Made by a program: the position numbers and the translations under genes. Of a DNA stretch of 64,000 bases, positions 1-64,000 are shown piece by piece. Under the pieces are notes generated by a model, which saw only the letters and a list, made by a program, of their open reading frames with translations, did not search any database and had not been told where the DNA came from. Source of the stretch: Paraphysomonas bandaiensis (Eukaryota; Protista; Chrysophyceae); NCBI GenBank assembly GCA_965644295.1, contig CBFFRP010000096.1, positions 81,344 through 145,343 of the forward strand, read 5' to 3'. Positions within the stretch are counted from its first letter, which is position 1, and every line of letters begins with the position of its first letter.

Positions 1-967
1 CTATGCAAACAAAACTGTAAGAAACCATCAGTGAACACTATCAAGGTGATACAAGAGTAAACACTATCATTTATTTCTGAGTCCATTATGTGCTCACTTC
101 TTAAAATTATTTGTCTTTTTTACACTATTATAGACTCAATGAAGGGGCATTACACTAATCCTATTCTTCCCATAATCTTGGGTGATTTATGCATCAACTT
201 CATCAGGACTGCAGAATTTTCATTGGCTGGTAAATACTCAGCACTCTCCATAAGCTCATCGATCTAGTGACGAACACTAAACGTATACTATCTCAACCTT
301 GGCACAACCAACATCACAGTCATTGGGGTCACGCGGAATGTCGGGTTCTTCACAACTTCTGATGAGAGACATCTTAAGCAGCAAATCTCCAAACTGCTAG
401 TCGATGCAGGTCATTGACGTAGGTACAATGACTTAAGTCTTTAACTCTCATTGAGCCAATTCTCAAGCATTAGAGTAGTTAGGAGTGTCCGTACAAACAC
501 AGGTCATAATAAATGTAAGAGCCCGTGACGACTGATGCATTAATACGTCAGCTTCCAAACTACGTAGAATACAAGGCCCCTTTTCTTTACCGCTAGAGGA
601 GTGACCACTGAAGCAGTTGCTGCAACTACCTGGGTGCTTGTTATCTTATCTGGGGTGGATGATAGATCAATCCATATTATAACAGTTTCAGACAAAGAGT
701 TGATGAGAGTATGTCCTCATTCGCAATAGTGTCACGTGCATTCATTCTCTTCTACTCTGCTGTGTGTTGAGTCGGAGTCCTTATGTACTAGTGTACTCTG
801 TACTGCTGTATCGTCGACGTGTACAGCAGTACTGCTGTACTCTGTGTGATGTGCTGCAGTACGTGCGTACACTGGTGTTTCTTGTCGTCTATGATGTTAT
901 CCAGGTATCGTTCCCTGACAATAGATTCAAACATGCAACTGATTGATGAGCCGTCCTCTGTTCCCCG

Positions 968-1901
968 ATGACCCCCCTCCCCTTCTCCTTCTCTTTCCTT
1001 CTAGCGACACTATGGTTGCTGTTGCTACAGAGCATATGGTTGTGTGAATCCAAGTCAACGAAGCACGACCTGCTGAAGACTGTAAAGGCATGTGTCGGTG
1101 ACTCTCACTATGAGGGAACACATGGGTACTCCATTCAACAGCGAGAGGAGTTTGGAGTTAGTGTTTCTCGAGTGCTTGATGCCACTCATATGCAACAAGT
1201 GTTCAATCTCGCGAAGTGTGTTAAGAAAGTTCAACCAGACAGAAAATTCTTTAGGTCAGTTTGTGTGTTATTTCTTGTCGTAGAAGTCTTGACATACTCA
1301 TAGGAGATTCAAAGGGTTAGAGGGTGGAAATACCGTGAATTATCTAGGCAGTTACTTGGTGAACATTTTGCCAAATGTCTATCGACGATTGCATGATGCC
1401 GTTCAGTTTTCCGCTAATCATATGCGATGGCCCGACAATGTCGATAATTTAGGTGTCCGCACCGTTGAATTTGTTGAATATGACCTTGGTGGTCGGTTTA
1501 AAACCCACCGTGACAAGAACTCTACATATACTATTGTTGTATTGCTGACAGAGCGGTCTAATTTTACAGGTCTAATATTTCTGTTTTGGCTGTACTGCTA
1601 TGTCTTAATCAGAAGGATTTGATTATTTCTTTCAGGTGGTACTTTTGAAATAGAGGATAGCACTGGAAAGAGCACAGAGATCTGGACTGAGCGGGGAGAT
1701 GCAGTGGTGTTTCTGAGTGAGACGTACCACCGTGTGAATCCTGTAGAATCTGGGTCTCGCATTATTCTAACTGTAGAATATTGGAAATATGCGTCAGGGA
1801 GGTTTCATGAAAATAGAATCCTCATCGAGAACTCTCGTTCAAGACTTCCTTCGTTGAAGAAATGTAGAAGTATTGATCAGGACCCGCTTTTTATTCCTTA
1901 G
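968..1901 (+). CDS. Secreted/membrane 2OG-Fe(II) oxygenase (prolyl 4-hydroxylase-like), 3 exons (~968-1254, 1304-1569, 1636-1901)
   Basis: Hydrophobic N-terminal signal (FSFSFLLATLWLLLL). Spliced C-terminus reads FKTHRDKNSTYTIVVLL...FTGGTF...GDAVVFLSETYHRVNPVESGSRIIL, giving the HxD...H iron triad and the 2OG-binding Arg. GT-AG introns restore the frame. Confidence 0.8.
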
Positions 1902-3784
1902 ACTCCTGGTATACCACTAACGTGTGCTATGGCACTATGATGACGAGTACGATGCCCGTATTATTATATATGTAGCTTTTTCTTAAACAAAAGGATTAAC
2001 TACATGCAGCTATGAATCGATATGTGGTGGTTTCAGGTTTTGCACGTATCACCGTGTGTAGTGTGTATGCATCACGTTTTTATAACCCTGCGTACTGTAC
2101 TGTTTATAATTGTTATTTCGAAAGTAGTAGAATAGATTCGAAATATATTTATTTCGATATATAGATAACAGGGGCGCTGTGTTGGTTCTCTTTCGTGAAA
2201 AGTAAGCTAAGTTACTTCTTGAGACTCCTTTAGATGCTCTACAGCGTTCTCTAGTGTAGAAGCTCTCTTCTTTGTTAGAACTAGAACGCCCAACCACGGC
2301 AACGAGTACGGGAAAATATGATTTACATAGTAACACATAACTAACATATGTATTCAGAAGTATTAATCGCATCAAATAATATTCTATTACTTATCTCAGT
2401 TGTGTTTCGGTTTCTATTTGCGTACTTGATAATTGATATTGGCTTTTGAGCATTTTGTTGGTTTAGATCGTTAAAAAAAGAGTATTGCCTATGCAATAAT
2501 AATATTATATATAACAATCATCGATCTAGTTTAACGACATAATGTTACTCTAAGCAACAAATGTTCAAAAGCCAATTTTAGCATCAAACGATAGTAGATT
2601 GTAGCGATGACAAGAAACGTTTAGTAAGAAAATATTGTCATAGAAATAAAGTAATTTCAAAACTAAGATGAAGGTGGTGACCTCATTATTCTCTCACATA
2701 TCAGCGTGTACTAGTGAAACATATAGCTAAGCTTAAGAGAAATTTAGACTTTGACTACACAGTTAATTATTTCTCGAGCTGAACATACAATACACTATAA
2801 AATTAGTATTTAGCATTCTAGCAGCAATCACTTGATACACCTTCCGGAAGGTAAATATTAAATGTTTTGTCGAGATGTGACAGTTCCTTTTCACATGGTC
2901 CGTCTGGAGTCTGAAGAGCCCATCATCGGACTTTAAAGACCCGTCGTGAGGATATGATGCACCAAGTAGAGTGTTTAATGCGGTATCTAAAAATATATCG
3001 AGCTTGGTACGACGAGATTCGAATACAGCGTCTCTAAGTTTTATCAGTCTGTGTATGGGCATCGAAGCGGCATGTATGTGACTGAAATTGCCATCCGCAT
3101 ATGGCACTCTCTCCCATGCGCCTTCATAGAAGCAGGTTTCCATTGGCTCTGTCGGAGAAGCATGTCGGCATAAGCACTATATGCTCTCCATCAGTGCAGT
3201 TTATAGTCAATTATGCTGTAAGTGGTGTGTACAGGGGACTACACATCCATCTCCTCATATAAACTAATTAACTGAACACTCTCTGAGACCGTACCCTGAG
3301 TTCTGTTCAGTAGAATGACTCACAAGAGATCGAATCATCAGAACAATAGACTGAATTCATACAGAGGGAAGATATGCAGTACACTCATACACATACAGCA
3401 GAACCTACATGTATATGTACGGCAGGACCCCATGCTGTACACGGTTTACCATATCCAGATATGATCCGCAGTGGTATATCATGCATATACAGTACCGTCG
3501 TATACGGCGGTACACTACTGCTATGTACAAGTGGAAGATCTAGCGTAGGTAATCACTGTATATATGAAGTTGGATATTTGACACTGTGTATGGTATGGTG
3601 TCGTGTATAGGTCTATACTGCTGTAGTACAGTGTGGAAGGTATACTGCTATACATATACATATATATATATATAGACCCACAAGAGAGCAGAGCACTGAG
3701 AGTGTATGCAGATCAATACTGATAGAGTAATAGAGTGTATTGTTTAATTTCTGAAGAGATTTAGCGTCTGATACATCATATCTA

Positions 3785-6700
3785 ATGGGTGGATCATCAA
3801 GTAGAGAGAGCTTTGATCAGATATTAGCTCGTCTGATCAGTGAGGATGTGGATCCTCAGGATCATGATTTCTGGGACGATATGTGGAAGACAACTCTCAC
3901 AGTAGAGGTGCTTATATATGCATAGAGATATATAGACGTATCCCTCGATATCGTTAATGTTATTGTGTGTGTGTTATTAGGATATCTTTCAGTTGATTAC
4001 TCCTGATGCGGTTCGTAAGATCATACGGCAGAGGCCACTTAACCTGCAAACACTTTTCACTCAAGCTGTGGCTCAACTATACCAGGTACGTGATCAGAAA
4101 CCTGGAAAGGCTATGTGACTGCTGCTGCAGGTGGTTGAAACCCCATACCCCGTGTATTTTGATCAAGCATTGAATTGTGCTCGAATTCTGGCCCGGTTAT
4201 TACCTTTCATGCTGGAGAGTAAGTCGAAAGCCATCATGGAACTTTTCTGGAACAAACAGATAATCCCTAAATCGGCGATTCACGAGGATGATGGAACTGA
4301 ACCCGGTAATGAATCTAAAAATGACTCGGGGCAGGAGGAGACTACGGAGGAACTACAAGAGACAGAGCCACTGGCGGTCATTTTGATCAACTCCGTGTTT
4401 CACCTTCTATTTTTACCAGGTCTTACCCTGTCTGTTATGTATATTTACATTTCATTAATTTGTTCGTGTTATTAGATTTCACTATAGAGGACCCAAACAT
4501 AGATTTTAACGAAGAAGATGTACGGACACAGGCATTCAAATCTGCCCTAATGTGGGCTCCTGGTGTGGGCAGCCGGGAGAAGGCAGTCGCAAACTCAACA
4601 CAGTACGACAGGAATCGAATTGACATACTGCGCCTCATGATTGCTTCTTTTTCTGATTCTCTCTACCAAAGTCCTGACTCCTATGACTCGTGTGCTAGCC
4701 TTTGGCTAGAAGTAGGTACTTCTGCTGAGGCTCCCTATGCTGAGATCGTCTTCTACTCCCTCATGAATGTCGTTCTCGGTGAGAAACTTTTGCGTCATCA
4801 TGATGTGGTAATGTTCTCCCTGTAGGATATGATCCCGTTGGTTGGGGGCTGCCCTATGGCAACTTGGTGAGTACCGACACTGCGAAACCTTTGATGGAAA
4901 CTGCAGTGCAAGCGCTTATCATTCTCCTGGACTACGGACATCCGATAGGGACACCTTCACCAGCGTCCCCCAGAGATGCAGACCACGCAATGTCCCAGCC
5001 TGTGATGTATGTAGATAGTGAAGATGTAGACGCCCAGGGTTTCAATATATTTCGACGTCTCCTGAGTAGTATCGAAGCCACAGACCAGTTGAATTTTATT
5101 TTCCGTGGTTTCTCTCGTCTGCTAAACAATGTTCACCAAGCTCAGTGCACATACCTCCCCTACTCTGTCACAAAAATAGATATAGAGCAGGTGAGTTTGT
5201 CCGTGTATAGAAGCACTTTTAAACTAATAGACCTAGGAGCTGATGGTGCTGTTATGGAAGTGTCTTGAAGAGATACCGCGCTTCATGCCTTACGTACTAA
5301 GGTGAGAGGGTTAGCAAAAAGTGTGCTCTAATAGTTCTGTGAGCAGGAGCTGTGATGTGACTGAGCTACTGGTTCCCATCTGCTTTTTCATGTTGGAGGG
5401 GCGACGGGATCCCCCTCGTCTGGGTATGCTCTACTTGTGCACGTTCACTATACTGAAGCTCTCGGGCGAGAGGAATTTCGGCGTTGCTTTGAATAAACCC
5501 TATCAGCTGCGTCTTCCAGTAGACATGCCCCTCTTTTCCGGCAATCACGCAGATCTCCTTGTCATTGTACTGCACAAGTTAATTGTGAATGGTATTTATA
5601 ATCCTGTCGTTATTGTCTCTTTTTACTCATATATCTGAAGGAATGGATAAGCTGTCGGCTCTGTACAACTGTTTCTTAACGATAATATGCAATATAAGTC
5701 CTTACTGTAAGAGTTTAGGGGCGGTGAGGTTAACGCACAGTCCGTATTATTCTTACTGTGGCATAGGTTGCATCTGTTAAGCTGGTTAATTTGCTTCAAC
5801 TCTTTACATCTCCCCGATTTCTGTACGCTTCTGAAGGAAACCATGCATACGTCGCGTTGCTGTTAGAGACTTTTAACAATATCGTTCAATACCAATATGA
5901 GGGTGAGCTGTGTACTACATTTGCAACACATGTCACTTGTTATGTAGGGAACGTGAATTTGGTGTATTCAATAGTCAGAAGGAGAGAGGTATTTGAAAGG
6001 CTAGCTGCACTGACTCTTCCCGCCGCTATAAAAGTAGCCGCTGTGAATAATGTGTATACGTATATAACTCTGTTGCTGCAGAATGCGACGGATCACGCAA
6101 AGAAGAAAACAGGTTCTTCATTAGTTTCTGAAGCATCAGCCACAGCGAATACAGCTGCTAAGGAAGGAACAAGCGCGGAGTCTTTACATGGCGACCCTAC
6201 CGCTGCACCGACGGTGAGTTCTATCTGTTTTTCTGAAGCACTGTGCCGACTGAACGTTGCATCTGCAGGATTTGGTATCAACTCGGAAGATAGAGCGGCT
6301 TGCAGATGGCGATAGAGACGCCGATGGAAAGACTGAAGGTTCATCTGGGCCACCTGAAGAAGAAAGCGCGGACAATCGGATTCAAAACACTCCGTCAAGG
6401 TTCATACCAACTGAGGTTTATACACACTGTGGCGGTCAATGAAAGTCTTATTTTTCATGTAGGCGTGGTTACAGTCTGTTAGAGCGGAATTACCACTTAA
6501 CACTATAACAAGGTTGGTATACATGACAGTGCTATACATTATTACGATCGCTATGTAAATGGACGAAATATAGGCTGTTGAAGCACCTTGTTCCACAAGT
6601 GGAAGAACTCATTGGCCAAGGAAATGTCGTCGATGAAGCTCAGGTTCGAAATATATTTTTATACTACAGCTTTGATGTATATCTAGGTGATAGATTTCAT

Positions 6701-6999
6701 TCAGCGCACTACGATGGTTGGTCTACTTCCCGTTCCTCACCCCATCGGTACGTTTCCACCATAGAGCATTGAAATATATGACTAATCTCTTCTTTTCAAC
6801 CCAAGTGATACGAAAGTATCAGCCGAATAAGTATACATCACTGTGGTTCACGGCTTTTATGTGGGGTGTCATATTTATGCACAACCAGGCAAGTTAATAG
6901 TCAGTATATGTTAGGTATTGCACTTACATTTTGCCGCAGACGATTCCTCTCTTTGACGGTAAGACGGTGCGCTTATTCATGGTCCAGAGCAGTGACTAA
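3785..6999 (+). CDS. HID1: HID1/Ecm30 family Golgi protein, multi-exon (about 17 short introns)
   Basis: Starts MGGSSSRESFDQ (myristoylation-type Gly2). Conserved blocks ALNCARILARLLPF, GYDPVGWGLPY, LKLSGERNFGVALNKP, TFNNIVQYQYEGN, TTMVGLLPVPHPI..RKYQPN, WFTAFMWGVIF. Stop at 6997-6999. Confidence 0.88.
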
Positions 7000-7642
7000 T
7001 AGCAAGTCTAATCAGTTATCATTTCGAAATACACGGAATTTGTGTATATAGAAGTATTTGGTAATAATATAGTTTGAAAACATGATTACTATATTAGGAA
7101 TTAGGAATATATTACTTTGCTCGCTTTTCTAACTCAGAGGAGTGGTAACTAGTTTAACTTGTACGGATAGCATCAAATAGGTTCTAATATTCTATCTCCT
7201 TAGCTTGCTTTACTTTTACTATCACTCGTGTCAAGCGATATTTCTACAGTGTTGCGATGGTTGAAGTCAATTACAATTATTATTTGCTCTCTCAATTTCA
7301 ATTATTGACAATAATGTTAGACCCTGGCATTTCGACATGATTGTTGGACAACTAAACCTATAAAATATTGATAAAATAGAATATATGATGATATATTCAC
7401 CCTCCTATAAGGTCGTGAAGTGTAGCAAATTTATTACTGAGTAAACACAAGTATGTCACCTTTAGCTGTAACCATTGAAATTGACTTGGGGTTACCACTA
7501 AAAGAGTGCCTAGCTGGCTTCCAACCACTATAAATAAAAAGTTGATTCGGAAATATTATACTATATGAACTGGGACCAAAATATTAGTTATTCAGAGCAG
7601 GATAAACCCCCAAATGGATACATCACATTAATCTGCATTCAA

Positions 7643-8022
7643 TTACTTCTTTTCAAGCTTCTGTAGTCTACTTTCAACACTTCGCTGAAAGTTTTCGAGC
7701 TGCTTATTCGACTCTTTGATTTCCTGATACAACAGTGAGCAGAGAGGCACTTACCCAAAACAAACAAAACTCACCTCATAAACCATATAAAAACTCACGC
7801 TGCATACATAACAACACAGTTAGAGATAGACAGACATATATATGAAGAGTTATCGCACCTATAACCAACTGCAATACCCACCAGACAAGATGACAGACGC
7901 TCAGCGAATGTTGAGCCCTTTGAAGACGCTGTCGGCTGACTGGCAGGCGACTTCACAGACTCCGTACAAAACCTGTTAGCGCTAAACCTTAGCGGTCTCG
8001 TCAATACTCTCGAGCTAAACAT
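7643..8022 (-). CDS. Small single-TM protein with mitochondrial presequence and C-terminal coiled coil, 3 exons
   Basis: Spliced: MFSSRVLTRPLRFSANRFCTES...TFAERLSSCLVGIAVGYSVSFYMVYEEIKESNKQLENFQRSVESRLQKLEKK*. Arg/Ser-rich acid-free N-terminus; two GT-AG introns keep the frame. Confidence 0.65.
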
Positions 8023-8100
8023 AATGCTGTTACTTATAATCCTTCACGGCAATGATTGCTACTAATTTGCACACAAGCACTTAACATCTCCAGCAGTACA

Positions 8101-8362
8101 GTGTATGTATGTATGTATGTGTATGTATGTATGTATGTGTATGTATGTATGTATGTATGTATGTATGTATGTATGTATGTATGTATGTATGTATGTATGT
8201 ATGTATGTATGTATGTATGTATGTATGTATGTATGTATGTATGTATGTATGTATGTATGTATGTATGTATGTATGTATGTATGTATGTATGTATGTATGT
8301 ATGTATGTATGTATGTATGTATGTATGTATGTATGTATGTATGTATGTATGTATGTATGTAT
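8101..8362. repeat. (ATGT)n tetranucleotide microsatellite, ~260 bp
   Basis: Directly visible; produces the spurious MYVC-repeat ORFs. Confidence 0.98.
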
Positions 8363-8509
8363 GGTTATTCCCTCAAAGAATTTGAAAATGAAGTGTGAAG
8401 TGTGAAGTGAGGGTGAGGTTGTGTACGTGTGGTATGGTGTCTAGTGCAGTGGATCGCTGTAACAGTCTGTGCGTATGGTGTAGTATGGTATCTTATAGCC
8501 TAGAGGTGA

Positions 8510-9461
8510 ATGCCGATGACTCAGATCCCTTTAATTCTCACCACATCAATACTTGTCTCTGCATCATTTCACTCTAATGTGGAGCAGATGCAGTATGGGG
8601 TTAATCTCCTGAGTGTGATCGACTCTGCTAGTAGAGCACATGGACTGGAGTTCTCATACTTTATGTTCTACGGCACACTACTAGGATCCTATAGGCACCA
8701 CTCGTATATCCCCTGGGATGATGATGCGGATATCGTTGTCATGTATGAGGAGGGGGTGAGTGGATATGAGATCCATCAGAGAGTATCTGCGGCTCTTAAG
8801 ACTATTGACTCACAGGTTATGATCATGCCTCTAAGATTACGTACAGAGAGCTCGTATAAGCCTTGTGCATATAAAATATAACATTGATATCGCTGTTGAT
8901 ATATTCTTTGAGCCTGTTATTAAGGACGAAATGTCTTTTCGCTGCACTGAAAGGAGAAAGAATCAAACTATACACGTTCCTACTGTGGACATATACCCAT
9001 TGGTTCGACGTCCCTTTGGTAACATAACTCTTAACGCTCCAAGGAAAGGAGCTGAGATATTGAGATCATGCTATCAGCGGCACTTTTTGGAATTGTGTTC
9101 CTATTCAGCATACGACCACACTAAATCTAGACAACGGAGAGTGCGCCAGAGGGACATTGCTCCATGCTCTTCCTTGTATACGACTTTCCATTTTGCAAAA
9201 GTTAAAACGAGATCTCGTGAAGGTATGCTCGGGATGGAGTACTTATTTGTCCGTGGCCAGTCCGTGCTCCAAACAGTTTTGATGTACCGAGAAAATGAAA
9301 TCTACAGAACTTCTGGTAAGCTTAAATGGCGGGATATTTTAGTAACCAAATCAGCTGATGGCATTGATGTTAACATTCGTGACAATATACCCATTTCTTT
9401 TTCATGTGGACTTAGCAAGTGTCTTATAGTAAGTCCAGAACAGCGGAGTGCGAGTTTATAG
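8510..9461 (+). CDS. LicD/fukutin-family nucleotidyltransferase-fold phosphotransferase (start uncertain; probable 31-nt intron 8816-8846)
   Basis: Signature YFMFYGTLLGSYRHHSYIPWDDDADI, then VDIFF and DIYPLVRRPFGNITLNAP in the second frame, joined by a GT..AG interval. Confidence 0.78.
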
Positions 9462-10279
9462 ACTGGCAAACAGTATATTCGCCGTATGTGGTATCTATGA
9501 AGGATCTATGCGAGAGTCAAATCTAAATTCTGCAATTATTCTTCCAGTCCAGATTTTTTTGACTAGTGTTTTTGAAGTCCAATATTTCAACAATTTTATG
9601 TAGCGGTCCACTATTTAATTATTGAATAATTTTTTTATTGGTAGCCAATAAACTAAACTATCTAATGATTTTTTACATATGATAGTCAATTAGAAGTGAA
9701 ACTAATTAAAGCTAGTTGAAATGAGAGATTTAATCTTCGTTAAGCCCTTTTAGAGTGAAACCCTACTAATAGTAAGAAGGAAAAACATAATATTGAACTA
9801 TCCCCATTCTGCCTTAAAAAGTGTTTTTATGACCTGAATTGCTTTCAACTGAATGCTCATATTAGTACAGGTCAAATGTAGTTATTCAACTTCAATATTC
9901 GGTTTGATGTTGAAAGTCATCCGTAGTATGTGACTTCATTATATTACACTACTATAAGGGACCCACTTTCAAAATCATATCATCGAACACTCGAATAGCT
10001 AAAAAGCATTTGCAATTTAATTAACGCCCTGATTGTGACGCCTTGGTGTTAAATATCCTTCCTGTCACTGTTCAGCTATTATAGTTTGGCCATGCCGAGA
10101 TCTCATGTGCTAACACTGTGTGAGGTGTGAGCTATGGAGAATCTATGGTATCTACTTATAGTTGGAGTGGCATGAGTGACTATATGCTACTGTGGAGATC
10201 TGGTGACTATCATATGATTGCTAGGAGCTCTGGGAAATGGAAACGCCCAAGGGTGCTAAGATTACTAGGAACCCACAGC

Positions 10280-10820
10280 CGAACCGAGACTGGAACACCG
10301 CCCACCGCACATATGAACCCCACCAATCATACACATAGGACCATAGCACCGGACCGCATAAAACCATCAGGCCCTAGAGAGCGACAACGCCGTCTCCGGC
10401 AACTCCACATATGCCTGACGCCCAGACGGTGTACGGCGACACCGCCACATTCCACCACACCATGAACCTCTCAGCACACACATCTAGTGCTCGGTACACT
10501 CAGGACCTTAATACAGAACCCTGTACCTCAGAGCCTGGCGGAACCTTATCCCAAGGGGAGACCCCCGGACAACTCGCGCCAGTGAGTCTTAAGACACACA
10601 AGCAGGGCGAAACTCACAAACAACATTAAGAACGGAAGTGGTTGCACCTTGGTGCTTGCGGCGACGCACAAGCAGCTTCTGTAGCGCTAAATAGTAGGAT
10701 AATGGAATTTGTACGGATTAGTTATGGGTAGAGGTCTAACTAGTAGATCTAGCATACCACTAGCCACTATTATCGGAACGAGTTTTTAACGCCTGTTGCT
10801 AAATAAAAAGACTTTCAATA
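10280..10820 (+). mobile_element. 3' remnant of a non-LTR retrotransposon family (copy A)
   Basis: C/A-rich strand bias like the adjacent LINE. Homologous to ~45746-46170. Shares the structured 3' motif and the terminal ...GACTTTC motif with the element at 11298-12854. Left boundary approximate. Confidence 0.6.
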
Positions 10821-11297
10821 TAGGAGCTCCGAATAAACATGACTTCGAGAAATACTTAATTCAGGGTTTGGGTCAGGTCGTGGTTGTTGTGTGCCTCGTA
10901 CCATACATACGAGGATACGAGGTGATAGAGGTACATTTGTTGTAGCGTTGTAGCTAAAACTGAAATTTGAGGCTTTATTGTTTCTTTAAGCTATTCTAGA
11001 ACCTAGAAGAATTAACATTCCATAACGTATAATGTAGTAGATAGGATTGATTAGTATAAACAATACTTTTATATTTCATATGTTTTTGTGATGTTAATCA
11101 GGAAACAGCTATTTCCTCTTACAACAAGCAAGCTACATATAGCGCAATACAATCTAGATACACCAGGGTTTCAACATCATGAGGCTAAGCTACAATTCAG
11201 CCTGGGAAAAAGAAATATTGTCTCACTTTTTAACTCATGTTATACTCCAATATTACATCCTCATTACCCATGGAGAAATATAACCAAACACTTTTTG
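10762..11297. repeat. Direct repeat copy 1 (~535 bp) of 12855-13385
   Basis: Near-identical to 12855-13385; I can see 3 substitutions and 3 small indels. Confidence 0.95.
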
Positions 11298-12854
11298 ACT
11301 GCCAGGCGGTACAGACGCGGACCAAAGAGGCCCTCTCACACAGACGGCGCGCCCTCGGAACAAAGCCCCAGGGATATTTTACGAATGCCTCGCCACCACA
11401 GCTCTTAAACAGCGCTCAATAAAATGGACGCGCTCGCACCCCGAACGTAGAACACAAGATCAAAGCAACTGGACCTACACTGACCACGGCATTTACATAG
11501 CTGACGCCGCCGCCAGTGGCGATTGGAAGACACTAGACAAAGTGCTCGGAGCCTCCAACTACAGTGTTGCCACAACTGACGCTACTACGCACATACTGGA
11601 AGAATTCTTCACCACGGGTCAATGGCACTGGCGTAGATACGATACACACCTCCTCACAGACCTCGGTCCTATGCTAGGAGGCTTTACAGATCTCCACCAC
11701 CAGTGGGACCTACATCACTACACCCTCCGACGAGATAGCATGTATGCTGCACAAACGCAACGAGACCCGCAGTATTGGACACGCAGCGGAACAAGGCTCC
11801 CACACAAGCTTCATCCCCTCCGTACCCATAACTCCTCCAAACACTACATCCCCCTCGCAGAGCGTATACGCGAGACGGCATACGTATGGGACAAATCCTT
11901 TGCAATGGGTAGAAACCGAGCCAAAGGAAAATCCGGATATGATCGCACAACGGCTTCCACATGCGCAGACTGTGCACACCCCACAGACAACATGGCCACA
12001 TGCTTCTCACCTGCACTCACCCTGACATCATTCACATACGTGAAGATGTCCACCAAGCACACCACAATAGGCTTGACAAACTTCGCACACGCACGCTCCC
12101 CCATCCCTGGTTTTACACCGCCATAACCAAACTAGCCAAAGCCGCATGGAACCCAACCACCCCCTAGGTTGAGCGCTACTGGACCGGCCACATTACTGCC
12201 ACACAAATGGCCGACGCATTCGGACGCCACATATCCAGCTCACTGCTCGAACATCAATTCTACGCCCTAGAAAAATCCATCGCCTCTATCCTACTCCCCC
12301 TATATGATGGAGGGCTCCGCATGCTTCGCAATAGGGGACACAGACACCACAACGTAGACACGGCACCGGCGACACCGATCCCGACACACGCAAAGCAACG
12401 CCAGCCCCAGGATACCCACCCGACACCAAAAGTACTCCAGCTACTCCAGGCGACATCCACCCCACGAACTACACTCTCTGCAAGAGCCCAGACCCGACAG
12501 AGGCAAGCGCAACCACTCCGGAAACAACTCATCCTTACTTGTGGCCGAAACCCCACCTCAACAACCAGCACCATCTCCACCACCGACTTGCACTCTCATA
12601 TACATCTCGCCTCACCCACCCCCCACATAATCCATGGCACAGGCCCGCCAGACACATTGCCCAAAGGTAGACCCCCCGACTAACCTCACTACAAGGGACG
12701 GTTGCACCATGGTGCTCGCAGCGATGCACAAGCAGTCCCGAGACGGTTTCCCGCCACTAGTAGTATATAGCAAATCTAGTTATTAGCTAGTCTATAGACA
12801 TAAACTAGTTTCTGTACGCAACCGTACTCATGTAATAATCAGACTTTCATATAG
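11298..12854 (+). mobile_element. 5'-truncated, frameshifted non-LTR retrotransposon (RNase H C-terminal half, CCHC zinc knuckle, 3' UTR)
   Basis: Across frames: DCQAV (third RNase H Asp) ... IKWTRSHPER...HGIYIADAAA (RNase H WVxxH...GNxxAD-type end), then CADCAHPTDN/HGHMLLTC (LINE ORF2 C-terminal CCHC). Frameshifts and a stop near 12165. ORF ends at 12683, followed by a structured 3' UTR. Confidence 0.75.
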
Positions 12855-13385
12855 AGCCACTATATCGGAACGAGTTTTTAACGCCTATTGCTAAATAAAA
12901 AGACTTTCAATATAGGAGCTCCGAATAAACATGACTTCGAGAAATACTTAATTCAGGGTTTGGGTCAGGTCGTGGTTGTTGTGTGCCTCGTACCATACAT
13001 ACGAGGATACGAGGTGATAGAGGTACATTTGTTGTAGCGTTGTAGCTAAAACTGAAATTTGAGGCTTTATTGTTTCTTTAAGCTATTCTAGAACCTAGAA
13101 GAATTAACATTCCATAACGTATAATGTAGTAGATAGGATTGATTAGTATAAACAATACTTTTATATTTCATATGTTTTTGTGATGTTAATCAGGAAACAG
13201 CTATTTCCTCTTACAACAAGCAAGCTACATATAGCAATACAATCTAGATACCAGGGTTTCAACATCATGAGGCTAAGCTACAATTCAGCCTAGGAAAATG
13301 AAATATTGTCTCACTTTTTAACTCATGTTATACTCCAATATTACATCCTCATTACCCATGGAGAAATATAACCAAACACTTTTTG
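12855..13385. repeat. Direct repeat copy 2 of 10762-11297
   Basis: Sequence comparison by eye. Confidence 0.95.
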
Positions 13386-13611
13386 TGAGATGCAACGGGG
13401 ATATTGTCATTGCTTCTTAGCCCTGATTCATTGATGTCAAATGGTATGATCACTTAAAGAGAGCCAGTGAAAGTTAACATCAGCCCTTGCTCATTAGATT
13501 TTATGACGTGAAGAAAAATCTAGCAGGAGACTATACAACGCGCGCTTATTGTATTCAACTATTACTACCATTAAAAATCAGCAGCCCAATGCTGATTACA
13601 CACGGACTACT

Positions 13612-15947
13612 TTACGCTATCATTTGTTCCTTTGAGCTAACAATTGTTTCCTCGAGCTACAAAGAATTCTTAAGAATATACTGAAGTATAATAAGAATCT
13701 TACCTTGATAACGACTTGATAATTGGAGTCATCATCGGAATCATATCCATCTCTGAGTGCGATTCTTGCCGGCCGGGTGGCTTCAAATGCTGCACGCCTT
13801 ACAGCCATTCTATTAAGGAACTCCTCAGCCAGTTGTCTTCTCTCAGCCTGTACAGCGGTGTTCAGTTGCTGCATTCGCTCCTGATCTTCCTTTTCGAATA
13901 TCTTCTCGTACTTGCGTAGGTTTTTCACGATTAGCTTCTTCTGCTCCACCGACAACAAATCCTTAGGGCGAGGTCGCCAAGCGAACTGGTAAAGCTTCTC
14001 CTTGCGAACTTGGCAAATTGGGGTGCCTTGGAAAGTGTATAAATTGTATCCGTCCTCCGGCATACCACGGAGGTTACTTTGGCGCAACGGAGTAATAGTA
14101 GCAGTAGCAAGGATACGGCCGGAGGGATCCCATACTATACGATTGCATCTATCATGACGGCGGGAGGCCATTGTCACATTGTTATCGACATCATGCAGAT
14201 CAAAGTGTGCCGAATCTTGCTGCACGTACGCTATACAGACTACCCCACCTGCAGGCGACCATATCACTTCATTGCACTGCTTGCCTTTGAGTGAAAACAG
14301 AAGCGACAATTCCTTGGTAACTGCTTTTTTCTTTCCAGCTACCCCGGGGCCGTAAAACGATATCGTTGGTGAACGAGCCTCTCCATGAACCAAACAAAGA
14401 CGTGACCCTGAAGGTTCCCATTGAACGTCCAGCACGGTATCTGCCAGTTCTTCTTGCTCAACGGGAACCTCCGGTTCGCATACTCGGAAGAACATAAGTA
14501 CATAAGAGCGTTTCTTGCCAGAAATCTTAGTCATACGAACGCAGAGATACTTGCCCTCATTCTGCCATACCATGCGCCCGTCCTGTACATCGAATACCTT
14601 ACGAGAGCAAATCGGTGTTCGATCAGGCATTTGAATAATATTTATCATTGCAGGATGATTTCCGAACGCTGGTGACCAGTAGGAAATATAGTTCCCCTTT
14701 GGAGACCAAACAAAATCCAAAGCATCCTTGGCTGCGAGAGACTTCTTGTCGAGCAGGCCCATTGAGGGAAGAGAATATACCTGAATGATTCCTGTTCCGA
14801 GTCTGGCCACGTAATTGCCATCAGGAGACCACTTGAGTCTATTAGGATCCTGGAGCGCTGTGACTTTACTGAGCGGTATGTTGCTGTGATTGGTGTTACC
14901 CTCTGCAATTGTGCATATTCCTCTGCCATCTAGAGATACAATCCGCCCCCTCATAGGTCTCTCCACTCTCTTCCCACCTGGTTTCTCCTCAGATATCTCA
15001 GCCTGAACCTGGAAGTCTTTGTCTAAGGGATTCTTGAGCTTGAATGTACGCAGTTTCTCTCCACTGCGAATATCCCAAACAATAATGGCTTCGTTGGATG
15101 AATGGTCCTGAAACATGTAGGTGACCATGAAACGCTCACATGGGGAGAAGTCAACGAGTTCAACACCGGCATGCATGTATCGCCCCTGCGCCTCGAAATC
15201 TGGACCGCCCCAGAGCTTCACGCCTGGAGGGTGGAAGGTAGCCAGGTAGCTTCCATCAGGAGACCATTGTGTGTAACTCTCGCACCAGTGGCGGGGTTTC
15301 TCCCTCTCACCTCCATACACCAACTCCGGCTCATCACCTTGCACCTGGGTGCTCCAGGTTACCTCAGTTTCCTGCGCGTAGCGAACAACGAATTGGTCAC
15401 GGCAGTGCTTATCACTCAACCAGCTAGTGGGGTCAGGGGATGGTTTAAAAGGAGGAATAGGAGGGGGGCTAAATTCATCAGGGACGGCCTCTAATGTATC
15501 CATGTCACTGTACAAGTACACTTTGAAAATGTGATTTTTGTCAAGTGCATAGTTGTTTACAGTCTTTATAGCATGCTTGGCATCTGCAGCGGAAGGATAC
15601 GTAACAAATGCACATCTGATAAGTAAATAAAATGATTATCAGGTAAGATATGAGTCAATGAAGTCCACATACCCGGCAGTCTTTCCAGTCTCTTCATCTT
15701 CAGGCAGATAGAGTTCCACATTCTGATTAACAGCAGAGAAAACTTTATTAAGGAGCAAGTTTCTGAGCTTATCTATCCTCTTGGTGTCATTGAGAGCCAC
15801 TACAGGGACATTATCTACTACTATAGTCGAGCTAAAGTCAGGAGCGAAGGGGGCCTTATTAATCTCAGGCTCAAAGCCCTCTGGGTCCTCTGTGAGGTAC
15901 TCGGCAATGTCGTTATAGTCAGGCAGCTGAGTGTAGTAGCTGTCCAT
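13612..15947 (-). CDS. EIF3B: Eukaryotic translation initiation factor 3 subunit B, 3 exons
   Basis: N-terminal RRM (IVVDNVPVV...TAG/CAFVTY...NYALDKNHIFKV), WLSDKHCRDQF, WSPDGSYLATFH beta-propeller repeats, QFAWRPRPKDLLS, IVKNLRKYEKIF. Last exon LEETIVSSKEQMIA*. Confidence 0.95.
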
Positions 15948-18088
15948 GGTCTAGCAGGTTAGCTATATATATATGAACAGGTGGAATGAGACAACTGCAG
16001 GGTTATGGAATGGATGAAGGAGGTCTACAGGTGTTTTCATATGTTAGCATCTCATCACGAGCCGTCCAGTCAGTGTATGTGTCGAGGGTCTGTCTACAGC
16101 AGTATTGTATACGTGTATAGTAGCAGGCAGTGTATTCTCACCACCCACATCATCATAGTGTCCTGTATCTTTAGAAGATACTCACTCGTATTTCAGTTTT
16201 TCATAAAGACACACGGTATTATGATATACAATACCACTACAGCCTAATAATATATGCAGCATGTCCCGTATAATGTGATGCAGTATACCGCCGTATAATG
16301 AGATGTATTCTCATTCCAAGGTTTTGCTTGTAAGTTATCATGCATATATGACTGTATGCAGCAGTTAAGAGTGATGTGATGTCATGTGATGTGATGCAGT
16401 GTTTCATTGCAATCCTAATGTTAACAAAGAAGATAAATGGTCTTGATTAGGGTTAGGGATATACAGTTAAAAGGATATACGGTCCCCATAGCTTTTTGAG
16501 GTGCAGTAAAGAGTGTAGTGGCTGTTAAGTGTTTCCGTCTGGTAACTGTCATTCATTGATCACAAACACATACGTGAAACCACTGACCTCACGATTCGCT
16601 GAGTTTTCTTTCTGCTTTATAAGAACACGAGAACTTTCACGCTGGGCGCGGAACCAACTCTCCTTGGTCACTCGAAGCTGTTGACTATCTAAAAGCTGCC
16701 AAAAAATACTTAACAAATCCACCCGATAAAAATATATAGCATACCTCGACTATTCGATTAGGGTTAGGAATTGACTATATATAATCTTTATTTCGCTATC
16801 CTATGTATGACACAATTTTTATTCATAGGGAGGAAGATCAGTGTAAATGGACGCTAAGAATAAGTTGAGAGATATAATGTGGAAGCCGCCGCATAAGTAG
16901 TAAGAGCAAATGTGATATGCGATACAATATTACGCCAATTAATCAGTCGTCTACTACCTTGGCTGACCATATATATCGCGCAAGACCCTGCAAGCACCAT
17001 CCTTCCGTCCCTGTCTTGTTCGCCTTCTCATAGCCCATAATTTTCCGTATATGTATTATGTAGAATGTAGGCCAAACGGCCAAACCAGGCATTTGTTTAG
17101 CCCTTCGATAATTTTTTCGTAGCGATATATTGGCCATGCAAGTAGAGTTTAGATTTAGCTGGTGCTTGCATGGCTTCAGACACAAAGAATGTGCCGGAGT
17201 TTTGATAAATATTCTTTGCATCAGCACTATATTAGGGCAATCTCTCCGAATCAGGCAGGAGTAGTGGGTGGTAGCAGGTAGCAGACATTCTGTATTCAGG
17301 TGAATTCTGCATTACAGAGATGAAATGAAACTATTTAAATATTGCTAAATTAACATTTTATTTTCGCAAGTCAATATTTCATCCATTTGAAGTCTACGGC
17401 TAACATAGACACAGATATTACATATAGTTTTTGGATGTTATATACGACTTCGGATATTTCATTTAGAAATTTAGAACAACCAGAATACATTCTTTTTTAT
17501 ATATTCAAAATTAATACTGAGAATACGTAGGGGTAGTGCTAATCAAGTTTGACATTTTATGAGAAGTATTAACTTAACAACAGAAGGTAACTTATACTCA
17601 ATGCTGATAATTTTATAAATAATCAATTTCATGTTACCTCTACTACCACTCATTTCTCGTACGACGATCTTACGTCGTCACTACAACTTGCATCGTCACT
17701 ATATTCCGTTTTACCGCTATATACTTATCGTCGTTCATACTCACAATACGATTAACAAGACTACAACTGTATACTACAGTAATTTAAATACCTTATAACT
17801 ACAGCTTTCAATTGCTCTCATATAGCAGAACTCAACAGTGCTGTAGTTTGTACTTTACTTAATAGAATGTCTCTTCTATAGTCCTCATAGCCTACTTCAA
17901 CATCGCTACAGTATGAGAATGAAATAAAATATTTTATATGCATTATAAAATAATCCAATTTCTAATACATAATAGATTAGAATGAATATGAGAATGGAAA
18001 AATAGCTCTGGACAACGCAATTAACAATGCAATTTTCAGGTACAGAGAGCATAGTCACAAAATACTCTTTGCAGTCCCCAAAAGCGCT

Positions 18089-20010
18089 CTATTGATTTCG
18101 CTTACTTTTTCTACTGGGGCTGGACTGTGTAGAATTCATTTTGTCTTTCTTAGTAACAATCAATTTGGAGATGTTCTTCACTGTACTGCGGTCAATATAA
18201 TCGCTGCTACTAGTTACTTTCTTCGACGAATTCGATATGCCTTCGTCATAGCTCAACGCCTGACGCGTGAAGTCACTCTCTGTTTTCACCTGCGCGGCAG
18301 GAACACGGACATTTTTCTCGGAGCAGTCGGGTACAGCAGTCATCAGGTTCATGAACAGTTGTTTCTGCAAACGATTATACCCGGGCAGTTTGTGAAGGCG
18401 CGATGTCTCAGAAGTATTGTCAGAGGAGGGGAGGGCGGAGTACTCTTGTACACTCGCACTCATAGTGGAGAGGTCCTCTGGAGTTGCGTCTTTTAGCATG
18501 CGTTCACCGATCTGCTTGATGAGCTTGTTAATTTCGTCGTCCAATTTGTGCACCACATCAGGAAGCTGCAAATCAAGATGATTACGACATGTCGAACAAC
18601 TCATGTACAAAGACATGCAAATAGCCTCGTACTCACCATTTCAACCGAAACTGGTCTTCCACCATCTGGTATGAGGTCCTTGTTGACCTTCTGCAGAAAT
18701 CTGGGGACTGCTCTCCGCAGACTCTCCACACCCTTGCGCATTCTCTGATCTCGCTCCCTGCAGTCGTCGCCTTCTTTCCGAGCAGAGGTAAGAGCTGCAT
18801 CTTTCATGTCTACTTCCTGATACATTTGGCGATTAGAAGCCAACATTTGTAGCTTTCTTTGAGACCGCTCCAACAGATCTTCGATGCTTTGCTTCTTTGA
18901 CTTGTGGTTGGCTAGCTGCTCCTTGAGGTCGGCCTGCACTTGATTGAGTCGCTCTATTCGAGATGACTTGGAGTTGTAACTCGTAACTATGTCCTCGATC
19001 TGCTGGCGTGTGAGAGAAAATGAGCCATCCCGAGAGCTCGATATGTCAGTGGGAGAAGCACAGCTCTCGCCCCGTGCCCTTGGACTACTCTGTATCGCCG
19101 ACTCGTGCCCATCCAGCATTCTGTGTCCCATCTTTGTCTCCAATTCTTGGTTGCCTTTAATTCTATCAAGAGTACTATGCAGACTTTGCCGCACGCGTTC
19201 CACAGACTGCTTTCCCTCCATCACCATGCTCTGTAGCTCCTGCATCTTCTGTTGACGCTGGTCTGTGCGGCTTTTAACAGTTTTGGTCAATACCTCTACA
19301 TGGCGCTCCTCGGCCGCTAACTCGTGTTTACTCAGTCGTAAAGTACTTTCCAGTCCCGTATATTCCGCTTTGGCCTGATTCAATTGCTGTGTTAACACAT
19401 GGGACTGGGCCTTACAGTCCATGATATCTTGCTCCAGTCGATTCGATAGGTACGTCAACATGCTACGAGTTCTCGCCTCTGCTTGTATACTGTCCTCTAC
19501 TGCATCAAGATCACTCTCAATTCCAGCAATGGCACGATTATGACTCGACATATTTTCTTCCTGAGTTACCATAAAACCTTCCAGTACCTTTTTGCTATCC
19601 AAAACATCAGCAAGCTCTCGTTCCTTAACAACATTGGCAGTCCGTATACCATCGTATTCCTTTTGTAACGCCGCTAAAGCAGTGCGGGCTTTTTCCATTT
19701 CTGCAGACTGCGCTTGATTAATTTCTTTTTTCATGTTTAACAGTGCCGCAGCATCATTTTCAAGGAGCTTATCTAGATCGTCAATGTTAGAGTTCATTTT
19801 TTTCCCTCTGGCTCTGGAATCCAGCTCCGCAGACTGAGAACCCTCTGACTCCACAAATTTTCTCCCTTTGAATGTACCAGGCTTAGTAGCAGGGTTTCGG
19901 ATTCCTAGTGTAAATTTGGATTTGGAAATGGAACTCTTAGATAACTGAAACTTTGATGACGGTTGTTGTCTAGTGGACCCTCCACCGGGAACAATAGAAG
20001 TCATTGCCAT
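18089..20010 (-). CDS. Long coiled-coil protein, possibly outer dynein arm docking complex-like; 2 exons (~20010-18638, 18567-18089)
   Basis: 469-aa and 175-aa ORFs joined by a GTGAGT...TGCAG intron (VSVEM|LPDVVHKL); heptad-rich. The family assignment is only a resemblance. Confidence 0.6.
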
Positions 20011-20612
20011 CTTATAAGTGAGTTTCCTTTGTGTACTTTACTATAAGTCACTAGGAATAGTTACAGTGAGGTTATGTTTGTGTATGAGGTGGGGCTGATA
20101 TATATATATATACTCTGACAGTTACTGACTGCAGTAACAGTCACAGTAACCGTTTTTTTTCTTGAAGTACATGTGTATGTGTATGTGTATGTGAATGTAT
20201 GCATAGTGTGGTGTGTATGTACTGCTCTCTACGTATGCATGTCTACGTATATCTCTGTATATGTCTGTATATGGATTAGTCGAGAAAATTTGAGGAAAAT
20301 TTATGACTAGAACATCACACACAGCAACTCATCTGTCCATCTACCTCCCTGGGTAACCCTGTAATACGGCCGTGGACTACAGCAGGTAGGAGTATGTATA
20401 TGATACAGTTACATAGAGATCCAGTGCATGTATATACATATACACAGTACAGAGTCGAGTCTGTGTTGCACTCTCATCACTCCACACAATACACACTAAC
20501 ATCGGAACTATCAGACATATGTAAGGAAGTAGCTGGTGCTGTAAGGTTCGTTGAACATGTGATGCCCTATTTGATCTGATGGTGGTGCATACAGAGCTAT
20601 TAACAGATAGAT

Positions 20613-23600
20613 ATGTCAGCTTATGTTGTAGACGGTGAGACTTGTATACATATGATACCACTCCATATAACTCATTATTCAGGAATGGTGATTGCAAGAG
20701 AAATATTTAACGAGTTAAAGGAAGAGATTTCTTCTAATGCAACGGCTCCCTGTTTGGCGATAGTGTCAATTGGATGCACAGATGACACTTTGAAGCGCAT
20801 TGCTGCGAAAAAGACACTATGCAGCGATCTTTCCATTAAGACACTGGATATATCGCTCCCATGTAATGTGTCTCGTGAAGAAGTTCTTGCAAAAGGTATG
20901 CTGTATGCTACTTGGCATATACATTGATGCACTAACGTATATACTTTAAGTTGATGAGCTAAATATGGATCGTTCTGTTCATGGCATTGTACTAGAGCAA
21001 CCTTTTCCAGATAGCATAAACATCCAAGATGTGGTAGAGAAAATTTCTAGAGGAAAAGATGTTGAAGGGCTACACTCTAGTAATATCGCGCAGCTGACAA
21101 ACACGAAGGTTGACTGGTCTGCTAAGCGGTCGGCCTGGGACTCCCCTCAATCGGATTATCACGCGATGTGCATACCTCAGGCTTGCATCGAGATACTAGA
21201 TAGGCTTGGAATAGATATCGAGGGTAAAGACGCAGTGGTTGTTGGGAGGGCACACAATGTTGCAGTTCCTTTGAGCCTTCTTCTAATGCATCGGAATGCC
21301 ACAGTTACCATTGCACACTGCTGTACCCGCAACCTCCCAGCTGTTATTGGTAGGGCAGACATCCTGGTTAGCGCACTAGGTCGACCAGAATTTATCAAAG
21401 GCGCATGGTTGAAACCGGGTGCAACCGTCATCGATCTTGGTACTACCCGTGTGAACTCCACGGAGTCTACTTTCAAGGTGGTGGGTGACTGCGAATTCTC
21501 TTCGTGTAAGAGCAAAGCTGGGTTCATGACAGCACCAGGTCAAAACAATGGAATTGGTACTCTAGCCTTCTATATGGTTCTCAGAAATCTTCTAAACTGT
21601 ACAACTGCTGGACCTGACACTGATAGTGTTGATGGCGCGGTTGATCCGTATTTGCGTTACGGTGGGGCGTACCTTGGTGACCCCAAAGACACCACGAACT
21701 TCAAGTATGTGACTTTCTCTGAAATGCCTAAGTTTACAGATGAGCACAAGTCAGCCATGAGTCGTCACCTAACGCCAGATCTATTCAATCAGCTAAAGGA
21801 CGTCAAGTCTTCTCGCGGGTACACCCTTTCTAATGTGATCATGACAGGTGTGGTCACACCTCACCTTGGGGTAGGTGCAACTGCTGGGGATGAGAGCTGC
21901 TGGGAGGTATTCAAACCGTTGTTCAACCCAATAATCAAAGACTGGCATGGATATGACCCGGAGACACAGACCCATCCCAAAGACTTGGATCCCTCGAAGT
22001 TGGTGTTTACAGAGGAGCAAAGGAAGTTGTTTGAGGATTTTGTGGTGTCCACTCGCATACGGGCTGCCCGAAACATATCCGGTTACTCTTTACCAGCTGG
22101 CACTGATGATAAAGATCGTGCAGCGGTAGAGGCGGTACTCAAACAGGCATTTGATGGCCTTGATGGGGAATTGTCGGGTACTTATTATGAGTTAGGAGAT
22201 CTGACCACTGAGCAACGGGATTTCTTGCTTGAGAAAGGATTTCTCTTCCAAATCCCCTCTGCAAGGAACTTACTCACAGGGGCAGGTGCAGCACGCTCGT
22301 GGCCTAACAACAGAGGTATCTTTCACAATTCCGCACAAACAGCCCTGGCATGGGTCAACGAGGAGGACCACTGTCGTATTATCTCCATGGAGATGGGCGG
22401 AGATATTCCCTCAGTGTTTACTCGCTTCTGCGCACTTTCTGATGCCCTGGAGGCCTCTGCGAAGAGAAATGGTACGGAACTAATGTGGAATGAACGTTTA
22501 GGCTTTTTGGGTACCTGTCCCTCTAATCTTGGAACTGGGCTACGGGCGTCTGTAATGATTCGACTTCCTGAGTTTAATAAACTCTTGGAGGGCGGGAATC
22601 AGGAGGACAAAGAACTGCTAGACCAGGTATGCTCCGCATACGACCTACAGCCGCGTGGTTCAGCTGGAGAGCATTCTGCAGCCGTTGGAGCGAAGTTTGA
22701 TATATCTAACAAACAGCGACTTGGGTTTTCAGAAGTGCAGCTGGTTCAAAAGATGATAGACGGTGTTTCGAAAGTAATTGAATACGAAACTTTACTGGCT
22801 CAAGGTGTCGCGCCTGGTGATATACGCCGTCGGCTTTCAGATAGTATGGCTGATCCGTATTTGCGTTACGGTGGGGCGTACCTTGGTGACCCCAAAGACA
22901 CCGCGAACTTCAAGTATGTGACTTTCTCTGAAATGCCTAAGTTTACAGATGAGCACAAGTCAGCCATGAGTCGTCACCTAACGCCAGATCTATTCAATCA
23001 GCTAAAGGACGTCAAGTCTTCTCGCGGGTACACCCTTTCTAATGTGATCATGACAGGTGTGGTCACACCTCACCTTGGGGTAGGTGCAACTGCTGGGGAT
23101 GAGAGCTGCTGGGAGGTATTCAAACCGTTGTTCAACCCAATAATCAAAGACTGGCATGGATATGACCCGGAGACACAGACCCATCCCAAAGACTTGGATC
23201 CCTCGAAGTTGGTGTTTACAGAGGAGCAAAGGAAGTTGTTTGAGGATTTTGTGGTGTCCACTCGCATACGGGCTGCCCGAAACATATCCGGTTACTCTTT
23301 ACCAGCTGGCACTGATGATAAAGATCGTGCAGCGGTAGAGGCGGTACTCAAACAGGCATTTGATGGCCTTGATGGGGAATTGTCGGGTACTTATTATGAG
23401 TTAGGAGATCTGACCACTGAGCAACGGGATTTCTTGCTTGAGAAAGGATTTCTCTTCCAAATCCCCTCTGCAAGGAACTTACTCACAGGGGCAGGTGCAG
23501 CACGCTCGTGGCCTAACAACAGAGGTATCTTTCACAATTCCGCACAAACAGCCCTGGCATGGGTCAACGAGGAGGACCACTGTCGTATTATCTCCATGGA

Positions 23601-26600
23601 GATGGGCGGAGATATTCCCTCAGTGTTTACTCGCTTCTGCGCACTTTCTGATGCCCTGGAGGCCTCTGCGAAGAGAAATGGTACGGAACTAATGTGGAAT
23701 GAACGTTTAGGCTTTTTGGGTACCTGTCCCTCTAATCTTGGAACTGGGCTACGGGCGTCTGTAATGATTCGACTTCCTGAGTTTAATAAACTCTTGGAGG
23801 GCGGGAATCAGGAGGACAAAGAACTGCTAGACCAGGTATGCTCCGCATACGACCTACAGCCGCGTGGTTCAGCTGGAGAGCATTCTGCAGCCGTTGGAGC
23901 GAAGTTTGATATATCTAACAAACAGCGACTTGGGTTTTCAGAAGTGCAGCTGGTTCAAAAGATGATAGACGGTGTTTCGAAAGTAATTGAATACGAAACT
24001 TTACTGGCTCAAGGTGTCGCGCCTGGTGATATACGCCGTCGGCTTTCAGATAGTATGGCTGATCCGTATTTGCGTTACGGTGGGGCGTACCTTGGTGACC
24101 CCAAAGACACCGCGAACTTCAAGTATGTGACTTTCTCTGAAATGCCTAAGTTTACAGATGAGCACAAGTCAGCCATGAGTCGTCACCTAACGCCAGATCT
24201 ATTCAATCAGCTAAAGGACGTCAAGTCTTCTCGCGGGTACACCCTTTCTAATGTGATCATGACAGGTGTGGTCACACCTCACCTTGGGGTAGGTGCAACT
24301 GCTGGGGATGAGAGCTGCTGGGAGGTATTCAAACCGTTGTTCAACCCAATAATCAAAGACTGGCATGGATATGACCCGGAGACACAGACCCATCCCAAAG
24401 ACTTGGATCCCTCGAAGTTGGTGTTTACAGAGGAGCAAAGGAAGTTGTTTGAGGATTTTGTGGTGTCCACTCGCATACGGGCTGCCCGAAACATATCCGG
24501 TTACTCTTTACCAGCTGGCACTGATGATAAAGATCGTGCAGCGGTAGAGGCGGTACTCAAACAGGCATTTGATGGCCTTGATGGGGAATTGTCGGGTACT
24601 TATTATGAGTTAGGAGATCTGACCACTGAGCAACGGGATTTCTTGCTTGAGAAAGGATTTCTCTTCCAAATCCCCTCTGCAAGGAACTTACTCACAGGGG
24701 CAGGTGCAGCACGCTCGTGGCCTAACAACAGAGGTATCTTTCACAATTCCGCACAAACAGCCCTGGCATGGGTCAACGAGGAGGACCACTGTCGTATTAT
24801 CTCCATGGAGATGGGCGGAGATATTCCCTCAGTGTTTACTCGCTTCTGCGCACTTTCTGATGCCCTGGAGGCCTCTGCGAAGAGAAATGGTACGGAACTA
24901 ATGTGGAATGAACGTTTAGGCTTTTTGGGTACCTGTCCCTCTAATCTTGGAACTGGGCTACGGGCGTCTGTAATGATTCGACTTCCTGAGTTTAATAAAC
25001 TCTTGGAGGGCGGGAATCAGGAGGACAAAGAACTGCTAGACCAGGTATGCTCCGCATACGACCTACAGCCGCGTGGTTCAGCTGGAGAGCATTCTGCAGC
25101 CGTTGGAGCGAAGTTTGATATATCTAACAAACAGCGACTTGGGTTTTCAGAAGTGCAGCTGGTTCAAAAGATGATAGACGGTGTTTCGAAAGTAATTGAA
25201 TACGAAACTTTACTGGCTCAAGGTGTCGCGCCTGGTGATATACGCCGTCGGCTTTCAGATAGTATGGCTGATCCGTATTTGCGTTACGGTGGGGCGTACC
25301 TTGGTGACCCCAAAGACACCGCGAACTTCAAGTATGTGACTTTCTCTGAAATGCCTAAGTTTACAGATGAGCACAAGTCAGCCATGAGTCGTCACCTAAC
25401 GCCAGATCTATTCAATCAGCTAAAGGACGTCAAGTCTTCTCGCGGGTACACCCTTTCTAATGTGATCATGACAGGTGTGGTCACACCTCACCTTGGGGTA
25501 GGTGCAACTGCTGGGGATGAGAGCTGCTGGGAGGTATTCAAACCGTTGTTCAACCCAATAATCAAAGACTGGCATGGATATGACCCGGAGACACAGACCC
25601 ATCCCAAAGACTTGGATCCCTCGAAGTTGGTGTTTACAGAGGAGCAAAGGAAGTTGTTTGAGGATTTTGTGGTGTCCACTCGCATACGGGCTGCCCGAAA
25701 CATATCCGGTTACTCTTTACCAGCTGGCACTGATGATAAAGATCGTGCAGCGGTAGAGGCGGTACTCAAACAGGCATTTGATGGCCTTGATGGGGAATTG
25801 TCGGGTACTTATTATGAGTTAGGAGATCTGACCACTGAGCAACGGGATTTCTTGCTTGAGAAAGGATTTCTCTTCCAAATCCCCTCTGCAAGGAACTTAC
25901 TCACAGGGGCAGGTGCAGCACGCTCGTGGCCTAACAACAGAGGTATCTTTCACAATTCCGCACAAACAGCCCTGGCATGGGTCAACGAGGAGGACCACTG
26001 TCGTATTATCTCCATGGAGATGGGCGGAGATATTCCCTCAGTGTTTACTCGCTTCTGCGCACTTTCTGATGCCCTGGAGGCCTCTGCGAAGAGAAATGGT
26101 ACGGAACTAATGTGGAATGAACGTTTAGGCTTTTTGGGTACCTGTCCCTCTAATCTTGGAACTGGGCTACGGGCGTCTGTAATGATTCGACTTCCTGAGT
26201 TTAATAAACTCTTGGAGGGCGGGAATCAGGAGGACAAAGAACTGCTAGACCAGGTATGCTCCGCATACGACCTACAGCCGCGTGGTTCAGCTGGAGAGCA
26301 TTCTGCAGCCGTTGGAGCGAAGTTTGATATATCTAACAAACAGCGACTTGGGTTTTCAGAAGTGCAGCTGGTTCAAAAGATGATAGACGGTGTTTCGAAA
26401 GTAATTGAATACGAAACTTTACTGGCTCAAGGTGTCGCGCCTGGTGATATACGCCGTCGGCTTTCAGATAGTATGGCTGATCCGTATTTGCGTTACGGTG
26501 GGGCGTACCTTGGTGACCCCAAAGACACCGCGAACTTCAAGTATGTGACTTTCTCTGAAATGCCTAAGTTTACAGATGAGCACAAGTCAGCCATGAGTCG

Positions 26601-27675
26601 TCACCTAACGCCAGATCTATTCAATCAGCTAAAGGACGTCAAGTCTTCTCGCGGGTACACCCTTTCTAATGTGATCATGACAGGTGTGGTCACACCTCAC
26701 CTTGGGGTAGGTGCAACTGCTGGGGATGAGAGCTGCTGGGAGGTATTCAAACCGTTGTTCAACCCAATAATCAAAGACTGGCATGGATATGACCCGGAGA
26801 CACAGACCCATCCCAAAGACTTGGATCCCTCGAAGTTGGTGTTTACAGAGGAGCAAAGGAAGTTGTTTGAGGATTTTGTGGTGTCCACTCGCATACGGGC
26901 TGCCCGAAACATATCCGGTTACTCTTTACCAGCTGGCACTGATGATAAAGATCGTGCAGCGGTAGAGGCGGTACTCAAACAGGCATTTGATGGCCTTGAT
27001 GGGGAATTGTCGGGTACTTATTATGAGTTAGGAGATCTGACCACTGAGCAACGGGATTTCTTGCTTGAGAAAGGATTTCTCTTCCAAATCCCCTCTGCAA
27101 GGAACTTACTCACAGGGGCAGGTGCAGCACGCTCGTGGCCTAACAACAGAGGTATCTTTCACAATTCCGCACAAACAGCCCTGGCATGGGTCAACGAGGA
27201 GGACCACTGTCGTATTATCTCCATGGAGATGGGCGGAGATATTCCCTCAGTGTTTACTCGCTTCTGCGCACTTTCTGATGCCCTGGAGGCCTCTGCGAAG
27301 AGAAATGGTACGGAACTAATGTGGAATGAACGTTTAGGCTTTTTGGGTACCTGTCCCTCTAATCTTGGTACTGGGCTACGGGCGTCTGTAATGATTCGAC
27401 TTCCTGAGTTTAATAAACTCTTGGAGGGCGGGAATCAGGAGGACAAAGAACTGCTAGACCAGGTATGCTCCGCATACGACCTACAGCCGCGTGGTTCAGC
27501 TGGAGAGCATTCTGCAGCCGTTGGAGCGAAGTTTGATATTTCTAACAAACAGCGACTTGGGTTTTCAGAAGTGCAGCTGGTTCAAAAGATGATCGACGGT
27601 GTTTCGAAAGTAATTGAATATGAAATGTTGCTTGCTCAAGGTGTCGCGCCTGGTGATATAAGAAATCGCTTTTAG
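20613..27675 (+). CDS. FolD-like (methylene-THF dehydrogenase/cyclohydrolase) domain fused to five tandem ATP:guanidino phosphotransferase (phosphagen kinase) domains; 2319 aa; exons 20613-20634, 20683-20895, 20951-27675
   Basis: FolD motifs VHGIVLEQP, KDVEGLH, GKDAVVVGRA, NATVTIAH, ADILVSALG, WLKPGATVIDLG, VVGD. Each kinase unit has STRIRAARN, WPNNRGIF, WVNEEDHCRIISM, GTCPSNLGTGLRASV, RGSAGEH, DISNKQRLG. Confidence 0.93.
21643..27660 (+). repeat. Five in-frame tandem 1209-bp units (starts 21643, 22852, 24061, 25270, 26479), 403 aa each
   Basis: GATCCGTATTTGCGTTAC recurs at exact 1209-bp spacing, as do the secondary ORFs in the track. Confidence 0.98.
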
Positions 27676-27954
27676 TATTGCTAGATTGAAATTTGATAAT
27701 GGTTTCGATCTTTCTGATTTTGATGAGTTGTACTCTGTGCATGGAGAGGCCGTCGATATTTAAATCTGTGCTTAGCAGAATGGTATATGCATTACTTAAA
27801 TAAATATTCCGTAGATTCTACCTGCTAGCATTTGTGGAAGACAATCTAGAATGTGAATTTTATTTCCGAAGCTAGGAAAACGTATATATGTATTCGGAAG
27901 CTGAGATTTATTAAAACAAGACTGGACATTTAATTGTCTAACGAGTTCTTTGGA

Positions 27955-28342
27955 TGTAAATGATTATCAGTACCTGGTGGGCCTCAGACATCTTGATGGA
28001 CACCTGTATTATGTTACCACCAGAGTGATAGAGAGAAGAGGAGTCATTGTTGCATATAGGAAACTAGATACGGAAGGAAATACTACCGAGGAGCAAACTC
28101 CAATTCATATCAAAGATGTAGTAAAGATGACTCACTCTACAAAGTGTCCGACAAATTTGTAGAGTGAGTATCTTTACTACATCTTTGATATGAATTGGAG
28201 TTTGCTCCTCGGTAGTATTTCCTTCCGTATCTAGTTCCTATATGCAACAATGACTCCTCTTCTCTCTATCACTCTGGTGGTAACATAATACAGGTGTCCA
28301 TCAAGATGTCTGAGGCCCTCCAGGTACTGATAATCATTTACA
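27955..28342. repeat. Long inverted repeat (fold-back), arms ~27955-28143 and 28156-28342, 12-nt spacer
   Basis: The arms are reverse complements with one substitution and two single-base indels. The same peptide (NDYQYL.GLRHLDGHLYYVTTRVIERRGVIVAYR) is encoded on both strands. Confidence 0.95.
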
Positions 28343-30843
28343 CTCTCTGCTGTTTCTGAGGTGTCGATTTGTAGATTATCTATTTCGTCGAAATACTCCT
28401 GTGAACGCTCTGGAATAGACTCATCAAAGTTAACGTTTACTGTAACAATAATAGCATCCAGCAGGTCTGGAATATATATTTGGTGTCCAACAGGTTGTTG
28501 ACATTGTCCCATATAGTATCCAGGCTTTCCCTTTTCTTTCCACTCTTTGCGGCGCAGCTCCTTCGGCACGATAGCCCATGCCTTGCAGCCCCAGATCTTC
28601 AAGTCACTCACATCTGGTGCGGTTCCAGTAATATACTCAACAGGTGAGATGTATCCTTTCGTTGTCTTCCTAGGTAACCTGCTGATCAGATATACAGCAT
28701 GCAAGACTGCTGAACCAAAATACTGATGGCATGCCACTATCGAGCAAGATAGCAAGGGCCATCTCCTTCACTGTACGATTAGTGTGTTCCGATAGCGAAT
28801 TCATTTCGGGTGTGTCACGTGGAGTCCAAGTAACTTGTACAGTCTTTGTGCTGGTGGTTTCACGTAAGTACTGCCTGACATGTTGCCCTACTAATTCTCC
28901 TGCGTCATCTGCATGATATCGTCGTAGTTGCAATCCTTCTTTGACAAGTTGGGTCTCTACCATGTCCTTCATACACTTTAACACTTCACTCCCAGTCTTG
29001 TTTTTTAAGCCATAAGCCCATACATGTTTTGCATCACTGTGCTTGAATAGTAACACATGTTTGTAGCCTTCCATCGATGGCGTGTTTAGGACTTCCATCG
29101 TATCTGCACTAAGCACCCCTCTCTCATTTGGGTTGTTGTCTAAGTTCATCAACTGGCGTGGAGTCCTGAAGTTCTTTCTGGTGAGTTTCGACCGCATGCA
29201 GGTATTACATTTGCATATCGTTTTTTTATGCTTTTTCCTGAAATATTTCTTGTCCAGATTTATTCCATCAACGAGGCCTCGGCGGTCGGACTCAGTCAGT
29301 TTATCATAGTTGACATGGCCAAGTCTTTTGTGCCATAAAATTCGCTGGTCATCAAATCCCTGCTCCTCAAGTGCTACTGAGGATTCTTCTCAAGCTGAAG
29401 TAAGTCTTCGAGTCGAACTGGATATAATCCATTAACACTTCTCTGTCTAATGAGTGTCTTCTTCGTAGTCTTATTTCGAATGACGACTTCATCATTATTG
29501 AACGTCACAACACAGCCCCTATCTGTGATGCTCTTGAGGTTCTTACTTGCTTCAGGTGCGTAGTACACCTTTTTAAAGCTTCCTACATCGCCAACACTGT
29601 GTATTGACAGTTTACCTTTGTTCGCTGTGGACATCTGCCTATCAGCGCGCTGAAGGTTGGTCATGTGGTTTTTGGAGGTGAGGATCATCTTGTTGCACCC
29701 GCTGTCTAAATAAATAACATCTGACATGCTCTGTGCTAGATTCACCTCTTCTTCCACACATATCATCGATTCATATCCCGCCTCATCTTCTGAATCATGT
29801 ACAGACACTCGCGGTTTCTTCTTTTTCTTGTAGGGTGCCGTTTCACTTCTAGGGTCTCGCCCCCGTTTAGAACTGACCACTGCAGCTTTAGCAGTCTTCA
29901 AGTGGAAGCAGTCTTTAGTCTGATGGCCTGGGATATCACATATCTCACACACAGGTAGCTTAGTTTTGTAATCACCCCTGCTTCTGTGATCTCTATCTTT
30001 TCTCTGTGATCTTGTCCCCTTCATCCTCTTTATGACATGTTCTGGAGTCTTGCACTCCCTAGCAAAGTGGCCAAGTTTTTTGCACTTATTGCATCTGCCC
30101 TTTCTCTTGTGCTCTTTCCATTTACTGTCATCCACTGCTTGATTGACACTGTCTTCCCCTGAATTTTGCAACGCATGCTTGCCGAATGATGTGTTTTCAT
30201 ACCCTTTGATTAGGCTGCTTGCTCTTGCGTATGTCACATTGTTTGCTGTATACAGGCTGTGTGCTAGTTGGGAATATCTCTTGTCTGTGAGACCTTCCTT
30301 TAGTCGAGTGAGCTTGTCGTCTTCCGTGACTTCACGACCTAGATTCTCGAGAATCTTGGCCTGGGCTTCAACGCTGTCGACGAACTCTGCTCCTGACTGA
30401 CTTGAGGTAATCTTCATTGAATTGAACTTTGTGACCTCTGCCTGTACTGTATTCTTTTCAACATTGAGAAATCTCTCTTCCAGTGCCTGTAGTAACGCTT
30501 TTGCTGTACTTCCTTCGTAGAGAGCCGCTGTTGTTCCTGCTTTTGGATGAGCATTGCACACTTCCATCAGGAAGGAGTACGCGGTCTCGTTCCGGGTGTT
30601 CCAGAGTTTCTTCGCTTTGCGTAGTCGCTTCTTCTGTGCATCAGTCATATGAGCACCCGCTGAGACTGTAGAGTCTAGATCATGAATGTGCCTTGGTTTA
30701 TCCTTTGAGAGGACAAGATGAGCTCGATTGTGTCTCATGAGGAATGAGGTGAAGAACTTCTTGAATTTCTTGAAGTTCAGTTCCTCGAAGGGAGGTACCT
30801 TTGAGCCTGAGGCGACATTCGCGAAATTTCCATCCGCTACCAT
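28156..30843 (-). mobile_element. Ty1/Copia LTR retrotransposon, degenerate gag-protease-integrase, truncated before RT/RNase H
   Basis: Gag with two CCHC knuckles (CNKCKKLGHFAREC, CEICDIPGHQTKDC); protease YLDSGC; LWHKRLGHVNY...CNTC; integrase SADT..., HADDAGE, PEMNSLSE; post-integrase DLKIWGCKAW. PR-INT order is Copia-type. Frameshifts/stops near 29374 and 28715. No LTR pair found. Confidence 0.9.
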
Positions 30844-32286
30844 ATTAATTTAAGCTTTTAGTTAGTGCAGTATTGACTGATTGATATAGTAAGTTTATGA
30901 TGTTGTAGCACTGTGAGTTAGGAACCACGTCATTCACCAACATCAACATTCTGTTCTACAAATCATATCTTTAACAGCTACCATATTTTCAGTTTCTTTG
31001 TATACTTGTAGTAGCTACTCCTATAGTGTAGTCATGTATATTCTGTATTTCATTTCTACATAGAATACAGGAAACTACTAGCGATTGGCTTTACCAAACT
31101 TCAAGTACGCACGTAGGAGTTGGTTGTAGTTCAATATTGGAAAGCTGAAAGCGAAAACCTCTTTCAGTAACTAGAATACAATATAAAAGTGGTGTTGGAG
31201 GTACATGACAACATCAATGTCCTTTGCTGCTATGCTACATCTACTATTTGCTTGTACAACACAACATTTTTATAATGGTATGACTCTATCGTTCAACTTA
31301 AAAGGGTTGTTCGCATGTAATGTATAACTATTAGTTATGATTCCATTGTAGAATGTAGTCGCAATATGTTAGAATAGAAGTATACAGAAACCCAAATAGT
31401 AGTGTGGGGGTGCTGATTACTTTCCTTGATATGTAGTGGTCATCTATCATACCGATCACTCTTTTCTCAAGCACATAAACTTTACACACAGAAGAATTCT
31501 ACACTCAACTGCGCATCAGTATGTCGGTCTCCATGAAGCGAGAGTTGTGGAGATCTTCTGGCGATTCTCAACAGCAGTGTACTGATTCTTATGAAGCACT
31601 GGAATATCTACTTGAGGGGTGTGCAGGATGATTCATGGTCGAGTTGTCAGTGTGGTATGTACTATAGACTGACGTGTGTCTTGAGGCGGGTGTATCTCTG
31701 AGTGTTGTCTTAGTGGGGACAGGGAGTGATTATTTCCTGTTGTTGTAGACTTATGTGAGTGTTAGTGATGGTGTGAGGTGAGTGGGTATATATGGGAGGT
31801 CATGGGACTGTATATATGAGTAGACTGTAGAGATAGCTACAGGATGTGTCATAGGTACGATATGCTGTATGGTATGCTGTATGGTGGTAGTCGTATGGTG
31901 TGAGTCGTATGGTGGTAGTCGTATGGTGTGAGCCGTATGGTATATAGATGTGTGTTCTTGTTTGATGTTAGCTACACTGCTGGTAGCTACAGCCAGCAGG
32001 ATATGGTGGGATGATGTGTGTGTCTGGTGCCATGAAGTTTGCCATAAAAGGAAGTCGAAATCTATCCTCCAATAGTATTATCTCATAATAAAATAGAGAG
32101 GTATTATTGGCTATTCAGTACAACACTATGTTTGATGGAGGTGTGGCTATCAGTATTGTACTATATACTGTACACCAGTACATCAGTGTACAGGTACATG
32201 TACAGGTGGAGTGGTATACCATACAGAGCAGGCTGATATATGCAAGCCACATGCATGATATGGAGTGATATTGCTACACAAGTGAT

Positions 32287-33801
32287 ATGATGCATCGTAT
32301 TGTCAACGGTCGTCACTCTGGAGGGTCTCTGCGGTATGCGCATAGACACTTAACGTCCTTACAAGAGCAGAACTCACAGGGCTTTGAGTTTACTATACTT
32401 AATGAAGGGAAGGCTGATAAGCAGCGATTGGGTGAATTAAAGACACCTCACGGCAGTATTATGACTCCAGCATTTGTGTTTTGTGCGACTAAAGCTGCCA
32501 TGAAAGGAATAACGCCTCAAACTCTTGTCGATGAAGATACACAGATAATATTATCCAACACATACCATCTCATGCTGAATCCTGGAGCTGACTTAATTGA
32601 TAGATTAGGAGGTTTGCATAAATTTACTGGATGGAACGGGCCAATGCTAACAGATTCTGGGGGCTATCAGATATTTAGTATGGGTCACGGGTCGGTAAGT
32701 GAAGAGATCAAGGGGAAGGGGGGTGGACGTCCTGTTGGATGGAACAAGACACTGCTGCGCATTGACGAGACGGGCGCGTCCTTCAAATCGTATGTGGACG
32801 GATCGATACACTACTTGACTCCTGAGCTATCTATTCAGATTCAAAGAAAGCTGGGAGCTGACCTGGTAGTGGTTCTGGACGAATGTACACCGTTTAACGT
32901 CGATAGGGAGTACACAGAACAGTCGATGCACCGATCGCATAGATGGGCGGACCGTTCCCTAGCGGAGTTCAATAGGAGTTCGCGGGATGATAGAAAGCAG
33001 GCTCTATATGGCATAGTCCAGGGGGGGGTGCACCGAGACCTGAGGGAAGAGAGCGCTGACTTTGTTAACTCTCGACCATTCTTTGGATCAGCGATAGGAG
33101 GTAGTTTGGGGGCAGACAGGGGCACCATGGGAAGGGTAGTTGCTTACACCAGGTCATTACTTCGAGAGGATCGACCTGTGCATCTGCTTGGTATAGGGGG
33201 GGTGGGAGACATATTTCATGGTGTTAGACAGGGCATCGATACCTTTGATTGCGTGCACCCGACCAGGTTGGGTAGACATGGGGGAGCGTTAGTTAAAGCT
33301 GAGTACTGGGAGAGAGAAGATGAGCACTTTGTTAGTAGTGACATTAGTAATGAAGGGTTAGTGGAGGAAACAGACATGACAGGAGTGGAGAAAGGCAGTC
33401 AGGAGGAGAGAGAACTTAGGAAAAGAAACAGTGTCGCGAAGGCGAAAAGAAGACAAAGAGAGCAGCAGGCAAAGGCCCTGGCTCATCGCAGTCCCCGACA
33501 ACATATCAACTTGACGAAAGGTCCCTTTCGTGGCGATCCCAGACCAATCGATTCGTCTTGTCAATGCTACACATGTAGGAATTTCTCCAGGGGATACATT
33601 CATCACCTCTTTAAGAGTAATGAAATGCTTGGGCCTATGTTGGTTACTTCGCACAACGTTCACTTCATGAATAAACTGATGTCTGACATCAGAACTGGAA
33701 TTGCAAATGATACATTAGATGAGGTCGAGGCGCAATATGTTCCCGAGAATCTTCGTCATAAGAAAATAGATGCAGCAGAATTGCCAAACCTTGTGTTATA
33801 G
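32287..33801 (+). CDS. tgt: Queuine tRNA-ribosyltransferase (tRNA-guanine transglycosylase), intronless, N-terminal extension
   Basis: TPHG..TPAF, ILSNTYHL, MLTDSGGYQIFS, LDECTP, GIVQGG, HLLGIG, DTFDCVHPTR, zinc site CQCYTC...HN. Confidence 0.95.
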   Translation: MMHRIVNGRHSGGSLRYAHRHLTSLQEQNSQGFEFTILNEGKADKQRLGELKTPHGSIMTPAFVFCATKAAMKGITPQTLVDEDTQIILSNTYHLMLNPGADLIDRLGGLHKFTGWNGPMLTDSGGYQIFSMGHGSVSEEIKGKGGGRPVGWNKTLLRIDETGASFKSYVDGSIHYLTPELSIQIQRKLGADLVVVLDECTPFNVDREYTEQSMHRSHRWADRSLAEFNRSSRDDRKQALYGIVQGGVHRDLREESADFVNSRPFFGSAIGGSLGADRGTMGRVVAYTRSLLREDRPVHLLGIGGVGDIFHGVRQGIDTFDCVHPTRLGRHGGALVKAEYWEREDEHFVSSDISNEGLVEETDMTGVEKGSQEERELRKRNSVAKAKRRQREQQAKALAHRSPRQHINLTKGPFRGDPRPIDSSCQCYTCRNFSRGYIHHLFKSNEMLGPMLVTSHNVHFMNKLMSDIRTGIANDTLDEVEAQYVPENLRHKKIDAAELPNLVL

Positions 33802-34460
33802 TAGATGCACGTCGTTATCGAATTATACACTAATATACGGATATTGTTTTTACAACAAGGTCAACTGTGGATCGATATTAGGAAAGTGGATGTGTAACTG
33901 AATCGACAGAGCCTGCATGTCAATAGCGTAATAAACGTAACACTAAGTTGATGCCTTCCTTATGCTATGTATTATGTATTCCTCTGTATATTCTGTGATA
34001 CATATCCCCTTATAATCATTCTTGATTCTTGCACTATGGTTTCATATAATAGTAATATACACCAGACGTTACAGCATCTTCAAATTAGGGGGCTATACGG
34101 GCAAACATAGGTGTGGAACCTCTTACATATTAACCTCTTCTTTGTAAATATTAAATACTGCAGTTGTAGAAATAGAAAACTATAGCCTAAAGCAGTAGAA
34201 AATTGAGGACTGCGTAACCCTGTGGCTATATCTTGTAAGTTGTAAGATAATGGCTAGTGATATAAATTTAAGTATTTCAGCGTTTACTATCTCTTACATT
34301 GTTACTCTACGGCATCGTAAGGAGATACGGACGGCGTATTACACTGTGCACAGCATAACGATAAAAAAATACACAAATTACTATACAACACATGAGTAAA
34401 AGTTATTATTATAAATACAGAAATTTCAAAACCTAAATTACGAAACAAACATGTAATTGT

Positions 34461-35090
34461 CTATCGCTTCGATCTTTTAGAGCCAGGTGCTGCGCTTCCC
34501 TTGCGACCATAGGATTCCTGTCCGTCTTTTCCACTTCTATTGTGCTTGTTGTTGCGTTTGTTTACAGTTCTCATGTGTATTATCTTATTTGCTTTCTTCA
34601 TTGCACGATCTAAGGGTGTTATAACTTTGGAACGCTTATGGTTTGTAGATTGAGTAGTACATGATTCTTCGTCCATCTGTTCAGCAATATTGGAATCGAT
34701 AACAACAGACACCTCACCACCAAACATTTCTGTCGTCCTTTCATCCGTAAAAGTTACATCTACTGCATCACCCTCTGTTTCTGTTTTATTCTCTACTTCA
34801 GAAACTGTGTCGTCTTCAGTAGCCTTCACTATATTCTTCATTCTTTTCTCCCGTGCCTGCTTTTTATCCTTAAGAACCTGCATTGCAACTCCGAATTGCC
34901 TGCGCTCTTTCTTTCTCTGACGAAATCCTGTTAAGTAACTAGCTCTAGCTTCTTCATCAAATACAACTTCTTTCTTTTTCCCAACATGAGCATTATATTT
35001 TGCCTTCGCTGTTTTCTTTGCAAGCCGTCTCTCTCTTTTTTCTCGACTCTTCTTATTATCTCGACCTCCTAATCCATGATCGATACCCAT
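34461..35090 (-). CDS. NOL12: Nucleolar protein 12 / Rrp17 (Nop25 domain)
   Basis: EVVFDEEARASYLTGFRQRKKERR matches the Nop25/Rrp17 signature; basic low-complexity tails. Confidence 0.85.
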   Translation of the reverse strand: MGIDHGLGGRDNKKSREKRERRLAKKTAKAKYNAHVGKKKEVVFDEEARASYLTGFRQRKKERRQFGVAMQVLKDKKQAREKRMKNIVKATEDDTVSEVENKTETEGDAVDVTFTDERTTEMFGGEVSVVIDSNIAEQMDEESCTTQSTNHKRSKVITPLDRAMKKANKIIHMRTVNKRNNKHNRSGKDGQESYGRKGSAAPGSKRSKR

Positions 35091-35541
35091 ATTCAGTTAA
35101 TACTATTAATTAAATCACTCTTCTTATACACTAATTAGTTATAACACTGATTGGGAGCTCTGAATAACTAGCTAGACTGCTCATGCATGTGTGTGGTGGT
35201 TCCACATATATATGGATGAGAAGGGGACTGCTATTTATATGGACATAAAACCCTGTCATCAGCTGCCCATACGAAAAATCAGTTCCATATGGATAGTAAA
35301 ATTGTGGTATTTTATATTTTCTGATTAGAATATTGGGGTTTATTAGAGAAATTTAGTATTCTTGTACGAAAAGGGTAGGAATTCCAAGGCCCGTTGATAT
35401 ATTTAAAATCTTGAGCATCAGATTCTGGACTCATATGTGTATATGAAGTGAAGTGAAGTGAAGTGAATGGCAGTATGTGAAGTGCTAGTGTTGAATATGC
35501 ATATAGAGATGCTGTAGAGGTCTACTGGTCGTGTAGAGGCT

Positions 35542-38500
35542 ATGGAGGTATGTCAGTATATATATATATATCTGCATCAGACATAACAAGGACATACAGC
35601 CAAACCCAGTTGACGTTTCGATTGATCTGTCATTCTTGATCCCTTCGAGTCCATGTGCTGCTCATCAAGAGAGCTCCTTGTCAACAGAGAGGAGCGAGAG
35701 AGACAAAGAGAATGTATCTGATACTGTTACTGCCAATAGTCAAACAGTGTCGGTTAATGAGAGTCCTGTGGGCGATTGCTGTCCCTCTGTTCCTCATCAG
35801 ATGAGCCCGACAGGAGATGTGTTGATACAACAGATGCCTAGTAGTAATGTGGTGTCAGAGACTCAGATATGCAAACCGAATCATAACAATCTGTGTGGGC
35901 TCGATCAATTGAGTGACAGCAACTCCAGTCACCCTGCCCCACCAAGCTCTGGTACGACTCAACAGGACAGTAATCGAGTGATAACCCGGAGCCTTGGAAC
36001 CTGGACTTTTAATAAAAGAAAAAGAAAGCGGTGCGATATGAATCGTGCTGTGTATGGATTTAACTATGGTTTGATGTATGCAGGGTATATATTTCTCTCA
36101 CGGGAAAGAAGCTCTGCGGCCCTGCTGCTATGCGACAGTGTCGTGAGGATAGAAAAAGCAGTGGTCACCCAGCTCAGGCAGCGAGGGCACACCTTGCGGA
36201 GGTTGGTGCATATATATATTTCCTTAATTCGCGGTTTTAGTTTTTATACCTGATATTTCTCAGCACGTTCGATTATCATGTCCCAATGCAGCATCACTCA
36301 GGTGGGGTGTAATACTTTGCTTCTGAATGTCTGTTGATAGTCAATGTTCAGTCTTGTTGAGTGGGGACTTCCCCCTGTCACAGTATCGCGGTATGCTGCA
36401 GCTGGAGTTTATTCACTCTTTCCGTGGCAAGCGCAGTGTCTTTTCTGTGAGGACGCAGAGGGTGGAAAACAGCCATTATCAGGAGGGAATCTAATATATA
36501 CAGCACCTACCAGGTATTACGCTTTCTCAGACATGTGTATTGCCTATTTACTGATGCTGTTTTTTTCTACTGTTTCATATTCAGTGGGGGAAAGACCCTT
36601 GTCTCTGAGCTTCTAATGTTGCGGCGGCTAGGCGCGGCCATGGAAAATGCAGGAGCAGCAAACGGCACTATACTCTTTGTGGTACCATTTATTTCACTGG
36701 CAGAGGTGTGTAAACTTTTTTATTTTTGTATTCTCACTACTGTCTACATATATATCTTCACCGATATATATTGAATAGTATTGATTAAGTAGCATATATA
36801 CTACCAAATGCAACTGTACACCAGTACTCCTCAGTTTTCAAACTGCAGTGTGACCGTGACACCTCAGGAAAAGGCAGCATACTTTCAAGAAATGTGGGCA
36901 GACCTCTTTATTGGTGTCAGAACCTTTCACGGCGAAGATGATGGTGACGTGCTATGCATTGTATGTCAGTGTCACTAATGTGCCTTTCTCTCCTCTGTTT
37001 GATGCAGGGGCAACACTGACAGATGATGTGGATGTGGCTGTGTGCACCATTGAGAGAGCAAATGTGCTGTTGAATCAGTTATTAGATGATGGGGAGCAGA
37101 ACAGGTTGCTAATGGTGGTTGTGGATGAGTTACATTTAGTCAGCGACTCCCGCCGTGGATTTATTCTTGAAGTCTTGTTGTCAAAGGTATTATACGTACC
37201 TGATACTGTGCGTAGGTTGACTAACCTGTGTGTGTAGATAAGATACACTGTTGGACCAGATGTTCAATTGGTGGCCATGTCTGCGACGCTACCCAGTGTT
37301 GAAGATTTAGCTGTGTGGCTTGGAGCATCGCTCTTCTCTACGTTATTCAGACCGGTGAATTTACAAACTAGGGTATGTTGTGGACGGCAGGTCTATCGCG
37401 TAAGCGATGATGGAGACCAAGAGAGCAAACTAGTGTTAGACCGCACCGTGGATCCAGCGACGGAGACTGATGAGGATGGGTTTCTTTCACTTTGTGACGA
37501 GACATTGAGGCTAGGAAAGAGTTTGATGGTGTTCTGTTCTTCGAAAAAGAGGTATAAATTCGACTGTTCATGTATTATATGATCTAATACGTTCGACAGG
37601 TGCGAGATGTGTGTGGAAAGAATCTGTGAGCTTCTGGAGCGGAGAGTGGAGGAGAAAGAGCGGACGCTACGAATTGTGATAAATGAGAAGCGTGTGAATA
37701 TGTTGGATGAATTGCGACAGACTCCGGTGGGCTTGTGTTCTGTACTTCGTCGTTCTGTGCTACAAGGAGTAGCCTATCATCATGCTGGACTCACTCTAGA
37801 TGAAAGGAAGGTGAGAAATGCAGTCGTCAAATGTACCGTCATAAACATGCGACAGATATTAGAGCAGGGCTATCGCAATGGAGTTATATCAGTTCTCTGC
37901 ACGACCAGTACTCTGTCCGCTGGGGTATGGGTGCACATAGAGTAGTTTAAATTAGACTAACTCGTTGACTTTCATAGGTTAATCTTCCTGCCCACCGTGT
38001 CATTGTACGATCTCCGATTATGGGAAATGTAAACCTTTCAGTCGCCGCATTCCGGCAGATGTGTGGGAGAGCAGGACGTATGAACCTTGACACCGAGGTA
38101 TAGTGCACACATGTCGCTAACTATGTAGCTCAAAGGTATTGGACCGCTCAGGGTGAGGCTATTTTGATGGTGTCAAACACTCGTCAGCAGAGAGACCTCG
38201 CTGTCCATTTAGTCTCAGCTCCTTTGGATGCTTTGAAGTCGTCACTAAATAACGCCTCGGGTGGTGGAATCGAAAAACTCTTACTGGAAATGGTGTATTG
38301 TCGAAAGATACAATCTCCAGCGGAGGTACATCATATGGCTGTGATATTTTCTCTATTCCGATGTTTGTGACATAGGTTGATACATTTATGAAGTGCACTC
38401 TGCTGTCGGTGCAACGCTCATCGAGTGAGGTATGTTTTTTGTTTGGTATTGCATCATCTATAATAGTGTGGTGTAGATAAATGTTTGGGTGAAGAATGCC

Positions 38501-39795
38501 ATGGAGTTTCTCCTTTCACAACAGTTTGTGGTGCTCAGCAACGATACCTCCTCTGAAACCCGCAGTTGTACTGAGTACCTAAGGGCAACCCCCCTTGGCA
38601 AGGCAACAGCTCTTTCCGGTATTGCACCTAGAGATGCAGTTGTGGTACTTGCTTCCCTCACACAAGCCAGACGCTCGCTGATTTTACAATCTGGTTTTCA
38701 CGCTGTGTTTCTCGTGACTCCACCATCGCCATCTGTTGAGCCGTGCTGGAGTGAATATGAACGAATGTTGGATGGGTTTCTCACAGAGTATCCAGTATGG
38801 TCTCTCCGTGTTATACCTTATGCCAGTTAATATTAGTGCAGGATGTGCAGCTTGTTTGTGATCTATTAAAAGTACGCAGAGGAGACTTATGTGCTTTTAA
38901 AAGAAATCCTCCGAAATATGGTTGCACTAAGCCACAGGTCATATTTCGGTAGCACGTTGTACTTAACGTTAATGTGTTCAGTAGACCTGCTTCTACAGAA
39001 GGTTGTATTCTGCGATCCTACTTTTTAGTCTGATACAAGAAATGCCATTGAATAAGGTGGATTATTTTTTCTATGCATTTTATAATTTTAACTTCTTTCT
39101 TACAGGTATGTCTCTCTGTCAATGTACAGAGGGGACAGCTTCAGCAGCTCCAAAAAGATGCCGCTGCCTTCTGCGGCATGGTGAGCGATGGATGTCTTTC
39201 TATACGATGTCTCACCTACTATTTAGGTATCTAATTTCTGTAGGAACTTGAATTGGAACAGTTTGTCGTGTGTTCTTGAAACCTATAGCGGACGACTCTC
39301 TTTCGGTGTGCGGCCCGAGCTCCTTCCTTTGACGAGATTGGGGACAGAGGTGCCTGTATGAGTGGCCCACTTCAATTATTTTGACTTTTTACATAAGATG
39401 CCCGGGTTCAGAGCGAGAGCTTTTTATCGGAGTGGTATTCAGTCACCAGAAGACCTGCTACGCACTGATCCAAGTGTTTTGTGTAGCATATTGGTAAATG
39501 ATTTGGCTACGCTCTGATTTGTTTTATATAAAGTGTAGATGGATTGCTTGCCCTATGAAGACAAAGATCCAATCTTGGCGTCAACTGGTAATCAGCGTAT
39601 GGGTGATGGGAACATGTCGACACGTAAGTCAGGGAAGGAAGAGAACTGTTTGAGATTAGTCGCAAGAATTTTGCATAGGTTGGTTTCTTCATATATCTGT
39701 GGCTAGTGTGATATTGTTTTTCCAGTGCGCGGAAAGCTGTACGAGATGAGGTATCAGCTTTAAATAGAGAAAGTGTACATAGTAGTAGTATGTAA
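35542..39795 (+). CDS. HELQ: Ski2-like DNA helicase of the HELQ/POLQ (Mus308) family, many exons, no polymerase domain; start approximate
   Basis: LFPWQ (Q motif), NLIYTAPT|SGGKTLVSE (Walker A split by an intron), VCTIERAN, VVVDELH, MSATLP, GVAYHHAGLT, TSTLSAG|VNLPAHRV, QMCGRAGR, ATPLGKA, SFGVRPELLPL, RARAFY. Ends 39795 with no family A polymerase. Confidence 0.85.
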
Positions 39796-40508
39796 GACTA
39801 ATGCTGAGTTATACGAAATACAAGACACGTTAGGAGCATCGAAACAATGAATTTAAACTAAATGTAAACATTAAGACTGTATAAATAATTCGATTAATAT
39901 GAGATGTGTTTTTATCGCCCTTTCATATTTGGGTTACAAGAGCACTATATACAAATCATAACTACATAACTACAGATTCGTCAACCTAGAGCAGGGCCAG
40001 GTAACAGTTAAAGGTAATAGCATTAACGGCTATTAATGGTAATGTTATTATAATTGCCAGGAACTGGGCACCCATTAATGGCATTTACTATAGTACTGGG
40101 TACTTGATATATTGATTATTGATATATGCGATACATAGCATTAAGTGTTTCTAAAATATAGTATACGAAATCGTGATGTAAAATTGTGAAATATATTGAT
40201 GTATTAAAATGTATTGTATTGCTCATTGAGGTTCACTCTGTTTGGCATATAAAATTGAGAATCAATGTTAGGAAACAGAAATATTGCTGCAAAATTATAT
40301 CAAAAAACAGTTGTTACGTTTTACTACGTATGAAGCAATCATTTCAACACTTCCTGAGTGTATCGTTCCGCACGCTCGAAATATGCACTTTACGTATTGA
40401 TGACTGTACTGAATTAATATATTTTCTGTTCACGATGCATACCTATCACTATTACAACATAAACTGATTCGAAAATAAACCAGAAAACACAATCATCACA
40501 TGTCCCAT

Positions 40509-41394
40509 TTATATGACCTTGGTCGATTTGAAGAAAAATTTCAAATGACGCGCCTGAAACACTCCAGCAAGGAGCAAAATTCCAATCTAGAATTCATATT
40601 ACACAACGTATAAGATGAGCACGTAGTGGTAACAATCAAGAAATCGAATCACCTGGACCATTGGAAACCAAAGAGCGGCGCTGTTCATGGCCTCGGTCTC
40701 CTCATGAAACTCCACCTCCTTATGCTGTATTTCCCACCCATATATTACTACAGCTTTTCTTATTATGTTATAAATCCCCTTACCTTCATGTAATCCGCTT
40801 CATTCAATATCCTGAAAATATAGACATGATACGCATCAGCATTGCAACCACACACTTACAAACTCATTTCATCATTAATCTTCCGCATTTCTAAGTTTAT
40901 TGGTTCAACGTTTTGATCCTTAGCTAGTTGTTCATAGTGTTCAGCATCATGACCATACTCTATAGTCAGTTGGAAGCGCTACATGACGAATTAGGTGTGC
41001 GATGTAGACAGGGCAGAACATATCACATACCGTTACACGATCCTTAGCTGGCTTCTGTGAGAAACAAAGAGTATGAAACCCATCTCCTGCTGTTTCATAG
41101 TCGATGTGACCACTCTCTTTTAATATCTTTTGTTTTATACGAGCCTCTGCATTCACAACAGCACCAGAGAACAACTCAAACTCCACTTCATCGCCTTTAT
41201 CGAGCACTTCATATGAGAATGTCATAGGAGTGGAATCAGGCTGCTCGATGTAGAAGCACTTCTTCTTCTCCTGTATATGAATGTATAAGTGTCAGCAGGA
41301 GAGTGTGTGATGTACATACAGAGTTGACGAGGAAGTAGAGGGACTGACAGACCGGCAACAGACATGATACAAGCAGAATAATACTGCACTTCAT
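40509..41394 (-). CDS. p24/TMED (emp24/gp25L) GOLD-domain cargo receptor, multi-exon
   Basis: Signal peptide MKCSIILLVSCLLPVCQSLYF; KKCFYIE; GFHTLCFS; coiled coil; C-terminal TM ending FQARHLKFFFKSTKVI*. Confidence 0.88.
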
Positions 41395-41508
41395 TCTTCT
41401 CACTACTGTATGACAGTATGGTGAGATTATATCAAATCACTGAACAACACCCGAACTCAGATATACACTGCAAGAAACATCCCACAAACTAAACACACAC
41501 GCATACCG

Positions 41509-41922
41509 CATACATACATACATACATACATACATACATACATACATACATACATACATACATACATACATACATACATACATACATACATACATACATA
41601 CATACATACATACATACATACATACATACATACATACATACATACATACATACATACATACATACATACATACATACATACATACATACATACATACATA
41701 CATACATACATACATACATACATACATACATACATACATACATGCATACATACATACATACATACATACATACATACATACATACATACATACATACATA
41801 CATACATACATACATACATACATACATACATACATACATACATACATACATACATACATACATACATACATACATACATACATACATACATACATACATA
41901 CATACATACATACATACATACA
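41509..41922. repeat. (TACA)n microsatellite, ~410 bp, one CATG interruption near 41743
   Basis: Directly visible. Confidence 0.98.
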
Positions 41923-42257
41923 GCAGAATACCGTAGTTGTGATTCAGTTGTGATTTCAGATGTAGTGTATCTGGGTTTTCGCTGCTGGTTTAAAAATACT
42001 GGAGTTTTGAATAAAATCAACCTATTCTACATATACAATCATAAAAAATTCAATTTCTATATAAAAACCTTCTAATTATTTAAAAAAGTTTTGTACGGTT
42101 AAGTTCATATATAACAAGCTTCAAAAATATTTCTATAGAGAACATACCTCTGTGTGTGTTCTCTATGAATATCCCTGTATAGACCATAGCACACTATACA
42201 GTCATGATAGTCGAATAAATCAGATTGATTCATTCTTTCTATAGTATCAGACGATTG

Positions 42258-45150
42258 ATGCCTCCTGCACGGAAGAAGTTTCGAGGTAATTCATTCTGTC
42301 ATATGATTTATAGAGTCGTATACTGATCTGCTCGTATACCAGCCGCTGCTATTCGATCTGGATACTCATCAGCATCTAAACGAGGTAAAACAATTCATTT
42401 TATTACTGTATTTGTCTTATACGGCTGTGTAGATGCGGCATGTTTGATACCAACCCGCTCTGAGTCTCCACAATCGAATGCACTGTTTCAAAATTATGGG
42501 AATATAACTCCTCGAAAGAAAGTCAGAAGACGATCAATACGCAATAAAGTTCACTGTCAATCTGCTTTACTTACACTTCCTGATGCTTTGTTGGTCTATA
42601 TATTTTCTTTCTTCGTCTGTCCCAATGGTTTGGATATGGATAATTTCCATAACATTCAAGCCGTGAACTCTAAATGTCGAGCTCTCATAAATTCTCCAGT
42701 CATATGGCGTTTTATTCCAATTATTCAGCCTGGAGGAGCACTAAACATAAATGCATTTTTTCTTGTGAAAATGAAAAACAAAGGCACTGAGGGTACCTGC
42801 TACCATACCAGGAGGAGAAGTGACCAGGCAGAAGTAGCTCTGAAGCGGGCGAGGGTTTATCCTGATGTGAGTAACATACTTAATTCTATTTGTCATTCAT
42901 ATTAGCAACGTGTTGTGAGCAGAACGAAGGTGTTCCGTACTACATGATGAGGGAAATATCCGCTCTGAAGAAGCTATCACATCCCAACATCTGCTCACTA
43001 GACCTTGTGAATCTGAGTGACTTTAAACTCTACTTGGGTTTCCGTTATGTAGAGCTTACTCTCCATGATTTGTTATATCCCCCGTCTACATCCGTAGCTC
43101 CCGTAAAGGCAAGCAAGGCTCAGACTCGTGAACTTATGAAGCAACTTGGCGGAGCAGTGGCCTACTGTCATCGGCGAGGAGTTCTGCATAGAAATCTCAA
43201 GCCGAAGCACCTCCTGCTCATTCCGGGTCCAGTCGCAAATGATCCTCTAGGTATGTTTTTTTAAATCCACAAATTATTGATCACTCTCCATGATGGTACA
43301 GAGGGTGCACGCATTCTTCTTTCTGACTTTGCTCTTGTGCGAATGATGAGCAACCCTCCTAAGCGCCTGACATCGGAGGTAATAACTCTCTGGTACCGTC
43401 CCCCTGAAATCCTCATGGGACAGAATAACTACACCGCTGCTGTTGACGTATGGTCGATGGGGTGTATCTTCGCTGAGCTGTTACAAGGCAAGGCATTGTT
43501 CGAGGGACTCTGTGAAGTGGATCAAATATTTCAGATATTTCGAACGCTGGGAACCCCAACCACAGATGTATGGGATGAGTTTAAAAGTATGCCCTACTAT
43601 CAGGACCCTCTTTTTCCGGACTGGCAAAAGGTGGGTATTAGTGCCAACACGGTGCTGTGAGATGATGCTTATTCGTGTTTTATGTAGTCGCGTTTGTGGA
43701 ATATGGTAAGGAATGCCACTGCTGTGGAGTTCGATTTGCTTTCTCAGTGCCTTGTGTACGACCCAAGAAAGCGACTCTCCGCTGCAGAGTTTCTCGGTCA
43801 CGTCTACTTCATCGACTCTGATACGTCAGGTAGAAGCTTCTATCGTTACTTCACCATGTTTTTAATTTATAAATTGTTAATTGCAGATTCAACTCCTGCG
43901 AACGATATTATATTGGAATCACCAGGAATTGAATTGTGTGCCGATGGTATGGAAATAATTTTTTTCCTTCTGTATACTAACATGTATCAACTGTATCACT
44001 ACAGCCCTCGTCAATGTACACAAAACCACCCTCCCACACTACGCTTTTTTGCGATCACTAGAGCCCGGTGCAGTTGCCTCTTGCACTAACCACGATGGAA
44101 ATAGGCCCGGAGCGAATGCAATGGGCACAAGTATTACTGATAAAAGAGGGGATCTCGTGTACTCTGAGGAAGATCTGTAAGTACTTAACATTATCGTGTA
44201 CTCGTAATTATTGCTTTTCTGCCAGCGAGGTACGGTCTAGGGCCGTAGAATGGGTCTTCCACGTTTCTGGAAGGCGACACGACTCTTCACTCTCTGTGCG
44301 CACTACGTACTTCGCGATAGCTCTTCTTGACGCGTTCTTCTGCTCAACAGCGGGTGATGCGAACAAAAAGGTTTGGACTGCAGTATCTACGTCTAGTATT
44401 GTGGGTGCGTGCTGCATGCATATCGCATCCAAGTGCGAGGATGTGTCGTACGCTGGCATCAGAGATATATCGCGTTCCTTAGATTTTGCGTAAGTTGTTG
44501 TTGCTCTTGTACCCTTCCATATCCTCTTACAGTTGTTTATGCTAGCTACGAGCCAGAAGAGTTCTTGTTGACCGAAGAAGTTATATTGAATACACTCCAG
44601 TTTGATTTTTATATTCCTACTGGTAAGTGCTGGGCTACTATATGATGAATATGCTCATGAAATGATGAAGTGATCGATTTCTTGGGTCTTTTTATGGAGT
44701 GTCTTCCTGAAATATATACGTTGGAGCAGCAGCGATCGCTCTGTCTGGTGAGCTGTATTGTAACTAAACCTTACCTTTAATTAATTATCGCGTAGTATCT
44801 GGGCGAGCTGTCCCTACTATTTACCATATGCATTAGATTCGCCCCCTCTCTGGTAGCAACCACGATTGTGTCATATGCTTTGGGATATACGTCGTCTGGG
44901 GAACGAAACAGGACAAAGGGAGTGTCCTGGGTAAGTTACTGATATTGTGACATCCGTATTTAAAAGCGTTTTTCAGCCTGACTCCCTAAAGAAGCTCTCT
45001 GGTTACTCTTACGAGGAAGATGTGGTCCCTTGTCTACAGTATGTGAGGGAGTCCCAGCGCCTGACTCCATTGCTTCCTTACGCTAGTGGTATTTATACGG
45101 ACTATTCATCCGCCGAAACTCACGGGGTAGCCAGATGGCCACCTCTTTAG
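42258..45150 (+). CDS. F-box / CDK-like (pseudo)kinase / cyclin fusion protein, about 13 exons
   Basis: Manual splicing at GT-AG sites gives one open frame from MPPARKKFR to RWPPL*. F-box LLTLPDALLVYIFSF...VNSKCRALINSPVIWR. CDK VALK, EGVPYYMMREISALK, HRNLKPKH, SDFALVR, TSEVITLWYRPPE, DVWSMGCIFAE, YDPRKRLSA. Cyclin box RSRAVEWV, TTYFAIALLDAF, IVGACCMHIASKCED, EEVILNTLQF, YLGELSL, FAPSLVA. Confidence 0.85.
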
Positions 45151-45745
45151 ATAGTGCGTGGTTATTATCACATAGTTTTCACTCTGTGTTTGTCTGTGAA
45201 CTGTGTACAGTAGATATTCCCCATTGTTTGAATAGCATTAGGTAGATTGCATGCTGTGAAGTACTACTGATGTGGATTTGTACGGTGTCGTTGAATTGGG
45301 TTCAATGGCTGTACAATTTCATGATGAACGTGGCTCATGATAACTATATTCATTATATATATATATTATTCTGATTGATCCTCAGTTTCCTGTTCTTAAT
45401 TGAGAATTTAAAGTTAATATTTTGAAAATTGAATTAACTGGGTGGTCGGCGATGGAGCATGCCCAGTGAAATTTGAAACAGAAACATACTATCCCTTATA
45501 AAGAAAAAACGAATTTATTTAAAAAGTTTAAAATTTCCCCAGAGGTGCATAACGCATTCGTAATAATGAACTCTTGTATAGACGACCGCAGAACCGATGC
45601 ATGTCACTACTCAGACCAAAACTGGATGACTTTCTTGGCCCTCAAAGTCGGACTCGCACGTATTCGTGGTGGTGTTCTGGGGGATAAGTACCGGAGATAT
45701 TTCTTCTTGAAACTAACGTGAACCGCATATATAGTCAGTAGATAG

Positions 45746-46170
45746 TCAACTCTACCTATGCCTGAGGCCCAAACGGTGCACTGAGACAACGCCACATTCC
45801 ACCTCACCACCCACCTCTCAGCACACACATCTAGCACTCGGTACACTCAGGACCTTAATATAGAACCTTGTACCTCAGAGCCTGGTGGAATCTCATCCCA
45901 AGGGGAGACCCCCTGCTAACACGCGCCAGTGAGTCCTAGGTCACACACACGATCATGGTGAAACTCACAATCAACATTAAGAATGGAAGTGGTCGCACCT
46001 TGGTGCTTGCGGCGACACACAAGCAGCTTCTGTAGCGCTAAATAGTAGGATAATAGAATTTGTGCTGATTAGTTATGGGTAGAGGTCAAAATAGCATGTC
46101 TAGCATTCATCTAGCCACAACATTGGTGCAGGTTTTTAACGCCTATTGCTAAATAATAATACTTTCTATA
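45746..46170 (+). mobile_element. Second copy of the non-LTR 3' remnant (family of ~10400-10820)
   Basis: Colinear similarity, e.g. CTCTCAGCACACACATCTAG..CTCGGTACACTCAGGACCTTAATA and TTTTTAACGCCTATTGCTAAATAA. Confidence 0.75.
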
Positions 46171-46202
46171 TATTGTTCTGCCCACTCTTATCCTAATGCT
46201 TG

Positions 46203-47272
46203 AAGTCGAGGTAATACCAAAACCTGGTTTTTGATGTAAAACCTTGTGTATTAGAATATGGATTGTATTCTAGTATATTCAGTGTGGAACTTGAAGACAA
46301 TGTACTAGAGTGCAGTGAAATATGGTGATGTATTAATGTTGTTATAATATTGTGAATTTGAAATAGTTTGCTCTTTTCAGATATGTTTAGTAGCGAAAGG
46401 TTCACACATGTAGGAGATTATGCTTTATGAATGGTGCAAAAAGGAGTTTGTGCTGTTTTCACAATTCGTGTAAACGTTATTAATTAATTTATCTAGTCTA
46501 ATTAATTTAATTCTCTGTGTAATCTAGTTAAAGAATGTACAAGGGACACTAATAAATGTCACCTGTGTAGATGTCGTTGGGCATTGACAAATAAACAGGC
46601 ATCCGGGGTATTGGGCTGAAGTCAAGCATCCGGGATTCTCACCTTAGGAAGAGAACGAAAGTGGTTGCACCTTGGTGCTTGCGGTGACGCACAAACAGCT
46701 TTCGTAGAGCCAAATAGTAGGATATCAGAGTTAAGCATGAGTTAGCTAATAAATAATTTTGCTACGCCTATTGCTAAGAATCAGACATTCTATTGACTAT
46801 TGGTCATTTTCACAATTAAGATCGTTAACATTTAAGATGGACTCTTTTATTAAAATTTGTATACACACAATTTTGTGTTGTCATATGTAAAACATGTCAA
46901 CCACAGCTCAACTTCCGTATCTTGTATCGTCATGATACAATACTTCCGTTTCACAGTTATAGCTATATCGTACAAAGAATAGCTTTATAGTATGCTTGAT
47001 GTAGTAGTGGGGTATCGTACAAAGAATAGCTTTATATTATGCTTGACGGAATAGCTTGAAATGTATAATATATGTGTGTAGTCGGTGACTTTTATTGCTG
47101 TAAAACTGAAGTAATATGGAAGAAATTAGTAAAAAATATTGTAAATAATACTTTTCACACTGTTATTTATTTCATAGCTACTTATTGTGCATAGTTATAC
47201 CCTTTTCCGACCATCACCAAAAATTTCACCAGGTTTTACATCCAAACCCAGGTTTTGGTATTACCTCGACTT
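46203..47272. mobile_element. Segment bounded by ~42-bp terminal inverted repeats (putative non-autonomous DNA transposon/MITE)
   Basis: AAGTCGAGGTAATACCAAAACCTGG...GATGTAAAACCT at 46203 and its near-perfect reverse complement ending at 47272; no coding capacity; no clear TSD. Confidence 0.5.
46655..46790 (+). mobile_element. Short diverged copy of the non-LTR 3' terminus
   Basis: Contains the structured motif, then AAATAGTAGGATA and ACGCCTATTGCTAAGAATCAGACATTC. Confidence 0.6.
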
Positions 47273-47358
47273 AATGTAAAACATGTCAACCACCGCTCAA
47301 CTTCCGTATCTTGTATCGTCATGATACAATACTTCAGTTTCACAGTTATAGCTATATA
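46884..47358. repeat. ~85-bp direct repeat (46884-46968 and 47274-47358) plus a ~34-bp local duplication at ~46966/47013
   Basis: ATGTAAAACATGTCAACCAC.GCTCAACTTCCGTATCTTGTATCGTCATGATACAATACTTC.GTTTCACAGTTATAGCTATAT occurs twice. Confidence 0.85.
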
Positions 47359-47912
47359 GTATCATTGACTACGTATTACTGTTTTTCACATTGTATTTAA
47401 CGTATTCTACAGTACTATCTTAGAGAACCATACGTATTCCAACACTATTATGATTCAATTGAAAATCCTTATAATAATAGACACCTATAGACAATAAAAA
47501 CAACTACACTAAGACAGCCAACTAACATCTACATTTTATCGATTTAACTAAACTTTCGATGTGTAATGAATAGCGCAACAGTTTAACTATAGAGTAAGTA
47601 GCATTTATTTTGGCTAAAATTTCAATCTCGTTACAAAAATTTACGCACAGGTCGGTATAATGATGGAAAGTGTAGCTACACTCATGATGTATGTATATAG
47701 CTTTGTTTACGCTGAATTTTTAGCAGTTCATTGGGTTCGACGTTGAATACTTATGACAAAACGATCATACTCTGCACTATATAGCTATATAGTGTATCTA
47801 TCCTTAACCCATATAATCATAAAAATCCTCACAAGAATAAACAGCACGCAGAAACATTGACGGAAACACATTTGAACATTTAAACTGGCGAAAAATGACT
47901 AACTCATATCAT

Positions 47913-50900
47913 CTATCCAGCAGCATCCTCAAAGTCTTCCATATCTTCATCATCTTCATCATCTTCGAATTCTCCATCAGAGAAAACTTCCTCTATTTGA
48001 TTGTCTTCTAATAACTCTCCCTCATTCATAACTATAGTTACACTATGTAACTTTTCTCCAGTATCCGGGTTTTCTCGAATAGGACAAAAGTCTCGGGACC
48101 ACTTTAGTTCCTCTTGGTCAACAGTGAGCAACTCTTCTGCACCACTCTCATTTTTGACAAAAAAACTGAAACCTCGACCACATATTTCATTGAGCTCTTC
48201 TCTAAAATTGCGCTCAATATATATGCGAAGTATATCAACGGGAGCGTCAAGATCCATCTCTATAGAACCTAAACACGTTCTGTCTTCAAACCCAGACTCT
48301 AGCCACACTGCTATAGTTGATTTGTCAAAGCTCTTTTCCCATCTACGATATGGTGATAGCTTTGCATTGGCGCGATATCTCATGTAGTTATCATACGCAT
48401 TCTGTATCATTTCTTTAGGCATGCTGAATAGAAAGCGCCCCCCTTTCGCCAACATTTTCTTAATTTGAAACTCATAATCAAAGTTGATATTCTGTACAAG
48501 AGCAATGTCAAATCGGCAATGAAGAGCCTAACCATAAGTACCTTTCTACTTGTTTTTATTAACCAGTCTCGGGTCTCTCCAATGCGCTTTCCATACTCCG
48601 CAATGGAGGCACCCATTTCACTATCTTCGTCATACAATTTAGAAAATCCAATAACACTTTTCGACAAGTCGTTCAACATCAGTGCTAACAAGGTTACAGC
48701 TTTTTGAGCAAACCAACTCTCATGAATTCGTCGTGACGCCTGTATCAAGTTAGCCCATATTACCAATAGTACAGTGTAGCACTCAACCTTAAATGCTGGT
48801 CTGGCATAAAACGGTTTGTGCGCAACCCTGTATATACTTTGACTAGTCGCATCTTCAAAAAGCCAGGGGCGATCGAGCTTGATATGATCTTCACCAATTT
48901 CTTCGATAACTCTTGATGCCCTTGACGCCATTGAAAATCCTCTGGACAATTGCTTATTTCCCGCAATTAACGCTTCTGATACACAATTATCACTGTCAAT
49001 GTGATAGTCGTCGACTTACCGGTTTCAGTATCCTCGACACTGGCCTCATCATCTGGCTCTTCTACAGATGATACAGCTGATGGAGTTTTTGAAGAAGTTT
49101 TCTTAACAAACTTCGAAGTCTTCCTATTTCCAAGAGATAAGCTACGTTTTGTAGATTCACTGCGACGGAGACCGTGCTCTGACTCCGATTTATCTACTGT
49201 ATCTACATTGGTACTCTCATCATCGCCGTCCTCGTAACCTTCAAATTCATCTAAGATGTCGAGAATATCTTCGCCAGCAACTATTTTGAAATGCATCCCG
49301 TAAATTTTGACAATATCGCCAGTTTTTAATTTCTTTTTCCAGCTGCCAGGAGCCTTCGGAAATTCGGCATAATCATTTGACTGAAGGTAAATTACGACAC
49401 AATAGATTACACATACAAAACTTACAGCGTCTTGTGAAGGAGTATCGTATGTCACATGTGCGTAACGACTTCCCGCCGTAAGTTGAACAGTAAATGGCAT
49501 CGGAACTCCTTCTTCCCGCCGTTTTTCGACAAGATTGTGAAGACTCCTTGGGCCTGCAAAGTGTTCCCATCGTTTCCTGGCATGTGCTACATTGTCTACT
49601 TCTTCGTCTCTCTGTGTATACGGAGAATATTAAATTAGACTATTAATATCTGCAATTCTACCTTAGATTGAGCGTTTTGAAAGCGTTTAAGGCAATCATG
49701 TGCGTATGTTTGTAGCTTCTTCTTCTTTTCTGGCTTAGCAGTAGCGGACGAACGTGCCTGATAGTAAAACATTTAGTACACACATCGCACCCATTTCATA
49801 CTTTACCGCCCGGTATCTTTCTCTGGCGCGCTCGTGAGCTCTGAACTTTCGCTTTACCCGGCTTTCAGCCCAAAACAGAGACATCTTCGCGTACATCAGC
49901 TCTGTCAATGCAGCCATACCATGTGCAAACGACATCTTGTTAGGTGGCGCTGCGTTAGGCCCTAGATCCGGGGGTTTTAATAGTTCGCAATAGATCCCCC
50001 ACTTCCGCTCCACACATTCCAACACAGTCCGACGCAAGTACTTTGGGAACACCCGTAAAACCTTTTCCTTATTCGTATCGGATTTCAAACTTGGCGCGAG
50101 CCCAAAGAAATCACGACAACGATACATAATCTTTTCTCTCTTAGGCATTTCCTTTTCTCGCATCGCTAGAAATATTCTGCGTTTGGATATGAAAGGAATG
50201 ATACTCCGACGGACTCTCGTTGCGCGGTACACCCTCTGGATCGTAACAGCACCTTTCTCACGTTTTCGAATCAGAGTCTCAGCCATGAGTTTTGCATATT
50301 CTTCCTCTTTTTTCCGTTTGGCCTCAGCTTCATCGCGTTTTCTCCGGTACTTCAATACAGTTGGTCCATAGTAGGTTACGGGGTATGTCTGGTATTGCCC
50401 GGTGTAATCTTCCAGCAAAGGGTCGCCATATGAGGCTTTATAGCACACAGTGCACAGAATTTCTTCCTGATACCCATGATACGTATCCACTCGTCTCCAG
50501 TGACCCGCACGATCATCGCAATGATCACAGTGCTCTGATACCCACCTAAATGTGTGAAGACGAGCCCTTCCCCGCCGATGCGCAAACTGAAAACATGTAT
50601 CACAATAAACTTCATCACAAGGAATGCACTCCTTCGTTGGCACTTGAAACTCACACTCCACACACATTTCATAAGCAATACGATTGTGACTTTTACGCAC
50701 ACCACTTCTATGCATGGAAGCAAAGCAAGGGTCGCACATCTGGCGATCACATTCATCACAAAAACACGTTGCTGCTGCAATATTGCAATCAGAACACAGA
50801 GGAGTGTATTGTTCATCCGACGTGGGCATTTTAATAGCATCGCCACAATCCAACTCCCGCAGGAGTGCTGGCTTAACCCACTGAGATGTACCCAGTCGTT

Positions 50901-53900
50901 TGTTCGTCCAGAATTCGGCACCAGAATCCACGTCTATAAATTTAGCGTAGACCATTTGGGAAATCCTAACACCCATTCTGCGTCCTAGGTACCCTCTGAT
51001 GCGCGCTTGGATCTTAACAGCAGACTCATGTCGCTTTATATTAAGCTTGCGGGCATTGGCCATCAACCGAACCCTGTGTCACGACGAATAGTTGTAAGGG
51101 TAACTGAATACCGTTTAAGCAAACCAATACTCACTTGTATAGTCCGTTAAGAAAAATGGCTAATCTGAACATACGCTGCAGTACATATAGAGAGTCGTCT
51201 ATTTTTCTTTTTGATGTTTGTATTGCACTGTGAGCTTCCAGTGTCGTATCAGCTTTCACATAAACAGCATTCTTGGATACATATCTATGTTACTTGTCAG
51301 GAGGAGGTAAGATTAATACGTTATAATAACTCACTCCAAAACAAGTTTCACGATAAGAGCGCGTCTTCCCGATAGCCTACCAAACGTGAACGAATTAATG
51401 ATTTCATTATTCTGCGCAATGGACTCTAGTCTAGAAATCGCCTTCCTAGATTTAGGTGGGGATGAAGGCCCTTGTTTGTCCGAGCCGGCGCTGGTGTTGT
51501 GCAAAGTTGAAGCGTCAATCCCATAATATTTCATGCATGCAATATGATATAAAAACTCAAGAAATTGAACAAAGTCTAAACCACGGCCACCTGTACCTTT
51601 AACCTATATCAATTGCACCAATTAACTTCATGAGCGTTAATTTGTGTGACCAACCTTGGTAAATATCATTTCAACTGTTTTAATTGTGAGTCGAGGAGTC
51701 TCCAGAAGACCTTTACACTCCTTTACCATTTTGAAAGCCTTACCCGAGTCCAATAAACCTTGTGGGCAGTACGACATGAAAACAGTTTGGGGTTCATGCT
51801 TCGGAAGCGGTGTTCTCGTCATTGCAAGCCTTCGCCATACCTATAGAAAAGTAACGAGAATCGGAAAAACAGACCACAATATACCTCATCAATGAGTGCG
51901 TAGAGCTCAGTCTTGGAGTACAACCTTTCTCCAGCAAGACGTGACTCATCGTTCAAGCGAACTTTGTGTAGCCTCAACCGCCGGGCCCTTACCCACAGTC
52001 TGTGGTACGCCCACTGCTGCAGACGATTGGCATTATTGCGTACGTTCCGACGCCAATCGCGAAACCATTTCATAGATCGGTACTGTTTGTGTGCATGTTG
52101 TATCTACATTTTCACCATTAGTTCATAAGTGAGGGTGCATCCGAATAACCTACTTTCATAGCAGCGTTGTTCCTTTTCCTGTACCAGTGAACTTTAAACC
52201 GCCATACGGGCTGAATTATGTCAACAGATGCCCTTACGGCATACCGCCGCACCCATGTTCGGTACCAGCTTTGAATGCGACACACAAGGATTATCTTGCT
52301 GTTCTTTACCATGTTTGTGAAGTAGCGAAGCATTCTAAAAGACTTGTAGGTTCGTTGAATCATACGGGCCTTACGTTCCATGCGCATAATATTTCGTTCG
52401 CTTCCAATCTTCAGGTGATCAAATGATATAGCGTCTCTACGCTTCGTGCTATTGTGCAATACGGCATGCATACGTCTTTGCTTGGCTCGTTTCAGTCGTG
52501 ATACTATGTCTTTATTCTTCCTCAAAACTAGGAACTTTCGAACTGCTGATTGGACTGTGATGACAATATTTAGCCTGATCTTTGCTTGCAACTTGCGTAT
52601 TTCTCTCTGTTTTGCAGCCTTTTTGCGACCAATCATTCCTCTGACTACTTTTTGAATTTTCCTTGCCTTTCCATGAAGCATTCTCTCATGCTTTGCCCGC
52701 CGTTCATCCCCCCTCATTAGCATAACCCACCACAATGACTTATACCACTTCTGAATGCGCATAGCTGCACCATTTTGTTCAAAGTAGAACTCAAATATGC
52801 CTTCGGGAGTTTCATACCGGGCACTCAATCTTTCCCGGTGGAGTTCCGACCGACGGGCACGGGTGGCCATGCGGCCAAGTAACCCTCGAAAGCAACGCTG
52901 AATGAGTTTTGCAGCTCTGATGCGACCAATCACTTCTTCCATAAGCTCAGCGGCCCGCTCGCTATTTCGGTAATTAACGAAGTACCGTTGAATAGAAATA
53001 GCTGCCCGATGCCGGCGGATAAAAGATTGATACTTATGGCGCACCACCCATCCCCTATAAGCTGTCTGTATTAAAGTGGCTCGTTCGTGTTTGTTCATAG
53101 CAGCAATAGCCTCTGTTTTACTTCGAGATTTCATTTCAAGTACACGTGCACGATGCAAACGTGCGGCTCGTCTCCGGCCAATGAACCCCCTTACCATCCG
53201 AGAAATACTCATTGCCGAAGTGCGCAGTAGTATCTCAGTCAGTATTGCTGCCTTCTCTCTCCAAATGGCTATTCCCTGACGCAATAGACGTATACGCATT
53301 TTCTTTAAAATATTCAGAACGCTATCGAGAGCTTTCGACTTTATCTGGTCAAACATTTTGTGACTTACAAAGTAGTGCGCCGGTATCATCGTAAGCGCAT
53401 CGTTGATACATAATTCCGTCTTGGCTTCAATCTTTTGAACATCACGGAAAGCATTACTGTGCTTTTTCTTCAGAGTTTCATACTTTTGAGAAGGGTATTT
53501 GTCATGCACCTTACCATCAGATAAGTCGAAAGCAGTGGTATGTGGAAGTGTATAATTCTGAGAAGATTCTTTACTTCTAAGAAAGGCGTCCACAGGGACC
53601 GCTCTTTTAATCTCTCTCCGCTCACGAGAGGTAGAGATCGATTGAATAGCCCCTGCTGTAGAGTGTCCTGCTGTAGAGTGTCCTGCTGTAGAGTGTCCTG
53701 CTGTAGAGTGACCTGCCGTAGAGCGTCCTGCTGTAGAGGGCCCTGCTATAGAGGGCCCTGCTGTAGAGGGCCATTGACTGGTCCGAGCTGTGGTGTTGTT
53801 GTTCTGACCTCGACGAACTTGAAACTCTTTCGGATTAGTGAGTCCATATGACTCTGCAAGAGGAAGACTGTTAGCAAGAGAGAATGGCTTCTTATCGATT

Positions 53901-53938
53901 GATTTCAATGATTCTAAGAGATTAGCTGTTGATTCCAT
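47913..53938 (-). CDS. Large IQ calmodulin-binding-motif protein with WW-like and B-box zinc finger domains, multi-exon
   Basis: Many IQxxxRGxxxR motifs (IQTAYRGWVVR, IQRCFRGLLGR, IQKVVRGMIGR, IQARIRGYLGR). WW-like EFWTNKRLGTSQWVKP. B-boxes CSDC..CDECDRQMCDPCFASMHRSG..KSH and CVEC..CIPCDEVYCDTCFQFAHRRG..LH. Consecutive minus-strand ORFs separated by short introns; not every junction was verified. Confidence 0.75.
53652..53771 (-). repeat. 15-bp coding minisatellite (PSTAG/HSTAG x ~8)
   Basis: CCTGCTGTAGAGTGT units, translated PSTAGPSIAGPSTAGRSTAGHSTAGHSTAG... Confidence 0.9.
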
Positions 53939-55292
53939 GTGTTTATATCAGTTCATATGAGTGTCTGTTAATATACACATACACACCCCTCTCATACATA
54001 CGTATATACATACTAGCGCATAGGGTTCGATCCTATACGCTGTTTGGTACTGTGTTTCAACTTCGTGATGTGGTTTAGTGGGTGTTTACATGCATATATG
54101 TATGTATGTGTATATGTATGTGTGTGTTAAATGAAGTGTGTGAATGAAGTGATAGTATACAGAAGTATATATATGTACGTGTATCTTCATATGTTATCAA
54201 CAGTGTACTGCTGTATTCTGTATATATAGGAGTATAGCTGTTATTGTTATTATATATACAGTTGTAATACTGTCCTGGACTACAGTTCACTGAAACGGTT
54301 AAGTGCTGTAGTGTGCTCAGTATACAGCAGTATACAGCGTGTACCTCGTCTAGACAGCAGAGGTATATGTACAGCAATACATACAGTATTGGTGTGTACA
54401 GCAGTACGGTATATGTGTGTATAGCAGTACGGTATGTGTGTGTATAGCAGTACGGTATATGTGTGGTGTGTTATATACCGCAGGGACGTGGCGGTTGGAT
54501 TGACTCATCTTGTATATCTTTGCACAGCACAGACGTCTCATTATTATATAAATGAGATATCTTACGTTCTTCTCTTATCGATGGAAGAGTGGTTATTTCT
54601 ATGATCGAGATACACTCTTTCAACTTGCTAACTGTATATGTATCGGCTCCGTACATGTATGACTGATGCTTATACAGCTGTTATGATTATACGAGGATGT
54701 GATGCTTCATAATGCTTATCTAAAGAACTACACTTGTACTTCTCAGTTCATAATAAAATATAACTACTGACATTTCATGGCGTTAACTAAGACAGAATTT
54801 CACGCTTCAACAACTGCAGAATTTCGGTATCTACTTTACATATTGTATTGTCAATGCGATTTAGCTGCATATATAATACATGGTATAATTATCTAGCACA
54901 TAAGCGATATATACGTTGTGCATTAAGAAACCATCTCGGATAGACAAAGAGAACAGAACCTAGTCCGCATGAATGCACGTTATTGTCGAGTGTTATAACT
55001 CATGATAGTTATTGCGTATTCCAGTTAAGCTGTAGCTGTTATCTTCGTAGTGGGGGAATCGTGCAATTGTACATCAGTCAGATAGTTACTTTTGCATGTG
55101 AAAATAATTATTCTAGTTACGACAATGTTGCCGGTGACGCATACATTCATTCGAACAGCATGGACAATGTACAACACCATCCACTATGTTAATGTTCATG
55201 AAATAAACAAGTGTTAATATGTTCAACATAGTCAGTTAACATGAAAAATTAAGCCACATAAAGCTGCTGATCACTCACACGGTGTTTTAGGT

Positions 55293-58200
55293 CTACTCTT
55301 CGCCATACGAATATATAAAGCTCCATAACATATCAGGTACCTTAGACATCTTCCCCGACCTTGAAATCTCATCTATATTGAACTCTCTGGCTAGGTTGTA
55401 CTTCCAGTTATCACTAAAGCATTCCAAAGTCATGAGAGTACTGCGTAATAAGTTTGCCGCAGCTTCTCTTTTTTCACTCAGGGAAGATACGTCCTCATCA
55501 ATCGAACTTTCGCTGTCATCAACATGCAAAGCAAAAGCGGCGAAATACTTTTCCGCCACTTGTAAGGAGCCTTTAGACCATGGGCCTCTGGCATTGTTTA
55601 GCACTATCTTAAATGCTACATCTGCAGTTGCTCGCTGCAACGCATTAAACGCCTTGCCTTCAATGCTGTTTAGCATTTCAGGTGACATGACGAAAGCACA
55701 CAAATCATCTACCATTGATTCTATGCGGGACACACCCTCGCCAAAGAAGCTCTGCACTGCGCGGTATCCTGGAAATGCATTCCCGAATTGTTGCGGCATA
55801 CGCAAAATTGAAGGAATATTAGAGGGACGAATTTTATGCAGAACGTAGTACATCCATGTTTTCGCCTTGCAATAAACATACTGATTAGGATTTCCAAATG
55901 CAGTCATTCTGTTATAGACAACAAATCCCTCCGCATCCGGAAGAACCGCCCTATCCATGTCCAAATTCGCTGGGGGAAAGATCTCAAAGAAATCGGACCA
56001 AGTGCAATCCCCTCCAAATACTCTTGCCAAGTCTCTGAGAGCTTGTCGTGTCTCACCAACGCTGCGCATCCTCCAGAACGTTGGCTCATAAAACGGGTGC
56101 GACGGAATATCAAAGTGAGGTGTCCATACAAGATGTCCATCAGGAGTTGTCACAGAGCACCCCAGATAAGACAAGCCACATTGATCTTCAACATAGCTAC
56201 ACGCCAGCTCAGTATGAGGCTTTAAGTCGAATGCACACATGCGATTCGGTCCACCTATAGCTTCCCATGCGTGCATCTCGACGCTGGAGAGCTTACCAGC
56301 AATACTGGCAATATCATGGATGAAAGCATCCAGCAGTGACATACTACACAAGGTTTCTGATGTTCCAAAGCGACGAGGGGGGACTTGAATTGAAAGAAGT
56401 TCCGACGGAGAAAGACCGGATTTCGAAGCCTTCAACAACTCTGTGTGTGTAATGTTATAAGATAGTGCCATCGAGCAGGCCATCCAGTACTGAATATTTC
56501 GCTGCGTCAGCATTGCAGTTCCATTGGAAGCGGGAATCAGCAAACCACCTCGCAGGACTCGACGCGAACTATGGATAAATGCACTCACAAAATCATCTGA
56601 TACATACTTTGCAGCTGACTGCCAAAAACTACATTCTGGGGTCCCCGCTGCCATAAACATTACTCTGAAACACATCCCGTCACGCTTTGAGCTACATACG
56701 CATTCATCGATCCCAAGAGCTGCTTCCTCGTCGCCCTGCATCGCACGTATCGACAACTGATAATGTGTAGCAAAGTGAGAAATATCTTCCTCGCTATTAA
56801 CGTTAAGATCTTGGAGATCAGTGATACCGTGCTCTTTGTCACCAGCAATCTCTGGCCCGCGTGGCATGGCCGATACAACTCGCCATTCATCTCGAACTAG
56901 CAAACACACAGGGGAGCGCGACTGGATATTCCATGGGGCTGTCCACTGACGATTTACTCCATCCTTGTACTTAATGATCATACAGCTGTTCGCCAGCCTC
57001 TCGAGCTGAGCAACACGCTGTTCCCAGTCATGAAGTGAAACTTCAGAAATATCCACAGATGAAGGTACTGAGTATCCTGGAGCAATGCGCGAGAAATATT
57101 CTGTAGCTAGTGCCACATCTCCCACTTTCACTGCAAGAGCATAGCTTGCGATACGGTGCAGGGAACTAAACGGAAAACTTACAGTATACTGGTTCGCGTT
57201 AAACCACTCCTTCAGCGATTTGGACACCTCCTCCTGAGTTTGAAATCGGGCAGATAACTCCCGCTGTAACGTATTCAGTAGCTGGGGCATGTTCATATCC
57301 TCATATAAAGAATTTCCATTATCCGAAATGTTAAACTCAGGTACGCTGCGGAAGCATTGAGCAATTTCAGTGGACAAGAACTGCAAGAAAAGATTTGGCA
57401 ATTCCTGACCTCTCCTGGAAAGGGTAGTGGCAGTACAAGTCAGGTGGGGGCATTGAGTCGACAGGTATTTCTCCGGGAATTCTGATGCCCATACAGGACG
57501 GAGGGAGGTTAGGGTAGAAAAGCGAGTTCCTTTCATTTGACTGGAGAAGGGGTGAAGTATACTGAAGGGGCCAGAAGTTGCCACCTGCCGCTCATATGTC
57601 ATGTCATGCCGAGCACAATCACTATCCTGCAAAAGGGCTGGTCGCACAGGATATATATGCACCCGTAAGGCGTCTACAGCAGCAGGAGGCATAATCTGTG
57701 AGCGGGCCCCAGCGTAGAAGGTCTGCATTGTGTCAAACAGCACGACCTGACCGTGAAGTAGGAGCTTGTTCGCCTGTTGGCACATTTGCGAAGAAACTTT
57801 AGACTTTACCCCGCCGGACTTTACACCCTGTTCTTTCTCGCGTGATGCAATTTCTTGAACACATTCGTAGGCCTCTTTATACGACACATCTTCTTGCCGC
57901 TTACCCAAAAGAGCTGCACCGGTACTATGTATAAACACATCGCGCTGTAGGTGGTGAATACATCCCGAAGGTACCCCAAGTGACTCCATCTGAGCGCGCA
58001 GAAGGGACGCTGTATAGCTCTTACCACATGCTGACGTCCCCATTAAAACGATGAGTATCCCTTTGAGCGGCCGACCACCCAGCTCCCCACATTTCATTAG
58101 ATCTAACGCTCATTAGTCAAATACATTTGAATTATATAAGTACCTGCGAGTCCTACACCAGTAGATGCCAGGGCTTCAACTTTCTCACGCGCTCTCTCAT

Positions 58201-59017
58201 CGTCGCCAAAACATACCGTATCACTCTTCACATTTTGCATGCGTACAGCTCCCGCCGAGTCCGCCTGAGCAAGATCGTAGAGGCTCATCCGCAAGCCACG
58301 AGGCAAAGTGGCTAATAAACGTGAGGTAAGTGGATGTGGAGCGCGATTGGGTCCACACATATGATACAAGACAGTATCGCACATGAGATCCCATTCCTCC
58401 GCAGTGAACCAAGGGAGGTAATGTGCACCCCACATATGCCGTAGCGTAATGCTTCCAACAATGCAGTGGCAAGGAAAACCAACTGTACCTGACTTTGAAA
58501 CTGTGCGTGTGTTCCCCTTCCCGATATCATGAAATAACGCGCACACGCCCTTCTGAAATAGTTGATACTCTGTGAATTCGTGATGGCGTGATAGAATTCG
58601 AAACATTGCCATGCACCCATGAGTGAAACAATCTTCCAGATGGAAAGGGCATCCGCTATGAATATGTTCCTTTGCAGAGAGGGCCAGTATTTCAGCAGCA
58701 GATGTTTCATACTCACACTCCGTCGTACCATCCGATTCTTTTGCCATAAATCTGACAGATAGAAACACATCCAGACTCATAAAATACGCCTCAATTGCAG
58801 GACACCACTCGACAGTGGGAGAGAGAGGATCAAGGTCGTGTATGAGTGACTGTATGGAGGTAAACAGAGTCTGTATAGAGGGACTGTTAAAGGGCGATAG
58901 AGACGAGAACAGATCCCTTGTTAAACCAGCGGCTGTTTTGGATAGGTCAAAGGAGTGCTGGTCCACTCCATCCAGTCCGGAAATATCCGGATATTCGCAC
59001 ATGGGTATCATAACCAT
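55293..59017 (-). CDS. Putative trifunctional RNA repair enzyme: HD phosphoesterase + P-loop polynucleotide kinase + Rnl1-type RNA ligase; 1227 aa; exons 59017-58144 and 58102-55293
   Basis: A 41-nt GT-AG intron joins the 304-aa and 934-aa ORFs in frame (GLA-D-LMKCGE). HD: PFHLED..TH, ALFHDIGK, FPCH, YHM, QADSAG. Kinase: LMGTSACGKS, LQRD, VLFDT. Ligase: SKRDG (I), WEAIGGPNR (III), DAEGFVV (IV), CKAKTWMYYVLH (V). Confidence 0.8.
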
Positions 59018-59646
59018 GTATTTAATATTATCTTATCTATACACTGCTATCTATAGAGAGATATGGATGTATACTGCTGTGTATACTGCGCTGTATGCTG
59101 CTGTGTATAGTGCTGATGTCTAGATGTGGCTCCTGGAGATAGTTATACACTTCACAAGGAAAATGCGAGAAATATCCTACAGGATAATACCCTCATATCC
59201 CTGTACACTACACTGCTGCTGGTACACACGAAGTCTAGAAGTGGTATCGGCATCCTTTGTATATTTTTGTTCAAAGATGCCTCTAATATTGAGACAACAA
59301 TTATCTGTATACCAGCCGTAGTTGTATTGAAGTAATATAGAGGATATTAGCTTCTATTTATTTCCGAAAAATATGATGCGATACATGGTCAGTCACTACA
59401 TACAGCAGGACCAGACATTGATATCCCATATATGGGATATTATTTTTCGGGGAAATATATTTATGGCCAAATGGGTGAGTGGGAGAGTGGCTGTGAATGG
59501 CGGTGAGTGGGGTGCTTGTTGTTCTATATATAGAATGATCCACACACCTTCATAGTACACGACTCGACATACATATCCAGGCAGTGATCTCGATTGGATT
59601 ATACTAACATCTCTACATATTGAAAGTCTTCATATCTATCATTGTG

Positions 59647-61709
59647 ATGTCATCTTCATCTGGACTTGTGGAGTATAATCACTTAACATCTGAAGGAGAT
59701 GTAGAGCTTGGCATATCAAACGGGAACGACGACGAGGCTAATCTACAGGCTCCTGGATCAATGAATGGAGCCAATAATAAAAGCTTAAGATTCTCTGGAG
59801 GGGGAATGAAAGAAGCTGTACTTGCATGGAATAAACTTGAGAAGTTTGTGGATAGTGATGGTGCTAAAGGTGATAAGAAGCAAATATTGTTTGGTGTGAG
59901 TGGGATAGCTCGACCAGGTGAAATGATTGCCTTAATGGGTCCAAGTGGAAGTGGGTAAGATAGAAGTTATATATGTTTATATTCTATTTTAATTTTATAT
60001 TAGAAAAACAACATTGCTGAATGTTCTTGGCGGTCGAGGACGGGCGAACCTCAAGGGTACAGTGTACATTAACAACGAGCCATTTAAAAAGTCGATGAGA
60101 AGAAATGTAGCATATGTGTTACAAGAGGACATTTTCTATACTGAGCTTACTGTTCGGCAGCAACTAACTATTACATCTCATCTCCGCCTACCTGACTCTG
60201 TTTCAAGAGAGGAAAAGCGTGAAACAGTTGAACATGTCATCAAAACCCTACGCATCGAGAAGTGTGCGGACACAAGCATCCTCTTAATATCTGGAGGAGA
60301 GAAGAAGAGGTGTAATATTGGTACGGAATTGCTTACTAACCCCAGTATCCTTCTGTTGGACGAGCCAACTTCGGGGCTCGACAGCACTGCTGCGCACTCG
60401 CTTATAGATACCATGCGCTTCATGGCATCTGAGCGGATGACTATCATATCTTCCATCCATCAGCCTTCTTCCAAGGTGTTTTATGCATTCACCAAGTTAA
60501 TTTTGCTTGCTGATGGGCATGTAGTATATAACGGCCCACCCACCAAGTGCTTGGCACATCTAGCAACACTCCAGCTTGTTCCTCCTGCAGAGTACAACCC
60601 GGCTGATTATGTTATGGATCTAGTGAATGACACAGAGTCTGTGGAGGGGACCAAATCTGTTCGCACTCGCATGATAGAGGGATGGGACGCTACTGCGACT
60701 GAGCAAGAGGTTGAGACCAGTTTGGGTGGGTCACACGTGGATGCAGGAGATGGTGATGATAGCGATGACGGTGACGGAATGGGCAGTACAACGAAGTACC
60801 CATCCAGTTATGCCACGCAGTTCATAACCCTTTTCGGTCGGGCTCTTGTAGTATCAAAACAAAAGTCGATGACTAATTTGCAAATTTACCAGACTATTGG
60901 TCTTGCCTTAATATGTGGCTTCTGTTGGTTTGACATGGACTACAGTGAAAAACGTGTTGACGATCGCACTGGTTTCATATTTTTCTTCATGACTTTCTGG
61001 TTTTTCATGACCCTATTCCAAGGAATGATGCAATTTCTTCCAGAGCGTACAATTATTCTCAAAGAGCGGGCTGCAGGATCTTATCGACTGTCAGCGTATT
61101 ACCTGTCTAAGTCCATGTCTGAGCTTCCTGTACGACTTTTTCTACCGTTCGTCTTCTTGCTGATATCATTCCCAATGGCCTCTCTCTCTCCCTCAATAGT
61201 GGTCTTTATTCAGGTAGTTGGTGTGCAGCTTCTGGCAGCTCTAGCCGGGGAGTCGATTGGTGTGTTCGTTGGGACCACTACTCTGGACTATGGTATGTGA
61301 ACATTGTTGTGGATTAATATCTCTGTTAATATTAATTGTCATTGTAGAGAAAGCGATGGTGACTGCCACTCTTACCTCTATGGCCCTCATGCTTACTGGT
61401 GGATACTTCGTTCAGAATCTGGAGGAATTTGTAAAGTGGGTACGCTACTTTTCACCATTCTCGTACAGTTATAATGCCTGTCTTCGACTGGTATTTGATC
61501 GTGACATCCCCTGTGATGATGGCTCTGTGTTTGCTGAATGCGCTGTCCCTGGAGTTAAGTCAGTTCACCCATCGGTTGTATTTGACTATGTGGGACAAGA
61601 GAATAGCGTTTCCTATAATGTTGGGCTATTGGTAGTATTCATTGTGTTCTTTCGTATTGCGGCCTACCTTACTCTTAGATTTGTCCCGCACAACAACGGG
61701 AGGAAGTAG
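59647..61709 (+). CDS. ABCG (White-family) half transporter, 3 exons
   Basis: NBD-TMD order; Walker A GPSGSG|KTT split by an intron; ISGGEKKR signature; LLLDEPTSGLDS; SSIHQPS; NPAD; KERAAGSY; multiple TM helices. Confidence 0.95.
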
Positions 61710-62639
61710 AGTAGTGTGACGTTTATTATTGCCTTCGTCAGTTGAGCACATGCCCTTACACAATGCAGTATTCAATATATAGTATTGTCCATAGTGCCAT
61801 CAGAATCAGCCAATTTGAGGAATCCTCAATTTCTCCCCCTTGCTTATTCTAGATAGGGCACCATTTAATAATATCCATCATTGCAAATTGCACTTACTCT
61901 TTGAATTCGAATACGCAGGTTGGATGTATATAGCTAATAATAATCGTAGTAATCGAAGCAAGTAAGAATCAGAACTAATGTAGCATTGAAATTTAACTAA
62001 CTAGTGCTTGACTCTGATATCTAATATGTAGAGTAGTGATCCCCCGAGCAAAATATGTCGGTGTAGAGTAAACAGTAATCTAGGGGAGAAATATATGTGT
62101 GGGTCCGAATAGACAATAGACCCAGCATGTACCACAACGTCGTGCTAAGAGGCCTGCCATAATTAAAGACGCATATCGAATATAAAAGATAGAGAGCCAA
62201 AGTATCTGTTGTGCCCAAGATTGTGGAGGGGTCCTATTCTAAGATTCTAAGGGCCTTAACAGAAGTTGATATTATTTGCTAAGGTTTACTATTCTCAAAT
62301 GATAAGATGAAATTATAAACATTACATGATAAAGAACCTAAGTTGTGTTCGATGTGTTCAACACCATTCATTTACTACTATAGTGTACAAACCACACACT
62401 CAGTGATCGTATCCTGTATAGTCACCCACTTCTGCTTCAGTTTCATACTACACAATATAATGTACTAATTACATATATATCTTTCGATCCTTGCATCCCA
62501 CACAATACTGCACTCAATTGCAAGTATATAGAATCTTCAGATCTCAACAGGCCTCTTCCGTGTTTATGTTTTGCGATATGTCGCGAAAAGCAGCCTCGGT
62601 TCTTTCTTCAAATTAGTGACTACAAGAATAAAAATTGTT

Positions 62640-64000
62640 GAGGCTAAAAAACGAAGGGAGGGGGACAAGGGCAAGCCTTTTTCTACCCCACATGCCCCTC
62701 AAGGGGCCTCTTCTCTTCGAGTGTTTCCAATTACAACCTTCGGTTGTAATTCCTTCTCTTTGTGAGTTTAACTTATAACTTATTATTAATAAGTTATAAT
62801 TACTTTATATATTATTTATATTCTTAAATAAAATTAATTACTTTATATATTATTTATAATGTTTATAATAAAAAGTAATATAGATAACAAAGTAGATTTA
62901 ATAAGTAGATTTAATAGTAGATATAGGGGGAGGGAAAAATTAAAATGAAAAATAATTTAAATTTGTAAGGTTTGTAAAACCCCGGGATTCTACCATAAAA
63001 ACTACTTATTAAATCTACTTTGTTATCTATATGACTTTTTTATAATAATGTATAATGGCAATGCTTAAAGCTCTGGAATGTAGTTGTAGTGATATAATGG
63101 CGAAGCTTTAAGCAAAAACTCATAAAACCTTGAATTCTAATTTAAATATAGAATATAATAATGTAATGCTATATTATATATAGATGTCAATTTATACAAA
63201 GCCCAAAACAAGCAATAATGCCATTTTCAATGCAGAAAATCATAAACAGATTGAAAATATATATAAAATGGTTTAAAAAGAAATTATTATATATATATTA
63301 TTACTATGATTGAAGAATGGAAAGTGATTGATGGATACAACAATAACTATAGTGTATCAAACAAAGGAAATGTAAAGAATAACAATACGGAAAGAATATT
63401 AAAGCAAACTATAAATAGAGATGGTTACCATAGACTCAGTCTTTATGTTGATAGAAAGCAAAAAACAGTTGAGATTCATCGATTAGTTGCAATAGCGTTT
63501 ATACCAAATCCAGAAAATAAGCCTTGTGTAGATCATATAAATAATAACACATTAGACAACAATGTTAATAATTTGAGATGGGCAACCGCAAAAGAGAATC
63601 AATATAACCAAAAATTAAGCAAAGCAAACAAATGTGGAGTAAAAGGCGTATGTTATAACAAAAGAGATAAGAAATGGCGAGCGTCAATAACAGTAGATGG
63701 AATTAAAATCCACATTGGAAGCTTCGACACAATGGAAGAAGCAAAACAAGCAAGAATAAAAAGAGCGAATAAAGCATTCGGAGTCTTCATAAATGCCTGT
63801 GAAAAAGAAGAAGAACCCCTTACATAACAATAACAATGAATATAACGAATACGATACATACAACCAAACAAAGACAACATACCTGAAATGCACTCATAAT
63901 GACATCATCATATTTCCTTTATTATATCACAATGATATATACACAATGACAATGAATATATATATATGCATATATATTCTCGTAGACAAACAAACAACAT
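62640..64000. mobile_element. AT-rich virus-like/foreign insert (possible endogenous virus or Polinton-like element edge); boundaries approximate
   Basis: Abrupt compositional shift, nested palindromes and inverted repeats, and a phage/large-DNA-virus-type HNH gene. No capsid or integrase seen inside the window. Confidence 0.45.
63306..63827 (+). CDS. NUMOD4-HNH-AP2 homing endonuclease-like protein
   Basis: EEWKVIDGY..YSVSNKGNVKN (NUMOD4), IHRLVAIAFIPNPENKPCVDHINNNTLDNNVNNLRW (HNH), GVKGVCYNKRDKKWRASI...HIGSFDTMEEA (AP2-like). Intronless and very AT-rich. Confidence 0.9.
   Translation: MIEEWKVIDGYNNNYSVSNKGNVKNNNTERILKQTINRDGYHRLSLYVDRKQKTVEIHRLVAIAFIPNPENKPCVDHINNNTLDNNVNNLRWATAKENQYNQKLSKANKCGVKGVCYNKRDKKWRASITVDGIKIHIGSFDTMEEAKQARIKRANKAFGVFINACEKEEEPLT

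What the first reader, a model, noticed from the sequence alone, without database searches (positions are those of the whole stretch)
20613..22851. FolD-like one-carbon enzyme domain fused to a phosphagen kinase
Seen: the FolD NAD(P)-binding half and the first kinase domain lie in one uninterrupted exon (20951 onward), joined by a short acidic linker (TTAGPDTDSVDGAV), so the fusion does not depend on my splice prediction. Established: FolD interconverts methylene/methenyl/formyl-THF using NAD(P); phosphagen kinases buffer ATP; the known FolD fusion is to formyl-THF synthetase (C1-THF synthase), not to guanidino kinases. Inference: the FolD module may couple ATP buffering to redox/folate state or provide dimerisation, since FolD is a dimer. 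I do not know a characterised example.
Basis: partly seen in the sequence, partly recalled or inferred. Interest (0 to 1): 0.82.

Follow-up and report, generated by a model that had tools for sequence, protein, structure and literature searches.

The report
FolD-like head fused to phosphagen kinases
A colourless golden-alga flagellate (Paraphysomonas) encodes one giant protein in which a remodelled, probably non-catalytic copy of the folate enzyme FolD sits in front of five intact ATP-buffering phosphagen kinases. The fusion also occurs in three uncultured relatives and I found no description of it, but its expression and function are untested.

Summary
A three-exon gene (20613-27675, + strand) encodes a FolD-like domain with both halves, a 14-residue linker and five 403-residue phosphagen kinase (PK) units in one frame. 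The FolD/PK junction lies inside the 6.7 kb third exon.

The same architecture, with 1 or 2 PK units, is present on three independent environmental contigs. Their synonymous sites are saturated against the window. The FolD-like part is still under purifying selection, and a phase-1 intron is shared at the same codon, so this is one old fusion.

The FolD-like part is a divergent paralogue of the organism's own FolD. Every family member has lost Tyr52, Asp125, Thr148 and the PGGVGPMT loop. The window copy also changed Gln100, Ser174, Gly178 and Ser197. The Rossmann core and the dimer strand are kept. The PK units keep all catalytic motifs and are 81% identical to an N-myristoyl-type single-domain PK of the same genome; the FolD-like head replaces that leader.

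Best reading: a non-catalytic, dimerising head on a high-valency PK. Redox or folate coupling is not supported. No read or transcript evidence could be obtained, and the number of identical middle units is unverified. Other first-stage notes of this scan cover the same stretch of this genome.

The parts
20613..20634 (+). Exon 1: start codon and MSAYVVD plus the first base of a Gly codon (start of the FolD-like N-terminal half).
   Evidence: An in-frame stop lies at 20601-20603. The donor G|GTGAG is at 20634/20635. After splicing the N-terminus reads ..VVDG-MVIAREI.., the usual FolD start.
20635..20682 (+). Intron 1 (48 nt, GT..AG, in frame and without a stop, so retention would also keep the frame).
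   Evidence: Read from the sequence. The ORF 20613..20927 reads through it.
20683..20895 (+). Exon 2: FolD-like N-terminal ('catalytic') half. Lys56 is kept and Tyr52 is replaced by Arg.
   Evidence: PF00763 gives 27.2 bits, below the 32.8 cut-off.
20896..20950 (+). Intron 2 (55 nt, phase 1, G|GTATG..AG|TT). The same position and phase are found in two environmental orthologues.
   Evidence: window G|GTATGC..TTAAG|TT; L023 G|GTATGG..CTAG|TG; L021 G|GTGCGA..TCAG|TA. Each case rebuilds a Val codon before xELN.
20951..21600 (+). First part of exon 3: end of the N-terminal half plus the FolD-like NAD(P)-binding (Rossmann) half, with a remodelled active-site pocket.
   Evidence: PF02882 gives 137.5 bits. 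The match to human MTHFD1 DC domain 1a4i has E = 2.7e-34. It is 45% identical to the genome's own canonical FolD.
21601..21642 (+). Linker TTAGPDTDSVDGAV.
   Evidence: Translation. In the orthologues the linker is much longer and evolves almost neutrally (pN 0.47-0.69).
21643..22851 (+). Phosphagen kinase unit 1 (403 aa).
   Evidence: It differs from units 2-4 by 2 nt.
22852..26478 (+). Phosphagen kinase units 2, 3 and 4 (3 x 1209 nt, identical to each other at the DNA level).
   Evidence: The copy number of the identical units could not be checked against reads.
26479..27675 (+). Phosphagen kinase unit 5 (398 aa) with its own C-terminal end and the stop codon.
   Evidence: There are 21 nt differences from units 2-4, mostly in the last 60 nt.

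Best explanation
This is a genuine, old gene fusion of a chrysophyte lineage; the window genome is Paraphysomonas. A duplicate of the cell's own eukaryote-type FolD was joined to the N-terminus of a chrysophyte-type phosphagen kinase, exactly where the single-domain paralogues carry an MGAGAS (N-myristoylation-type) leader. The FolD-like head has lost canonical folate-site residues and, in this species, several NADP-contact residues as well, but it keeps the Rossmann core and the strand that forms the FolD dimer interface. I therefore read it as a non-catalytic pseudo-enzyme that dimerises the chain, and perhaps docks it. A flexible linker connects it to five catalytically competent kinase units, so a dimer would carry ten active sites. 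The units have the short guanidino-specificity loop and the GEHS motif of arginine/taurocyamine-type kinases, not those of creatine kinase. The unit number (1, 2 or 5 in different lineages) was expanded recently and independently, or is homogenised by gene conversion. Shown here: the architecture, its conservation, purifying selection on the head, the residue losses, the intact kinase motifs and the origin of both parts. Inferred: loss of FolD activity, dimerisation, a soluble rather than membrane-anchored location, and the substrate class.
For: Architecture. The fusion occurs elsewhere: P0001 (FolD-like + 2 PK units, metagenome scaffold L021), P0005 (FolD-like + a roughly 85-residue linker + 1 PK, L023) and P0006/L022 (frame open from the contig start through FolD-like and 1 PK). 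A phase-1 intron is shared at the same codon in the window, L021 and L023. Nei-Gojobori counts between the four loci give pS 0.68-0.94 (saturated); pN is 0.15-0.39 for the head, 0.47-0.69 for the linker and 0.095-0.147 for the PK part. The PK units of all fusion proteins form one clade (SH-aLRT 96) inside the chrysophyte PK clade, and the units of one protein group together. The FolD-like heads form one clade (SH-aLRT 100) on a long stem, nested (SH-aLRT 98) with the genome's own canonical FolD. Against 122 canonical sequences, all family members differ at Y52, L98, D125, G133, T148, G151, V236, N239, V255, V270, V274, T278 and L282. The window also has Q100E, S174A, G178A and S197C. K56, G172-R173, P180, N189-T193, H196, G217, D235, G237 and G272-G273 are kept. 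A homodimer model scores ipSAE 0.45 against a best of 3 controls of 0.01. That mark was reached by 21 of 30 proteins solved as pairs of one chain and by 0 of 23 solved as single chains. The runs agree in at least 92% of contacts, the partner pLDDT is at least 57, and the interface is at residues 90-131 around the ATVTIA strand. The kinase motifs STRIRAARN, NEEDHCRIISM, CPSNLGTGLRASV and RGSAGEHS align to solved arginine, taurocyamine and creatine kinases. The GS loop is 4 residues shorter than in creatine kinase B and equal in length to the Anthopleura arginine kinase loop. A unit is 81% identical to the single-domain PK at C414, which starts MGAGAS.. and aligns from DPYL onwards.
Against: Lys56, Arg173 and the Gly-rich loop glycines are retained, and the changed pocket residues are themselves conserved within the family (CIP/CLP, GDC, GTT, G-I/L-G-x-L-S/A-F). 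This pattern is also what a pocket with a new ligand would show. The dimer pass may reflect the model's memory of solved FolD dimers. Two members of the same FolD-like clade show no kinase: P0272, an MMETSP transcript marked complete that ends in a Pro-rich tail, and P0122. The head can therefore exist alone. Units 2-4 are identical, so an assembler could have the copy number wrong.
Confidence: 0.5

Rival explanations
1. The FolD-like head still binds NADP(H), NAD(H) or a folate/pterin-like ligand in a remodelled pocket. It acts as an allosteric sensor that tunes the attached kinases to redox or one-carbon state.
For: The head is under purifying selection. Lys56, Arg173, His196, Thr199 and the G272/G273/G275 loop glycines are kept. 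The substituted pocket residues are conserved within the family rather than random. P0001, L022 and P0005 keep GRS and HSST.
Against: The window copy has S174A, G178A and S197C at positions that are 92-100% conserved in canonical enzymes. Gly178 is also lost in the P0005/P0272/P0122 branch. The linker is short here, long and nearly neutral elsewhere, which is a poor design for allosteric transmission.
Confidence: 0.2
2. The head is a docking module. It pairs with the genuine FolD of the cell (a pseudo-enzyme/enzyme heterodimer) or with another partner, and so places the kinase array at a particular site (cytosolic metabolon, axoneme or cytoskeleton).
For: The dimer-interface strand is the best-conserved part and matches the canonical paralogue: NATVTI in both the head and own FolD C441. 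The head replaced a myristoylation-type targeting leader. The stand-alone relative P0272 carries a poly-proline tail of the kind bound by cytoskeletal adaptors. Phosphagen kinases are linked to the zoospore stage in oomycetes (PMC10072465).
Against: There are no localisation data and no co-occurrence analysis.
Confidence: 0.15
3. The protein is a true bifunctional enzyme: an active methylene-THF dehydrogenase/cyclohydrolase, or a related oxidoreductase, physically coupled to ATP buffering.
For: Both FolD halves are present. Lys56 is kept in all members. The relative P0272 scores 103 bits on the catalytic-domain model.
Against: Tyr52, Asp125 and Thr148 are replaced in every member, and Gln100 is replaced in the window and in P0001. 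The PGGVGPMT loop carries an insertion and substitutions. The window's N-terminal half scores below the Pfam cut-off. The genome has two ordinary FolD genes, at C441 and C127, for the housekeeping reaction.
Confidence: 0.07
4. The fusion is an artefact: two neighbouring genes, or a misassembly, that only appear fused; or the locus is not expressed as one polypeptide.
For: There is no expression evidence. Units 2-4 are identical and could be mis-counted. No window-identical protein appears in the searched collections.
Against: Four independent assemblies keep the FolD-like part and the kinase in one stop-free frame across linkers of about 14 to 85 residues, although synonymous sites are saturated. 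Unit 1 has no start codon or leader of its own, whereas the single-domain paralogues do. The two module trees are compatible with each other.
Confidence: 0.05

Closest known systems
Contiguous multi-domain phosphagen kinases: two-domain arginine kinase of Anthopleura (PDB 4rf6), two-domain taurocyamine kinase of Schistosoma (4wo8) and of other trematodes (PMC3018575), two-domain oomycete kinases (P0011-P0018). From memory only: the three-domain flagellar creatine kinase of sea-urchin sperm.
   Same: Several complete kinase units lie head to tail on one polypeptide. The best solved match is 4rf6 (E = 4.7e-144, both of its domains aligned), followed by 4wo8. All catalytic motifs are kept.
   Different: There are five units instead of two or three, and the units are nearly identical at the DNA level. 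A non-kinase enzyme-derived domain sits at the N-terminus. None of the listed proteins carries a FolD-like domain (Pfam columns).
C1-tetrahydrofolate synthase (MTHFD1/ADE3-type): FolD domain fused to formyl-THF synthetase.
   Same: A eukaryotic FolD-type domain forms the N-terminal module of a multi-domain protein. The human dehydrogenase/cyclohydrolase domain is the best solved match of the head.
   Different: The partner is PF01268, in the same pathway, and the FolD part is catalytically intact. Here the partner is unrelated to folate metabolism and the FolD part has lost Y52, D125 and T148 and has an altered loop.
Phosphagen kinase + adenylate kinase fusion of Ochromonas sp. CCMP1393 (P0385) and P0104, found here.
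   Same: It has a chrysophyte-type PK of the same clade joined to a second nucleotide-related domain. This shows that the PK lineage takes part in fusions.
   Different: The extra domain is C-terminal, is a plausible active adenylate kinase (PF00406) and makes functional sense for energy shuttling. The N-terminus keeps the MGxxxS leader.
Two other multi-kinase genes of the same genome (C298, L018; C78:96374-103648): conserved N-terminal motif, acidic repeats, then four 350-residue PK units.
   Same: The plan is the same: an N-terminal non-kinase head, a low-complexity spacer, then a tandem array of near-identical PK units.
   Different: They belong to a different, very divergent PK clade (stem length 2.08). 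They have a different head with no Pfam match and no FolD-like domain.

Membership tests
FolD / MTHFD dehydrogenase-cyclohydrolase (THF_DHG_CYH) | NAD(P)-binding domain PF02882 above the curated cut-off. | tested here: met
   137.5 bits against a cut-off of 27. E = 2.7e-34 to human 1a4i.
FolD / MTHFD dehydrogenase-cyclohydrolase (THF_DHG_CYH) | N-terminal catalytic domain PF00763 above the curated cut-off. | tested here: inconclusive
   Scored exon by exon because the spliced protein was not joined: 27.2 bits on exon 2 and 19.1 bits on the start of exon 3, each below 32.8. The family member P0272 scores 103 bits.
FolD / MTHFD dehydrogenase-cyclohydrolase (THF_DHG_CYH) | YxxxK motif (human Tyr52, Lys56). 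| tested here: not met
   Lys56 is kept. Tyr52 is Arg in the window, Val in L021, and Ser in L023 and P0272. Tyr is present in 97% of 122 canonical sequences.
FolD / MTHFD dehydrogenase-cyclohydrolase (THF_DHG_CYH) | Gln100 and Asp125 of the folate site, each 100% conserved in the canonical set. | tested here: not met
   The window has Glu at both positions. Asp125 is Glu or Ser in all six family members.
FolD / MTHFD dehydrogenase-cyclohydrolase (THF_DHG_CYH) | NADP-site residues G172-R173-S174, G178 and S197, and the PGGVGPMT loop. | tested here: not met
   G172 and R173 are kept. The window has S174A, G178A and S197C. The loop reads APGQNNGIGTLAF, with an insertion.
FolD / MTHFD dehydrogenase-cyclohydrolase (THF_DHG_CYH) | Homodimer through the NAD(P)-binding domains. 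| tested here: inconclusive
   The model supports binding: ipSAE 0.45 against 0.01 for the best of 3 controls. That mark was reached by 21 of 30 proteins solved as pairs of one chain and by 0 of 23 solved as single chains. The runs agree in at least 92% of contacts and pLDDT is at least 57. The pass may come from memory of solved FolD dimers.
Phosphagen (ATP:guanidino) kinase | PF02807 + PF00217 in each unit, above the cut-offs. | tested here: met
   Five stretches of each model, 412 and 1050 bits in total.
Phosphagen (ATP:guanidino) kinase | Catalytic motifs: reactive Cys in CPSNLGT, Arg of STRIR and RASV, Glu of NEEDH, and the RGxxGE loop. | tested here: met
   All align to 4rf6, 4wo8 and creatine kinase B. 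They are the same in all five units, because the only amino-acid differences between units are at unit positions 1, 19, 384 and 397 onwards.
Creatine kinase (the automatic JGI name of relatives) | Full-length guanidino-specificity loop and the GVDT-type C-terminal loop of creatine kinases. | tested here: not met
   The loop is 4 residues shorter than in creatine kinase B. The C-terminal loop reads GEHS, as in arginine and taurocyamine kinases. The substrate itself cannot be tested with these tools.

The most novel reading that the evidence does not exclude
The remodelled FolD pocket binds a nucleotide or pterin-like ligand, or the head pairs with the cell's genuine FolD. Either way, phosphagen buffering in these flagellates would be wired directly to redox or one-carbon/purine metabolism. 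That would be a new kind of regulated or tethered phosphagen kinase built on a pseudo-enzyme.
Probability: 0.2. Interest if true: 0.8.

Novelty: new variant of a known kind. Interest (0 to 1): 0.55.

Why it matters
Phosphagen kinases of protists are little studied. Known contiguous forms have two or three units and no foreign domain. This protein has a folate-enzyme-derived head that has been kept under selection across deeply diverged lineages while it lost its catalytic signature. That makes it a clean natural case of an enzyme recruited as a structural or regulatory module. If the head dimerises, the result is a ten-site kinase particle. It would show how heterotrophic nanoflagellates, major marine bacterivores, organise ATP buffering without a membrane anchor. 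It also corrects the automatic 'creatine kinase' label on relatives.

Tried and rejected

2. Exhaustive HMMER search with the 225-residue head. No fusion showed up among the best 150 hits. The likely reason is that fusion proteins sit in 50%-identity clusters represented by plain kinases. The hits were canonical FolDs plus one more family member (P0122).

3. Word search for long relatives of 1230-3913 aa. It found only unrelated C1-THF-synthase-containing giants, and no orthologue with three or more units.

4. JGI metagenome scan with the family alignment. It returned 39 loci, all at or below 43% identity (at most 38% over full-length matches), none of the fused family and apparently ordinary FolDs. 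The patterns KDV[ES]GLH and C[IL]P..AC are not specific enough.

5. AlphaFold2 model of the head's C-terminal half from 5 sequences. Mean pLDDT was 57.9, and only the Rossmann core (residues 70-165) was confident. I judged it too poor for a fold search, so none was run.

6. Literature. No paper holds both 'phosphagen kinase' and 'methylenetetrahydrofolate dehydrogenase'. Searches on chrysophyte phosphagen kinases found nothing relevant. The query 'FolD' + 'pseudoenzyme' matched the word 'fold' and was useless.

7. The spliced protein (exons 1+2+3) was not joined, following the operators' rule. Exons were translated, scanned and aligned separately by reference.

8. The rival 'two adjacent genes' was rejected on the four-lineage stop-free frame.
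Full report
WHAT IS THERE

The + strand between 20613 and 27675 carries one gene. The ORF list shows an uninterrupted 2236-codon frame from 20965 to 27675. Pfam places a THF_DHG_CYH_C domain at residues 66-212 of it (137.5 bits, cut-off 27). This is followed by five pairs of ATP-gua_PtransN and ATP-gua_Ptrans domains.

The sequence upstream shows two short introns.
- Intron 1 is 20635-20682, 48 nt, and is in frame.
- Intron 2 is 20896-20950, 55 nt, phase 1, with G|GTATG..AG.
- With these removed, exon 1 (20613-20634) and exon 2 (20683-20895) supply the N-terminal half of a FolD fold.
- PF00763 matches exon 2 at 27.2 bits and the first 34 residues of exon 3 at 19.1 bits. Each is under the 32.8 cut-off.

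They were handled separately by reference throughout.

The linker TTAGPDTDSVDGAV lies at 21601-21642 and runs straight into DPYLRYGG of kinase unit 1.

The kinase part is an array of five units with a period of 1209 nt. Units 2, 3 and 4 are identical at every base. Unit 1 differs by 2 nt. Unit 5 differs by 21 nt, mostly in its last 60 nt, where it ends in its own C-terminus and stop.

WHOSE GENOME

The assembly has 62.5 Mb in 669 contigs. One of its single-domain kinases (contig C414) is 448/448 identical to an MMETSP1103 transcript labelled with taxid 36769, the genus Paraphysomonas, a colourless phagotrophic chrysophyte. The window is therefore from Paraphysomonas or something nearly identical to that culture.

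IS THE FUSION REAL?

I could get no reads. The evidence is comparative instead.

A word search of 5.8 billion proteins, using the head plus one unit as query, returned three other proteins with PF00763/PF02882 together with PF02807/PF00217.
- P0001 is 1076 aa, with a head and two units, on an 11.8 kb metagenome scaffold (L021).
- P0005 is 711 aa, with a head, a roughly 85-residue acidic/proline-rich linker and one unit (L023).
- P0006 is 570 aa, with a head and one unit. On its contig L022 the frame stays open back to the contig start, through more of the head.

In L021 and L023 the N-terminal half lies on a separate upstream exon. The intron sits at the same codon, in the same phase, and rebuilds the same Val codon as in the window.

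Nei-Gojobori counts between the four loci show the following.
- Synonymous differences are saturated everywhere (pS 0.68-0.94), so these are deeply separated lineages.
- Non-synonymous differences in the head are 0.15-0.39.
- In the linker they are 0.47-0.69, close to neutral.
- In the kinase they are 0.095-0.147.

A stop-free frame kept across four linkers of very different length, with a constrained head on one side and a constrained kinase on the other, is not what two neighbouring genes or a misassembly would give.

WHERE THE PARTS CAME FROM

In a tree of kinase units, all units of the four fusion proteins form one clade (SH-aLRT 96). That clade sits inside a well-supported clade (SH-aLRT 100) of chrysophyte-type single-domain kinases from Paraphysomonas, Mallomonas, Hydrurales, Ochromonas and Ectocarpus. 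The units of one protein group with each other: window u1/u2/u5 at 99, and P0001 u1/u2 at 99.

The fusion therefore happened once. The number of units then grew separately in each lineage, or is kept uniform by conversion.

A window unit is 81% identical to the genome's own single-domain kinase. The alignment starts exactly at DPYL. The 44 residues before that in the single-domain protein begin MGAGAS, an N-myristoylation-type start. In the fusion, the head and linker take that place.

The heads also form one clade (SH-aLRT 100) on a long stem. It is nested (SH-aLRT 98) with the genome's own canonical FolD on contig C441 and similar eukaryotic FolDs that share an insertion after the NIAxL motif. 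Identity to the own FolD is 45%. The two module trees do not conflict.

STATE OF THE FolD-LIKE HEAD

I aligned the six family members against 122 canonical FolD/MTHFD sequences from the searches. The six are the window, P0001/L021, L022, P0005/L023, P0272 and P0122. I listed the columns conserved in at least 85% of the canonical set, numbered as in the human enzyme.

- Changed in every family member: Y52, L98, D125 (to E or S), G133, T148 (to I or L), G151, V236, N239, V255 (to C), V270, V274, T278 and L282.
- Changed at Q100: E in the window and H in P0001.
- Changed only in the window: S174A, G178A and S197C.
- Altered loop: the PGGVGPMT loop carries an insertion and reads APGQNNGIGTLAF.
- Kept: K56, K122-D123, G165, G172-R173, P180, L185, N189-A-T-V-T193, H196, T199, G217, D235, G237, G253-D254, G272-G273, G275 and N286.

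HMMER's alignment to human 1a4i gives the same result for Q100, D125, R173 and S197.

From my own knowledge of the human enzyme's structure and mutagenesis, Y52/K56, Q100 and D125 line the folate site, and R173/S197 hold the 2'-phosphate of NADP. This was not tested here. On that basis canonical dehydrogenase/cyclohydrolase activity is unlikely, and NADP binding is doubtful in this species.

The genome has ordinary FolD genes for the housekeeping reaction: C441 at 201 bits and C127 at 150 bits.

The head is clearly under selection, and the invariant block covers the strand NATVT. A homodimer model of the exon-3 part scored ipSAE 0.45 against a best of 3 controls of 0.01.
- That mark was reached by 21 of 30 proteins solved as pairs of one chain and by 0 of 23 solved as single chains.
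- The runs agree in at least 92% of contacts, and the partner pLDDT is at least 57.
- The contacts lie at residues 90-131, centred on that strand.
- The tool warns that a pass for a family with solved dimers may be memory. I take it as showing that the interface is still FolD-like, not that this copy binds.

STATE OF THE KINASES

Each unit aligns end to end with both domains of the Anthopleura two-domain arginine kinase (4rf6, E = 4.7e-144), with the Schistosoma taurocyamine kinase (4wo8) and with creatine kinases. It keeps STRIRAARN, NEEDHCRIISM, CPSNLGTGLRASV and RGSAGEHS.

Against creatine kinase B, the guanidino-specificity loop is 4 residues shorter, the same length as in the sea-anemone arginine kinase. 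The C-terminal loop reads GEHS rather than GVDT. PMC3018575 summarises the proposal that this loop marks substrate size.

I therefore expect arginine, taurocyamine or a related larger guanidino substrate, not creatine. The JGI label 'creatine kinase' on relatives is probably wrong about the substrate. The amino-acid differences between units are only at unit positions 1, 19, 384 and 397 onwards, so all five units should be equally competent.

HOW IT MOST LIKELY WORKS

My best reading (confidence 0.5) is that the head is a pseudo-enzyme that holds two chains together through the old FolD interface. A flexible linker then carries a string of active kinase units, giving a soluble particle with ten sites in this species.

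Replacing the myristoylation-type leader suggests a shift from a membrane or flagellar-membrane location to another place. That step is inference only.

The rivals are as follows.
- A ligand-sensing head (0.2). It is favoured by the family-specific conservation of the new pocket residues and disfavoured by the extra erosion of the NADP site in the window.
- A docking head that pairs with the true FolD or another partner (0.15, untested).
- A truly bifunctional enzyme (0.07).
- An artefact or a non-co-translated locus (0.05).

CAVEATS

- There is no expression evidence of any kind.
- The copy number of the identical middle units is unverified.
- Two members of the head clade show no kinase. P0272 is an MMETSP transcript marked complete: 377 aa, PF00763 at 103 bits, with a proline-rich tail. 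P0122 is the second. Head-only proteins or isoforms may therefore exist.
- No orthologue with three or more units was found.

COMPARISON WITH WHAT IS KNOWN

Contiguous two-domain arginine and taurocyamine kinases are established. A three-domain flagellar creatine kinase is known to me from memory. FolD fused to formyl-THF synthetase is the classic C1-THF synthase, and it dominated the longer hits.

In the part of the literature I could search, I found no paper combining a phosphagen kinase with a FolD-type domain. Most of the protist phosphagen-kinase literature is in journals the library does not hold.

I file this as a new variant of a known kind: a multi-domain phosphagen kinase with a new, enzyme-derived head.

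Other first-stage notes of this scan describe the same stretch: the fusion, an eroded FolD, and a homogenised array. Their claims agree with what I tested here.

Noticed in passing
G000:C298:471880-476902 (L018:3881-8905) and G000:C78:96374-103648 (- strand; L019/L020): Two further giant phosphagen-kinase genes lie in the same genome. Each has a shared N-terminal motif (..EEFVEWAEDV..VFRYFV / ..DFVLWASEV..VYRYFV), long acidic Asp/Ala/Thr-rich repeats, and then four near-identical 350-residue kinase units. These units sit on a very long branch (2.08) in the unit tree. The N-terminal 280 residues have no Pfam match.
   Followed up: partly
P0385 (Ochromonas sp. CCMP1393, MMETSP0004) and P0104: A chrysophyte phosphagen kinase with an MGxxxS start is fused at its C-terminus to an adenylate kinase (PF00406). 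This is a second kind of PK fusion in the same kinase clade.
   Followed up: partly
G000:C414:25067-26410 (- strand; L012:1441-2784) and G000:C78:276158-276826 region (L013): Two single-domain kinases start MGAGASAVEQ (an N-myristoylation-type start). The C414 copy is 100% identical over 448 residues to a Paraphysomonas MMETSP1103 transcript, which identifies the organism.
   Followed up: yes
P0272 (MMETSP transcript, 377 aa): This is a stand-alone member of the same FolD-like clade. It ends in a roughly 50-residue poly-proline tail (PPPPPLPP..PPPPPPF) instead of a kinase. It could be a loss of the kinase, an isoform or an assembly end.
   Followed up: partly
window 28231-30843 (- strand): ORFs of a copia-like retroelement (gag with a CCHC zinc knuckle, and integrase-like pieces) begin about 550 bp downstream of the kinase gene's stop.
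   Followed up: no
window 32287-33801 (+ strand): A 504-residue ORF looks like a queuine/tRNA-guanine transglycosylase, judged by eye from its motifs. It was not scanned.
   Followed up: no
window 18601-20010 (- strand): A 469-residue coiled-coil-like ORF lies directly upstream and divergent from the fusion gene. It has no Pfam match.
   Followed up: partly
G000:C289:4696-5178 (L004): A third, very divergent FolD-type NAD(P)-binding domain (53.5 bits) is present in the genome. It has KDVEGL and CTP motifs but an otherwise unusual sequence. It was not analysed further.
   Followed up: no

Follow-up and report, generated by a model that had tools for sequence, protein, structure and literature searches.

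An expressed gene of Paraphysomonas bandaiensis encodes a likely member of an F-box/CDK/cyclin fusion family with a predicted inactive kinase

Introduction

The founding member of the F-box proteins, animal cyclin F (FBXO1/CCNF), is a substrate receptor of SCF ubiquitin ligases whose targets are bound by its cyclin domain. F-box proteins can act outside SCF as well. Kinase and cyclin joined in one chain are documented for oomycetes, where the fusions of CDK and cyclin reported by Judelson and Ah-Fong (2010) carry the Asp-to-Asn change also found at the locus studied here; the fusion of kinase to cyclin was verified by RT-PCR in Phytophthora, and the cyclin domain was suggested to regulate protein stability (PMC3019232). 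That kinome paper alone surfaced in our literature search, which found no functional study of, or experiment on, any member of the F-box-kinase-cyclin family and nothing specific on giant-virus kinase-cyclin fusions.

Here, we characterize a gene at positions 42258-45150 of a 64,000-nucleotide window (the whole stretch of DNA analysed) on the forward strand of contig CBFFRP010000096.1 of Paraphysomonas bandaiensis (assembly GCA_965644295.1). An initial annotation proposed that this gene joins an F-box, a CDK and a cyclin in a single polypeptide. Our data indicate that the protein almost certainly belongs to a family of F-box/CDK/cyclin fusions whose kinase is inactive. This arrangement of domains has been seen before: stramenopile proteomes contain it widely and already carry annotations for it.

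Results

Gene structure and transcript

The gene comprises 13 exons and 12 introns, with a spliced coding sequence of 2262 nt (753 codons plus stop) on the + strand. Introns are uniformly GT..AG (12/12), 46-58 nt long and 0.28-0.44 in GC content versus 0.47 for exons. As the initial annotation had maintained, every GT-AG junction can be spliced without creating a stop; a frame check of the 13-exon model found zero internal stops, and RNA contigs support 11 of the 12 intron removals.

42258..45150, + strand: coding region, start to stop codon (frame and GT-AG check, transcript contigs, identity with P0043)
42258-42285, 42343-42384, 42433-42866, 42923-43250, 43302-43630, + strand: exons 1-5
43688-43829, 43887-43946, 44005-44176, 44226-44489, + strand: exons 6-9
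44546-44622, 44671-44747, 44796-44930, 44977-45150, + strand: exons 10-13
45151..45365, + strand: 3' untranslated region to the poly(A) addition site (end of X1 contig)

Runs from two separate studies each yielded a contig extending from exon 3 to the 3' end with introns 3-12 spliced at the predicted sites (2431 nt in X1; 2369 nt in X2), and the X2 contig additionally contains the exon 2-3 joint. The X1 contig stops at 45365 and is followed by 17 A absent from the genome, i.e., poly(A). Transcript contigs alone do not prove a single RNA molecule; those of both studies nonetheless cross the linker exons to the 3' end, in agreement with the proposed continuity of kinase and cyclin in the transcript. 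Kinase-linker-cyclin joints were seen independently in X5, a poly(A) marine metatranscriptome, and the joints 43829/43887, 43946/44005 and 44176/44226 were present in RNA contigs of three runs. DNA run X16 contained no splice joints.

The exon 1-2 joint was found in none of the RNA reads and is carried by P0043, a public transcriptome ORF of 753 aa that is marked complete. P0043 is identical to the spliced model at 752/753 residues, with the lone mismatch (Thr versus Ser at residue 31) corresponding to an A>T seen at 42453. Domain, family and folding analyses used P0043 as the product, exons were searched singly, and the joined model was assessed by the frame check and by comparison with P0043. 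The gene occurs once in the 62.6-Mb genome, where the closest CDK paralogues are only 44-47% identical. We conclude that the gene is real, single-copy and expressed, with one 753-residue product.

Domain layout and fold model

Six regions were delineated along the protein.

42258..42557, + strand: basic disordered N-terminal region, residues 1-65, across introns 1 and 2 (pLDDT <50; gappy family alignment)
42570..42713, + strand: F-box, residues 70-117, abutting the kinase N-lobe (Pfam, family profile, pLDDT 92-95)
42750..43813, + strand: CDK1/2-like predicted pseudokinase, residues 130-429, across introns 3-5 (Pkinase E 8.1e-47; CDK1 alignment; Foldseek)
43814..44171, + strand: linker, residues 430-510, comprising the end of exon 6 and exons 7 and 8 (pLDDT, secondary structure, family consensus)
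44172..44606, + strand: first cyclin fold, Cyclin_N, residues 511-620 (E 2.5e-12 in P0043)
44616..45147, + strand: second cyclin fold, Cyclin_C, residues 624-752 (E 8.9e-13 in P0043)

Pfam ordered Pkinase (140-428), Cyclin_N (511-620) and Cyclin_C (624-752) on the one chain of P0043. Exon by exon, Pkinase was matched in exons 4-6 (E 1.9e-14, 1.2e-18 and 1.8e-3) and Cyclin_N in exon 9 (E 1.2e-6), with weak Cyclin_C matches in exons 12-13. An AlphaFold2 model of the full chain (mean pLDDT 83.1, pTM 0.85) packed the domains as one body. The proposed single polypeptide is supported: a basic disordered N-terminus is followed by an F-box, a complete CDK fold and the two folds of a cyclin. The N-terminal region is poorly conserved and bears Lys/Arg clusters that resemble, and may serve as, nuclear localisation signals. 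Within the linker, a low-confidence stretch is followed by a conserved helix (463-479) leading into the cyclin box and then by a disordered insert (479-500).

The kinase domain

Residue-by-residue alignment with human CDK1 (E 3e-65) located replacements at the following codons.

42789-42791, + strand: Glu143, at the Tyr15 position
43187-43195, + strand: His-Arg-Asn257-259, at the HRD position
43208-43210, + strand: His264, of KPKH
43325-43333, + strand: Asp-Phe-Ala286-288, at the DFG position

The catalytic Asp and Mg-binding Asn are replaced (HRD to HRN at Asn259; KPxN to KPKH at His264), DFG has become DFA (Ala288), and the Gly-loop reads N-K-G-T-E-G, in which the first Gly is Asn and Tyr15 is Glu143. 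HRN, KPKH, DFA and the Glu at the Tyr15 position are kept in 86-90 of 90 relatives. On these residues, the domain is predicted to be a pseudokinase devoid of side chains needed for phosphotransfer. The complete CDK fold of the initial annotation stands, but not a CDK of enzyme grade, given the loss of the catalytic Asp, Mg-binding Asn, DFG Gly and first loop Gly.

Other CDK features persist. Equivalents of the Lys33-Glu51 pair (Lys161, Glu179) are present, as are the T-loop Thr301 and its Arg178, Arg258 and Arg291. Across the family, Lys161, Arg178, Asp286 and Lys581 show no variation, and Glu179, Arg258, Arg291, Thr301 and Glu610 almost none. The PSTAIRE-type helix reads P-Y-Y-M-M-R-E, retaining the flanking Glu-Gly-Val-Pro and Arg-Glu with its middle residues changed. 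Lys581 and Glu610 of the cyclin half are presumably the CDK-contacting pair known from the CDK2-cyclin A complex. As judged from the alignment, the elements that give a CDK its cyclin-bound, substrate-binding shape appear to be retained in full: the Lys33-Glu51 pair, DFG Asp, T-loop Thr and Arg residues, and cyclin Lys and Glu. By Foldseek, the kinase part superposes on CDK2 and CDK3 chains with TM of 0.89-0.92, the CDK2 chains being from cyclin complexes. Cyclin-bound CDK2 chains make up most of the matches; because the library holds one chain per distinct sequence, we do not read this dominance as demonstrating that the conformation is active-like.

The cyclin part

The best solved relative of the cyclin part is cyclin A2 (E 2e-15, 59-60 bits), with an alignment that reaches the C-terminus. 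Cyclin F scored E 1.4e-8 and 37.7 bits. Lys581 and Glu610, both in the first cyclin fold, are conserved columns of the family alignment. The pTM of the model, together with these conserved contact residues, suggests that the cyclin and pseudokinase halves dock with each other within the chain. The hydrophobic patch used for RxL docking is eroded in the P. bandaiensis copy and its nearest relative and kept in oomycete members. This erosion makes one obvious substrate route doubtful in P. bandaiensis and weakens, for this copy, the original suggestion that classical cyclin-docking proteins are captured.

The F-box and Skp1

Residues 70-117 align with the F-box columns of the family, directly before the kinase N-lobe. 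The F-box-like match of this copy falls below the Pfam cut-off of 24.3 bits, both in exon 3 alone (E 5e-4, 20.2 bits) and in P0043 (17.7 bits). Among 58 relatives, 40 give an F-box-like match at these columns, the best with E 8.5e-12. A signature of Pro, hydrophobic helix and Leu/Ile-Trp end is kept in most of the family. A family profile of the region matched the Skp2 F-box best (E 1e-7), with FBXL5 and FBXW7 also matched and cyclin F at 0.046.

The same genome encodes Skp1 (two loci), cullins and CKS. The P. bandaiensis Skp1 gene has three exons. A complex was predicted from single sequences of residues 60-132 and Skp1 reduced to its C-terminal exon (helices 5-8). It gave an ipSAE of 0.39, against 0.01 for the best of three controls, with at least 80% of contacts agreeing between runs and a partner pLDDT of 66. 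This score lies in the band the tool rates as weak support, which covers ipSAE of 0.60 or below and contains only 5 of 78 solved complexes and all 4 of the mismatches that pass.

Family distribution

Searching the whole library with just the cyclin exon gave 35 matches, mostly fragments and without the cluster of P0043 itself; P0012 and P0024 led to the family. P0012 carries all four Pfam domains in one chain, with F-box-like above the cut-off. According to precomputed Pfam assignments, at least 46 clusters, among 120 listed, carry F-box-like, kinase and cyclin, and most are stramenopile. Some are named "cyclin-dependent kinase with F-box domain" or "Cyclin-F", the latter UniRef label being an automatic name. 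Pkinase, Cyclin_N and Cyclin_C are present in 58/58 aligned members, with F-box-like in 40/58 and F-box in 19/58; Phytophthora infestans P0091 and P0105 (592-594 aa) have no F-box listed. The triple fusion is no new discovery: these clusters carry it, and a kinase-cyclin fusion with the Asp-to-Asn change was published in 2010 (PMC3019232).

Discussion

Taken as a whole, the observations are probably best explained by a conserved, mainly stramenopile four-part fusion with a dead CDK that may act as an SCF receptor. As to function taken by itself, we tentatively favor, as the most likely role, an SCF substrate receptor in which the inactive CDK-cyclin pair is the binding module. The cyclin and pseudokinase halves would form a permanently assembled, chemically silent CDK-cyclin unit that the F-box plugs into Skp1-Cul1-Rbx1. 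Targets would be bound by the CDK-cyclin unit, and candidate ligands are its usual dockers, e.g., CKS, inhibitors, Wee1/Cdc25/CAK-type regulators and CDK substrates. A more specific and rather less likely version is that the unit serves as a substrate trap or degron reader, in which substrates or regulators of CDKs are gripped by the active-site cleft and the cyclin but not phosphorylated. The proteins passed to SCF for ubiquitination would be those read as CDK targets that lack phosphorylation, or else regulators of CDKs (CKS, inhibitors, Wee1/CAK). If true, this would be a degradation logic opposite to that of classical phosphodegrons and conserved across stramenopiles.

It is also conceivable, if unlikely, that the F-box has no part in SCF-mediated degradation of other proteins and instead caps the N-lobe or destabilises its own protein, leaving the pseudo-CDK-cyclin to serve as a decoy that titrates regulators of CDKs (CKS, inhibitors, Wee1 or CAK, for instance) stoichiometrically. 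The F-box does adjoin the N-lobe without a linker, as a confidently modelled part (pLDDT 92-95) of the one-body structure, and in this copy it scores under the Pfam cut-off and docks Skp1 only in the weak band (ipSAE 0.39); yet most relatives keep its signature, and its matches include the Skp1-binding F-boxes in solved structures of SCF; it is difficult to account for such conservation unless a partner of the Skp1 type exists. Members with no listed F-box, such as P0091 and P0105, and the 2010 proposal that the cyclin domain controls protein stability (PMC3019232) also speak for the decoy.

The receptor function preferred here takes the kinase to be silent. Residual activity, by which an SCF-tethered kinase phosphorylates bound targets to create phosphodegrons on them or autophosphorylates, seems improbable. 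Some pseudokinases with Asn for the catalytic Asp, such as HER3, retain trace activity, and invariant or nearly invariant Lys161, Glu179, Asp286 and Gly141/Gly144 suggest that nucleotide binding is kept in the fusion. Against activity, the changes Asp127Asn, Asn132His and Gly147Ala and that of the first Gly-loop Gly are all fixed family-wide, and oomycete members were judged inactive in the 2010 kinome study (PMC3019232). That two or three neighbouring F-box, CDK and cyclin genes were merged by in-frame reading or chimeric assembly can be rejected as extremely unlikely: contigs alone cannot establish one RNA molecule, but three spliced introns between kinase end and cyclin start keep the frame with no stop, the contig is continuous in runs of two studies and its joints recur in the poly(A) metatranscriptome, the independent P0043 has identical length, at least 58 relatives share the kinase-cyclin architecture, and RT-PCR offers a precedent in Phytophthora (PMC3019232).

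These results confirm and refine an already catalogued family rather than discover one. Previous notice of the family came mainly from annotation of oomycete genomes; it now extends to P. bandaiensis, a free-living marine flagellate in which a complete F-box/dead-CDK/cyclin chain is transcribed, detectably so in ocean metatranscriptomes. Its conservation is strong: the catalytic substitutions are fixed and the cyclin-bound, substrate-holding architecture appears preserved. Should the fusion prove to be an SCF receptor reading CDK-docking surfaces, it would add a layer of cell-cycle control particular to one lineage, a group to which major pathogens of crops and fish belong, along with abundant marine protists.

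Scaffold pseudokinases of the HER3/ErbB3 type resemble the fusion in their HRD-to-HRN change with retention of the ATP-binding Lys, Glu and DFG Asp, and they act allosterically or as scaffolds, not by phosphotransfer. They differ in being receptor tyrosine kinases, whereas the fusion is CMGC/CDK-related, and HER3 has neither cyclin nor F-box. Animal cyclin F likewise combines F-box and cyclin domain in one chain but has no kinase between them, where P0043 has a full kinase domain. The initial annotation's analogy with cyclin F is a fair one, and the resemblance seems to have arisen by convergence: cyclin A2 is the nearer match for the cyclin part (2e-15 versus 1.4e-8), and Skp2 for the F-box (1e-7 versus 0.046), so the likeness is one of design. 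Orthology to cyclin F was rejected on the cyclin bit scores (59-60 for cyclin A2 versus 37.7) and on the intervening kinase domain.

Closest are the oomycete fusions (PMC3019232), which share 35-40% identity over the whole length, identical domain order, the catalytic-loop Asp-to-Asn change, KPKH, DFA and the Gly-loop Glu. Oomycete members have a longer N-terminus and keep the hydrophobic patch, and no F-box is mentioned in the 2010 paper; the P. bandaiensis copy, by contrast, is interrupted by 12 short introns and belongs to a lineage of free-living marine flagellates. A further parallel is the SCF(Skp2)-Cks1-CDK2-cyclin A-p27 assembly (PDB 7b5l), two chains of which were matched, 7b5l_T by the F-box profile and 7b5l_Y by the cyclin part. 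There, an F-box protein, a CDK2-type kinase and cyclin A folds cooperate in one ubiquitin-ligase-substrate complex, as three separate polypeptides with an active kinase, bridged by Cks1 and phosphorylated substrate. In the P. bandaiensis fusion, the corresponding folds are covalently joined and the kinase is, by prediction, chemically disabled.

Structure and transcription of the fusion gene

An exon model of the F-box/CDK/cyclin gene was built by hand from window positions 41800-45600 and then checked by script.

42258-45150, + strand: coding region, ATG at 42258 to TAG ending at 45150; 13 exons, frame checked by script

The spliced model is 2262 nt (753 codons plus stop) with no internal stops, and all 12 introns, 46-58 nt in length, start with GT and end with AG. 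GC content of introns is 0.28-0.44 versus 0.47 for exons, and retention of 9 of the 12 would immediately stop translation. Separately, a perfect (CATA)n microsatellite of ~103.5 copies occupies 41509-41922, with the start codon 336 nt downstream; translated in several frames, it accounts for the long repetitive ORFs of a mechanical ORF list.

In a search of sequencing runs, RNA-type assemblies contained 63-66% of the window's words, a share expected of a spliced message; poly(A) marine metatranscriptomes matched too, and DNA runs contained 96%. Four runs were aligned to window positions 41960-45560 (3601 letters). Single contigs from two different studies, 2431 nt in run X1 and 2369 nt in run X2, extend from exon 3 to the 3' end, and in both, introns 3-12 are spliced out exactly where predicted. 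The exon 2-3 joint is additionally present in X2, and the X1 contig ends at 45365, followed by a poly(A) run absent from the genome. The joints most important for the fusion claim, those connecting kinase to cyclin via the linker (43829/43887, 43946/44005, and 44176/44226), are present in these RNA contigs and independently in X5, a poly(A) marine metatranscriptome. No splice joints of the gene were found in DNA run X16. The exon 1-2 joint, absent from reads of the aligned runs, is covered instead by P0043, a 753-residue ORF of a marine transcriptome project that is marked complete and maps to 42258-45147. P0043, which agrees with the spliced model in 752 of its 753 residues, served as the reference sequence for the product. 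The sole mismatch, residue 31, corresponds to window position 42453, where the assembly has A (Thr31) and P0043 and all three aligned runs covering the site, including X16, have T (Ser31). The discrepancy reflects either an allelic difference or an error in the window's consensus. Collectively, the checked frame, the X1 and X2 contigs, and P0043 confirm the triple fusion and bear out the initial annotation's claim of one polypeptide with stop-free GT-AG junctions throughout. The assembly (62.6 Mb) contains a single copy of each of the kinase, cyclin, and F-box exons, and the closest CDK paralogues in the same genome show only 44-47% identity, indicating that the fusion is old rather than a recent local accident.

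Domain content and family distribution

Pfam was run exon by exon on the gene model and at product level on P0043. The exon-wise scan recovered the F-box, kinase, and cyclin content originally described.

Pfam domains by exon
Exon 3: F-box-like; E 5e-4, 20.2 bits, below the 24.3 cut-off
Exons 4, 5, 6: Pkinase, profile positions 45-263
Exon 9: Cyclin_N
Exons 12, 13: Cyclin_C, weak

At 17.7 bits, the F-box of P0043 is recognisable yet under cut-off. When the cyclin exon was used for a profile search of the whole library, 35 proteins were returned, including P0012 (727 aa) and P0024 (799 aa). P0012 contains F-box-like (above cut-off), Pkinase, Cyclin_N, and Cyclin_C domains by Pfam, and a search with it yielded 320 relatives, P0043 among them. 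Precomputed Pfam assignments place F-box-like, kinase, and cyclin domains together in at least 46 clusters (46 of the 120 listed from the P0012 search). In the 58-member family alignment A1, Pkinase, Cyclin_N, and Cyclin_C were each detected in all members, F-box-like in 40 (best E 8.5e-12), and F-box in 19. A profile of the N-terminal region (A2) matched the Skp2 F-box in PDB (E 1e-7), then FBXL5, FBXW7, FBXL17, and many further F-box proteins. Thus, the F-box is secure at the family level.

Sources named among the matches listed include many oomycetes (Saprolegnia, Achlya, Aphanomyces, Pythium, Phytophthora, Peronospora, Bremia, and Albugo), brown-alga relatives (Choristocarpus, Discosporangium), Chrysoparadoxa, Phaeothamnion, Tribonema, a parmalean, and the labyrinthulid Hondaea; remoter matches of the P0012 search include a dinoflagellate. 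Relatives carry source names such as "cyclin-dependent kinase with F-box domain" and the automatic UniRef name "Cyclin-F". The F-box/pseudo-CDK/cyclin architecture is therefore already catalogued, with the Paraphysomonas gene a further member of a functionally unexplored kind; no functional study of F-box-kinase-cyclin proteins was found in the literature. An ESM Atlas feature search also returned, under the label Nucleocytoviricota, Pkinase plus Cyclin_N clusters of 548-563 aa and, under Chlorophyta, a Pkinase plus F-box cluster of 769 aa. These labels serve only as leads to possible kinase-cyclin and kinase-F-box fusions beyond the stramenopiles, among them in giant viruses.

A pseudokinase joined to a cyclin

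The P0043 kinase aligns with human CDK1 (E 3e-65), allowing key residues to be mapped.

Kinase residues of P0043 mapped by CDK1 alignment
CDK1/2 Gly11: Asn139, replaced
CDK1/2 Thr14: Thr142, kept
CDK1/2 Tyr15: Glu143, replaced
CDK1/2 Lys33: Lys161, kept
PSTAIRE helix: P-Y-Y-M-M-R-E, with Arg178 and Glu179, partly kept
HRD: HRN (Asn259), replaced
KPxN: KPKH (His264), replaced
DFG: DFA (Ala288), replaced
CDK1/2 Thr160: Thr301, kept

Among 90 relatives, Asn259, His264, and Glu143 occur in all sequences covering the column, Ala288 in 89, and Asp286 and Phe287 in all 90. The constancy of these substitutions indicates that the family has fixed the loss of chemistry residues, and on residue content the kinase is a disabled pseudokinase. 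Lys161, Arg178, Asp286, Lys581, and Glu583 are invariant in A1, and Glu179, Arg258, Arg291, Thr301, and Glu610 nearly so. The ATP anchor and the T-loop Thr with its three Arg partners are kept family-wide, as are the cyclin Lys and Glu aligned with cyclin A Lys266 and Glu295, which we take to be the CDK-contacting pair. Such a pattern is consistent with selection on the domain for its cyclin-bound shape rather than for catalysis.

Among solved structures, the cyclin half matches best to cyclin A2 (E 2e-15), followed by cyclin F (1.4e-8) and cyclin B1 (1.9e-7). Most family members, oomycete and brown-alga-lineage proteins included, keep the RxL-reading hydrophobic patch (consensus R-S-M-L-V-D-W and F-Q-L-L-G). 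P0043, with V-R-S-R-A-V-E-W and S-S-I-V-G, and its nearest relative P0044 lack it.

P0043 514-525 and 566-570 (window ~44181-44216 and ~44387-44401): eroded hydrophobic (RxL-docking) patch, by family alignment

The classical docking route is thus doubtful in the Paraphysomonas lineage, and the erosion suggests a lineage-specific change in cyclin-half binding.

Predicted structure and a proposed SCF link

AlphaFold2 with A1 modeled the full 753-residue chain at mean pLDDT 83.1 and pTM 0.85, with disorder limited to residues 1-65 and 479-500. For a three-domain chain, this pTM means that the model positions F-box, kinase, and cyclin confidently relative to each other, favoring, at the level of the model, the intramolecular CDK-cyclin contact envisaged by the initial annotation. 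Foldseek matched the kinase part to CDK2/CDK3 chains from cyclin complexes (TM 0.89-0.92).

The genome encodes several cullins, one CKS, and two Skp1 loci: a canonical one, scoring 93.6 bits for the C-terminal domain, and a divergent one at 54.6 bits.

G000:C421:88094-91237: Skp1 gene L015, three exons
G000:C426:21525-24665: Skp1 gene L016, three exons

Docking of P0043 residues 60-132 with the Skp1 C-terminal exon only (helices 5-8) gave ipSAE 0.39 over three runs, with at least 80% contact agreement between runs and partner pLDDT of 66; the best of three controls gave 0.01. The tool grades 0.39 as weak support; it counts 51 solved complexes out of 78 and 2 mismatches out of 108 that attained the mark, and the band up to 0.60 holds only 5 of the 78 solved complexes plus all 4 mismatches that passed. 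Given the high prior for an F-box-Skp1 pair, the predicted docking is mildly favorable, no more.

The most likely mechanism is that the fusion protein would act as an SCF receptor, for which the inactive, covalently linked CDK-cyclin pair would serve as binding module. The chief alternative is that it acts as a decoy or has a part in its own turnover.

Comparison with known systems

Four Phytophthora infestans CDKs have C-terminal Cyclin_N and Cyclin_C domains, as confirmed by RT-PCR (Judelson and Ah-Fong 2010, PMC3019232). All four display Asp-to-Asn in subdomain VIb and were judged probably inactive; an F-box is unmentioned. Related genes were reported in other oomycetes, ciliates, and Theileria but were not found in two diatoms, and PITG_14137 was described as a methyltransferase-inactive kinase fusion (PMC3019232). 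The proposal of an SCF-tethered CDK-cyclin module, convergent with animal cyclin F, needs revision: its kinase component is disabled, and the domain combination is already catalogued. The fusion itself holds up, however, and the analogy with cyclin F is reasonable.

Follow-up and report, generated by a model that had tools for sequence, protein, structure and literature searches.

Gene structure and expression

The window, the whole stretch of 64,000 nucleotides analysed here, carries on its minus strand a gene of two exons whose product combines a predicted HD phosphoesterase, a P-loop kinase and a predicted RNA ligase in one chain. Profile searches and folding were done exon by exon, and residue numbers refer to the individual exons.

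55293..59017, minus strand: whole gene, 2 exons, 1227 codons plus stop
58144..59017, minus strand: exon 1, 874 nt, residues 1-291 and the first base of codon 292
55293..58102, minus strand: exon 2, 2810 nt, stop codon 55293-55295 included
58103..58143, minus strand: spliceosomal intron, 41 nt, GT..AG, spliced junction in contigs
55100..55292, minus strand: 3' UTR, at least 193 nt, from transcript contigs
58103..59017, minus strand: upstream ORF of the unspliced reading, 304 aa
55293..58097, minus strand: downstream ORF of the unspliced reading, 934 aa
58238..58690, minus strand: HD phosphohydrolase core, exon-1 residues ~110-260, from conserved ligands and a profile match
58517-58534, minus strand: FHDIGK (H163-D164), HD metal-ligand motif
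57342..58076, minus strand: P-loop kinase domain, exon-2 residues 8-252
58017-58040, minus strand: GTSACGKS (aa 20 of exon 2), P-loop, kinase motif
57936-57947, minus strand: QRDV (aa 51 of exon 2), R52-D53, kinase RD motif
57729-57740, minus strand: LFDT (aa 120 of exon 2), D122, Walker-B-like D-T
55824..57293, minus strand: predicted Rnl1-type adenylyltransferase (ligase) domain, exon-2 residues 269-758, with large insertions
56676-56690, minus strand: SKRDG (aa 470), motif I K471-x-D473-G474, predicted adenylylation Lys
55296..55823, minus strand: all-helical C-terminal domain, exon-2 residues 759-934, from secondary structure and alignment ranges

Reading through the intron adds 13 codons and a TAG, so the unspliced gene appears as two ORFs. 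The preliminary description had joined these ORFs in frame through a 41-nt GT..AG intron (58143-58103), and this junction (58102/58144) is indeed present in assembled contigs of three runs (X5, X1 and X9), which omit exactly 58103-58143 (CT..AC on the plus strand). Two of these runs are marine polyA/cDNA metatranscriptomes with RNA on record; X1 is RNA by guess. The frame arithmetic confirms the proposed length as well, since exons of 874 and 2810 nt yield 1228 codons with the stop and thus a 1227-aa protein. The ATG lies at 59017, and transcript coverage in assembled contigs ends near 59025-59047. One 3882-nt contig of X1, taken to cover the full CDS, spans 55100-58102 and 58144-59009. The gene is expressed in the marine protist as a single protein of 1227 residues, and the spliced contigs rule out two separate genes. 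Uninterrupted homologues of 1167-1238 aa align over the exon junction, so the fusion of both halves is ancestral.

Domain composition

All motifs quoted in the preliminary description were recovered in the order given there, running from exon 1 into exon 2. Exon 1 holds the motifs HIHSG/PFHLED, FHDIGK, FPCHC, LYHMCG and AQADSAG, and the HD ligands H120/C123/H126/E128, H133, H163-D164, H184, H219 and D253 are kept in homologues. The N-terminal HD metal-binding set recognised earlier is supported from several sides: the family profile matches the HD domain of the class-II CCA-type enzyme 3wfo in the PDB (E 2.2e-6), NCBIfam returns TIGR02692 (CCA-enzyme HD region) and HDIG, Pfam HD is found in 13 of 40 relatives, and ESM features likewise point to an HD domain. 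As expected of an HD-Pnk, the HD domain directly precedes the P-loop in uninterrupted homologues, with the H..HD..H..H..D ligands present.

The middle part of the protein is a P-loop kinase fold of the Pnk/PSTK/Kti12 group. It has the features of a Pnk-type kinase, namely a P-loop, a catalytic Asp after strand 2 (D35 in T4 Pnk), a Walker-B-like Asp and lid Arg; R152 and R163 are also present. Among homologues G25, K26 and D53 are invariant and R52, D122 and R152 nearly so. The earlier reading as a Pnk-type P-loop with a downstream RD gains support from hhalign, which pairs the GxxGSGKST..RD segment with residues 4-44 of T4 PseT (E 4.7e-6). Within the top nine structures the structure search places PSTK at 12.6, CthPnkp at 10.4 and both Pnkp1 and T4 Pnk at 10.1, though PFK-2, adenylate and APS kinases come to within about 1-2 Z of these.

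In exon 2 the putative ligase motifs follow one another as IIKYKDG (374), SRSPV (393), SKRDG (470), WEAIGG (611), EGFVV (723) and KAKTW..YYVLHK (744-755), which bears out the T4 Rnl1-like order noted before. Motif III corresponds to E612, motif IV to E723-G724 and motif V to K744/K746; further residues of the domain are Y377, R394 and R413-G414-x-E416. In 112 sequences K471, D473, G474, E612, E723, G724, K744 and K746 are invariant, so that motifs I, III, IV and V are all represented (Lys471 of exon 2 corresponds to Lys764 in the full chain). Across 89-112 homologues the catalytic positions vary little or not at all, and homologues score E = 0; together these observations argue that the motif set is not due to chance. 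A pseudoenzyme was considered and is ruled out by the full retention of catalytic residues.

As the preliminary description anticipated, the C-terminal region models as a covalent nucleotidyltransferase fold, and its closest structures in Foldseek and structural alignment are T4 Rnl1 and Trl1-LIG. Foldseek E-values against PDB ligases range from 1.6e-3 to 2.7e-2, and the Trl1-LIG structures 9qw7, 6n0t, 6n0v and 8rbj tie as the best match of the ligase domain. Among ligase clades Rnl1 is nearest to the predicted structure. In the structural alignment to T4 Rnl1 the first residues paired are 0 of T4 and 8 of the model, and hhalign places the region of the nearly invariant R394 on the T4 'CRG' at a probability of 0.8%; the essential upstream Arg in the N-terminal segment of T4 Rnl1 is R54.

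Sequence models do not see this domain. PF09511 gave no Pfam match in this protein or in 40 relatives, Pfam, NCBIfam and PHROGs returned nothing for the ligase part in window pieces and relatives, neither phmmer nor profile hmmsearch against the PDB detected it, and the hhalign comparison of family profiles with T4 RnlA was not significant for the ligase part. The assignment consequently rests on predicted structure and motif conservation, which support an Rnl1-clade ATP-dependent ligase fold for the C-terminal half. The terminal helical domain did not align to the C-domains of Rnl1 or Trl1-LIG, though it occupies the same position. The ligase domain is an example in which structure prediction succeeds where Pfam and HMM searches fail.

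Distribution and genomic context

At least 517 protein clusters (50% identity) share the HD-kinase-ligase order when counted at E<=1e-3; most comprise proteins of 1000-1300 aa, with both halves matched. The family resides mainly on dense giant-virus-like (Imitervirales/Klosneuvirinae) DNA contigs, and some eukaryotes, a few protist genomes such as that of Chromera, carry members as well. Despite being common, the proteins are unannotated or mis-annotated. The architecture had been described as unfamiliar. This holds insofar as a fused HD-kinase-ligase is undescribed in the full-text literature searched, a scope outside of which Munir and Shuman 2017 and Burroughs and Aravind 2016 lie, but it is not peculiar to this protist, as the many clusters demonstrate.

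Among predicted viral structures in BFVD, proteins of Dasosvirus (A0A3G4ZR63), Klosneuvirus KNV1 (A0A1V0SII7) and Hyperionvirus (A0A3G5A8M5) match the ligase half at E ~1e-24, with a query TM of 0.66-0.71; the viral proteins are 1039-1315 aa long. These three intronless proteins are unannotated and uncharacterised, and the comparison with the protein described here covers their ligase half. As one giant-virus match is annotated 'HD domain-containing protein', they probably share the full HD-kinase-ligase architecture.

In the family's genomic context a DUF5847 neighbour has a Mimivirus homologue, and SNF2 helicases, RNase H, SNase and a PNK3P gene surround the homologue P0151. The virus-like contigs showed no enrichment of the Mimiviridae early-promoter octamer, and IMG/VR yielded no locus when scanned with the family alignment or single relatives. 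The profile phrog_6931, which spans HD and P-loop in one relative, was tried as a marker of HD-Pnk and discarded as unspecific because it matched 10 of 14 control genomes.

In the protist genome the gene is single-copy, intron-bearing and set among host-type neighbours, which rule out a viral island. The family is centred on viruses, yet here a single intron-bearing copy lies among host genes, and this combination indicates exchange of the gene between giant viruses and hosts. We conclude that the family has moved between giant viruses and protist hosts, leaving the direction aside. Of the viral or bacterial acquisition proposed earlier, the viral link, in either direction of transfer, is supported by the giant-virus-like contigs and Klosneuvirinae relatives. 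The genome was further checked for other RNA ligation systems, as had been recommended. RtcB is encoded. Tpt1 (PF01885) gave no match although control genomes did, and Trl1 parts (PF08302, PF08303) gave none either; for the latter the controls were also silent, so their absence is weak evidence.

Comparison with known repair systems

Few heal-and-seal combinations are known: T4 Pnk with Rnl1, Trl1, baculovirus Pnk/Rnl and bacterial Pnkp/Hen1. The T4 pathway distributes over two proteins what is here predicted for one chain, and T4 Pnk heals the 3' end with a HAD/DxDxT phosphatase instead of an HD domain. Owing to its insertions the ligase domain has about twice the length of T4 Rnl1; it differs further in lacking a match to the T4 Rnl1 family model PF09511, and the helical C-terminal domain of T4 Rnl1 does not align to its counterpart. 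Fungal and plant Trl1 likewise unites ligase, kinase and 3'-end-healing modules in one chain, but in the order ligase-kinase-CPD, which is not the HD-kinase-ligase order found here, and it heals by means of a 2H cyclic phosphodiesterase in place of a metal-dependent HD domain. A 2'-phosphate junction is unlikely in this protist, since Tpt1 was not detected.

Clostridium thermocellum Pnkp and Capnocytophaga Pnkp1, of bacterial Pnkp/Hen1 repair, are also among the closest known systems. In the bacterial HD-Pnk of the Runella slithyformis cluster a P-loop 5'-OH kinase comes immediately after an N-terminal HD phosphoesterase, and the enzyme is functionally linked to a clustered ATP-dependent ligase of unknown substrate (PMC6097658). 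The HD-then-kinase order agrees with that described here, a comparison made from the published description. The ligase of Runella slithyformis is a separate, overlapping ORF, whereas here it is fused C-terminally. The present gene joins in one chain an HD-kinase pair and a predicted Rnl1-clade ligase, of which bacterial HD-Pnk has the latter only as a neighbouring gene, and this fusion supports cooperation of HD-Pnk and ligase.

Proposed function and alternatives

Whereas the gene structure, the spliced junction, the three folds or superfamilies, the conserved catalytic residues and the family distribution are shown above, the activities of the enzyme, its RNA substrate (tRNA or rRNA) and its biological function are inferred here. 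With a probability of about 0.75, we interpret it as a stand-alone RNA break repair enzyme common to giant viruses and protists. The N-terminal HD domain would act as a metal-dependent phosphoesterase that opens and removes a 2',3'-cyclic or 3'-phosphate, leaving a 3'-OH. The central kinase, Pnk-like in its layout (P-loop Lys, RD Asp after strand 2, Walker-B-like D-T and lid arginines), would add a phosphate to the 5'-OH, and the Rnl1-clade ATP-dependent ligase would then seal the ends via ligase-(Lys471)-AMP and subsequently an AppRNA intermediate.

We also have to consider that the three domains may serve other ends. In Deinococcus, HD-Pnk reportedly contributes to radiation resistance, and the protein might repair nucleic-acid ends at DNA breaks, or at both DNA and RNA breaks, its ligase sealing DNA or RNA:DNA nicks. 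We regard this as unlikely, though the SNF2 helicases, RNase H, SNase and PNK3P gene near P0151 would fit it, as would the HD-then-kinase order shared with bacterial HD-Pnk, a DNA/RNA end-healing enzyme (PMC6097658); since that enzyme acts on DNA ends too, a DNA substrate is conceivable. Somewhat less probable again is a housekeeping ligase for tRNA splicing or unconventional mRNA splicing that replaces or backs up RtcB, in other words an analogue of Trl1 with HD in place of the 2H CPD. The domain content is functionally equal to that of Trl1, the ligase structure ties with Trl1-LIG, and contigs indicate expression in culture and in the sea (the RNA status of X1 being a guess). However, the genome also encodes RtcB, and Tpt1, which a Trl1-type 2'-phosphate junction needs, was not found there while control genomes matched; a patchy, virus-centred distribution is moreover ill-suited to an essential housekeeping enzyme.

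The least probable reading accepts three real domains but no joint repair of breaks. The kinase would then act on a small molecule or, like PSTK, on a tRNA-linked group, and what the nucleotidyltransferase adenylylates would not be an RNA 5' end. This is countered by the finding that exactly the three activities required for break repair are kept in one order across hundreds of clusters; moreover, the Pnk-type RD motif aligns and the ligase motif set is complete, with the motif V lysines included.

For the favoured RNA break repair enzyme, T4 offers a precedent, as T4 Pnk and Rnl1 together undo the damage caused by PrrC. In viruses the protein would likely reverse host RNA-cleaving defences in a similar way. 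Its most plausible use in the host would be to mend stress- or conflict-induced RNA breaks; the presence of RtcB speaks for this role rather than for routine tRNA splicing. The spread of the family suggests that RNA-break defence and counter-defence play a part in giant-virus infections of protists. More tentatively, and doubtful at present, RNA cleavage may be a front line between protists and giant viruses, with a viral enzyme that reverses the cuts, hosts that captured its gene, and a new branch of Rnl1. If so, hundreds of giant-virus lineages would use a one-chain enzyme against ribotoxin-type cuts of tRNA or rRNA by their hosts, playing for eukaryotic viruses the part that T4 Pnk/Rnl1 play against PrrC, and some hosts, including this virophage-bearing protist, would now use the captured gene themselves. 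The ligase domain would in that case found a new and strongly divergent branch within the Rnl1 clade, one that escapes current sequence models. An RNA repair ligase this compact, with everything in one chain, could find use as a reagent as well.

Gene model and splicing

The predicted HD-kinase-ligase gene appears in the unspliced DNA as two open reading frames.

58103..59017, minus strand: ORF 1, 304 aa
58143..58103, minus strand: intron, 41 nt, the GT..AG interval between the ORFs
55293..58097, minus strand: ORF 2, 934 aa

Unspliced, exon 1 runs on for 13 extra codons to a TAG, which is why the gene resembles two hypothetical ORFs. The intron borders on the minus strand read ...CTCGCAG/GTACTTATA...GCGTTAG/ATCTAATG... 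(slashes mark the splice sites). Exon 1 (874 nt) and exon 2 (2810 nt) sum to 1228 codons including the stop, in agreement with the 1227 aa of the preliminary description.

Logan contigs from four sequencing runs were aligned to 55100-59300. The joint 58102 to 58144, with exactly 41 nt skipped (CT..AC on the plus strand), occurs in contigs of three of them: X5 (polyA marine metatranscriptome), X9 (cDNA marine metatranscriptome) and X1, whose kind is on record only as a guess ("RNA? (a guess: may be DNA)"). The proposed intron is therefore seen removed by splicing in assembled contigs, two of them from libraries recorded as RNA. One 3882-nt contig of X1 (55100-58102 plus 58144-59009) holds the whole coding region in spliced form, and contigs of the fourth run, X2, have loose ends at both splice sites with letters matching the opposite exon. 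Contig depth is zero at 59048-59188, which places the transcript start just upstream of the ATG at 59017; such contigs give neither levels nor exact ends, and an RNA library is by itself no proof of transcription.

Over 55133-58931 the X1 and X2 contigs depart from the window in common at about a dozen single bases (e.g. 55724 T>C, 57353 A>C, 58580 G>A), whereas X5 is identical to it. This points to strain-level variation.

Three predicted catalytic domains

Searches were made on exon 1 and exon 2 separately, and structure models on two segments of exon 2; HD residues are numbered along exon 1, kinase and ligase residues along exon 2. The observation of three domains proves real and its interpretation as an RNA break repair enzyme is upheld, the enzymatic activities being predicted.

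The N-terminal assignment is borne out by conservation and profile matches. H133, H163, K167, H184 and H219 are invariant across 89 sequences, and H120, C123, H126, E128, D164 and D253 nearly so; together they form the H..HD..H..H..D pattern of HD phosphohydrolases and an additional H/C/H/E cluster. The Pfam HD model scores weakly on the window protein (E 0.03) and matches 13 of 40 relatives (best 8.5e-7). In NCBIfam the exon-1 region matches HDIG and the CCA tRNA nucleotidyltransferase model over its HD portion, and 26 of 30 ESM feature matches are HD clusters. Against 3wfo, a class-II CCA-family enzyme of Aquifex, the family profile matches the HD domain at E 2.2e-6, with HD, H, H and D all aligned. 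In the CCA-adding enzyme of E. coli the HD domain acts both as a 2',3'-cyclic phosphodiesterase and as a phosphatase.

In the kinase, G25, K26 and D53 are invariant across 104 sequences and G20, S22, R52, Y73, D122, R152 and Q171 nearly invariant. Pfam AAA_33, a family that includes Pnk-type kinases, matches 23 of 40 relatives (best 3.3e-10). With hhalign the P-loop and downstream RD of the family profile fall on residues 4-44 of T4 PseT (86% probability, E 4.7e-6), a segment that includes the catalytic Asp35 of T4 Pnk. The AlphaFold model of exon-2 residues 1-265 has a pLDDT of 90.7; Foldseek on this model ranks generic P-loop kinases first. The catalytic layout is thus Pnk-like, as proposed, while fold ranking alone leaves the polynucleotide substrate unproven, and that substrate is a prediction. 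A hidden fourth domain in this region is ruled out, since residues 8-252 form a single kinase domain.

The ligase domain was detected by none of the sequence methods tried on the window protein and its relatives, and its assignment comes from structure and motifs. The AlphaFold model of exon-2 residues 262-934, built with 112 aligned relatives, reaches pLDDT 95.6 and pTM 0.93. Trl1 ligase domains and T4 Rnl1 make up all of the eight best Foldseek matches in the PDB (probability 0.96-1.0, E 1.6e-3 to 2.7e-2), ESM features give PF09511 clusters (score 0.95), and the ESM Atlas shape search again places a PF09511 cluster first. VIA-align shows a clear step-down from T4 Rnl1 and Trl1-LIG to other ligases.

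VIA-align scores of the ligase model
T4 Rnl1: 15.3 (rmsd 3.4 over 242 residues, T4 residues 0-254)
Trl1-LIG: 15.2-15.3
Rnl3: 11.4
Rnl2 and REL1: 9-10
Pnkp ligase: 7-8
DNA ligases: about 6.5

Across 112 sequences Y377, E416, K471, D473, G474, E612, P672, E723, G724, K744, K746, Y751 and H754 are invariant, representing motifs I, III, IV and V in the right order, as the preliminary description had read them. With about 490 residues, compared with 254 in T4 Rnl1, the adenylyltransferase domain contains large insertions. The C-terminal domain (residues 759-934) is helical, and no alignment of it to the Rnl1 C-domain was obtained.

Family size and likely exchange with giant viruses

A word-indexed search found 14 relatives of exon 2 at 34-51% identity. 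Five of these are 1167-1238 aa long, and their N-terminal parts align with exon 1, unbroken from the HD motifs to the P-loop; the spliced junction of the window protein (..LA/D L MKCGE..) sits in the linker L-x-x-[FL]-M-x-x-x-x-L-x-G-[VI]-[YL]-I. Judged from these sequences, the fusion is ancestral. HMMER, run exhaustively over 1.84 billion representatives, returned 517 clusters at E <= 1e-3, 409 at E <= 1e-10 and 225 at E <= 1e-30, most matches being 1000-1300 aa long and covering both the N-terminal (HD and kinase) and C-terminal profile parts. The gene hence belongs to a large unannotated family. Its domain order is undescribed among characterised RNA repair enzymes, as had been suspected: a literature search of incomplete coverage found no description of an HD-kinase-Rnl1 fusion.

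The genes around five homologues on long contigs are tightly packed, lack introns and are AT-rich (25-38% GC). Among them are eukaryote-type topoisomerase IB, DUF5847 (Acanthamoeba polyphaga mimivirus has a homologue), DUF4116, prolyl-tRNA synthetase, a translation GTPase, XRN, ankyrin arrays, SNF2 helicases and RNase H. A BFVD search with the ligase model gave three proteins (E about 1e-24, query TM 0.66-0.71), and the family is therefore present in Klosneuvirinae.

BFVD matches of the ligase model
Dasosvirus: 1315 aa, annotated "Flap endonuclease 1"
Klosneuvirus KNV1: 1039 aa, uncharacterised
Hyperionvirus: 1086 aa, "HD domain-containing protein"

We call contigs giant-virus-like from gene content and these three matches, not from hallmark genes on the same contigs. 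By contrast, the homologue P0004 is surrounded by fragmented host-type genes (globin, GDA1/CD39, MARCHF6, NUDIX), and P0012 is a Chromera velia protein. In a FastTree phylogeny of the ligase region, with context labels on six leaves only, the window protein groups with P0003, P0004 and P0005 (support 99). This group is nested in a clade of 20 leaves (99) to which the virus-context proteins P0007 and P0016 also belong, with the Chromera protein on a different branch of that clade. These mixed clades and the contig contexts make gene exchange between giant viruses and protists likely, in either direction and in one or more events. Of the suggested viral acquisition, the link to giant viruses thus stands, but the tree does not single out acquisition by the host.

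On two virus-like contigs a DUF5847 gene adjoins the fusion gene or lies within 4 kb of it (L001:2472-3629, L007:5679-6905), and a third DUF5847 relative, P0299, is on a 9645-nt contig of the same size as that of the homologue P0015, which may reflect conserved synteny or some functional link. The virus-like contig of the homologue P0151 carries a separate PNK3P-type polynucleotide kinase 3'-phosphatase gene 4 kb upstream (L015:4687-5904), and SNase and RNase H genes adjoin its fusion gene, apparently a local grouping of genes for nucleic-acid end processing. On the eukaryotic contig of P0004 (region L012:3044-4485) the 868-aa call does not begin until within the kinase domain. It is immediately preceded on its strand by two ORFs of 385 and 95 aa, so that here, too, the HD part and the beginning of the kinase are probably encoded by separate exons.

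Proposed mechanism

The HD domain would take off a 2',3'-cyclic or 3'-phosphate, the kinase would add a phosphate to the 5'-OH, and the ligase, adenylylated at K471 (K764 of the full chain), would pass AMP to the 5'-phosphate and seal the break. As the ends left by an HD phosphoesterase should be 2'-OH and 3'-OH, and PF01885 (Tpt1) was not found in the genome by a search whose controls were detected, the junction should be a clean 3'-5' phosphodiester, as for T4 Rnl1 and unlike that of Trl1. In contrast to the single chain here, bacterial HD-Pnk has its ligase in a separate, overlapping ORF; that ligase self-adenylylates and its substrate is not known (PMC6097658). A review of jumbo-phage RNA repair modules names HD-like phosphatases only in passing (PMC7824862), and giant viruses have RNA ligase among their recognised gene groups (PMC6401483).

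Host genome setting

The gene is single-copy in the 62.6 Mb assembly. The genes next to it, for an intron-split ABCG transporter and for IQ/B-box proteins, rule out a viral island around it. The ABCG-type gene (ABC_tran and ABC2_membrane; 59620-61709, plus strand) is divided over at least three ORFs and therefore has several short introns, where the repair gene has only one. Just upstream of the ATG, 59020-59120 holds imperfect repeats of a CAGCAGTATACA-like word followed by an AT-rich stretch; because no transcript contig covers 59048-59188, this is probably a promoter region common to both divergent genes.

The check for other RNA ligases found RtcB in the genome. That for Trl1 gave no genome match to PF09511, PF08302 or PF08303, but is weakened by controls that were likewise silent. 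RtcB has two loci, G000:C281:480143-481225 (L002:1492-2694) and G000:C535:19744-20403, on contigs of this assembly. One consists of a single unbroken ORF of 400 aa, with its best relatives at only ~60% identity; the other is fragmented, probably into exons, and the two may differ in origin.
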